Source of the DNA: a virus
Direction: 5' to 3' (one strand)
UHGV virus genome: UHGV-0189011
DNA length: 12,541 bases
The notes beneath the pieces are model-generated. The model was given only the letters and a program-made list of their open reading frames with translations, ran no database searches and was not told the origin of the DNA. This document shows positions 1-12,541 of the stretch, piece by piece; within the stretch, counting starts at the first letter, position 1; the number at the start of each line of letters is the position of its first letter. The position numbers and the translations under genes are program-made.

Positions 1-40
1 CGCAGGCATTGTTATCAACCCGGCAACAGGGAGGAGCCCT

Positions 41-277
41 ATGCCCGTTATTGCCATTATCGCCATTGTTGCCATCGTCATCATTCTGAACAAAACCGGG
101 GTGTCCGACAGTCTCGCGGCCCTGACCCTTGCCACTGTTGCCGCACTGCTGACGGGAGGTGGCGCAGCCGGTGCTGCCAGTGTCGCGCTGACACCGTTCG
201 TCGGCGTGCCGGTGGGTATTTTCGTCGGCATTTATGTCTTTGCCAAAGTGGTACGTCTGATTTCAGGGAAAAAATAA
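41..277 (+). CDS. small inner-membrane protein (78 aa, two predicted TM helices)
   Basis: ATG at 41 preceded by GGGAGGAG (28-35); hydrophobic segments IAIIAIVAIVIIL and VGVPVGIFVGIYVFA separated by a Gly/Ala-rich linker; stop TAA 275-277 overlaps the next ATG (TAATG). Resembles YkfL/YpjK-type small membrane proteins (recalled). Confidence 0.6.
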   Translation: MPVIAIIAIVAIVIILNKTGVSDSLAALTLATVAALLTGGGAAGAASVALTPFVGVPVGIFVGIYVFAKVVRLISGKK

Positions 278-720
278 TGAAATGTAAAACACTACCTCTG
301 CTGGCGATGGTTGCCACCACTCTGTTTCTGAGCGCCTGCGATGACAGGAGTGATGACCTGAAAGCTATCAGTAAATTTAAGGACCTCACGCCTCCGCGCT
401 TCAGCGATGTGGTCAGTCGGCAGGATGATGTCAGCGAAGAATGGTCACAGGTTGGCTTTTCATCAGGTCTCACCCTGCAGGTCTTACGTACCCGTGAGTC
501 GCCCGATGGCTGCGAGGGCGGTAGTTACTACTACCTCGTGGATATGCAGGAAAAAACCATCCAGCCGCTGATGAATGCGCTGTGTATTGCCGATAACATC
601 AAACTGGAATACCAGGAGGTGACGGACCCGTATACCAAAGAAAAATACTTTGAGTACGCCCATGACGGCAAACTGATGGGGCAGCTACTGATACCCTCGA
701 ACCCTGACAATCAGGAATAA
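277..720 (+). CDS. yafY: lipoprotein (YafY/YfjS-like), 147 aa
   Basis: N-terminal signal peptide with lipobox LSAC followed by DD; ATG at 277 coupled to the upstream stop; stop TAA 718-720. Symbol is by recalled synteny with E. coli CP4-6 and is tentative. Confidence 0.6.
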   Translation: MKCKTLPLLAMVATTLFLSACDDRSDDLKAISKFKDLTPPRFSDVVSRQDDVSEEWSQVGFSSGLTLQVLRTRESPDGCEGGSYYYLVDMQEKTIQPLMNALCIADNIKLEYQEVTDPYTKEKYFEYAHDGKLMGQLLIPSNPDNQE

Positions 721-742
721 AACAACGACAAAGGAGACAAGA

Positions 743-1210
743 ATGACAATACTTTCACTAAGTCGGTTTATGCTGGCGGGTGTACTGCTCGCGAGCTTTA
801 ATGCCTCTGCTATCCCGGGGTTCTGGCAGCAGGGTTACGGTCAGGGCAATACGGAATACAGCGTGACCGAAGCCAGCGGAAAGACGTTTACCATCAACTG
901 CACAGGGAACCCGGACCAGAATGGTTTCTATCAGCATTCAGTCTTTCTTACCCTTGCCGATGACAAGATGGTCAGTTCGCACGATGACGACACTACTATC
1001 ACCGTAGTGATGGATCACCAGCAGTACATTATTCCGTCCAGCCTGGGCTGGCGTAACGGCGATAACGCCTGGTTTGACTTCATCAGCAATATCTCTGAGG
1101 CCGGGCAGTTCGACGTCTACGTCAATGACCACAAAGCAGGGACCTTCACTGCGGACCGGAAGAACACTGAGAAAGTTCTGTCCACTCTCGGAGACTGCAG
1201 CAACGACTGA
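743..1210 (+). CDS. secreted/periplasmic protein with cleavable signal peptide (YkfB/YfjT-like), 155 aa
   Basis: ATG at 743 with AAGGAG SD (731-736); N-terminal hydrophobic signal [23 protein letters not shown]; stop TGA 1208-1210. Confidence 0.6.
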
Positions 1211-1236
1211 TAGTAGTATCTTCCCCAGCAAATCCA

Positions 1237-1271
1237 CCCCGACAGCTAGCAGGCTGCCGGGGTTTTCTTTT
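1237..1271 (+). terminator. putative rho-independent terminator between the secreted-protein gene and the DUF905 gene
   Basis: GC-rich hairpin ccccgacag/ctgccgggg (8 of 9 bp paired, 8-nt loop) at 1237-1262, immediately followed by the T-tract ttttctttt (1263-1271). Confidence 0.45.
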
Positions 1272-1286
1272 ATCAGGAGCCCGAAA

Positions 1287-1526
1287 ATGACCCAATCCGT
1301 GTTGCTGCCACCGGGGCCTTTCACCCGGAGACAAGCGCAAGCGGTCACTACCACGTACAGCAATATCACACTCGAAGACGACCAGGGCAGTCACTTCCGT
1401 CTGGTGGTTCGTGATACTGAAGGCCGGATGGTCTGGCGGGCATGGAACTTTGAGCCGGATGCCGGTGAAGGTCTTAACCGCTATATCCGCACCTCAGGCA
1501 TCCGTACAGACACGGCCACCCGCTGA
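1287..1526 (+). CDS. ykfF: DUF905 family protein (YkfF-like), 79 aa
   Basis: ATG at 1287 with AGGAG SD (1275-1279); product [20 protein letters not shown]... matches the recalled YkfF/DUF905 family. The longer ORF from 1074 is rejected because it overlaps the upstream gene and terminator. Confidence 0.7.
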
Positions 1527-1623
1527 TCGCGAAGCATTTACCCGCATTCACCTCCCCGAACACACTTTATATCCCCATACGCCAGCCATCGCCGCTGGCG
1601 TTTTTATTGACGGAGACATACCC

Positions 1624-2082
1624 ATGACAACACAGACGCAGCACGACCTCGCACCCGCTAACCAACCCGAATTTGAACTGACCGTCACGCCGGTCCCCGA
1701 TGAACAGCGTATCGATTTCTGGCCACAGTACTTTGGCGCTATCCCGCAGTGGCTACTCCTGGAGCCGCATATCTTCGCCTGGATGGATCGCTTCTGTGAG
1801 GGCTACAGCGGTGGTATCTGGTCGTTCTACACCCTCAGCAATGGCGGCGCATTTATGTCCCCCGAGCCTGACAACGATGAGACATGGCGTCTGTTTAACT
1901 GCCTGAACGGTAACGATGCCCAAATGAGTGCAGAAGCAGCAGGTATTGCTGTCTGCCTGATTGCGTATAGCCACCATGCCTGCCGTACAGAATGTGACGC
2001 GATGACCGCACACTATTACCGCCTGCGGGAGTATGCCATGCAACATCCAGAGGCTCACGCCATTCTGCGTATTATCGACTGA
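1624..2082 (+). CDS. yafX: antirestriction protein, KlcA/ArdB family (YafX/YfjX-like), 152 aa
   Basis: ATG at 1624 with GGAGA SD; product MTTQTQHDLAPANQPEFELTVTPVPDEQRIDFWPQYFG... is typical of the enterobacterial island antirestriction family; stop TGA 2080-2082. Confidence 0.75.
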   Translation: MTTQTQHDLAPANQPEFELTVTPVPDEQRIDFWPQYFGAIPQWLLLEPHIFAWMDRFCEGYSGGIWSFYTLSNGGAFMSPEPDNDETWRLFNCLNGNDAQMSAEAAGIAVCLIAYSHHACRTECDAMTAHYYRLREYAMQHPEAHAILRIID

Positions 2083-2097
2083 CCGAAGGAGCAACAG

Positions 2098-2574
2098 ATG
2101 AAACAGCTTTCCTTTTTACCCGGCGAGATGACGCCACAGGACCGGCGTCTCATTCAGCGGGCGCTCAGGGCTCTGGACCGCCACCTGCATGAGCCCGGCG
2201 TAGCCTTCACCTCTACCCACGCCGTACGTGAATGGCTGCGACTGCATATGGCCGCGCTTGAACGGGAAGAGTTCCGGGTGTTGTATCTGGACAACCAGAA
2301 TCAGTTGATTGCCCATGAAACGCTCTTCACCGGCACGATTAACCGCACCGAGGTGCATCCCCGGGAGGTGGTCAAACGTGCTCTGCACTTCAACGCGGCG
2401 GCGGTGATACTCGCGCATAACCATCCTTCCGGCGAGACGACACCTAGCCAGGCCGACAAAACCCTCACGCAGCGACTGGTTCAGGTGCTTCAGCTGGTGG
2501 ATATCCGTGTCCCTGACCATCTGATTGTCGGTGGCAGGCAAATCTATTCGTTCGCAGAACACGGTCTGCTTTGA
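2098..2574 (+). CDS. ykfG: RadC-like JAB/MPN domain protein (UPF0758; YkfG/YfjY/YeeS-like), 158 aa
   Basis: ATG at 2098 with GAAGGAG SD; JAMM-like motif HNHPSGETTPSQAD in the product; stop TGA 2572-2574. Confidence 0.8.
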   Translation: MKQLSFLPGEMTPQDRRLIQRALRALDRHLHEPGVAFTSTHAVREWLRLHMAALEREEFRVLYLDNQNQLIAHETLFTGTINRTEVHPREVVKRALHFNAAAVILAHNHPSGETTPSQADKTLTQRLVQVLQLVDIRVPDHLIVGGRQIYSFAEHGLL

Positions 2575-2582
2575 GGTATTAC

Positions 2583-2804
2583 ATGAAAATTATCAGTAAA
2601 CGCAGGGCAATGACGATATACCGCCAGCATCCTGAGTCCCGAATCTTTCGCTACTGCACCGGCAAATACCAGTGGCACGGTAGCGTCTGTCATTACACCG
2701 GCAGGGACGTTCCGGATATCGCCGGAGTCCTCGCGGTATACGCCGAACGCCGCCAGGACCGCAATGGGCCCTATACCTGCCTGATGAGCATCACCCTGAA
2801 CTGA
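2583..2804 (+). CDS. ykfH: DUF987 family protein (YkfH-like), 73 aa
   Basis: ATG at 2583 (the track ORF from 2571 begins with TTG); product MKIISKRRAMTIYRQHPESRIFRYCTGKYQWHG...; conserved position between the RadC-like gene and the antitoxin in CP4-type modules. Confidence 0.65.
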   Translation: MKIISKRRAMTIYRQHPESRIFRYCTGKYQWHGSVCHYTGRDVPDIAGVLAVYAERRQDRNGPYTCLMSITLN

Positions 2805-2822
2805 CAATAGTGGAGAACTGTA

Positions 2823-3502
<680 letters not shown>

Positions 3503-3567
3503 ACATTGCGTACAACCTTCCCGATTTACATTTCTGAACTTCCTCCCTTGTTTACCTATTGCGTAAT

Positions 3568-3604
3568 GCGCCTGCTACTACCCGGCAGGCGCGTTATCTT
3601 TTTA
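3568..3604 (+). terminator. putative rho-independent terminator downstream of the toxin gene
   Basis: Perfect 8-bp GC-rich inverted repeat gcgcctgc / gcaggcgc (3568-3575 and 3585-3592, 9-nt loop) followed by gttatcttttta. Confidence 0.5.
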
Positions 3605-3873
3605 CGGACAAACAATCATGCAACCAGAAGTTGAAGTATTAACCGATCATAATGAGCTAATTTGTTCGAGCTTTATTGAACACATTGCCAACACATTAAA
3701 TTTAGGAGTGGTGTACAACTAAACCTGCAGCCAAGGATGTATAGTGAGCGAAGCCCTATCAGGCCTTTTTGGTCAGTAGATAAGATTGATCTTCGTTGAT
3801 AGAATTTACTTACACCAGCTGTTACATTAAGATAATTTTTTGGTGGGAGAATGATAAGATCTTACGTAACAAT

Positions 3874-3929
3874 TTGATTTTAATGGTGCCGATAATAGGA
3901 GTCGAACCTACGACCTTCGCATTACGAAT
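3874..3929. repeat. attR-type direct repeat: copy of the 3' 46 nt of thrW (3884-3929) plus 10 bp of flank
   Basis: 3882-3929 is identical over 48 bp to 12453-12500; 3874-3929 matches 12445-12500 with one mismatch (offset 8571 bp). Identity stops exactly where the tRNA anticodon region begins (3930 c versus 12501 g). Confidence 0.9.
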
Positions 3930-4163
3930 CTGTAGCACCAATCATAACTATCTGTTTTAGCAAGCATTAACCGCATTCACTAAGCTATAGTTGATGGCAC
4001 AAACAGAAAGTTGATGCATGATGTTGTCATGCGTATGTCACAAATACGGCACAACAATCTTCAAATATGTAGACACACATCTACAGGAGAGCACAAAGCC
4101 TTGCAATACAGTGCAAAGCCTTGTGTGTCTCAGTTTTGTCCTGTGTGCCAGATATTGAATGGC

Positions 4164-4766
4164 CTACGCCTCCGGCAGTTCAGGCCAGATGACATCCGGC
4201 GCGGTGCTGGTATCTGTTACCGTCACCGCGTCAATGTAATCCAGCACGGCGTTAAGTCGGGTTGTTTCTGCCTGCGTCAGCTTCCGCCCGGCCTGTAATT
4301 TCAGTTGAATCAGACTAATGGAAGCCATTGCAGCATCAATCAGTGACTGGCGCTGTGCTTCTGCCGCGTCTACTGCGGCGCTATGCTGTGCCTCAGTATC
4401 GGTCACCCATTTCTCACCATCCCATTTATCGTATGGCGTTAATGGGGCGATAGTGGTTGTATTTTCAGGGTAATCACCCGGAGCGGTGATTTCTTTTGAT
4501 TCTCCTGTTTTGGTGCTATAGACCGTTTCACCGCGATGGTCTGGCACATATTCCCATGAGTTAAAATCTGCAGAACGGCAGATTGCATAACCAGCCTTAT
4601 GTGTGCCAGGGGCATCTAAACAGGAACATGCCGGAATGCCGATACCAACGGCAAGATATTCATTTGAAGTGGAAATATATTCCCGAGTTTCACCATCATA
4701 GCTATAGACGGTAATATTCCCCGCCTTCGTGGCAATAAGCTCGCTATTTAATACAGCGTTATCCAT
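4164..4766 (-). CDS. tail fiber assembly protein (Tfa; Caudovirales tail-assembly chaperone family), 200 aa
   Basis: Product has the Tfa family hallmarks (WEYVPDHRGETVYSTKTGE, EKWVTDTEAQ, VTDTSTAPDVIWPELPEA C-terminus), as in TfaE/TfaQ-type proteins; ATG at 4766 overlaps the fiber stop (TAATG); stop TAG 4164-4166. Confidence 0.8.
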   Translation of the reverse strand: MDNAVLNSELIATKAGNITVYSYDGETREYISTSNEYLAVGIGIPACSCLDAPGTHKAGYAICRSADFNSWEYVPDHRGETVYSTKTGESKEITAPGDYPENTTTIAPLTPYDKWDGEKWVTDTEAQHSAAVDAAEAQRQSLIDAAMASISLIQLKLQAGRKLTQAETTRLNAVLDYIDAVTVTDTSTAPDVIWPELPEA

Positions 4767-5500
4767 TATACAGCCCTCACGATAAAGTTAAATGCAATAT
4801 TTCGCGCACGTGTTTCCGTTGATGTTCTGGCAACACGTGATGCATCAAAATAATAATTCGCCTGTTTATATGTACCACCTGTCGCAATTGATGCGAGATT
4901 TGGTGTCAATGTTGAAGAGGTAAATGCGCCGACAGTATTATTATTTGGCCCCGTGGTCATATCCAAAAAGCTACCTGTAATATTTTGCAGCGTATCGCTC
5001 TGAGCACTCAATAACGCTCGCCCACTGTCCACTCCACGCCCATCATCCCAGCCACGAATAAACTCACCACGTAAATCAGGCAATTTATTTGTCGGGTAAG
5101 CCTTTGCCAGCTCCGGGTATTCTTCAGCAGAAAAAGCTGCACCATTGCATTTCAACCAGCCTGTCGGTGGTGTAGCTGAAGGCCACGGAACAGGCACACC
5201 AACAGGTAATGCAGAGCCTTCTCCCAAACCAAGGTTTGTGGTAATCGCTGTCGCCAGCTTTGCCACCAGTCCATCAACGTCACCATCATCGAGCGCGTCC
5301 AGTTCGGCGTTCGCGATAAACTGCCCCAGTACAGCCGCCATCGTCGACGGTTGGCGCAGCGCTTTACTGACCTGTGCGCTGGATGCTTTACCCGAGGAGA
5401 ATCCTTTCTTCAGTGCGGTTAGCGTCTCCCATTCCTCCTGCGAGGTAACATTTGCATTAGCATCTGTCGCAAACGCTTTAAAATCATTAGTTCCAGCCAT
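4766..5500 (-). CDS. short tail fiber protein with C-terminal phage tail-collar domain, 244 aa
   Basis: C-terminal motif WLKCNGAAFSAEEYPELAKAYP...LPDLRGEFIRGW is typical of the tail-collar domain; start chosen at ATG 5500 (GGGGGAG SD, TAATG overlap with the upstream stop) rather than the track start at 5518; immediately followed by the Tfa gene. Confidence 0.7.
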   Translation of the reverse strand: MAGTNDFKAFATDANANVTSQEEWETLTALKKGFSSGKASSAQVSKALRQPSTMAAVLGQFIANAELDALDDGDVDGLVAKLATAITTNLGLGEGSALPVGVPVPWPSATPPTGWLKCNGAAFSAEEYPELAKAYPTNKLPDLRGEFIRGWDDGRGVDSGRALLSAQSDTLQNITGSFLDMTTGPNNNTVGAFTSSTLTPNLASIATGGTYKQANYYFDASRVARTSTETRARNIAFNFIVRAV

Positions 5501-6180
5501 TAAAGTAATCTCCCCCATGCGCCGTCATCAAAACCGGCGATGTATTCGTTATCCATGTCAAATCCAAAGAATTTTGTTCCTTCGGACGGTGTTTCGACCG
5601 AGGGTGTTTCAACGCCGCCAGCCCATACACCAGCAGCTTTAACGGTGAGATAACCCTGTTTGATAGCGGCTATCAGTTCGAGTGACACATCAGAAATATC
5701 AGTCTCGGGAAAAACCCAGACCGATATCGTCATGTCCTGGTTATCGACGATCTGCATCTTCAGTCCAGAGCCTGCGGTAGCAGCGTCAAGGATGGGAGGC
5801 AGAGAGTCGTTCCGACCATCCCAGTTGTTGATAGCGATTTTCGCTTTCAGAATGATGCGGTACGTCTCATCACTCAGCGTCGTATAGCCAGAATCAGGAT
5901 CATATGGCCCTTGCCAGATGCCCTGGTCATATCCGAGCCCGTCAGTGTCCCAGCTGAAATAAACGCCGCTAATTGGCTGGCTGACTATACGACTACGCCC
6001 AATCCACAGGCCGAGGATATCGAGTTGCACGCCAACCGCCGTATCGATATCGAAGGCTGTTACAAGCCCTGACATAGTGCTGGACACATCAATCAGCGGG
6101 CGGGTGCTCAGATCTATATGGTCAAAAAAGAGTGGCTTGGTAGCGTGGTAGTTAGTGATCAGTTCGGTGTATTTGCTCAT
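5500..6180 (-). CDS. putative tail/baseplate structural protein, 226 aa
   Basis: Intact ORF coupled by ATGA overlap to the upstream gene; lies between a putative baseplate-like protein and the tail fiber; contains a [13 protein letters not shown] motif. Family not confidently recognised. Confidence 0.45.
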
Positions 6181-7277
6181 GAGGTCACCGTGATAGTGAT
6201 ATTCGCGGTGCTACAGGACGCCGAAGCATCATAGGCAATATCAATGTTTGATGCCGATACGCTGCCAGACGACTTACCGATCAGCAGGTCGGTAATATCG
6301 TAATAGCGGGCATTCCCGCCGCTCACAACGCCGAGGTTTGCCGGGGAATAAATACGGCTCAGCAGAACGTCGTCGCCAATTGTTAGGCCATTTATATAAT
6401 CGGCAACAGCCTGTTTAATCTGCTCGCCGATTTGAGAGGTATAGCCGGTAAAAACTTTCAGGGTAATGGCTACGAAAATTGGCACATCGGTAGAGCGCGA
6501 AAAACTGATGACGTGAGGATTACCATAAGTATCCGGCACTGTGACAGAAGTTGTCCCGTAGGTTGCCGTTCCCTGTCCTTTATTCCCCCTGATGGCCTGG
6601 GCAATTTCGGTAACATCCCCACCATCGACGATGGCGGAAATCGAGTGTGGCGGCAGCCCATTGCTGTCGGTTGCCCCCGTGTCGTTCTCATACAGTTTGT
6701 GACGTGTCACGCCAGCAATGTTAGCGATTGCACCGTCGACGCCTTCAAACGGTGTGACCGATGGTAGCGCGACGCTTTGCCCCTGCCGAATGCGCAGCTC
6801 TGCGTCGGTTTCAGCTGGTGAACCGACAGTAGCCGCAGCCGGGTTGGTTACCGACACCCAGCCGCGAGTCGGTGTGTTAATGGTGGTAATAGTCCCGGCC
6901 ATCGCCGCAACCGAACCGCTATTCGCACATGTGGCCGTAACCAGTACAGTACCGTCAACGCCGATCGCTACACTTGCGGGAAAATTCCAGATAATGCCGT
7001 TTTTATCCCGTGCGGAGCCATTCGTGATAGTTGTTCCCGCCGTACCGGTTAACAGAAGGTCAGCAGTAGAGTTTGTCGCTACTTTTCGCGTGATCCCGTT
7101 AATTTTCACATTGCTGCTATCTTCAACGCCAGAATACAGGCGAACACGCTCGCTTGTCGGGATCACGTTAGATGAGCCCAGAATCAGCAGCGCACCGAAG
7201 TTACGCCCGGTTGCCGCCGTCGCCGCCATAATCACATCAACGTTAACAACGTTGGAAACAGGTAAGCCCTGTGCCAT
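6177..7277 (-). CDS. putative tail/baseplate structural protein (possibly baseplate J-like), 366 aa
   Basis: ATG at 7277 with GGAGA SD; Thr/Gly/Ala/Val-rich beta-type composition; the [11 protein letters not shown] motif is reminiscent of baseplate J / gp6-like proteins (recalled, uncertain); positioned two genes upstream of the fiber. Confidence 0.45.
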
Positions 7278-7280
7278 AGA

Positions 7281-7844
7281 TTAATCTCCAAAAAATGATA
7301 CTGGTACATCCACCAGCAATTTGATGCCGTATTCGCGCACAACCTTACGGCGCAGTCGCACCGTCATGTCGTAACGGCGAACCCATTGCTGGTTGATAAG
7401 TTCGGGGAAAGGAGTCAGACCGGTATAGTCGCCAAGGGACAAACCAAGAGCGTTAAGCTCAGCATTATTTTGCGGGACAGATATGCCATCACGAAAACGG
7501 GACGCATAAGACATACCAGCCGGGCCATAGAACGACGCCATGCACTCGAACGTTTCATGCCTCCAGAGCTGAGCGCCCTCTTCAGTCTGCCAGGTGAATG
7601 CAGGGTTGTTATCAATGAGCAACCCGGTAACGCCAAACGCGCACCAGTTCGTTTCAACGGGTGGCAGTGGCGGCTGGTCTTTCTGCCAGCGCGGGCGAAC
7701 CATCCCAGCAGGCAAGCCGGAAACGTTGCGCATCCACTGACTTAACAGCCTGTCTAGCGCTTCGTCATAATCCGGATCGCCGCTGGTGGGTGTCAGCCAG
7801 CCGCGCTCTGTGCTGGTGTTATTGCTCAACGGGAGTTCCCCCAT
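7281..7844 (-). CDS. phage structural protein of unknown function (start uncertain)
   Basis: ORF is open from a TTG at 7907; the first ATG is at 7844, with no convincing SD; stop TAA 7281-7283 lies 4 nt upstream of the next start. Confidence 0.4.
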   Translation of the reverse strand: MGELPLSNNTSTERGWLTPTSGDPDYDEALDRLLSQWMRNVSGLPAGMVRPRWQKDQPPLPPVETNWCAFGVTGLLIDNNPAFTWQTEEGAQLWRHETFECMASFYGPAGMSYASRFRDGISVPQNNAELNALGLSLGDYTGLTPFPELINQQWVRRYDMTVRLRRKVVREYGIKLLVDVPVSFFGD

Positions 7845-8208
7845 CAAACGGCAGTAATTCACAATGCGCCTGGACAAAGCCAGCACCGTAAGCCGTGTAC
7901 GGGTCAACGAATGTCACACGATAATCACGGTTCTGGTACGTCACGATATCGGCGTCACGGCCAGTCTGCCCCTGCGTCAGCCGCTCAGTTGTCACGATGA
8001 GAATCGCGCCACTGATAACTTGCCCGGACTGCATACGGCGGTTCTCCAGGGAGCGGTCAACGGTAACAACTCCGGCAAACTGCGTTTTTACTTCGCTGTC
8101 ACTGCCGATCCCGTCATCGTCCACCGTTTGCACGCGACGCGTTACCCACAGGTTGAAGTCGCAAAAATCGGGGTCAAAAAGTACGTCCGTCACATCAAGA
8201 TTCGGCAT
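7819..8208 (-). CDS. putative head-tail joining / head-closure type protein, 129 aa
   Basis: ATG at 8208 with GAGGG SD; 14-nt overlap with the upstream gene; size and position after the connector genes. Family not confidently recognised. Confidence 0.4.
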   Translation of the reverse strand: MPNLDVTDVLFDPDFCDFNLWVTRRVQTVDDDGIGSDSEVKTQFAGVVTVDRSLENRRMQSGQVISGAILIVTTERLTQGQTGRDADIVTYQNRDYRVTFVDPYTAYGAGFVQAHCELLPFDGGTPVEQ

Positions 8209-8782
8209 CTTTATCCCTCACAACGTGGGTAATGGCTCTGCGGTACTGTCCGGTATCAATCAACGGCCTTACATTCTCATTGCTTATCAATTGACCAGAA
8301 TCTGGGTTGATAGCATTAAGCTTTCCATCTGCTGATCTGCGTGCTAACTCAGCTTTAGCCCCTTTGCGCCCTCGACGTGCTCGGGCCTCTACGGTGCTAT
8401 CAGCAAGCGGTGTAAAGCCGGTAATGGTCATGTAACGCCTGACGCCATTCGCGGCCAGCGTTCCGGCGCGGTTAAGCGCTCTTTCCGCACCCGCCGCATT
8501 TCCATCAAGCGCAGCCTGCGCCGCTGCTTTGAGCTGCGGCACCGTCTGTTCCTCTACGGATTTAACGCCGGGGATCAGGTGCGGGCGTGGGGGTATGTTT
8601 TGCGCTGGTGAGCCGTATTCGTTGACGTAACCGATCCCGGCATTACCAAACGGAACATCCTCACGCTCGCTGTCTTCTTCCGGGATGCCCACCAGCACAT
8701 CCTTTTTGGTTAGCGACCGGAGCGCATCCAGAATGGCCTGAGCGTTATCAACCCTCGTTGTTACACCACTTTTGAAACTCAT
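8195..8782 (-). CDS. putative head-tail connector component (HK97 gp10-like?), 195 aa
   Basis: ATG at 8782 overlaps the upstream stop (ATGA); [16 protein letters not shown] resembles the E-F/Y-G ... RPF signature recalled for the HK97 gp10 family (tentative). Confidence 0.45.
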
Positions 8783-9198
8783 AGCTGGCGACCGCCCGCA
8801 CCGAACATCGTGATCAGCTGATAAAATTCAGCGCCATATCGGGTGTTATTCCAGAAGCCTGCGTCAGGGTTTAGCGTCGCGCTGGTGTCATAGCTGACGC
8901 TTACCTTGTCAACGGACTTGGAGGACTGAACACCATTGGTTGAGCCACCCGGGCCGCCGACGAGCATTGCCCGGCTATCTGCCGCCCAGAGCGTCATGTA
9001 GTGAGCCACGAACAACTCGACAAAGTACGGAAACAACTCTTTGCCGGTGACGTTTTCGCTCAGCAGCACATCAGCCAGATTCAGACGAAACTGGATTTGT
9101 GCTTCGGGATATTTGGCAGGGTCAGCAAACTGTGGAAAGTCGCGCCGAAAATCACTTACTGTTGGCAGGCTTTGATTCTTTGGCATCTTTTGCCCCAT
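8779..9198 (-). CDS. putative head-tail adaptor protein, 139 aa
   Basis: Intact ORF overlapping both neighbours; position immediately after the capsid genes; alternative ATG start at 9186. Confidence 0.4.
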
Positions 9199-9520
9199 TA
9201 CCGCCAGTCTGGGCGGCAGAAATCTGCGCTTGCAGGCTGTCGTTCTGCTCTTGCATCTTGAGCAGCGCTTCTTTCAGATCGGCAATCAGCTGATCTTTAT
9301 CGACAATCTGCGCTTGCAGGCTGTCGATAATGGGTTGCAGATCATCGGTGTCGCTAATCACGCTTTCGGAAAGCTCAGAGTGCGCCTGGGTGAACCAGTG
9401 CGACGCGACCTCTTCCGGTACGTTATGCCGTCCCCGGCCAAACTCCTGTTTTGACTGATCGCCCAGCGTCAGCGTAAACGGGGTGTGAACATGGATGGTA
9501 ACCAGCTTTTCTTTCGCCAT
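9152..9520 (-). CDS. small phage structural protein with coiled-coil C-terminal half, 122 aa
   Basis: ATG at 9520 with AAGGA SD; heptad-like region [35 protein letters not shown]; first gene after the capsid-gene hairpin. Confidence 0.45.
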
Positions 9521-9535
9521 TTTCAGTTTCCTTCT

Positions 9536-9551
9536 GGCCCCTTTCGGGGCC
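9536..9551 (-). promoter_or_regulatory. stable GC stem-loop with GNRA (GAAA) tetraloop immediately downstream of the putative major capsid gene
   Basis: Minus-strand RNA reads GGCCCC-GAAA-GGGGCC, 11 nt after the capsid stop (9562-9564); no U-tract follows, so more likely an mRNA-stabilising or attenuating hairpin than a full terminator. Confidence 0.4.
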
Positions 9552-9561
9552 GTTCTGGTTA

Positions 9562-10503
9562 TCAGATACCGTCCACGTAGGACAGGGTTTCTTTGTACAC
9601 TGGCTCAACCGCACCGAGCTTGCCGTAGTAGGTCGCAATCTGGTACAGACCGCGATACTGGATAGGAACGCTCTGCAACGGCACCAGCGGATAGCGCACG
9701 TATTTCTTGTCGTTGGTGTAGGCGACCATACGGTCTTTACCGCCAACGCCGCGCCCTTTCAGCCATTTGACCGCTTTGATTTCCAGCGGAACGCCGTTCT
9801 GGTGGAAAGCGATAGTGTTCACGGCCAGATAGGTCAGTAGTGACTGGTTACCCGCTTCGGAAACCTTACGGCTCGCCAGCAGTGAATACTGCTCTGGCGG
9901 AATGCGCAGATCAGAAGGCACAACGGAATAACCGGATGCTGCCCAGGCATTCGACAGAATACTGTTCACGCTATCGAGGATTTCGTCGTTGGTGGAGTTC
10001 GCCCAGGTCTTCGGCGCATTGTTCAGCGTCACACCCACAAGGTTTGCCAGACCTTTCAGGCCGAGCGCATCATCGCCGATGTAAACCTGCTCGTCGTTGT
10101 CCATCTGCCATTTGAGCTGCATCCCGTCGTACTTCTGGGTATCAATCGGGCGGCCTACCTGCTGAGCTGCTGCCAGCTCTACAACGGTCCAGCCCAGTTC
10201 CATGCCCCAGAGGTTCAACGGATTGCCGTCTTTGCCGATATCAACGTTCACGCCAGCAATAGCGGTGGAGTCTTTACCTACCCAGTTTTTACCATTCGGA
10301 TTTGCACCAGTACCCGCAGCGGCGAAGCTGGTATTCGTCCAGCTGGAAATGTCATCTGCGATAGACACGTCTTCACGCAGTTGAATATCTCGGGTCCAGG
10401 TGTACCCCACCAGAGGCAGGTTCAGCGTCTGGTCGAGTCGCTCCAGCTCCCCGATGAGAAAGGCACCGGAGCTATCTACGGTTGCCTGATCAAAAGTAAT
10501 CAT
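9562..10503 (-). CDS. putative major capsid protein, 313 aa
   Basis: ATG at 10503 with AAGGA SD; third gene of the structural operon after the acidic scaffold-like and small capsid-associated genes; followed by a strong stem-loop; size and composition fit a small major capsid protein. Fold not verified. Confidence 0.5.
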   Translation of the reverse strand: MITFDQATVDSSGAFLIGELERLDQTLNLPLVGYTWTRDIQLREDVSIADDISSWTNTSFAAAGTGANPNGKNWVGKDSTAIAGVNVDIGKDGNPLNLWGMELGWTVVELAAAQQVGRPIDTQKYDGMQLKWQMDNDEQVYIGDDALGLKGLANLVGVTLNNAPKTWANSTNDEILDSVNSILSNAWAASGYSVVPSDLRIPPEQYSLLASRKVSEAGNQSLLTYLAVNTIAFHQNGVPLEIKAVKWLKGRGVGGKDRMVAYTNDKKYVRYPLVPLQSVPIQYRGLYQIATYYGKLGAVEPVYKETLSYVDGI

Positions 10504-10514
10504 TTGTCTGTTCC

Positions 10515-11018
10515 TTAAATCTTCCAGGAGATTTCTGCATTACCGTTAGCGTCACCGGCACCTGTGAATTCGGCGTTGGTCAGCGCCACGTTTTTGCCAC
10601 TGACGGACGTGGACATGAAGCCGCCCAGCGGCACTTTGATGGATTCATCAGTGGAGACGACAACGTATACCGGGTCGCCTTTTTTGATGGTGCTGGCATC
10701 AAAATCAGAACCGAGATTAACGGTCATGTAGCCACGCTTCATGGCGTCACCCGGGAAGTTCTTATCCGTCCCCACCTGGCGAACCATGTCTGGCTGCGAT
10801 GTGGTCGGATACGGACGAACGTAGATCCCCTTCACCTTGTCGGCGGTGTCACCGTCCGCCAGCGGCACGAAAAAGCCGTCAGCGTCATATTTGCCAGCCA
10901 GACCATAGGCAGCGAAGGCGTTAGCGGATTTAAGGATCACCGTCTCGACGGTTAAATCCTGCGGGCGAGAGATAGCCCCGGCAATGCCAACAGGCATCCG
11001 GTTCAAATATGCAGTCAT
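10515..11018 (-). CDS. putative capsid-associated (decoration/cement-type) structural protein, 167 aa
   Basis: ATG at 11018 with AAGGA SD; located between the scaffold-like and capsid genes; beta-rich, Gly/Asp-rich sequence. Confidence 0.45.
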   Translation of the reverse strand: MTAYLNRMPVGIAGAISRPQDLTVETVILKSANAFAAYGLAGKYDADGFFVPLADGDTADKVKGIYVRPYPTTSQPDMVRQVGTDKNFPGDAMKRGYMTVNLGSDFDASTIKKGDPVYVVVSTDESIKVPLGGFMSTSVSGKNVALTNAEFTGAGDANGNAEISWKI

Positions 11019-11022
11019 TGGA

Positions 11023-11511
11023 TTATCCTTTGCGGTTAGACCAGAAGTCGGCGTTTTGTTTGTTCAGGGAAGCGATGCTGGTCATGCCCATATTTGGACG
11101 TTGTGCATCGCCCGTGGTGCTGCGGGTGTTTCGCCCTTTGGCAATCTCAGACACGGCGTTAAACGCCATATCGACCGATTGCTTGGGCAATTTGCGGATA
11201 TCTGCATCACCGACAACCTGGCGAACCAGTGTTTTGTCAGCGGCGGACAGCACATCACGTTTGAACGCGGTCGGTTTCACCTTACGGCTCAGATCGATAC
11301 CCGGAACGATAACTTCGGCACGATAAGCAGCGTCACCGGTAATCGTGGTTTCCTCTTCGTCGTCCTCACCGTCGCCGGTAGGGTCTTTGTTATCTTTGCC
11401 GTCAGGCTTATCGTCGTTATCGCCCGTTGCAGTACCTTCCAGCTTAGCCAGCAGGGCTTTGAGCAAGGTTTTGATATCGTCCTCGCCGTCGCCGGTTGGC
11501 TCTCCGCCCAT
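11023..11511 (-). CDS. acidic scaffolding-like protein with duplicated PTGDGEDD motif (possibly 5'-truncated at the deletion junction)
   Basis: The ORF is open up to 11733, but the part above about 11607 is antisense to the integrase remnant, so the first plausible ATG is 11511 (weak SD); very acidic, low-complexity N-terminal half and alpha-helical C-terminal half; stop TAA 11023-11025. Confidence 0.4.
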   Translation of the reverse strand: MGGEPTGDGEDDIKTLLKALLAKLEGTATGDNDDKPDGKDNKDPTGDGEDDEEETTITGDAAYRAEVIVPGIDLSRKVKPTAFKRDVLSAADKTLVRQVVGDADIRKLPKQSVDMAFNAVSEIAKGRNTRSTTGDAQRPNMGMTSIASLNKQNADFWSNRKG

Positions 11512-11606
11512 TTCCGGCTTTTTGTCCGGCAATGGTTGTTGCGGTGAAAGATTAATGTTGAGGTTAACGCCGCTCGGCAGATCCCCTTCATCGCCCGTTA
11601 GACGGG

Positions 11607-12440
11607 ATGGAAAACCGCCGCCATCGCCTGAACTGGGAGATGAGCCGGGACAGGTGTTTGCGGCTTGGCAAGCCAGTGCCGGAGTATAAACCAAAGCTGG
11701 CAAGCAAAGGAACGAAGACGCGGCATCTGGCAATACTTCGCGCTATTCTCAATATGGCTGTTGAATGGGGATGGCTTGACAGGACGCCCAAAATATCAAC
11801 ACCACGCGTTAAGAATGGACGAATCAGATGGCTTACAGAGGAGGAATCGAAGCGCCTGTTTGCAGAAATTGCTCCTCATTTCTTCCCTGTGGTCATGTTT
11901 GCAATCACGACAGGCCTTCGCCGCTCCAACGTTACAGACCTTGAGTGGTCACAGGTCGATCTGGATAAGAAAATGGCATGGATGCACCCTGATGAAACAA
12001 AAGCTGGCAATGCGATCGGAGTTCCTCTTAACGAAACCGCATGCCAGATATTAAGAAAACAGCAGGGGCTCCATAAGAGATGGGTATTTGTCCACACCAA
12101 ACCTGCCTACCGAAGCGACGGAACAAAAACAGCTGCGGTAAGGAAGATGAGAACCGATAGCAACAAGGCATGGAAGGGAGCGTTAAAGCGGGCAGGCATT
12201 AGCAACTTCCGCTTCCATGACCTGAGGCATACCTGGGCAAGTTGGCTGGTTCAGTCCGGAGTCTCTCTTCTTGCACTTAAAGAGATGGGAGGATGGGAAA
12301 CTCTCGAAATGGTTCAAAGATACGCTCACCTTTCAGCCGGGCATCTCACCGAGCACGCGAGCAAAATCGATGCGATTATAAGTCGCAATGGCACAAATAC
12401 GGCACAAGAGGAGAACGTAGTTTACTTAAATGCGAGGTAA
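11607..12440 (+). CDS. int: tyrosine integrase, P22 Int-like, C-terminal catalytic part only (N-terminal arm-binding region absent; probable pseudogene remnant)
   Basis: Product has the tyrosine-recombinase catalytic signature (TGLRRSN ... HDLRHTWASWLVQSG ... YAHL); in-frame stop TAA at 11565-11567 leaves only 13 codons upstream of the first ATG; phage integrases of this type are about 390 aa, versus 277 aa here; ends 14 nt from the thrW 3' end. Confidence 0.8.
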   Translation: MENRRHRLNWEMSRDRCLRLGKPVPEYKPKLASKGTKTRHLAILRAILNMAVEWGWLDRTPKISTPRVKNGRIRWLTEEESKRLFAEIAPHFFPVVMFAITTGLRRSNVTDLEWSQVDLDKKMAWMHPDETKAGNAIGVPLNETACQILRKQQGLHKRWVFVHTKPAYRSDGTKTAAVRKMRTDSNKAWKGALKRAGISNFRFHDLRHTWASWLVQSGVSLLALKEMGGWETLEMVQRYAHLSAGHLTEHASKIDAIISRNGTNTAQEENVVYLNAR

Positions 12441-12444
12441 CTTA

Positions 12445-12500
12445 TTGATTTAAATGGTGCCGATAATAGGAGTCGAACCTACGACCTTCGCATTACGAAT
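12445..12500. repeat. attL-type direct repeat (3' part of intact thrW plus 10-bp flank), partner of 3874-3929
   Basis: Exact 48-bp identity between 12453-12500 and 3882-3929. Confidence 0.9.
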
Positions 12501-12530
12501 GCGCTGCTCTACCAACTGAGCTATATCGGC
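12455..12530 (-). tRNA. thrW: tRNA-Thr (anticodon CGU)
   Basis: The reverse complement reads GCCGATATAGCTCAGTTGGTAGAGCAGCGCATTCGTAATGCGAAGGTCGTAGGTTCGACTCCTATTATCGGCACCA: 7-bp acceptor stem GCCGATA/TATCGGC, anticodon loop with CGT, T-loop GGTTCGACTCC, encoded CCA. Confidence 0.95.
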
Positions 12531-12541
12531 CCTGAAAGGAC

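What the first reader, a model, noticed from the sequence alone, without database searches (positions are those of the whole stretch)
41..1271. Envelope-targeted three-gene unit: small membrane protein coupled to a lipoprotein, plus a secreted protein
The 78-aa two-helix membrane protein, with a GGGAAGAAS linker resembling a glycine-zipper, is translationally coupled (TAATG) to a lipoprotein and followed by a signal-peptide protein, then a terminator. Small hydrophobic proteins of this kind are often membrane-active, so this could be an envelope-modifying or exclusion unit of the island.
Basis: inference. Interest (0 to 1): 0.35.

Follow-up and report, generated by a model that had tools for sequence, protein, structure and literature searches.

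The report
Known ypjK–yfjS–ykfB envelope gene cassette
The three genes are real and are the already-annotated but functionally uncharacterised E. coli island genes ypjK, yfjS/yafY and ykfB/yfjT, which encode a small inner-membrane protein, an inner-membrane lipoprotein and a periplasmic protein; what they do is still unknown, and a protective or exclusion role at the cell envelope is only a plausible guess.

Summary
Window 41-277, 277-720 and 743-1210 encode a 78-aa hydrophobic protein, a 147-aa lipoprotein and a 155-aa signal-peptide protein. The first two genes overlap in TAATG, and a conserved intrinsic terminator (1236-1271) closes the unit.

These are not new genes. They are ypjK, yfjS/yafY and ykfB/yfjT of CP4-6/CP4-57-type islands: 99.9% identical to E. 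coli 504239, 97% to K-12 CP4-6, and present in about 10% of complete E. coli genomes. All three are under purifying selection (dN/dS 0.09-0.15).

New context from 69 related loci:
- The trio lies directly downstream of the island's DeoR-HTH/WYL regulator YfjR.
- In other Enterobacterales this slot always holds exported proteins, but from different families.
- Only the YkfB/YfjT-family periplasmic protein is constant.
- A 30%-identical YkfB relative fills the superinfection-exclusion (sim) locus of many P1-like phage-plasmids.

Neither the YfjS nor the YkfB model matches a solved structure, and no PADLOC defence model matches any of the three proteins. The FliA promoter inside the lipoprotein gene, proven in K-12, is present here but is lineage-specific.

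Function remains inferred. A protective or exclusion role at the envelope is my leading guess (about 0.3). The feature is already known and of modest interest.

The parts
1..40 (+). Short leader between the stop codon of the upstream WYL/DeoR regulator gene yfjR (just outside the window) and ypjK. It contains the Shine-Dalgarno sequence GGGAGGAG at 29-36. No promoter-like site was found, so transcription most likely reads through from yfjR.
   Evidence: In L001, yfjR ends at the base before window position 1.
41..277 (+). ypjK: a 78-aa small inner-membrane protein with three hydrophobic stretches, a GVPVGIFVG glycine zipper and a basic C-terminus.
   Evidence: The ORF is conserved in 21 of 21 class-A loci, with dN/dS 0.089. 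The identical protein is indexed in 1261 blocks of the assembly collection.
277..720 (+). yfjS/yafY-family lipoprotein, 147 aa. It has the lipobox LSAC (Cys21) and Asp at +2, the inner-membrane retention signal. Its start codon overlaps the ypjK stop codon (TAATG).
   Evidence: Pfam PF20494 at 2.3e-66. C21, C79 and C103 are invariant. dN/dS is 0.128. K-12 YafY is described as an inner-membrane lipoprotein whose overproduction activates Cpx (PMC6538781).
570..597 (+). Sigma-28 (FliA) promoter inside the lipoprotein gene, with its -10 element GCCGATAA at 589-596. It is identical to the promoter shown to drive ykfB in K-12.
   Evidence: The motif is given in PMC4183435 and its position in the window is. 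It occurs only in the CP4-6 lineage; the other loci carry GCCGACAA.
743..1210 (+). ykfB/yfjT-family periplasmic protein, 155 aa. It has a signal peptide cleaved after A23, the invariant pair Cys53/Cys152 and the conserved motif [10 protein letters not shown]. The Shine-Dalgarno sequence AAGGAG lies at 731-736.
   Evidence: Close homologues carry precomputed Pfam PF27224 (YfjT). dN/dS is 0.153. The family has 181 clusters at 50% identity.
1236..1271 (+). Intrinsic terminator that closes the cassette: an 11-pair G+C-rich hairpin followed by TTTTCTTTT.
   Evidence: fold. The hairpin is conserved with compensatory changes across 11 loci. K-12 RNA data show a ykfB transcript but no ykfF transcript (PMC5389530).

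Best explanation
Shown or strongly supported:
- The locus is the ypjK-yfjS(yafY)-ykfB(yfjT) cassette of a CP4-6/CP4-57-type integrative island.
- It forms the distal part of the operon of the island's DeoR-HTH/WYL regulator YfjR and ends at its own terminator.
- It encodes three envelope proteins: YpjK, a small polytopic inner-membrane protein; YfjS, a lipoprotein held in the inner membrane by Asp+2 and facing the periplasm; and YkfB, a soluble periplasmic protein predicted to be disulfide-bonded.
- YpjK and YfjS are made in coupled fashion.
- In this lineage YkfB can also be transcribed on its own from a FliA promoter.

Inferred:
- YpjK and YfjS probably work together at the inner membrane.
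- The three proteins act at the interface of inner membrane and periplasm as a protective module for the cell that carries the island.
- The most likely mechanism is to block entry of foreign DNA (phage superinfection or entry exclusion, as with P1 Sim), or otherwise to shield the envelope.
- Expression would be released when YfjR is relieved.
- YkfB/YfjT is the constant component, and the membrane and lipoprotein partners are exchangeable.
For: Identity and context:
- 99.9% nucleotide identity to annotated ypjK/yfjS/ykfB genes, 97% to K-12 CP4-6 and 88% to CP4-57; present in 536 of 5426 complete E. coli genomes.

Localisation signals:
- Lipobox with Asp+2, an AXA signal peptide, hydrophobic segments and invariant cysteine pairs.
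- YafY was shown experimentally to be an inner-membrane lipoprotein (PMC6538781).

Real genes forming one unit:
- dN/dS is 0.09-0.15.
- The stop/start overlap is conserved.
- The terminator is conserved with covariation.

Link to the regulator:
- YfjR carries HTH_DeoR and WYL domains.
- It lies immediately upstream in all class-A loci and most class-B loci.
- gSELEX found that its single target is its own operon (PMC8249747).

Arms-race-like variability:
- The slot between YfjR and YkfB always holds lipoproteins, signal-peptide proteins or membrane proteins, drawn from several unrelated families.
- One variant is an analogous trio of a 99-aa lipoprotein, a 103-aa membrane protein and YkfB (L056, L078).

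Link to exclusion:
- A YkfB homologue (hhalign probability 98%) occupies the position of simB/simC, between icd and pmgC, in a P1-like phage and in P1-like phage-plasmids that make up most of the 90 low-identity plasmid hits.
- SimC is found in 141 plasmid records.

Small envelope-related phenotype:
- A ykfB knock-out is at least 2-fold more resistant to the membrane-active peptide Smp43 (PMC8125054).
Against: - No sequence similarity to SimA, SimB or SimC or to any PADLOC defence model.
- No Foldseek match to any solved structure, including known exclusion, immunity or inhibitor proteins.
- The sim-locus argument rests on position only, and concerns a relative that is just 30% identical.
- From general knowledge, E. 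coli K-12 carries two copies of the cassette and is still the standard sensitive host for P1 and many other phages. Any exclusion must therefore be narrow, or silent while YfjR represses the operon.
- No conjugation genes are annotated near the cassette.
- YpjK and YfjS can each occur without the other (L075; L042/L057), so they are not an obligate pair.
- In Aeromonas, YkfB homologues are lone chromosomal genes outside any island.
Confidence: 0.3

Rival explanations
1. Host-physiology modulator ('moron'). The cassette tunes envelope stress signalling, motility or biofilm behaviour of the host rather than protecting it. For example, the inner-membrane lipoprotein could act on the Cpx sensor, while YkfB is expressed with the late flagellar regulon.
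For: - Among the 90 lipoproteins screened, overproduced YafY was one of only two that activate Cpx/degP (PMC6538781 and PMC6593411).
- A functional FliA promoter drives ykfB in K-12 and is identical in the window.
- The YfjR operon is listed under 'biofilm formation'.
Against: - Cpx activation was seen only on overproduction, and deleting yafY had no effect in lipoprotein-trafficking stress.
- Deleting ykfB did not change motility.
- The FliA -10 element exists only in the CP4-6 lineage, because of a single synonymous base. It cannot explain conservation of the family.
Confidence: 0.22
2. Orphan immunity genes. The exported proteins neutralise toxins that act in the periplasm or membrane, such as bacteriocins, T6SS effectors or CDI toxins delivered by competitors. 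The small membrane protein would act like immunity proteins against pore-forming toxins.
For: - The slot holds a variable array of small exported proteins from unrelated families on a mobile element.
- YpjK has the size and hydrophobicity typical of membrane immunity proteins (the comparison itself is from general knowledge).
Against: - No toxin or effector gene lies nearby.
- No sequence or fold similarity to known immunity proteins.
- The cassette members are highly conserved across genera rather than hypervariable.
Confidence: 0.13
3. Membrane-toxin module. YpjK is a holin-like or type-I-toxin-like small membrane protein that damages the membrane, and the coupled lipoprotein restrains it. 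The function would be addiction or abortive infection.
For: - YpjK is small, has 2-3 hydrophobic segments, a glycine zipper and a charged C-terminus.
- It is tightly coupled to the next gene.
- The island also carries a CbtA/CbeA toxin-antitoxin pair.
Against: - YpjK occurs without YfjS in Pectobacterium (L075), and YfjS occurs without YpjK (L042, L057).
- No toxicity is reported for ypjK in the papers found.
- There is no endolysin or spanin partner.
- Its dN/dS of 0.09 and 82-96% identity across genera fit a structural membrane partner as well as a toxin.
Confidence: 0.08
4. Non-functional remnant of a decayed element, with ORFs that persist by chance.
For: - The cassette sits in 'cryptic prophage' type islands.
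- In K-12 CP4-6 the upstream regulator is truncated.
- Frameshifted copies exist in databases.
Against: - All three genes are under purifying selection.
- Ribosome-binding sites, the gene overlap and the terminator are conserved across more than 10 genera.
Confidence: 0.03

Closest known systems
E. coli K-12 CP4-6 ypjK-like/yafY/ykfB and CP4-57 ypjK/yfjS/yfjT (y-ome genes)
   Same: Same genes, order, overlap and flanking genes: GTPase, DUF932 and YfjR upstream; DUF905, antirestriction, RadC, DUF987 and the CbeA/CbtA-type pair downstream. Nucleotide identity is 97% to CP4-6 and 88% to CP4-57. The FliA promoter is identical to the one mapped in K-12.
   Different: This copy keeps the full ypjK start and, judging from the 99.9%-identical locus L001, an intact yfjR. 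K-12 CP4-6 has a deletion that truncates both. Beyond the toxin-antitoxin module the window continues into prophage structural genes.
Phage P1 sim (superimmunity) operon simA-simB-simC
   Same: A small operon of exported proteins on a mobile element. All three Sim proteins have signal peptides. A YkfB-family gene replaces simB/simC at the same site in P1-like phage-plasmids.
   Different: No detectable homology between the trio and SimA, SimB or SimC. Sim has no lipoprotein and no polytopic membrane component. An exclusion phenotype has not been shown for any YkfB-family protein.
Lipoprotein or inner-membrane exclusion proteins of phages and plasmids (Cor, Llp, TraT/TraS, TrbK, Eex)
   Same: Small envelope proteins, either lipoproteins or small inner-membrane proteins, encoded by mobile elements. 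This comparison is from general knowledge.
   Different: No Pfam, PHROG or structural match to any named exclusion protein. YfjS is predicted to stay in the inner membrane, unlike the outer-membrane lipoproteins Cor, Llp and TraT. No transfer genes are annotated nearby.
WYL-regulator-controlled defence operons (BrxR/CapW type)
   Same: An HTH+WYL regulator is encoded immediately upstream and on the same strand as the genes it presumably controls. gSELEX found its own operon to be its only target.
   Different: The downstream genes are envelope proteins with no match to known defence systems. Neither the inducing signal nor repression by YfjR has been tested.

Membership tests
YfjS/YafY lipoprotein family (Pfam PF20494) | Match to the YfjS_YafY domain model above the gathering score | tested here: met
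   221.4 bits against a cut-off of 27, covering residues 35-147 and the full profile.
YfjS/YafY lipoprotein family (Pfam PF20494) | Lipobox with an invariant Cys, and Asp at +2 (inner-membrane retention) | tested here: met
   LSAC with Cys21 invariant and D22 nearly invariant. Inner-membrane location of K-12 YafY comes from the literature.
YfjS/YafY lipoprotein family (Pfam PF20494) | Cpx/degP induction on overproduction (reported for YafY) | not testable with these tools
   Known only from PMC6538781 and PMC6593411.
YfjT/YkfB family (Pfam PF27224) | Full-length homology to YkfB/YfjT proteins | tested here: met
   99% identity to proteins named YkfB that carry precomputed PF27224. The model is absent from the local Pfam copy, so it was not scored directly.
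YfjT/YkfB family (Pfam PF27224) | Cleavable signal peptide and a conserved cysteine pair (periplasmic protein) | tested here: met
   A21-S22-A23 site, with C53 and C152 invariant in 25 sequences. Localisation itself has not been tested.
YpjK small membrane protein | Orthology to E. coli YpjK, with the same position and overlap with yfjS | tested here: met
   RefSeq annotation at the matching loci. 96% amino-acid identity to CP4-57 YpjK. The overlap is conserved.
P1 Sim superinfection-exclusion system | Homology to SimA, SimB or SimC | tested here: not met
   hhalign probability 0.2-0.4%. phmmer with Sim proteins found nothing significant (best E 0.036) among the ORFs of the island loci.
P1 Sim superinfection-exclusion system | Location in the sim locus of a P1-type phage | tested here: inconclusive
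   True for a 30%-identical YkfB relative, but not for the window's own genes, which lie in a CP4-type island.
P1 Sim superinfection-exclusion system | Blocks superinfecting phage after adsorption | not testable with these tools
   Needs infection assays.
Known anti-phage defence systems (PADLOC models) | Match to any defence-system protein model | tested here: not met
   No match for proteins 1 and 3. Protein 2 gave only a spurious 13-bit WYL hit.
Holin or small membrane toxin with a dedicated partner | Obligate pairing of the small membrane protein with its partner gene | tested here: not met
   YpjK occurs without YfjS in L075. YfjS-like lipoproteins occur without YpjK in L042 and L057.
Holin or small membrane toxin with a dedicated partner | Toxicity or membrane permeabilisation on expression | not testable with these tools
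   No report was found in the searched literature.
Conjugative entry-exclusion systems (TraS/TraT, Eex, TrbK) | Encoded within or next to mating-pair-formation or transfer genes | tested here: not met
   No transfer genes are annotated in 19-29 kb around the cassette in three E. coli loci. The one plasmid-borne copy examined sits in an inserted island, not in the tra region.

The most novel reading that the evidence does not exclude
Cassettes centred on YkfB/YfjT and controlled by a WYL regulator could be an unrecognised family of envelope-level exclusion or protection systems. Each would consist of a constant periplasmic protein plus exchangeable small membrane proteins and lipoproteins. The family would be shared between CP4-type integrative islands of Enterobacterales and the sim locus of P1-like phage-plasmids. 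ypjK-yfjS-ykfB would be its E. coli K-12 representative.
Probability: 0.2. Interest if true: 0.6.

Novelty: already known. Interest (0 to 1): 0.27.

Why it matters
The genes belong to the uncharacterised 'y-ome' of E. coli K-12 and sit in about 10% of complete E. coli genomes, as well as in islands of many other Enterobacterales. One such island lies on an NDM-1 Klebsiella plasmid.

Assigning them a role would clarify what CP4-type islands do for their hosts. If that role is a new kind of envelope barrier to phage or DNA entry, it would also add a class of defence that current defence-finders miss.

The context found here gives concrete experiments:
- linkage to the WYL regulator YfjR;
- a variable cassette of exported proteins with a constant YkfB member;
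- a YkfB-type allele at the P1 sim locus.

On present evidence the locus is an ordinary, already annotated feature of unknown function.

Tried and rejected
1. Structure route. AlphaFold2 models of YkfB (pLDDT 68) and YfjS (pLDDT 79) were searched against the PDB. Nothing was significant (best E 0.5 and 0.13). In BFVD, YfjS matched only uncharacterised proteins, the one named being from an Erwinia jumbo phage, at TM about 0.46-0.50.

2. Remote homology. A YkfB profile was run against 1.84 billion representatives. It found 181 clusters, almost all stand-alone proteins of about 150 aa. Ten longer members were scanned with Pfam and gave only DUF2939.

3. Homology of YkfB or YfjS to P1 SimC or SimB, and of YkfB to YfjS. 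All rejected.

4. Whether the secreted protein that replaces YpjK/YfjS in Klebsiella- and Enterobacter-type loci is a diverged YfjS. The shared C-x-G-G/I-W/Y motif looked suggestive, but hhalign gave only 16.5% probability over 25 columns, which is inconclusive.

5. FliA control as a family-wide clue. Rejected, because the -10 element is confined to one lineage.

6. A weak NCBIfam hit of YpjK to the VraH peptide-resistance family (26 bits against a cut-off of 40, one transmembrane segment). Treated as compositional.

7. Whether two cassette copies in one genome always carry different YkfB alleles, as exclusion groups would. Copies are usually 52-81% identical, but near-identical pairs are rare between genomes as well (2.3%), so the test is uninformative.

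8. Diverged YpjK in other loci. An HMM search of all ORFs of at least 30 aa found none outside class-A loci and Pectobacterium.

9. Literature. No functional study of ypjK, yfjS or yfjT was found.
Full report
**Observation**

- 41-277 encodes 78 aa. GGGAGGAG lies 4 nt upstream of the ATG.
- 277-720 encodes 147 aa. Its ATG overlaps the preceding TAA, giving TAATG.
- 743-1210 encodes 155 aa. AAGGAG lies 6 nt upstream of the ATG.

The first protein is extremely hydrophobic (GRAVY 1.56). It has three hydrophobic stretches, at about residues 1-17, 25-39 and 48/53-68, a small-residue loop GGGAAGAAS (39-47), a true glycine-zipper spacing GVPVGIFVG (55-63) and a basic C-terminus. 'Two-helix' is therefore probably an undercount.

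The second protein has the lipobox LSAC, with Cys21 followed by Asp-Asp. The third has a signal peptide ending A-S-A at residue 23.

A G+C-rich hairpin at 1236-1263, followed by TTTTCTTTT, is part of the minimum-free-energy fold. The simple scanner missed it because of one internal mismatch.

**Identity**

Megablast of window 1-1400 found 536 of 5426 complete E. coli genomes. The best match is 99.9% identical, K-12 CP4-6 is 97.3% identical and K-12 CP4-57 is 87.8% identical. In all of them the genes are annotated ypjK, yfjS or yafY ('YfjS/YafY family lipoprotein') and ykfB or yfjT.

- Pfam PF20494 (YfjS_YafY) hits protein 2 at 221 bits.
- Close homologues of protein 3 carry PF27224 (YfjT).
- Protein 1 matches no model above its cut-off in the local Pfam or NCBIfam copies.

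The flanking genes are those of CP4-type islands. Upstream lie a GTPase, DUF932 and the regulator yfjR. Downstream lie DUF905 (window 1287-1526), an antirestriction protein, a RadC/JAB protein, DUF987 and a CbeA/CbtA-type toxin-antitoxin pair. This is therefore an already annotated, functionally uncharacterised gene set, listed in the 2024 'y-ome' survey.

**Are they real genes forming one unit?**

A scan of one genome per species recovered 69 loci that encode a YkfB relative. In about 30 'class A' loci the order is always GTPase, DUF932, YfjR, YpjK, YfjS, YkfB. These loci come from Escherichia, Citrobacter, Kluyvera, Serratia, Siccibacter, Buttiauxella, Cedecea, Mixta, Erwinia and others.

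- The 78-aa ORF is intact in all 21 loci examined, starting with ATG or GTG at the same codon.
- The stop/start overlap with yfjS is kept as TAATG, or TGATG in one locus.
- Nei-Gojobori dN/dS is 0.089 for YpjK, 0.128 for YfjS and 0.153 for YkfB.
- YpjK is the best conserved (82-96% identity to the window) and YkfB the least (61-78%).
- Median dS rises from 0.26 to 0.78 along the cassette, which suggests recombination between yfjS and ykfB.
- The terminator is retained after ykfB in 11 loci, with both-sided compensatory changes in 3 of 11 pairs. Unrelated but equivalent hairpins follow the gene in class-B loci.
- In K-12, RNA data show ykfB transcripts but no ykfF transcript, consistent with termination at this point.

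Only 40 nt separate the yfjR stop codon from ypjK, and no promoter-like site lies there. YfjR contains HTH_DeoR and WYL domains above their thresholds, and gSELEX reported its own operon as its single target. Taken together, the trio is best read as the distal part of the yfjR operon. This last step is an inference.

**What is variable and what is constant**

In about 30 'class B' loci YpjK is absent (HMM search). These loci come from Klebsiella, Enterobacter, Citrobacter, Hafnia, Yersinia, Providencia, Edaphovirga and others, and their YkfB is 41-55% identical to the window's.

The space between the WYL regulator and YkfB is nevertheless always filled with exported proteins:
- a secreted protein of 150-175 aa;
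- a secreted protein of 190-215 aa;
- a membrane protein with a GYF_2 domain;
- a 209-aa lipoprotein;
- in L056, L060, L065 and the plasmid-borne island L078, a 99-aa lipoprotein plus a 103-aa membrane protein plus YkfB. This is an analogous trio built from other families.

YfjS-like lipoproteins occur without YpjK in L042 and L057. In Pectobacterium the order is regulator, 189-aa secreted protein, YfjT, YpjK. In Aeromonas and related genera YkfB homologues lack the island's marker genes nearby; in the one locus read, Aeromonas sobria L073, the gene sits among ordinary chromosomal genes.

So the 'three-gene unit' is one configuration of a variable envelope cassette whose constant member is the YkfB/YfjT periplasmic protein.

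**Functional clues**

1. The literature describes K-12 YafY as an inner-membrane lipoprotein. In a screen of 90 lipoproteins it was one of only two whose overproduction activates Cpx. Deleting it had no effect under lipoprotein-trafficking stress.

2. A FliA promoter inside yafY drives ykfB in K-12. The identical 28-mer lies at window 570-597. Its -10 element, GCCGATAA, exists only in the CP4-6 lineage. The other loci, including CP4-57, have GCCGACAA through a synonymous change. Deleting ykfB did not affect motility. The promoter is real here, but it is a lineage-specific add-on.

3. A ykfB knock-out was at least 2-fold more resistant to the scorpion peptide Smp43, and ykfB transcript levels fell on treatment with polymyxin B.

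4. The only phage homologue found by tblastn is gp34 of a P1-like phage (30% identity; hhalign probability 98%). It lies with a gene whose N-terminus matches SimA, between icd and pmgC. In P1 that position holds the superimmunity genes simA, simB and simC.
   - The same arrangement is seen in plasmid pE2865-1.
   - Ninety plasmid records carry low-identity YkfB-like hits, most of them in plasmids of P1-like size (about 92-99 kb), against 141 records with SimC.
   - The YkfB-type gene therefore looks like a common alternative allele of an exclusion locus.
   - This evidence is positional only. YkfB and YfjS show no similarity to Sim proteins.

5. PHROG families exist for proteins 2 and 3, but they have no assigned function. 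PADLOC gives nothing.

6. The AlphaFold2 models are mostly beta (pLDDT 68 and 79) and match no solved structure. In BFVD they match only uncharacterised proteins, the one named being from an Erwinia jumbo phage. A profile search of 1.84 billion representatives found 181 YkfB clusters, with no informative domain fusions in the ten longer members scanned.

**Interpretation**

What is shown:
- the identity of the genes;
- that they are real coding genes;
- their export and anchoring signals;
- the coupling of the first two genes;
- the terminator;
- the FliA promoter;
- the conserved position behind a WYL regulator.

What is inferred is the function.

I rank a protective role at the interface of inner membrane and periplasm first, at about 0.3. 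Superinfection or entry exclusion is the most specific version. The reasons are the variable array of exported proteins, the WYL regulator (a regulator type often attached to defence operons, from general knowledge) and the sim-locus allele.

The rivals are:
- a host-physiology modulator acting through Cpx, motility or biofilm (0.22);
- orphan immunity to envelope-acting toxins (0.13);
- a YpjK membrane-toxin module (0.08). This is weakened because YpjK and YfjS each occur without the other;
- a decayed remnant (0.03). This is contradicted by purifying selection.

The main argument against exclusion comes from general knowledge. K-12 carries two copies of the cassette and remains sensitive to P1 and to the standard laboratory phages. 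Any effect must therefore be narrow, or repressed under laboratory conditions.

**Verdict**

The feature is already known and annotated, but its function is not. Interest is modest. The useful output is a sharper and testable framing: a YfjR-linked envelope cassette centred on YkfB, with a positional link to the P1 sim locus.

Noticed in passing
window 570-597 (inside the lipoprotein gene): This is the experimentally mapped K-12 FliA (sigma-28) promoter for ykfB, present here base for base. Across related islands its -10 element GCCGATAA is created by a single synonymous Asp codon (GAT rather than GAC), and it is confined to the CP4-6 lineage.
   Followed up: yes
window 3400-12541: Beyond the CbtA-type toxin gene the window continues into prophage structural genes on the minus strand (DUF2184, DUF2213, neck terminator, cement protein). 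The 99.9%-identical strain L001 instead has a SMEK-domain gene and an IS66 element there. The island therefore abuts a different element in this genome.
   Followed up: partly
window 41-1210 compared with L003, L017, L024 and L032: Divergence rises steeply along the cassette. Median dS is 0.26 for ypjK, 0.44 for yfjS and 0.78 for ykfB. Against CP4-57, YpjK is 96% identical but YkfB only 74%. This suggests mosaic recombination with two old ykfB/yfjT allele types.
   Followed up: partly
L004 4305-5480; L076 2805-3980; L005 6787-8071: P1-like phage-plasmids carry two alternative sim-locus alleles. One is simA-simB-simC (SimC in 141 PLSDB records). The other pairs a 215-aa gene that has a SimA-like N-terminus with a YkfB-family gene; most of the 90 low-identity plasmid hits are of this kind.
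   Followed up: partly
L033 6447-6932, L046 6509-6982, L044 6411-6938: The secreted protein of 150-175 aa that fills the slot in Klebsiella- and Enterobacter-type islands shares a 'S-x-P-x-x-C-x-G-G/I-W/Y' strand motif with YfjS. However, hhalign gives only 16.5% probability. It may be a very distant, non-lipidated relative.
   Followed up: partly
L078 (Klebsiella pneumoniae plasmid p1-7011.62-NDM1, 53402-67851): A complete CP4-type island module is inserted in a conjugative IncFIB/IncHI1B NDM-1 plasmid. It comprises AlpA, a WYL regulator, small exported proteins, a YkfB-like gene, DUF905, DUF932, an antirestriction gene, RadC and a toxin-antitoxin pair. An annotated 'glycine zipper family protein' lies just upstream of the regulator.
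   Followed up: no
window 81-473 (-) and 938-1369 (-): Long antisense ORFs (130 and 143 aa) overlap the three genes. They have no support as genes. The K-12 literature does, however, report antisense transcripts opposite ykfB (about 200 nt) and ykfF (about 500 nt).
   Followed up: no
window 176-244 (YpjK residues 46-68): There is a sub-threshold NCBIfam hit to the VraH family, small membrane peptide-resistance proteins of Staphylococcus (26 bits against a cut-off of 40). It is probably just compositional similarity of a glycine-rich transmembrane helix.
   Followed up: no
L073 5611-7456 (Aeromonas sobria): In Aeromonadaceae and Oceanisphaera the YkfB-family gene lacks the island's marker genes nearby. 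In this Aeromonas sobria locus it is a lone chromosomal gene, near a methyl-accepting chemotaxis protein gene and a 321-aa ORF with a hydrophobic, signal-peptide-like N-terminus. The family therefore predates its capture by CP4-type islands, or exists independently of it.
   Followed up: partly

Follow-up and report, generated by a model that had tools for sequence, protein, structure and literature searches.

The window analysed here, a 12,541-nucleotide stretch of the UHGV virus genome UHGV-0189011, carries the thrW-proximal end of a CP4-6-type island at one end and an intact threonine tRNA gene at the other, with phage structural genes and an integrase gene in between (Table 1). A maximal exact direct repeat of 48 bp, AATGGTGCCGATAATAGGAGTCGAACCTACGACCTTCGCATTACGAAT, occurs twice in the same orientation, 8571 bp apart, once at the island junction and once at the tRNA. 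The gene proA lies past the window end; the proA-thrW context is present in K-12 and in the longest matching contig (L003), in which frsA-crl-phoE-proBA-thrW adjoin the phage genes and which stops on the island side at a GTPase/WYL/IS region.

Table 1. Features of the window at thrW.
Feature	Coordinates	Strand	Evidence
CP4-6-type island, thrW-proximal end	1..3881	+	98.9%, gap-free to K-12 266781-262901
ypjK-like (ykfL-region)	41-277	+	K-12 and 2017.10.01CC annotations
yafY	277-720	+	K-12 and 2017.10.01CC annotations
ykfB	743-1210	+	K-12 and 2017.10.01CC annotations
ykfF	1287-1526	+	K-12 and 2017.10.01CC annotations
yafX	1624-2082	+	K-12 and 2017.10.01CC annotations
ykfG (RadC/JAB)	2098-2574	+	K-12 and 2017.10.01CC annotations
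ykfH	2583-2804	+	K-12 and 2017.10.01CC annotations
yafW antitoxin	2823-3140	+	K-12 and 2017.10.01CC annotations
ykfI toxin	3161-3502	+	K-12 and 2017.10.01CC annotations
Distal att core copy, partial tRNA-Thr 3' end	3882..3929	-	exact 48-bp repeat; island/phage-remnant junction
Int-distal attP arm	3930..4140	.	contiguous with core and int 3' end in HK446, 97.8%
Tail fibre assembly protein, 200 aa, intact	4164..4766	-	91.5% aa to TOK-001 full length
Tail fibre/tail collar protein, 244 aa	4766..5500	-	Pfam Collar; 80% aa to TOK-001
DUF2612/baseplate wedge protein, 226 aa, intact	5500..6180	-	99.1% aa to TOK-001; Pfam Phage_Wedge1
Sheath::baseplate-J in-frame fusion ORF, 366 aa	6177..7277	-	Pfam Baseplate_J; protein alignment
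Phage neck terminator protein	7281..7862	-	Pfam PF23961, E 1.9e-34; 94.5% to TOK-001
Head-tail connector gene, 129 aa	7819-8208	-	93-98.5% aa to TOK-001 (connector group)
Head-tail connector gene, 195 aa	8195-8782	-	93-98.5% aa to TOK-001 (connector group)
Head-tail connector, DUF4054 protein	8779-9186/9198	-	Pfam DUF4054; 93-98.5% aa to TOK-001 (connector group)
STY1053-family small protein, 122 aa	9152..9520	-	annotation of homologues
Major capsid protein (DUF2184/PF09950), 313 aa, intact	9562..10503	-	Pfam E 1.4e-81; 98.7% to TOK-001
Capsid cement/minor capsid protein, 167 aa, intact	10515..11018	-	PF23982, PF22758; 98.8% to TOK-001
DUF2213 head gene, 3' half	11023..11600	-	TOK-001 DNA collinearity ends at window 11600
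5'-truncated tyrosine integrase, 277 aa	11607..12440	+	Pfam Phage_integrase at residues 75-244
Int-proximal attP arm: tandem motif copies ATGGCACAAAT and ACGGCACAAGA	12388..12409	.	inside int 3' end
tRNA-proximal att core copy	12453..12500	-	exact 48-bp repeat
Intact thrW, tRNA-Thr(CGU)	12455..12530	-	ARAGORN, Rfam

ARAGORN and Rfam each found one tRNA in the window, the tRNA-Thr(CGU), and no tRNA was called at the distal core copy. From the position of the tRNA, the repeat therefore consists of the 3' 46 nt of the tRNA and two downstream nt, and the coordinates and orientation that the first-pass annotation had given for it were reproduced. An exact repeat of 48 nt is not expected by chance in 12.5 kb (about 8e7 position pairs × 4^-48). 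The repeat extends imperfectly 16 nt leftward, to 64 nt at 94% identity; similarity stops 16 nt past the tRNA at one edge and, at the opposite edge, at the crossover boundary inside the tRNA, so it is not part of a longer duplication unrelated to the tRNA. The integrase-family ORF ends 14 nt before the tRNA 3' end, in keeping with the reported adjacency of the two genes.

In the island flank, gene content, order and thrW junction match those of K-12 (ykfI-yafW-ykfH-ykfG-yafX-ykfF-ykfB-yafY), and window 49-3929 aligns to K-12 over 3881 nt at 98.9% identity, collinear including the tRNA-core junction. The distal repeat copy thus adjoins the end of a CP4-6-type island, as had been proposed. CP4-6 in K-12 directly abuts intact thrW, whereas here an 8.5 kb phage remnant intervenes; intF and ptwF, about 34 kb away in K-12, fall outside the window, which holds only the thrW-proximal end. 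A terminator-like hairpin lies at 3563-3597 within the flank.

The interval between the core copies behaves as an insertion with base-exact ends. K-12 MG1655 aligns gap-free to window 49-3929 and then resumes at 12501-12541 with a single core copy; because K-12 is continuous from 3929 to 12501 with one core, the interval is a clean indel, which is what the first-pass annotation had predicted for a relative carrying only the island at thrW. The ends of the interval can also be rejoined: window 11597-12500 joined to 3930-4140 gives one 1113-nt alignment to phage HK446 across its annotated attP, at 97.8% identity. That the rejoined ends are contiguous across attP in a free phage is the signature of Int-mediated integration. 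The repeat, the indel and the reconstructed attP are all direct observations, and the features of a prophage in a tRNA gene are present together, namely tRNA-derived terminal repeats, a clean indel, attP reconstruction and phage genes between the repeats.

The attP arms retain repeated motifs. Around the core, [AC][TC]G[GT]CACAA occurs five times in one orientation, at offsets of -67/-56 and +65/+106/+117: a tandem pair in the int-proximal arm and three direct copies in the int-distal arm (3994, 4035 and 4046). The window holds only one further copy. Judged from sequence and arrangement, these are putative arm-type Int-binding sites. P22 and SfV carry GTCCCA repeats at matching distances, with the same 2 + 1 + 2 spacing around the core and with tandem repeats as far from the tRNA end as the int-proximal pair here; the motif itself differs, being GTCCCA in P22 and SfV and G[G/T]CACAA in the window. 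The int-attP module (core, both arms and five motifs; 97.8% DNA identity for HK446) is shared with phages HK446, HK75, mEp213, mEp043 and mEpX2. GenBank notes for HK446 and the mEp phages record that attP matches both thrW and ptwF, and Int of these phages is annotated as similar to SfX Int. HK and mEp phages have virion modules of other kinds, in contrast to the SEN34-like myovirus structural genes of the window.

The integrase gene is a remnant. It keeps 277 of 384 codons, the first being an internal Met equivalent to residue 108 of the complete protein; the catalytic domain is whole, but the arm-binding domain and some of the core-binding domain have been lost. Alignment with the full-length int of strain 2017.10.01CC shows homology from int nt ~312 onward. 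The 277 retained residues are 99.6% identical to HK446 Int; identity is 54.6% to SfV Int and 53.1% to P22 Int, the latter across 97% of the retained length (E 1e-94). In type the enzyme belongs with those of HK446, HK75, mEp213 and mEpX2 (annotated as similar to SfX Int) and is only distantly P22-like. thrW is indeed the published integration site of P22, ST64T, ST104 and the Shigella Sf phages, and P22 and SfV share with the window both the tRNA target and an int 3' end running into the same tRNA-derived core, even though their Int proteins are only 53-55% identical to this one. The earlier assignment to the P22 family at thrW accordingly stands for the site and for homology, with the qualification that this is a distant, HK446/HK75/SfX-like member. 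A helix-turn-helix/xis gene overlaps the int 5' end in E. coli HZ13, 2017.10.01CC and HK446; at this position the window has the truncated DUF2213 gene, with no excisionase upstream of int. The window lacks xis and the first 107 Int residues, and the ORF that annotators would call "integrase" is a 5'-truncated, pseudogene-like fragment.

Structural genes of the interval follow the order of SEN34-like phages, with DNA identities of 95.6% to Citrobacter phage Omnitron, 87.5% to Salmonella phage SEN34 (Brunovirus) and 94-96% to a prophage of E. coli TOK-001, which lies at a different chromosomal site with a different integrase. Apart from those cut at junctions, the genes that remain have their full length and no internal stops, and they share 80-99% identity with their counterparts in full-length relatives. 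SEN34 homologues of the connector genes (7819..9198), which also lack internal stops, are annotated as head-tail adaptor and Neck1. Pfam Caudo_TAP was matched on the identical tail fibre assembly gene in L003. The tail fibre/collar ORF reaches 5518, its 244 aa being counted from the ATG chosen by the gene caller, and its C-terminal part is mosaic, with no TOK-001 DNA match across 4827-5017. An exact 22-nt direct repeat lies inside the STY1053-family gene.

The virion set is incomplete, with only capsid-to-neck and baseplate J-to-tfa segments kept. Omnitron, SEN34 and the TOK-001 prophage are complete; terminase, portal, head morphogenesis, tube, tape measure and baseplate hub genes are absent here, and only 53 codons of the sheath remain. 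Two junctions account for this, and both, like the int truncation, are read directly from the alignments. At 7119|7120, TOK-001 collinearity is broken and 8548 bp (~8.5 kb) are skipped, with no microhomology found at the junction. This deletion leaves tail-sheath codon 53 joined, in frame, with codon 87 of baseplate J: residues 1-53 of the fusion ORF are the DUF3383 tail sheath N-terminus and residues 54-366 are baseplate J residues 87-399, so that the ORF called "baseplate J" is really a sheath::baseplate-J fusion. The second deletion (~24 kb) joins mid-DUF2213 to int nt ~312 at ~11596-11600, with 2-4 nt of microhomology; window 11600 is nt 656 of TOK-001 DUF2213, the 5' 655 nt of the gene being deleted. 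Together, the two deletions took ~33 kb of the ancestral phage.

A full-length counterpart in position and layout is found in E. coli HZ13 (NZ_CP128609.1, about 3.7325-3.7735 Mb), which carries a complete ~41 kb prophage at thrW. Its gene order runs int-xis-early-cI/cro-replication-nin-lysis-terminase-portal-DUF2213-cement-capsid-neck and continues after the neck with sheath-tube-tape measure-baseplate-J-DUF2612-fibre-tfa-att. Site, int type beside thrW, gene order, type of structural module and a tfa gene next to the distal core are all shared with the window. The baseplate and fibre region is only ~82% identical, and the outer neighbour of the HZ13 prophage is another prophage with its own integrase, as opposed to CP4-6 here. 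HZ13 is a case of tandem phages at thrW.

The remnant recurs in independent data. Exact copies of the fusion protein are encoded on 16 contigs and of the truncated Int on 38, the sources being independent samples and E. coli drafts, while the exact remnant was found in 0 of 5426 complete E. coli genomes. One contig of 8633 bp from an independent metagenome (L004) starts inside the tRNA and ends just beyond the distal core, and therefore has the same repeat at both its ends.

Taken together, a history for the locus emerges. The ancestor would have been a ~41 kb temperate phage combining an HK446/HK75-type int-xis-attP module with a SEN34-like (Brunovirus-type) myovirus structural module, which entered the 3' end of thrW in an E. 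coli lineage through recombination by its tyrosine integrase, most probably when a CP4-6-type island already occupied the site directly. Integration would have restored the tRNA with the core brought in by the phage, leaving the earlier core copy at the outer end and pushing the island 8571 bp outward. Two illegitimate deletions would then have cut the prophage down to 8.5 kb. The first, from sheath codon 53 to baseplate-J codon 86, would have removed the rest of the sheath, the tube, the chaperone, the tape measure and most of the baseplate; the second, from mid-DUF2213 to int codon ~105, the head morphogenesis, portal, terminase, lysis and Q/nin genes, together with replication, immunity and recombination genes, xis and the int 5' end. 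The outcome would be a locked-in cryptic remnant in which both att junctions and every putative arm-type site survive but no working integrase is left. We put the probability of this account as a whole (a ~41 kb phage at thrW beside the island, twice deleted to an immobile 8.5 kb remnant) at roughly 0.88. Parsimony favours one ancestral prophage over two tandem ones, of which one would have supplied the int fragment and the other the structural genes, joined by the second deletion; the tandem phages of HZ13 lend the latter some weight.

The order of events is where the main competing account departs, in that a phage may have entered an empty thrW first and the CP4-6-type island later used the distal partial core. 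Because the two 48-bp cores are identical, either could have been attB, and the order of insertion is unprovable from structure. The heavy deletion of the phage can be read as old age, and the match of attP in HK446 and the mEp phages to ptwF as well as thrW, recorded in GenBank notes, also counts in its favour. Against this, the island meets the core just as it does in K-12, and the K-12 arrangement, with the island directly at thrW, is found in 368 complete genomes; between strains the island sequence is 98.9-99.7% conserved, which fits long vertical residence; and the retained phage ORFs have no stops or frameshifts, which points to recent decay. A precedent exists as well. In a laboratory experiment on Shigella flexneri already carrying SfX, incoming SfI used the att on the thrW side of the resident phage (Sun et al. 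2011, PMC3306764), giving the same thrW core, a head-to-tail stack with an att copy between and the newcomer beside proA-thrW. That pair comprises two intact, inducible, serotype-converting phages, whereas here an island stands next to a deletion remnant without gtr genes. In this one experimental case the newcomer used the tRNA-side att, and we consider the reversed order unlikely. The first-pass reading of an integrase-mediated insertion at an occupied tRNA site is therefore borne out for integration itself, by the indel and attP; that the island came first and the phage later is suggested by the population data and by analogy with SfX followed by SfI.

Considerably less probable still is a working role for the 8.5 kb, either as a small mobile element or as a domesticated module; a capsid-forming satellite, a mini-prophage mobilised in trans and a structural gene set that has been kept would be examples. 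The surviving ORFs are all intact and one junction is an in-frame fusion, the fusion protein has been deposited under a 'MAG TPA: Caudoviricetes sp.' record, and with the att junctions and five putative arm-type sites intact a superinfecting HK446-type phage might in principle excise the unit in trans. Yet both junctions run through genes that full-length relatives have whole, an in-frame fusion is expected by chance one time in three, and there is no terminase, portal, replication gene, regulatory gene, excisionase or full integrase. A consensus promoter scan, which is weak evidence, gave no evident promoter for the surviving late genes at the head-to-head junction. A repeat-flanked contig of 8.6 kb can, moreover, be mistaken for a terminally redundant viral genome, and virome surveys in which this unit assembles with 48-bp terminal repeats should be wary of calling it a complete small phage. 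A phage satellite (PICI, capsid-forming PICI or P4-like) was considered and rejected, as the unit has no intact integrase, regulatory or replication module of its own and its junctions cut genes. An assembly chimera, or a segmental duplication unrelated to the tRNA, can be dismissed: nothing speaks for it beyond the general tendency of short repeats to cause breaks or misjoins in short-read assemblies. Many contigs of independent origin (ENA, Logan, JGI and NCBI) encode the same junction proteins, the repeat is bounded at the tRNA, and the ends of the interval rebuild a known attP.

Returning to the deleted prophage favoured here, the boundaries that had been assigned to an 8.5 kb mobile element are exact to the base; its mobility does not hold for the present state, given an integrase of 277 rather than 384 aa, no excisionase and the loss of ~33 kb. 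From the parts that are missing, the 8.5 kb appears to be immobile and its genes are probably not expressed. Because the att junctions and five putative arm-type sites have survived, Int and Xis provided in trans by a superinfecting phage of the HK446/HK75 type might excise an 8.5 kb circle. We regard this as doubtful; such a circle might be lost, or possibly packaged as an accidental helper-dependent mini-element. Related to this is a trace at the apparently empty thrW site of E. coli, where ~70 bp of a former int 3' end remain as a fossil that includes a perfect double repeat of the arm type. On that view thrW would preserve three or more rounds of integration, and arm sites already resident there could affect subsequent ones.

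The finding is correct but ordinary, and its kind is well known; it leaves the current understanding of tRNA-site integration unchanged. Its value lies mainly in annotation, through base-exact att boundaries and both deletion junctions of a cryptic remnant at thrW, and the locus shows cleanly how a single tRNA site comes to be occupied in layers, with rapid decay by deletion afterwards.

The longest exact self-match of the window is a 48-bp direct repeat whose copies, 8571 bp apart, comprise the 3' 46 nt of the tRNA-Thr(CGU) gene thrW, the single tRNA gene in the window, and the 2 nt downstream; the position and makeup reported in the first-pass annotation are thereby reproduced. Similarity between the copies extends imperfectly for 16 nt more downstream, giving 64 nt at 94% identity, and ends abruptly within the tRNA; a 48-bp match in 12.5 kb cannot be a product of chance. 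An Rfam search of the whole window returned the tRNA alone; the att arms yielded neither an sRNA nor a riboswitch. Left of the repeat, window 49-3929 aligns gap-free at 98.9% identity to Escherichia coli K-12 MG1655 266781-262901, the thrW-proximal end of the cryptic prophage CP4-6 (ykfI, yafW, ykfH, ykfG, yafX, ykfF, ykfB, yafY and the ykfL/ypjK region). On the other side, thrW and the spacer leading to proA (window 12445-12541) correspond to K-12 262956-262860. Because both flanks align to adjoining K-12 positions, window 3929 is joined directly to 12501 in K-12, with a single core copy; the interval is thus absent from a related genome as the clean indel that had been anticipated. In a metagenome contig encoding the same proteins (L003), the element adjoins frsA-crl-phoE-proB-proA-thrW, and the proA-thrW spacer differs from that of K-12 at 1 position; the host of the element is therefore E. 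coli.

When window 11597-12500 and 3930-4400 were rejoined, a single 1113-nt alignment to the coliphage HK446 was obtained (97.8% identity), running from inside int through the annotated attP to 211 nt past the core. As this alignment is continuous, the ends of the 8.5 kb interval are the two arms of a single phage attP, which is direct evidence for Int-mediated integration. With the integrases of HK446, HK75, mEp213, and mEpX2 the integrase ORF shares 99.6% identity, versus 54.6% for the Int of Shigella phage SfV and 53% for P22 Int. Published thrW integrators are P22, ST64T, ST104, and the Shigella Sf phages. The proposal of a P22-family integrase at thrW thus holds at the level of homology, but the enzyme is of HK446 type and P22-like only distantly. 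The ORF starts at an internal methionine, residue 108 of 384; its catalytic domain is complete (Pfam positions 2-170 of 172), while the arm-binding domain and part of the core-binding domain are missing.

The core is flanked by five copies of the motif [AC][TC]G[GT]CACAA, all in one orientation and arranged 2 + 1 + 2; on both strands of the remaining window there is only one further copy. P22 and SfV carry GTCCCA (or GTCTCA) repeats, also 2 + 1 + 2, whose distances from the core nearly match. Both repeat types are probable Int-binding sites of the arm type, with a motif that differs by type of Int. Within the int-distal arm, at 4094-4148, lies a block (caaagccttg...gtgtGTCTCAgttttGTCC) homologous to the P22/SfV block that bears the tandem GTCCCA/GTCTCA repeats; the HK446-type arm seems to combine its own repeat type with a P22/SfV-type relic ~85 nt further out.

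Features of the thrW locus in window coordinates
Feature	Coordinates	Strand	Remarks
48-bp repeat, island side	3882-3929		direct orientation
Putative arm-type motif, single	3994 (3994-4002)		other arm
Putative arm-type motif, pair	4035 + 4046 (4035-4054)		other arm
Genes 1-4		minus	tail fibre assembly, tail fibre, DUF2612 wedge, baseplate-J-like ORF
Sheath::baseplate-J fusion ORF	6177-7277	minus	gene 4; 366 aa; annotated as 'baseplate J'
Genes 5-8		minus	neck terminator, two connector proteins, DUF4054
Genes 9-12		minus	STY1053-family protein, DUF2184 major capsid, cement protein, DUF2213 head gene 3' half
Integrase ORF	11607-12440	plus	5'-truncated
Putative arm-type motif, tandem pair	12388, 12399 (12388-12409)		inside int 3' end
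48-bp repeat, thrW side	12453-12500		direct orientation
tRNA-Thr(CGU)	12455-12530	minus	thrW

Between the repeats, the structural genes all lie on the minus strand and are followed by the integrase fragment on the plus strand. At the DNA level they resemble Citrobacter phage Omnitron (95.6%), an E. coli prophage in TOK-001 (94-96%), and Salmonella phage SEN34 of the genus Brunovirus (87.5%). Collinearity with TOK-001 is lost at window 7119|7120, where 8548 bp are skipped with no microhomology at the junction. The joint falls at sheath-gene nt 158 and baseplate-J-gene nt 258 and keeps the reading frame, so that the 'baseplate J' ORF consists of sheath residues 1-53 and baseplate-J residues 87-399; its NCBI nr entry is a 'MAG TPA: Caudoviricetes sp.' record. 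At a second deletion, collinearity stops at window 11600, in DUF2213 gene nt 656, and homology to full-length int starts at 11596-11600, or int nt ~312, with just 2-4 nt of microhomology. The two genes truncated here face away from each other. This deletion, ~24 kb in the coordinates of the E. coli HZ13 prophage, removed xis and all regulatory, replication, lysis, and packaging genes. Apart from int and the DUF2213 fragment, the retained genes are full length and free of stops, with 80-99% protein identity to TOK-001; decay therefore proceeded by few large deletions and was probably recent.

TOK-001 itself is discounted as the full-length parent at thrW: the prophage in that strain is located near yciI-tonB, and its integrase is a different one. 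A complete relative of ~41 kb occupies thrW in E. coli HZ13, yet it is more divergent than TOK-001. Its genes run int, xis, early genes, cI/cro, replication, nin, Q, lysis, terminase, portal, and head morphogenesis; then DUF2213, cement, capsid, neck, sheath, tube, chaperone, and tape measure; and finally baseplate, baseplate J, DUF2612, fibre, and tfa, before the distal core. A second integrase gene ends at that core copy (HZ13 locus L008, 5406-6590), and HZ13 therefore holds two lambdoid prophages in tandem at thrW rather than an island and a phage. In principle, the second deletion could likewise have joined two tandem prophages, one supplying the int fragment and the other the structural genes; a single ancestral prophage is more parsimonious. 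An assembly artefact is excluded, as 16 contigs encode the exact fusion protein and 38 the exact truncated Int, NCBI E. coli drafts among them; protein records of that Int from such drafts include EZJ90398.1, EJV4781906.1, and GAB0980954.1. A satellite or domesticated module was rejected because the break points fall inside genes.

The locus reads as intact thrW, phage remnant, core copy, and island. The phage would have integrated into the intact thrW of a strain already holding the island there. A newcomer beside thrW with the older island outside, as previously proposed, fits this layout, but the two cores are identical, so that structure alone does not prove the order of arrival. Three lines of evidence favor the island having come first: the island-core junction lies directly at thrW in 368/5426 complete genomes, the phage-island junction is present in only 4-5, and in a laboratory experiment with a resident SfX prophage, Shigella phage SfI inserted into the att on the thrW side (PMC3306764). 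We place the probability of this order at about 0.8. The original observation and its interpretation are thereby upheld, with one main correction: what had been described as an 8.5 kb mobile element is a doubly deleted prophage remnant with a truncated HK446-type integrase. Going by the domain requirements of lambda-type integrases, the truncated Int and the loss of Xis would leave it immobile, unable to excise by itself; as the att sites are intact, a related phage might excise it in trans. Prophage decay and the stacking of elements at thrW are already well known, as is CP4-6, and the remnant is a further instance.

Across the 5426 complete E. coli genomes, none matched the window or either junction-spanning query at coverage of at least 80%. 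When the K-12 proA-thrW region was joined to the sequence after ptwF to give an artificial empty site, this site was covered to at least 80% in 948 of these genomes, with 100% identity in ATCC 8739, for example; strains thus differ in whether thrW is empty, holds only the island, or is multiply occupied. In 'empty' sites, the 69 nt past the tRNA-Thr 3' end match the 3' end of the window int in antisense, at ~83% identity. The match takes in the stop codon and a perfectly preserved double arm-type repeat, as well as a ...NVVYLNxx* peptide that is conserved across synonymous differences. Such sites therefore already bear the fossil of an older thrW phage. In K-12 this fossil lies on the far side of CP4-6, immediately after ptwF (L010 6256-6324; NC_000913.3 about 297256-297324), identical to that in empty sites such as ATCC 8739. 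E. coli MB06232 (NZ_CM129885.1 3678541-3685245) carries a different ~6 kb prophage remnant between ykfI and thrW, with an int fragment, acyltransferase, P22-like tailspike, DNA-transfer gene fragment, and full-length HK446-type int; prophage decay has therefore recurred here.

Minor sequence features were also recorded. The TOK-001 module, 94-96% identical elsewhere, has no DNA counterpart to 4827-5017, the stretch encoding the C-terminal part of the tail fibre; this is the usual host-range mosaic patch. The STY1053-family ORF contains an exact 22-nt direct repeat (9221-9242 and 9305-9326, 84 nt apart) encoding a duplicated DSLQAQI coiled-coil segment; its homologues vary in length (73, 122, and 129 aa). 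In the retained C-terminal part of DUF2213 (11360-11600), imperfect direct repeats encoding acidic TGDGEDD-like repeats are low-complexity coding sequence. The remaining short repeats (D2, D5, D7, D9-D14, I1-I11) were judged to be chance or coding-sequence similarity. Consensus promoter and terminator scans of 3400-12541 yielded counts near shuffled expectation, with nothing convincing at the head-to-head junction near 11600; the sole strong hairpin follows ykfI. Lastly, an independent assembly (ENA ERZ15610535) broke at the repeats, leaving an 8633-bp contig that spans the unit between them and carries the 48-bp core at each end (within 1-55 and 8579-8633); such contigs could pass for complete phage genomes that have direct terminal repeats.

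Follow-up and report, generated by a model that had tools for sequence, protein, structure and literature searches.

The classical cryptic prophages of E. coli K-12 (CP4-6, e14, Rac, Qin, and DLP12) are deletion remnants located at tRNA genes or other att sites. For the locus studied here, the closest known system is Salmonella phage SEN34 (Brunovirus SEN34), which has a long contractile tail as seen by electron microscopy (PMC5261728); nearer still are Citrobacter phage Omnitron and prophages of E. coli M172-1, ET846, and AW1.7. The window, that is, the entire stretch of 12,541 nucleotides analysed, contains a head-neck module collinear with that of SEN34-like (Brunovirus-type) myoviruses and with the same gene order (DUF2213, cement, DUF2184 capsid, STY1053, DUF4054, Neck1, adaptor, neck terminator), and it also has the distal tail module of baseplate J, DUF2612, fibre, and Tfa in common with the SEN34-type relatives. 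Window positions 7120-11600 form one collinear block with 94-96% DNA identity to intact prophages of E. coli M172-1 and ET846 and to phage Omnitron and 85% to SEN34, and from ~5220-5450 to 7119 the window runs collinear with the baseplate-J/DUF2612/fibre region of the same E. coli/Citrobacter relatives at 90-93% identity and with that of SEN34 at 74%. Compared to these relatives, the window lacks the terminase, the portal, the minor head protein, DUF2213 codons 1-215, the stretch from sheath codon 54 to baseplate-J codon 86, and the early and lysis region. Its int/att module is of the SfX/mEp043 type and located at thrW, whereas the SEN34-type relatives use a site next to yciI. We conclude that window positions 3930-12454 very probably represent a cryptic remnant of a SEN34-like contractile-tailed prophage at E. 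coli thrW that arose through two illegitimate deletions.

The remnant measures 8.5 kb and is flanked by 46-bp direct repeats of the thrW 3' end (3884-3929 and 12455-12500), where the direct repeat D1 extends over 3866-3929 and 12437-12500. Flanked by copies of the tRNA 3' end and with an integrase fragment adjoining thrW, the locus has the layout of a prophage in a tRNA gene. Phage mEp043 has an annotated "prophage attachment site (type CP4-6)" to which the attR sequence corresponds, and window positions 3866-4280 resemble the Tfa-attP arrangement of this phage (83% identity). An Rfam scan of the window gave no RNA match besides thrW, and the chromosomal surroundings of thrW in contig L005 are frsA-crl-phoE-proBA. 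The remnant and a CP4-6-like island stand in tandem at thrW, a further example of the repeated, tandem use of this site by mobile elements.

Table 1. Coordinates of the genes, gene fragments, and sites of the remnant, in window positions
Feature	Position	Strand	Remarks
attR	3884..3929	none	46-bp duplicate of thrW 3' end; distal boundary of remnant; adjoins CP4-6-like island
Tfa, tail fibre assembly protein	4164..4766	-	200 aa, full length; Pfam Caudo_TAP E=2e-32
Tail fibre	4766..5518	-	244-250 aa; Pfam Collar; appears complete
Orphan crossover site, Gin/Pin-type fibre-inversion system	5219..5234	none	single copy in window
DUF2612 baseplate/wedge-type structural protein	5500..6180	-	226 aa, full length; Pfam DUF2612 E=2e-46
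Baseplate J/gp47, 3' part	6177..7119	-	residues 87-399 of 399 = residues 54-366 of chimeric ORF
Tail sheath (DUF3383), first 53 codons	7120..7277	-	fused in frame to baseplate J
Neck/tail terminator	7281..7862	-	full length; Pfam Phage_tail_terminator_9 E=2e-34
Head-tail adaptor / head protein	7819..8208	-	129 aa, full length; phrog_939 E=2e-43
Neck1 / tail-completion-type connector	8195..8782	-	195 aa, full length; phrog_222 E=2e-48
DUF4054 (E217 gp27-like) head-completion protein	8779..9186	-	135 aa, full length; Pfam DUF4054 E=2e-27
STY1053-family phage protein	9152..9520	-	122 aa; phrog_2619; RefSeq name
Major capsid protein (DUF2184 / PF09950)	9562..10503	-	313 aa, full length; Pfam E=1e-81
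Capsid cement / minor capsid protein (E217 gp24 / XM1 gp53-like)	10515..11018	-	167 aa, full length; Pfam PF23982 and PF22758
DUF2213 head gene, 3' fragment	11023..11600	-	residues 216-410 of 410; BLASTP 98% to L002
Deletion-1 junction	11596..11600	none	truncated integrase joined to DUF2213 codon 216
Tyrosine integrase, SfX/mEp043 type, 5'-truncated	11607..12440	+	277 aa of ~386, catalytic domain only
thrW tRNA-Thr(CGT)	12455..12530	-	ARAGORN; Rfam tRNA 71.8 bits; 3' 46 nt (12455-12500) = attL

Gene calls confirmed the twelve co-oriented ORFs described for positions 4164-11511 in the earlier note, all on the minus strand, and none of the 12 translations contains an internal stop. The ORF coordinates likewise bear out the reported overlaps (4 nt at 8779-8782 and 6177-6180, 1 nt at 5500 and 4766, and 14 nt at 8195-8208), and GAGG/GGAG/AGGA-type motifs precede most starts, in line with the claimed Shine-Dalgarno sites. 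According to the Pfam and PHROG assignments, the content was also correctly read as capsid, connector, baseplate, fibre, and Tfa genes left by deletion, and no packaging (terminase), portal, tube, or tape-measure gene was found in the window with these profiles. The impression that the genes look intact holds for the ten that are full length, but two of the twelve ORFs come from larger proteins, namely the chimera at 6177-7277 and the C-terminal fragment at 11023-11511.

For the distal tail proteins, identities are 94% over 200 aa between Tfa and its Omnitron homologue and, for the DUF2612 protein over 226 aa, 95-98% to the intact E. coli/Citrobacter relatives and 82% to SEN34. The E. coli and Citrobacter homologues of the neck terminator, the DUF4054 protein, and the cement protein are 94-95%, 97-100%, and 98% identical, and those of SEN34 77%, 96%, and 83%, respectively. 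The 129-aa adaptor, annotated as head-tail adaptor in SEN34 and E. coli ET846, is 97-98% identical to its relatives, and the Neck1 connector 99% to that of the relative L002; PDB sequence searches with the 129-aa and the 195-aa connector protein gave no match, and both were assigned by PHROGs. The major capsid protein (97-99.7% identical to relatives) matches the PDB major capsid chains 8hdt and 7kmx, and the STY1053-family protein is 92-93% identical with a 7-codon in-frame length difference to the 129-aa homologues. The divergence from the intact phages is phage history and not evolution since deletion.

As judged from the protein alignments, the 366-aa ORF at 6177-7277, called "baseplate J", is a chimera of two genes. 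In BLASTP, its N-terminus is 81% identical to residues 1-53 of the DUF3383 protein of L002, which is assigned to the PHROG "tail sheath" (E=9e-129), and its J part is 97% identical over 313 aa to residues 87-399 of the L002 baseplate J. Sheath codon 53 is joined in frame to baseplate-J codon 87 at 7119/7120, the DNA homology of the baseplate-J side to the relatives ends at 7119, and the junction has 0 bp of microhomology. The two breakpoint positions lie 8,194-8,513 bp apart in L002, Omnitron (L010), and L011 (~8.2-8.5 kb lost), and the segment missing here encodes the DUF3383 sheath, DUF3277, which we infer from gene order to occupy the tube position, a chaperone, the tape measure, baseplate proteins, the hub, a V spike, and a wedge protein in these relatives. 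Within the window, the SEN34-like contractile-tail genes between the neck terminator and baseplate J are absent except for sheath codons 1-53; the earlier statement that there is no sheath candidate is thus right for a full sheath gene but overlooks the 53 codons at 7120-7277. Together with the synteny with intact relatives, which carry tube and tape-measure genes at this position, the absence of sheath, tube, and tape measure indicates a second, internal deletion, and the window holds a remnant rather than a complete member of this phage group. Both findings that the earlier note had named as speaking against its reading were thus made, namely ORFs that are pieces of larger proteins and a second deletion revealed by intact homologous phages.

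The same region speaks to the proposal of a podovirus-type short-tail module that naturally has no sheath, tube, or tape measure. The window does have no tube or tape-measure ORF, but a natural short tail would not account for the remaining sheath codons in the chimeric ORF, and all collinear relatives encode a sheath, a tube-position gene, and a tape measure between these genes. In addition, the annotations of the sheath-encoding relatives treat the families of baseplate J and DUF2612 as structural or baseplate-wedge proteins, and SEN34 itself is a myovirus. We therefore regard the short-tail reading as refuted for practical purposes.

At the other end of the cassette, the head module stops at 11600 within DUF2213 and adjoins the integrase, and the packaging and portal genes (TerS, TerL, and the DUF1073 portal) are absent upstream of the head genes. 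The head-side homology reaches 11600 and the integrase-side homology begins at 11596; the CGTTA at 11596-11600 is exact in the DUF2213 parent and matches at 4/5 positions in the integrase parent (2-5 bp microhomology). The ORF of the DUF2213 fragment can be called as 11023-11511 or, from a TTG start, as 11023-11733, where the apparent 5' extension is antisense integrase DNA; its PHROG match spans only profile positions 244-416 of 417. The integrase DNA is 98.5% identical to the mEp043 integrase, with homology only from 11596 on, and the encoded fragment has the Pfam domain Phage_integrase at residues 75-244. Because a parent phage combining this head module with an SfX/mEp043-type int-att module was not found, the size of this first deletion (~23-25 kb) is only an estimate from relatives.

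In the tail fibre, the N-terminal part is constant, and the C-terminal part, which carries the collar domain, is variable; residues 1-100 are identical to the Omnitron fibre, and the C-terminal part matches the alternative, inverted cassette of Omnitron at 96% identity. L003 encodes a "phage tail protein" of similar length (251 aa), which aligns only to the C-terminal part (residues 95-249, 60% identical). In Omnitron, 15-bp inverted repeats (807-821 and 2670-2684) flank the inverted fibre/Tfa segment, which adjoins a serine-recombinase ORF. Unlike Omnitron, the window encodes no fibre invertase and has one crossover site but no second, and thus contains no Gin/Pin/Cin-type invertible segment. 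A third deletion that removed the invertase and the alternative cassette was considered, and natural mosaicism would explain this end equally well.

The remnant was found on contigs from five metagenome samples (L005-L009) that are 100% identical to the window. Metagenome and short-read assemblies are the source of all copies found to date, and the junctions could in principle be artefacts, with two parts of an intact prophage wrongly linked in one contig. Contigs that were assembled independently, from different samples and with different pipelines (ENA, Logan), agree to the base at both junctions or at 7119/7120 alone, and the element has proper att repeats and a normal chromosomal context, which makes an assembly artefact exceedingly improbable.

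The earlier note had further suggested that the cassette is kept under selection or forms a domesticated particle. On a reading of this kind, the intact fibre and Tfa or the head and neck proteins would be produced and serve a co-resident SEN34-like phage, through complementation or a swap of host range, or they would serve the host. The stop-free, full-length state of ten genes with intact coupling, the fibre-Tfa pair, which makes up one full alternative cassette of a host-range system based on inversion, and the occurrence of the same remnant in at least five metagenome samples would fit this suggestion. Yet the copies, being identical, offer no divergence in which selection could show, and among 5,426 complete E. 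coli genomes neither junction occurs. Deletion 1 also took the region upstream of the small terminase gene, the site of the late promoter and of a Q-type antiterminator in relatives. A promoter/terminator scan found no clear promoter upstream of the cassette and no excess over shuffled sequence (14 promoter-like sites vs. 8.4 ± 3.1 expected). Moreover, the end points cut genes at random positions, one of them without microhomology, as is typical of accidental decay. We thus see no support for a selected cassette and consider it improbable. Similarly slim are the chances that the remnant is not inert, its fibre/Tfa and possibly capsid/neck genes being transcribed, for example by read-through from thrW, and exploited by superinfecting SEN34-like phages via complementation or recombination; if true, such use would change phage host range or rescue defects, favouring the carrier lineage or its phages. 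Read-through transcription of the structural genes from thrW, which has the same direction, may occur. None of the ten genes left has been inactivated by mutation, a picture that selection would produce as well.

The twice-deleted prophage very probably originated from a ~40-kb lambdoid temperate myovirus that integrated into E. coli thrW beside an older CP4-6-like island and whose virion genes resembled those of SEN34, Omnitron, and related E. coli prophages. Two non-homologous deletions then took about three quarters of the genome. Deletion 1, from within the integrase to DUF2213 codon 216, removed excision, regulation, replication, lysis, and late-gene control functions as well as the terminase, portal, and minor head protein, and deletion 2 the sheath, tube, tail chaperone, tape measure, hub, spike, and wedge genes, with the reading frame of the 366-aa chimera preserved by chance. 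The phage-style overlaps and ribosome-binding sites of the ten full-length genes would then persist because the deletions are recent and not because of joint function. Since portal, terminase, intact DUF2213 (whose product we assume to be a scaffold or protease), sheath, tube, tape measure, and hub are missing, no particle could be built, and an element that lacks both the integrase N-terminus and an excisionase should be unable to excise. A function of the remnant appears unlikely.

The locus is an ordinary decaying prophage rather than a specialised short-tail module or a domesticated one, and its importance beyond correct annotation is small. It illustrates how two accidental deletions can leave what looks like a neat "tail-less" cassette in which the genes are perfectly coupled. 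One of the two deletions created the in-frame sheath-baseplate J chimera, for which the label given by gene callers and Pfam is plainly "Baseplate J". At NCBI, the chimeric protein is listed as "MAG TPA: Baseplate J like protein [Caudoviricetes sp.]" from a viral metagenome-assembled genome, and in its 90% cluster 10 of the 15 members listed have the normal length of 399 aa, compared to 366 aa here, the other listed short members being partial or unnamed. Virome catalogues should therefore treat the 366-aa protein with caution, as a deletion artefact of a chromosomal remnant.

Like capsid-forming PICIs, tailocins, and gene transfer agents, the remnant is a partial virion gene set in a chromosome. 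However, capsid-forming PICIs and gene transfer agents keep terminase, portal, and protease, which are deleted here, and a PICI or satellite was rejected given the lack of a terminase, portal, protease/scaffold, and replication module and the truncation of integrase and DUF2213. Tailocins keep the sheath, tube, tape measure, and hub, whereas here two genes are cut mid-frame and this complete set was lost at 7119/7120, so a tailocin or domesticated contractile particle was rejected as well. The cryptic prophages of K-12 provide the better comparison: the remnant resembles them in being defective, non-excisable, and att-bounded at a tRNA gene, and it keeps a tail-fibre/Tfa pair like e14 and Rac, but it differs in its SEN34-type myovirus origin, its apparently much younger age (no point-mutation decay), and its uninterrupted capsid-neck block.

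Among complete relatives, the window's head region (7120-11600) forms a single collinear block by megablast, with 96% identity to a prophage of Escherichia coli M172-1, 95% to one of E. coli ET846, 94% to Citrobacter phage Omnitron, and 85% to Salmonella phage SEN34. The segment from ~5220-5450 to 7119 aligns at 90-93% identity (SEN34: 74%) with these relatives' baseplate-J/DUF2612/fibre region. Their shared gene order begins with TerS, TerL, portal (DUF1073), and minor head protein, followed by DUF2213 (410 aa), cement, capsid, STY1053, DUF4054, Neck1, adaptor, and neck terminator; sheath (DUF3383), DUF3277, chaperone, and tape measure come next, then baseplate proteins, hub, spike (V), and wedge, and finally baseplate J (399 aa), DUF2612, fibre, and Tfa. 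A Q antiterminator and lysis genes lie upstream of terS. The DUF3383 protein of the M172-1 prophage is assigned to a PHROG "tail sheath" (E=9e-129), and electron microscopy of SEN34, whose early genes are lambda-like, revealed an icosahedral head and a long contractile tail (PMC5261728). Compared with this order, the window very probably holds a cryptic prophage remnant that would have arisen by two illegitimate deletions.

The ORF listing of the window and gene calls made independently on identical metagenome contigs gave the same twelve minus-strand ORFs at 4164-11511. As the earlier note had described from sequence inspection, these are tightly coupled, neighbouring ORFs sharing 4 nt at 8779-8782 and 6177-6180, 14 nt at 8195-8208, and a single nucleotide at 5500 and at 4766; all 12 translations are free of internal stop codons, and GAGG/GGAG/AGGA-type motifs precede most starts. 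Its description of the gene content, including the capsid gene, was also accurate (see table). The view that the genes are intact holds for ten of them, which have the length of their homologues and encode proteins 88-100% identical to their closest relatives, but not for the 6177-7277 and 11023-11511 ORFs.

Coordinates and assignments of annotated features in the window
Feature	Position	Strand	Basis or remark
CP4-6-like island: YpjK-like ORF, YfjS/YafY lipoprotein, YkfB, DUF905/antirestriction protein, RadC-JAB protein, DUF987	1-3865		
CP4-6-like island: type IV toxin-antitoxin pair CbeA/CbtA (yafW/ykfI)	1-3865		
Tfa	4164-4766	-	Pfam, PHROGs
Collar-domain fibre	4766-5518	-	Pfam, PHROGs
DUF2612 protein	5500-6180	-	Pfam, PHROGs
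Baseplate_J	6177-7277	-	Pfam, PHROGs
Neck terminator	7281-7862	-	Pfam, PHROGs
Head/adaptor protein, phrog_939	7819-8208	-	PHROGs
Neck1/tail completion, phrog_222	8195-8782	-	PHROGs
DUF4054 protein	8779-9186	-	Pfam, PHROGs
STY1053-type protein	9152-9520	-	Pfam, PHROGs
Major capsid protein, PF09950	9562-10503	-	Pfam; PDB capsid chains 8hdt and 7kmx also match
Cement protein	10515-11018	-	Pfam, PHROGs
DUF2213-type fragment, C-terminal	11023-11511	-	Pfam, PHROGs
Tyrosine integrase ORF, catalytic domain only	11607-12440	+	Between head genes and thrW
thrW, tRNA-Thr(CGT)	12455-12530	-	

Both exceptions carry only parts of larger proteins. The 366-aa product of 6177-7277 is a chimera, in which residues 1-53 correspond to sheath residues 1-53 (81% identity) and residues 54-366 to baseplate J residues 87-399 (97%). 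DNA homology of the left part stops at 7119 and that of the right part starts at 7120, breakpoints that lie 8,513, 8,392, and 8,194 bp apart in the M172-1 and ET846 prophages and Omnitron, respectively. At this joint there is no microhomology between the parental sequences, and the fusion is in frame, as one chance fusion in three would be. A second deletion, inside the cassette, thus produced the architecture that had appeared unusual, as the relatives carry sheath and tape measure genes between neck terminator and baseplate J; the earlier note had itself named this outcome as one that would refute its reading. The alternative of a podovirus-type short-tail module, proposed when no sheath or tape measure candidate had been seen, is contradicted by the sheath fragment and the synteny with intact myoviruses and has next to no probability. 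The 53 leftover sheath codons (7120-7277) show 81% protein identity to the relatives vs. 95-99% for the flanking genes, which could reflect an ancestral mosaic boundary or relaxed constraint after the fusion.

At the other junction, the 11023-11733 ORF covers the 410-aa DUF2213 protein at residues 216-410 only (98% identity) and matches phrog_1961 only at profile positions 244-416 of 417. Head-side homology stops at 11600 and integrase homology begins at 11596; the shared junction pentamer, CGTTA, agrees with the integrase parent in 4/5 positions, giving a microhomology of 2-5 bp. With this deletion the region preceding terS was lost as well; the total loss is estimated at ~23-25 kb from relatives of ~40-42 kb, the exact parent not having been found.

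Further features were observed within the cassette. The STY1053-family gene contains a perfect 22-bp direct repeat (9221-9242 / 9305-9326, 84 bp spacing) and encodes 122 aa vs. 129 in its E. coli and Citrobacter relatives, seven codons fewer. A GC-rich hairpin, GGCCCCGAAAGGGGCC (9535-9552, minus strand), lies immediately 3' of the major capsid gene, in the gap separating its stop codon from the following start. The coding strand has no T-run after the hairpin, which could therefore stabilise or attenuate the transcript, like stems often found behind capsid genes. The fibre gene harbours an orphan crossover site of a Gin/Pin-type invertible tail-fibre segment, TTCTCCCAAACCAAGG, at 5219-5234. 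In Omnitron, with counterpart sites at 807-821 and 2670-2684, the window's fibre C-terminus and Tfa instead form the alternative cassette, in opposite orientation beside a serine invertase. Since the window lacks both an invertase and a second site, its fibre is frozen in one state.

For queries spanning each junction, hits to the two halves came from 44 and 182, respectively, of 5,426 complete E. coli genomes, but none of the 5,426 has both sides of either junction at one place. The exact chimeric protein is present on 16 contigs in the ENA and Logan assemblies of metagenomes and read sets; the five contigs fetched match the window with 100% identity over lengths of 1.6-12.5 kb. The remnant thus does exist, but it is rare; that assembly had created the junctions is extremely improbable given identical contigs obtained independently. 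In the 90% cluster of the chimera, 10 of the 15 members listed have 399 aa. The NCBI entry of the chimera, DAQ52944.1 ("MAG TPA: Baseplate J like protein [Caudoviricetes sp.]"), means that a source with this chromosomal remnant was catalogued as a viral metagenome-assembled genome.

Assembly of a particle from the remnant should be impossible, because portal, terminase, the N-terminal half of DUF2213, sheath, tape measure, hub, and spike are gone, as is the DUF3277 gene at the tube position. The genes defining a satellite, capsid-forming PICI, tailocin, or gene transfer agent are those deleted, and these candidates were rejected. Retention of the cassette by selection, or reuse of its parts, as the earlier note had considered, appears very unlikely; the tight coupling and stop-free ORFs are very probably inherited from a recently active phage, and the copies permit no test of selection since all are identical. 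A promoter scan found 14 promoter-like sites vs. 8.4 ± 3.1 expected from shuffles, an excess that is not significant. thrW is oriented like the structural genes, and transcription running on from it might conceivably reach the cassette.

The preferred reading, a prophage remnant, also fits its chromosomal setting. The 3' 46 nt of thrW are duplicated at 3884-3929, a site annotated as a CP4-6-type attachment site in phage mEp043. The integrase is 98.5% identical to the SfX-type, 386-aa mEp043 integrase, from position 11596 onward only. Excision is not expected, as the integrase lacks ~109 N-terminal residues and no excisionase is present. A CP4-6-like island lies left of 3866, and on a metagenome contig of identical sequence the surroundings continue into frsA-crl-phoE-proB-proA-thrW of the E. 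coli chromosome. The repeat, the integrase ORF, and this context identify 3930-12454 as an element of 8.5 kb that is integrated at thrW and stands in tandem with an older island. On the plus strand, the AT-rich spacer between the gene for the CbtA toxin and attR holds a hairpin that resembles a strong terminator, with 14 pairs and then a T-run (3563-3597).

In E. coli K-12, the CP4-6 island presumably adjoins thrW directly; in the window, the remnant is wedged between the two, so this tRNA gene has gathered two elements in tandem. In E. coli 1008S13 (9858-14500), a different remnant comes after the same partial-thrW att site behind ykfI; it consists of O-antigen modification genes of gtrA/gtrB type, IS fragments, and then a Mu-like tail module, hence elements have used this site, and decayed there, repeatedly and independently. 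The remnant in the window is of an ordinary, already-known kind, a prophage in decay at a tRNA gene that is a hotspot of integration.

Follow-up and report, generated by a model that had tools for sequence, protein, structure and literature searches.

A short tail fibre and its Tfa chaperone, probably a locked receptor-binding module, in a tail-less prophage remnant

The G segment of phage Mu comprises the pairs S/U and S'/U' together with Gin, and phage P1 has a C segment with Cin; the S proteins of Mu and P1 both have long shafts. In Escherichia coli K-12, Pin-type sites are substrates of the recombinases PinQ and PinE, and the chimeric fibre StfE2 of e14 is reported to block the receptor against other phages (PMC12529663). 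Short receptor-binding proteins can also sit directly on baseplate wedge proteins. In Vibrio phage XM1, whose simple baseplate includes gp16, gp17, and gp18, the 242-aa gp7-like wedge protein gp17 binds the short spikes (PMC10457771), and residues 3–92 of the phiTE short fibre attach to wedge 1 (PMC11972413). The relatives of the myovirus from which the present locus derives include Citrobacter phage Omnitron, Salmonella phage SEN34, and Escherichia phage vB_EcoM-611R5. A full invertible switch, including its recombinase, is present in Omnitron, E. coli TOK-001, and vB_EcoM-611R5.

In this study, we analyzed a fibre–Tfa pair in a viral sequence of 12,541 nucleotides (UHGV-0189011), the whole of which is called the window here. 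The contig is identical to ENA ERZ772898 NODE_664. Very probably, the pair comes from a temperate myovirus with an XM1-type baseplate and is its still intact receptor-binding module, locked in one specificity and stranded in a dead remnant. The features of the region are as follows.

3884–3929, minus strand: attR core, repeating the last 46 nt (3' end) of thrW (direct repeat and tRNA call)
3930–4163, no strand assigned: attP-derived arm that separates attR from the Tfa stop (identity to lambdoid attP regions)
4164–4766, minus strand: Tfa, tail fibre assembly chaperone, 200 aa, with a start ATG overlapping the stop of the fibre gene (4766)
4766–5500, minus strand: tail fibre gene, 244 aa; Collar domain, with PHROG tail-fibre families on both halves
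4766–5216, minus strand: variable C-terminal receptor-binding module of the fibre, collar and tip (Omnitron, P2-like prophage, and PDB matches)
5217–5244, no strand assigned: single relic crossover site of the Pin/Gin/Cin/Hin type, CCTTCTCCCAAACCAAGGTTTGTGGTAA, at the constant/variable boundary of the fibre gene
5219–5500, minus strand: constant N-terminal module of the fibre, aa 1–94, presumed baseplate-docking domain (identity to Omnitron and TOK-001)
5500–6180, minus strand: DUF2612/Phage_Wedge1 baseplate wedge protein of 226 aa, on which the fibre presumably docks
6177–7277, minus strand: in-frame fusion of sheath aa 1–53 to baseplate J aa 87–399, scar of an 8.07-kb deletion
11596–12440, plus strand: integrase without its N-terminal 107 aa, the 5' end abutting a DUF2213 C-terminal fragment; scar of a 24.4-kb deletion

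The fibre–Tfa pair is real and complete. The first-pass annotation had described a fibre of about 244 aa with a collar domain, followed by a canonical Tfa, and both ORFs are found on the minus strand with matches to Collar and Caudo_TAP, respectively. The 244-aa fibre begins with MAGTNDF; its start codon runs into the TAA of the preceding DUF2612 gene (TAATG), and GGAG lies 9 nt ahead of it. Starting at an alternative in-frame ATG six codons upstream (5518) would lengthen the protein to 250 aa; the length of 244 aa was also called independently on identical contigs, and an identical 244-aa protein is labelled "phage tail protein [Escherichia coli]" in NCBI. The Pfam Collar domain (PF07484) matches with E=2.7e-15 and 56.5 bits (cut-off 24), which passes the gathering score, over residues 107–154 of the 250-aa ORF (101–148 in 244-aa numbering). 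The fibre aligns over its full length with those of the E. coli HZ13 prophage, TOK-001, vB_EcoM-611R5, and Klebsiella phage GZ7. The predicted product of 4164–4766 belongs to the Caudo_TAP chaperones of the lambda Tfa/Mu U/P2 G type, with matches to PF02413 (E=2.1e-32; 112.4 bits, cut-off 22.1) and PHROG 105 (tail fiber assembly, E=1e-98) and 94% amino acid identity to the Tfa' of Omnitron. An identical tfa gene is on record with Caudo_TAP_N and Caudo_TAP. A PDB sequence search with Tfa gave no match, and an NCBIfam search with the fibre, Tfa, the DUF2612 protein, and the fusion protein also gave none. A promoter and terminator scan of 3850–7400 yielded counts close to those of shuffled sequences and nothing usable. 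The AlphaFold2 monomer of the fibre (32-sequence alignment; mean pLDDT 49, pTM 0.22) was too poor for a fold search, and its residues 7–89 are predicted to be helical with low confidence.

The cassette had been placed at the edge of the element beside attR, and the Tfa stop is indeed 234 bp away from the 46-nt copy of thrW. The direct repeat is longer than this copy: positions 3866–3929 equal 12437–12500, including the 3' 46 nt of tRNA-Thr(CGT) (12455–12530). The spacer at 3930–4153 is 92–96% identical to the attP arm of the lambdoid phages HK75, mEp213, mEp043, HK446, and mEpX2, and the junction between this arm and tfa is common to the HZ13 prophage. A chimera of two prophages, considered because of the lambdoid attP arm, was rejected, since HZ13 has the same junction in one coherent genome that combines lambdoid early genes with a myovirus tail.

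Comparison with HZ13 indicates that the element is an 8.5-kb remnant of a prophage of roughly 41 kb, reduced by two deletions of 24.4 kb and 8.1 kb. Relative to HZ13, no early or lysis gene is left, only a small part of the sheath gene remains, and the terminase, portal, tube, tape measure, hub, and spike are gone. The shorter deletion has its junction at 7116/7118, which joins positions 4837 and 12912 of the HZ13 prophage locus (L006), and created the fusion protein, in which PHROG 205 (sheath) covers aa 1–53 and PHROG 6 (wedge) covers aa 57–365; BLASTP matches the two halves to the sheath and baseplate J of HZ13. The junction of the longer deletion (11596–11598) joins 17201 and 41632 of the same locus. 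The truncated integrase there is 99% identical to aa 108–384 of the HZ13 integrase, and the DUF2213 fragment corresponds to aa 216–406 of 406. The complete integrase, regulatory, packaging, and tail genes that characterize a functional prophage are not present, and the fibre cannot serve its own element because the surrounding prophage is tail-less. A capsid-encoding satellite was rejected as an explanation, as the gene ends are truncation and fusion scars. The first-pass annotation had overlooked this tail-less deletion remnant around the fibre, as well as the shufflon-like switch in close relatives.

It is improbable that the fibre and Tfa have been kept for a host function, whether receptor blocking, as for e14 StfE2, or as parts of a tailocin or helper-dependent satellite. 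Consistent with such a function, none of the remaining ORFs, including those of the fibre and Tfa, is disrupted, 16 contigs from several samples carry this remnant with an identical fusion protein, and fibre proteins of cryptic prophages have an anti-phage precedent (PMC12529663). However, the intactness fits a recent deletion and is explained by the youth of the element, whose integrase is 99% identical to a full-length one. The deletion scars (truncated integrase, DUF2213 fragment, and sheath–baseplate J fusion) also argue against retention, as does the loss of the late promoter region, sheath, tube, and packaging genes, and none of 5426 complete E. coli genomes carries the element over at least 80% of its length.

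The crossover site at 5217–5244 is a CCTTCTCCCAAACCAA site, and it matches the repeat of the e14 P segment at 16 of 16 positions (repeat as printed in PMC12529663). One copy is present in the window, where none would be expected by chance. Similarity to other prophages breaks off at 5237–5240, within the site. Three loci in relatives (L001, L004, and L012) have paired inverted crossover sites, and in the switches of Omnitron, TOK-001, and vB_EcoM-611R5 the site lies at the same codon positions as here (LGLGEG). Omnitron holds a C-terminus and Tfa of the window type in the opposite orientation. A second site, sought with up to three mismatches, was found neither in the window nor in 21 kb of an identical contig. 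No serine recombinase gene with a resolvase domain is present among the called genes of that contig, and an alternative, promoterless fibre C-terminus with a second Tfa on the opposite strand is absent at 3930–4163. Compared with a Din-family switch, the locus thus has the site within the fibre gene but not the inverted partner, the adjacent recombinase, or the alternative cassette. The cassette is locked because it has one site, no partner, and no invertase. The earlier remark that no invertase or inverted repeats were seen holds for the invertase and the partner repeat, but it missed the one Pin/Gin-type site inside the fibre gene.

A Pin recombinase acting in trans, and further sites, may be present elsewhere in the host genome. 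We nevertheless regard it as quite improbable that the orphan pair is active as a receptor blocker like StfE2, or that the orphan site is used in trans by the Pin recombinases of other prophages. If the latter were true, trans use of 5217–5244 by Pin would capture new cassettes or rearrange the chromosome. It is very unlikely that the locus itself is a still active, phase-variable, shufflon-like host-range switch. A perfect Pin-type site within the fibre gene, inversion in the relatives, and the use of such sites by PinQ and PinE of E. coli K-12 (PMC12529663) would fit this view, but the site is single both in the window and in the 21-kb contig, the alternative C-terminus, Tfa', and resolvase gene are missing, and the Tfa stop leads directly into the attP arm, likewise in the HZ13 prophage.

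By its alignments, the fibre is a two-part mosaic of a constant N-domain (aa 1 to about 94) and a variable collar part of about 150 aa (aa ~95–244). All 94 residues of the N-terminal module are identical in Omnitron (94/94), and the N-terminus of the TOK-001 fibre is also identical. The C-terminal module has 96% amino acid identity to the inverted alternative C-terminus of Omnitron. Its sequence matches in PDB are the phiTE short tail fiber (9cuy, E=2.5e-26), the T4 gp37 tip (2xgf, E=3.9e-15), and T4 gp12 (1ocy, E=0.0014). The proposal that fibre and Tfa form an exchangeable host-range module is borne out, as the C-terminal part and Tfa are 98.5% identical in nucleotides to a P2-like prophage (H gene), and the C-terminal part shares 57–67% protein identity with the Stf proteins of HK97 and HK106 and with P2 H. 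In the suggested alignment with lambdoid and P2 side fibres, homology was confirmed for this C-terminal part, but a P2-like H has no match to residues 1–71.

The length of the fibre is native and normal for the short-fibre family of XM1/SEN34/Omnitron-like temperate myoviruses, to which it belongs by its N-domain of about 90 aa at the very N-terminus and its 244 aa within the family range of about 200–330 aa. The N-domain occurs in 2582 library proteins, and in nearly all of the best 150 of these it starts within the first 8 residues. The median length is 265 aa (interquartile range 212–333 aa) among the best 147 representatives; these lengths were taken from an exhaustive representative search in place of a word-indexed one. 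When the N-domain alone was used in the word-indexed search, every protein retrieved was short and most were labelled partial, which fits assemblies breaking at the cassette and is uninformative on lengths. A PDB sequence search found no homologue for the N-domain. The best 120 full-length homologues of the fibre have 227–304 aa (coverage 98–100%), and the aligned fibres from intact-looking prophages and phages have 254–267 aa. The shortness that had seemed unusual is therefore the norm in the family. Of the two options offered at first, a minimal receptor-binding fibre was the correct one; N-terminal shortening is contradicted by the identity of aa 1–94 to the Omnitron N-terminus and by equally short homologues. 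The result that had been named as decisive, homologues in which the protein corresponds only to the C-terminal fragment of a longer fibre, was sought, and the opposite was seen. The derivation from P2 H by loss of the shaft was dropped, since the N-domain shows no similarity to the N-terminus of a P2-like H. It is hardly credible that the fibre is an N-terminally truncated piece of a longer side fibre like lambda Stf, P2 H, or Mu S that has lost its attachment region and shaft: although its last 150 aa match the ends of much longer fibres (PHROG 523, positions 472–638 of 673; a P2-like H of 504 aa at its aa 332–503), only the exchangeable cassette is shared with these, whereas residues 1–94 are a conserved domain in their own right, found at the very N-terminus in nearly all of its best 150 carriers, and translation of the fibre is coupled at its start to that of DUF2612, both here and in the relatives.

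The order Baseplate_J, DUF2612, fibre, and Tfa occurs in all five relatives examined (L001–L004 and L012), with DUF2612 always directly upstream of the fibre. The window keeps this order, its Baseplate_J gene being the fusion remnant. The DUF2612 protein matches PF11041 (E=1.9e-46) and is 97.8% identical in amino acids to that of Omnitron. This gene layout appears to be that of the simple baseplate of XM1. From the gene order and the structures of distant phages, we infer that the N-domain docks on Wedge1.

Taking the pair as a locked module in a dead remnant, we propose the following course. In close relatives, a serine invertase flips a segment of about 1.8 kb and thereby exchanges the C-terminus and Tfa for the other pair. 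The lineage of the window has neither the partner site nor the alternative cassette nor the invertase, which leaves the specificity locked. The N-domain probably docks the short trimeric fibre on the DUF2612/Wedge1–Baseplate J wedge, the collar and tip would bind a surface receptor, probably LPS, and Tfa presumably drives trimerization of the C-terminal part of the fibre. In this cell, the fibre and Tfa genes would give no working tail. The pair may survive as a genetic fossil of recent origin that supplies host-range sequence to incoming phages via homologous recombination.

The finding is ordinary, because the length is normal for the family and the pair sits in a tail-less 8.5-kb wreck, and its significance beyond correct annotation is slight. 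Fibre length by itself is no sign of truncation, as 230–300 aa is full length in this family, and a neat fibre–Tfa pair at a prophage edge is possible in an element without any tail. The cassette of C-terminus and Tfa travels among P2-like, lambdoid, and XM1-like phages. Its seam is a Pin-type site, and at LGLGEG this seam is a natural swap point for host-range engineering.

Among known systems, Omnitron (CP115737), the TOK-001 prophage, and vB_EcoM-611R5 share the order of Baseplate_J, DUF2612, short fibre, and Tfa with the window. The N-terminal 94 aa are those of Omnitron, and the C-terminus (96%) and Tfa (94%) of the window represent one of its two alternatives. These three elements appear complete, and each has a serine recombinase, an inverted partner site, and a further C-terminus and Tfa as the alternative, whereas the window, a remnant, has none of these and ends at attR. 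The thrW prophage of E. coli HZ13 (NZ_CP128609, about 41 kb) has the same integration site, an integrase with 99% identity, and a near-identical attR arm. It ends in the same structure as the window, with a fibre (266 aa), Tfa (200 aa), attR, a single relic site, and no invertase. HZ13 retains the lambdoid early region, lysis, terminase, portal, sheath, tube, tape measure, and baseplate genes, of which the window has lost 32.5 kb. HZ13 is a cousin and not the parent, because the structural genes are only 73–86% identical in DNA.

The switches of e14, Mu G, and P1 C combine a constant fibre N-terminus with a swappable C-terminus and Tfa, as in the window, but the window has neither a recombinase nor a second site. 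The P segment of e14 (stfP/tfaP, tfaE/stfE, and PinE) uses the same kind of crossover site, with the 16/16 repeat match. Mu S and P1 S have long shafts, whereas the constant part in the window is about 94 aa. In XM1 and phiTE, as is likely in the window, short receptor-binding proteins sit directly on a Baseplate_J-type (gp6-like) protein and small gp7-like wedge proteins. Several head proteins of the element match Pfam families that bear the names of XM1 and E217, and the phiTE short fibre 9cuy matches the C-terminal part of the fibre. The XM1 and phiTE structures have no sequence match to the N-domain, and the equivalence of DUF2612 to XM1 gp17 is presumed. XM1 gp18 is a tailspike, in the place of which the window has a collar fibre and Tfa. 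The Stf proteins of HK97 and HK106 and P2 gpH have N-termini unrelated to that of the window and long shafts (504 aa in a P2-like H), but their C-terminal collar/tip module and Tfa are homologous to those described here.

The fibre and Tfa genes, like all genes of interest here, lie on the minus strand of the window:

4766-5518, minus strand: fibre ORF from the first ATG, 250 aa
4766-5500, minus strand: fibre from the second in-frame ATG at 5500, 244 aa, the version read in the first-pass annotation
4164-4766, minus strand: Tfa, 200 aa, with its start on the fibre stop codon

GGAG lies 9 nt before the ATG at 5500, which shares the sequence TAATG with the stop codon of the preceding gene. The same start/stop coupling is seen in relatives, and identical contigs whose genes were called independently likewise carry the 244-aa version. 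The fibre contains a Phage Tail Collar domain (PF07484, E=2.7e-15, 56.5 bits vs a cut-off of 24), and the product of 4164-4766 is recognised as a tail fibre assembly protein by both Caudo_TAP (E=2.1e-32) and PHROG 105 (E=1e-98). These matches, far stronger than chance would give, show that the pair of collar fibre and chaperone described in the first-pass annotation is real. NCBI lists a protein identical to the 244-aa form under the name 'phage tail protein [Escherichia coli]'.

The pair was also said to lie at the attR edge, where the following features were located:

12455-12530, minus strand: tRNA-Thr(CGT)
3884-3929: copy of the 3' 46 nt of the tRNA, inside a 64-nt repeat (3866-3929 and 12437-12500)

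The integrase gene (11607-12440) adjoins the complete tRNA; therefore, 3884-3929 is attR in the lambda convention, and the Tfa stop codon lies 234 bp from it, which confirms the position. In the segment 3930-4153, identity to the lambdoid phages HK75, mEp213, mEp043, HK446, and mEpX2 (attP region) is 92-96%. There are two copies of the 20-mer ATG(T/G)CACAAATACGGCACAA, one in the attR arm (4035-4054) and the other on the attL side close to the 3' end of the integrase gene (12388-12407), which may serve as arm-type sites for integrase binding. A short hairpin (4069-4086) and a repeated GCAAAGCCTTG motif are also present in the attR arm.

The window is 100% identical to a metagenome contig (ENA ERZ772898 NODE_664), whose neighbouring genes frsA, crl, phoE, and proBA correspond to the E. 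coli thrW region. Outside attR (window 1-3500; contig 13556-20000) is a CP4-6-like island encoding a CbtA/CbeA toxin-antitoxin pair, DUF987, RadC, antirestriction, DUF905, and YfjT/YfjS-like proteins; the phage remnant and this older thrW island are therefore arranged in tandem. A second prophage (yfdN, yfdR, yfdT, integrase) adjoins the attR of the thrW myovirus prophage of E. coli HZ13 (L006, NZ_CP128609; positions 1-1600), giving two prophages in tandem at one att site.

The HZ13 prophage of approximately 41 kb occupies the same thrW site and encodes an integrase of 384 aa. It also has the lambdoid early, nin, Q, and lysis genes, a terminase, a portal, head genes, and a tail set of sheath, tube, tape measure, baseplate, fibre, and Tfa. 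When the window is mapped onto this prophage, two deletions appear:

11596-11598: junction of L006 17201 to 41632, 24.4 kb gone
7116/7118: junction of L006 4837 to 12912, 8.07 kb gone

The 24.4-kb deletion, with a 3-nt overlap at its junction, removed all of the early, lysis, terminase, and portal genes. The integrase (11596-12440, plus strand) lacks its first 107 aa and is 99% identical to that of HZ13 in the rest, and it is abutted by a DUF2213 head protein (11023-11610, minus strand) of which aa 216-406 are left. The 8.07-kb deletion took most of the sheath gene, the tube, tape measure, hub, and spike, and because of it the ORF at 6177-7277 (minus strand, 366 aa) joins sheath codons 1-53 in frame to baseplate J codons 87-399. 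About 8.5 kb is left between the att sites. Recent deletions are suggested by the intact state of every surviving ORF and by an integrase fragment that differs very little from its full-length counterpart. The fusion protein is unchanged on the 16 contigs read, from several samples. None of 5426 complete E. coli genomes carries the element over at least 80% of its length. In automatic annotation, the fusion would pass as plain Baseplate_J. A 122-aa STY1053-family ORF contains a perfect 22-nt direct repeat (9221-9242 and 9305-9326, 84 nt apart) which gives a repeated SLQAQI motif where a coiled coil is predicted.

In the parent phage, Tfa would aid the folding and trimerisation of the C-terminal collar and tip, as Tfa proteins reportedly do for fibre C-termini (North et al. 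2019, cited in PMC9881135); the N-terminal domain would anchor the short fibre to the wedge, and receptor binding would set off contraction. By analogy with the related tips of Mu, P2, and T4, the receptor is probably LPS. None of these steps can take place in this cell because there is no tail, packaging, or excision. With considerable confidence, we regard the pair as a fossil of recent origin that incoming phages could draw on for host-range sequence. A function retained for the host, either receptor blocking like that of e14 StfE2 or the supply of tailocin or satellite parts, is improbable; the deletion scars speak against design.

The fibre is itself a mosaic, as indicated by the following matches and site:

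4139-5240: C-terminus of the H fibre and tfa of the E. coli F467 P2-like prophage, 98.5% DNA identity
5018-6300: TOK-001 prophage, 96% DNA identity
5217-5244: crossover site CCTTCTCCCAAACCAAGGTTTGTGGTAA, at the breakpoint of the E. coli matches

The similarity of many E. coli matches ends at 5237-5240. CCTTCTCCCAAACCAAGGTTTGTGGTAA has its sole copy in the window here, where none is expected by chance, and its first 16 nt equal the e14 P segment inverted repeat as printed in PMC12529663. In Escherichia phage vB_EcoM-611R5, the TOK-001 prophage, and Citrobacter phage Omnitron (41.9-kb circular record), two inverted sites about 1.8 kb apart bracket fibre-C/Tfa and Tfa'/fibre-C' beside a serine recombinase, which in Omnitron has Resolvase and HTH_7 domains. 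The opposite-strand alternative of Omnitron is the window-type C-terminus (96% aa identity) and Tfa (94%); thus, the window fibre is what an Omnitron-like fibre would become if the segment flipped. The first-pass annotation saw neither invertase nor inverted repeats. This holds for the resolvase gene, which is missing among the genes called on the identical contig, and for a second crossover site, of which none was found in the window or the 21 kb of that contig with 3 mismatches allowed, but one Pin-type site is present at 5217-5244. The alternative cassette (fibre-C'/Tfa') is also absent from the window. A switch that is still active is thus highly improbable despite this site, since three of its four defining features were looked for and not found. 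The HZ13 prophage is likewise locked in the order fibre, Tfa, attP arm, attR; therefore, the switch was lost before this copy decayed. The DNA invertase adjoining the invertible segment of vB_EcoM-611R5 (L001 14246-14560) is annotated at just 104 aa and appears truncated, so that this phage may also be locked. Databases contain many 'partial' fibre proteins of approximately 90-160 aa that stop soon after the constant N-domain (P0001-P0037), and the probable cause is that draft assemblies are interrupted at this repeated or invertible cassette.

PHROG profiles divide the fibre into two parts. In the numbering of the 250-aa ORF, tail-fibre family 1396 covers residues 1-96 with its first 93 positions, family 11303 covers residues 9-94 with its positions 2-88, and the C-terminal ends of long-fibre families cover residues 90-250. 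Four relatives align along their full length:

E. coli HZ13 prophage fibre: 266 aa
E. coli TOK-001 prophage fibre: 254 aa
Escherichia phage vB_EcoM-611R5 fibre: 264 aa
Klebsiella phage GZ7 fibre: 267 aa

The N-terminus of the TOK-001 fibre is that of the window in the alignment, and so are the first 94 residues of the Omnitron fibre. The whole fibre gave 7725 matches, the best 120 of which are 227-304 aa long with 98-100% query coverage. An exhaustive search with residues 1-96 found 2582 proteins; among the best 150, the N-domain begins at most 8 residues from the start in nearly all, and the median length is 265 aa (interquartile range 212-333 aa). The first-pass annotation offered an 'N-terminally shortened' fibre as one alternative and named a refuting result, namely homologues in which the protein matches no more than the C-terminal fragment of a longer fibre; the homologues show the opposite. 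A truncated long fibre has thus been tested and is rejected as very improbable. As judged from these comparisons, 244 aa is the native size.

The order Baseplate_J, DUF2612, short fibre, Tfa is conserved in 5/5 relatives examined, with a Baseplate_J of 399 aa and a DUF2612 protein of 226 aa or slightly longer. The database record for DUF2612 reads 'Phage_Wedge1', and head proteins of the window match Pfam families named for Vibrio phage XM1 and Pseudomonas phage E217. The minimal wedge in XM1 is (gp16)2-gp17, in which the gp7-like gp17 (242 aa) directly binds the short spikes (PMC10457771). A second published precedent is phiTE, whose short fibre is attached to wedge 1 by residues 3-92 (PMC11972413). 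The C-terminal part of the fibre resembles the phiTE short fibre (9cuy, E=2.5e-26) and the collar regions of T4 gp37 and gp12. We infer that the short fibre is a trimer docked through residues 1-94 on the DUF2612/Baseplate J wedge, with the receptor bound by the collar and tip. For the N-domain, the sequence search gave no homologue of known structure, and the AlphaFold model of the fibre monomer (pLDDT 49) was unusable. We assign the pair to the short-fibre family of temperate myoviruses resembling XM1, SEN34, and Omnitron.

None of the components is of a new type, public databases already list the identical protein with an annotation, and the association of DUF2612 with invertible fibres has been published. 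Three details deserve to be kept: LGLGEG as a natural seam, the orphan Pin-type site, and the fusion of sheath to baseplate J in frame. In its mode of action, the pair resembles the fibre cassettes of e14, Mu, and P1, but it is not a functional member of the invertible-switch class.

Follow-up and report, generated by a model that had tools for sequence, protein, structure and literature searches.

Recombination between attL and attR by lambda integrase (Int) requires arm binding, and the C65 fragment of this protein still binds core sites. The integrases of SfX, HK446, HK542, mEpX2, HK75, mEp043, and mEp213 form the SfX/HK446 group; they have 386 aa, their genes overlap xis, and their target is the tRNA gene thrW. 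P22 Int, from a Salmonella phage that also uses thrW, is a collinear homologue of 387 aa. Degraded elements are known as well: the cryptic Escherichia coli prophages CP4-6 (at thrW), e14, and Rac are att-flanked tRNA-gene remnants without induction modules, and cryptic and defective prophages of E. coli are a subject of PMC3105296.

We analyzed a stretch of 12,541 nucleotides from the virus genome UHGV-0189011 (the window). It has the same thrW target, att core, and arm DNA as the SfX/HK446 group, but its int copy lacks codons 1-109 and no xis accompanies it. It differs from P22 in the int allele and in not encoding a full-length protein. Compared with CP4-6, e14, and Rac, the remnant in the window keeps mainly head and tail-tip genes, its open reading frames (ORFs) are open, and its int product is 99.6% identical to active phage integrases. 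Very probably, the int fragment and the adjoining head-gene remnant belong to a decayed thrW prophage whose integrase gene of 386 codons was truncated by a deletion.

The integration target, an intact thrW (tRNA-Thr, CGT), was located with ARAGORN on the minus strand (12455-12530). Contigs with 100% identity to window positions 1607-12541 extend into proA, proB, phoE, crl, frsA, and gpt; one of them, L004, has the E. coli context thrW-proA-proB-phoE. On the thrW side, the flank matches E. coli chromosomes at 97-98% identity. The stretch 3874-3929 recurs, as a direct repeat of 56 bp with one mismatch, at 12445-12500; these two copies are the att cores at the ends of an insertion of about 8.6 kb. 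The attL core (12445-12500) overlaps the 3′ 46 nt of thrW, and the attR core (3874-3929), a displaced partial copy of the thrW 3′ end, is the distal boundary of the remnant. The int gene adjoins its own att site: its stop codon ends at 12440, and the att core starts at 12445.

Nucleotide matches identified positions 3930-4140, adjoining attR, as phage-side arm DNA of the SfX/HK446 type (the P-arm equivalent). The segment 3863-4140 has 93.9% identity to the attP flank of HK446 and 97.9% to a prophage (L016) that carries the same int allele. Prophage 730V1 matches the attR-side arm over 3866-3980 only, at 83%. Since the arm DNA at the distal att site is of the SfX/HK446 type, the remnant has one and the same int/att system at its two ends.

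Directly beyond attR, window positions 1-3502 contain a CP4-6-like island with genes for antirestriction, RadC/JAB, DUF987, and a YafW/YkfI type IV toxin-antitoxin pair. With this island to the left of 3874 and the remnant to the right, two degraded elements stand in tandem at thrW.

The truncated integrase gene is at 11607-12440 (plus strand) and corresponds, by Pfam and alignments, to codons 110-386 of a P22-family tyrosine integrase of the SfX/HK446 type. Its product has 277 aa. The original prediction held that the frame is closed upstream by a TAA at 11565-11567 and that the product keeps all catalytic motifs without an N-terminal domain; both statements agree with our results. There is no alternative start codon among the 13 codons between this TAA and the ATG. 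Pfam Phage_integrase (PF00589) matched residues 75-244 (E = 5e-35), and the motifs GLRRSN (Arg), ETKAGN (Lys), HDLRH (His-x-x-Arg), GGW, in which Trp replaces His II, and RYAH (Tyr) were found, with positions 103-108, 130-135, 203-208, 228-232, and 237-241. Alignments with HP1 Int and XerA support the motif assignment. On these motifs and alignments, the product is classified as a tyrosine recombinase of the lambda/P22 type (SfX/HK446 subfamily).

The truncation point, predicted to be near residue 110 of a P22-type Int of about 390 aa, was exact. Met1 of the product equals residue 110 of the 386-aa HK446 Int, from which the product differs in one residue (99.6% identity), and identity to the integrases of HK446, HK542, mEpX2, ECP1, HK75, mEp043, mEp213, and SfX was 99.3-99.6% over the full length. 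Residues 1-271 align collinearly with residues 110-380 of the 387-aa P22 Int (53% identity), and full-length HK446 Int and P22 Int are collinear from residue 1 onwards (54% over 380 aa). The missing part was searched for with tblastn, using residues 1-109 of HK446 Int and P22 Int against six frames of the whole window; no match above 25 bits, and thus no frameshifted remnant, was recovered. The same kind of search with HK446 Xis (six frames) gave nothing above 25 bits in the window. The cognate xis overlaps the int 5′ end in HK446, 536, and other intact relatives. A crude consensus scan revealed no promoter-like site in 11000-12541 or within 600 bp upstream of the int fragment.

To see what the cut removes, we modeled a full-length relative (P0002, 386 aa) with AlphaFold2 from an alignment of 30 sequences. 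The mean pLDDT was 75.6, with values of 85-94 across residues 1-170; the C-terminal 50 residues had low confidence and were left out of the interpretation. The model has an arm-binding fold in which a three-stranded sheet (residues 3-25) packs on a helix (31-51), five core-binding helices (59-69, 76-90, 100-108, 113-129, and 143-162), and, after a linker, a catalytic domain from about residue 187. Its best PDB match by Foldseek was full-length lambda Int (1Z1B; E = 1e-9, 387 aligned columns). The order of arm-binding, core-binding, and catalytic domains is the same as in the heterobivalent lambda Int (PDB 1Z1B/1Z1G), but sequence identity is only about 15%, and a profile–profile alignment to lambda Int aligned only the start of the catalytic domain, at 1.6% probability. 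The domain boundaries were therefore taken from AlphaFold2 and Foldseek.

Judged by this model, the 277-aa product lacks the arm-binding domain (residues 3-51 in the relatives) and, as it starts at residue 110, three of the five core-binding helices; it is a fragment that starts inside the core-binding domain. The loss had been predicted to comprise the N-terminal arm-binding region; that region is gone, and the deletion reaches further, into the core-binding domain. C65 of lambda Int is longer than the equivalent of the window product, and by this analogy a protein without most of its core-binding domain is unlikely to clamp core sites.

Immediately upstream of the int fragment, the original prediction placed a late structural gene on the opposite strand and called it scaffold-like. 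We identified it as the 3′ remnant of a gene for a DUF2213 head-maturation protease/scaffold protein, at 11023-11600 (minus strand). It comprises the C-terminal 192 codons (residues ~219-410 of 410), and in tblastn the segment was 98% identical to residues 216-410 of the 410-aa protein of M172-1. Pfam assigns residues 16-181 to the DUF2213 domain in the intact protein, so that this domain is lost from the remnant. The intact protein matches PHROG head-maturation-protease families; the remnant matches only phrog_1961, at positions 213-416.

Deletion junction 1 is at 11599/11600, with a 2-bp (TA) overlap of the DUF2213-gene and int sequences. In a three-way comparison of the window, L003/L014, and HK446, the DUF2213-gene sequence runs through ...CCCGTTA, and int starts with TAGACGGG. 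BLAST gave the same picture: the int match in E. coli genomes and phages starts at 11596-11599, and the match to structural prophage sequence ends at 11600. Both flanking genes are truncated, and the junction has no inserted bases, no insertion sequence (IS), and no filler DNA.

A minus-strand ORF of 236 aa (11023-11733) spans junction 1 and shares 127 nt with the start of int. It opens with 44 codons that are antisense to int and have no homologue, and it is thus a by-product of the fusion.

The remaining genes are all on the minus strand. From attR towards int, they are a tail fibre assembly gene (4164-4766; Pfam Caudo_TAP on the identical contig L004, in agreement with the RefSeq annotation), a tail fibre gene (4766-5518; Pfam Collar on L004, homologous to "phage tail protein" genes of the relatives), a baseplate wedge gene (5500-6180; DUF2612/Phage_Wedge1, from domain matches and relatives), a fusion ORF (6177-7277), a neck/tail terminator gene (7281-7907; PF23961, E = 2e-34), four head-completion/connector genes (7819-9520; 129 aa, 195 aa, DUF4054 with 139 aa, and STY1053-like with 122 aa), a major capsid gene (9562-10503; DUF2184/PF09950, E = 1e-81), and a capsid cement/minor capsid gene (10515-11018; PF23982, PF22758). 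No xis, repressor, replication, lysis, terminase, portal, sheath, tube, or tape-measure genes were found in the window; the intact relatives have them.

The fusion ORF revealed a second junction. By its homology end points, it joins residues 1-52 of the sheath protein (DUF3383) in frame to residues ~87-399 of the baseplate J protein; PHROG assigned its residues 1-53 to tail sheath and 57-365 to baseplate wedge. In every relative examined, 7119 is the last position homologous to baseplate J and 7120 the first homologous to the sheath. Relative to the intact prophages, 8.3-8.6 kb are gone from junction 2, namely the rest of the sheath gene and the tube, chaperone, tape measure, and baseplate hub genes. 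Like junction 1, this junction has no IS sequence. One internal deletion had been proposed for the whole element: the span from int to the head gene fits the gene order of the relatives, but at least two deletions are needed, the second being independent of the first.

The head/neck module (7120-11600) has 93-97% DNA identity to prophages in many E. coli genomes; for intact prophages the figure is 94-96%. Among the relatives are the prophages of 730V1 (95.6% over this segment), 2021CK-01361, and EC2001 (both about 95%), which are complete, about 42 kb long, and located at thrW with the same module in the orientation of the window. Their order is tail fibre, baseplate, tape measure, tube, sheath, neck, capsid, and DUF2213, followed by minor head, portal, TerL, TerS, lysis, Q/nin, replication, immunity, recombination, xis, int, and thrW. 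This is the order required by the deletion, and in 730V1 the breakpoints of junction 1 are about 25 kb apart.

These three prophages have an int only 64% identical to that of the window. The window allele occurs at 99% in phages of other kinds, lambda-like (AMSCJX03), SfV-like (2017.10.01CC), and HK97-like (HK446), and none of the six thrW prophages inspected combined it with the DUF2213/DUF2184 module. The integration cassette is thus exchanged modularly among thrW phages, with one 99% allele across three backbones and the myovirus module beside a 64% int. The mosaicism and the matching att arm point to a single phage as ancestor of the remnant.

We propose the following history. A lambdoid temperate phage with an SfX/HK446-type integrase and att arms, and a myovirus-type head/tail module (DUF2213/DUF2184/DUF3383), would have integrated into the 3′ end of thrW in E. 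coli. An illegitimate-recombination deletion of about 25 kb, with a 2-bp overlap and no IS, would then have joined int codon 110 to codon ~219 of the oppositely oriented protease/scaffold gene, taking with it the xis, recombination, immunity, replication, late-control, lysis, terminase, portal, and minor-head genes. Another deletion, of about 8.5 kb, would have joined the sheath gene to the baseplate J gene, each junction presumably arising in a single event. The outcome would be an inert remnant of 8.6 kb between intact att repeats, in which the 277-aa ORF is an accidental product with an internal Met start, no recognizable promoter, and no partner Xis. All retained ORFs, including the int fragment, are still open, and this, with an int one residue from HK446 Int, suggests that the deletions are recent.

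The open ORFs fit a recent deletion; taken alone, they are also compatible with selection for some retained function.

The element has att repeats at a known integration site and has lost its induction and virion modules, as a defective prophage does. As predicted, it should be non-inducible as a phage, judging from the essential modules missing from its gene content. It had also been described as locked in place. For self-excision this should hold: without the arm-binding domain, three of the five core-binding helices, and Xis, the 277-aa product would be unable to carry out excision, and the truncated protein is presumably both inactive and unexpressed. The description goes too far in another respect. 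Because the att cores and the adjacent arm DNA are intact, Int and Xis of a superinfecting phage of the SfX/HK446 type could in principle excise the remnant in trans.

A phage satellite (PICI, P4-like, or cf-PICI) was also considered for the element and rejected: its integrase is truncated, replication and regulatory genes are absent, and the content consists of collinear fragments of a 42-kb prophage.

The 277-aa protein might be taken for a naturally short integrase or a genuine isoform with an internal start, as identical 277-aa products are called in the intact prophages L005 and L011 and Met110 is near-invariant (≥90%) in an alignment of 30 full-length family members. In L005 and L011 (9671-10834), however, all 386 codons form an open frame, and the short call arises because the gene caller avoids the 124-nt overlap of int and xis. 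P22 Int has Ile at the position of Met110, which is probably a buried residue. RefSeq/GenBank and curated phage annotations of related integrases give 384-387 aa, and in a collection of 5.8 billion proteins, 105 of the 120 best clusters have 381-388 aa, several of the shorter ones being labeled partial; the possibility that the subfamily is naturally about 280 aa long is answered by these lengths. Moreover, on the upstream side of 11599 the window sequence is that of another gene, encoded on the opposite strand. A natural short form is thus extremely improbable. Hardly any probability attaches, either, to the junction being an assembly chimera or the work of an IS. The junction is rare: it was absent from 5,426 complete E. 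coli genomes, GTDB species representatives, and JGI metagenome contigs, and an exact-protein look-up found it in ENA metagenome assemblies only (ERZ19663293, ERZ28662196, and further samples listed). Yet the contigs of these samples match the window at 100% identity over 10,935 bases, both junctions included, and such identity in at least two independent assemblies rules out a chimera. An IS2 lies 6 bp from the site in other lineages (L007-L010), but neither junction of the window has an IS, and its int sequence runs 6-8 nt upstream of the IS2 insertion point; an IS2-mediated origin of junction 1 was rejected for these reasons.

A deletion that spanned two tandem thrW prophages, an SfX-type phage beside thrW and a distal one with the myovirus module and its own int, is an alternative, although we consider it unlikely. 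In that case, no single phage would ever have carried both the int fragment and the structural genes. SfI and SfX are documented to integrate in tandem at thrW (PMC3306764), the window is itself a tandem array with the remnant beside the CP4-6-like island, and the intact thrW prophages of complete genomes that have the module carry the 64% int. Against this, the distal arm (3863-4140) is of the SfX/HK446 type, at 94-98% compared with a core-only match of 83% for 730V1, as would be expected of a tail-gene phage with the SfX-type int/att system, and the deletion would have to cover at least 60 kb. The int allele has been shuffled among at least three other structural modules, so that a fourth combination is unsurprising. 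Decay of a single SfX/HK446-type prophage by deletion is the reading we retain.

We also considered whether the truncated integrase is expressed and has been kept because it serves a function, which seems very improbable. It could then hinder incoming SfX/HK446-type phages from integrating or excising, either by blocking core sites or by poisoning Int tetramers, or it could act as a DNA-binding regulator akin to the recombinase-fold repressors MrpR, YopR, and SroF, which were among the weaker Foldseek matches of the P0002 model.

The case is one of ordinary prophage decay with a well-known integrase family, and the value of the locus is mainly for annotation, as a cleanly mapped two-step decay by illegitimate recombination at the busy thrW site. 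The same 277-aa "integrase" call arises in three ways: from this deletion, from IS2 insertion, and in intact phages with the int/xis overlap. A protein-level look-up therefore cannot separate a dead integrase from a live one.

The IS2 case was seen by comparing the first 57-79 bases of contigs L007-L010 with window positions 11599-11607: in these contigs, the left end of IS2 borders int, 2 nt before the Met110 codon. Two independent disruptions within a few bases, with the same 277-aa call, may be a coincidence or may mark a fragile spot.

A sister prophage with the same module is present at thrW in YZ22PE67 (L013, 29900-35100). It has lost its early region and int in a different way and has an IS1 and a partial gene beside thrW. 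Its decay via IS1 indicates that this phage type has decayed repeatedly and independently at thrW.
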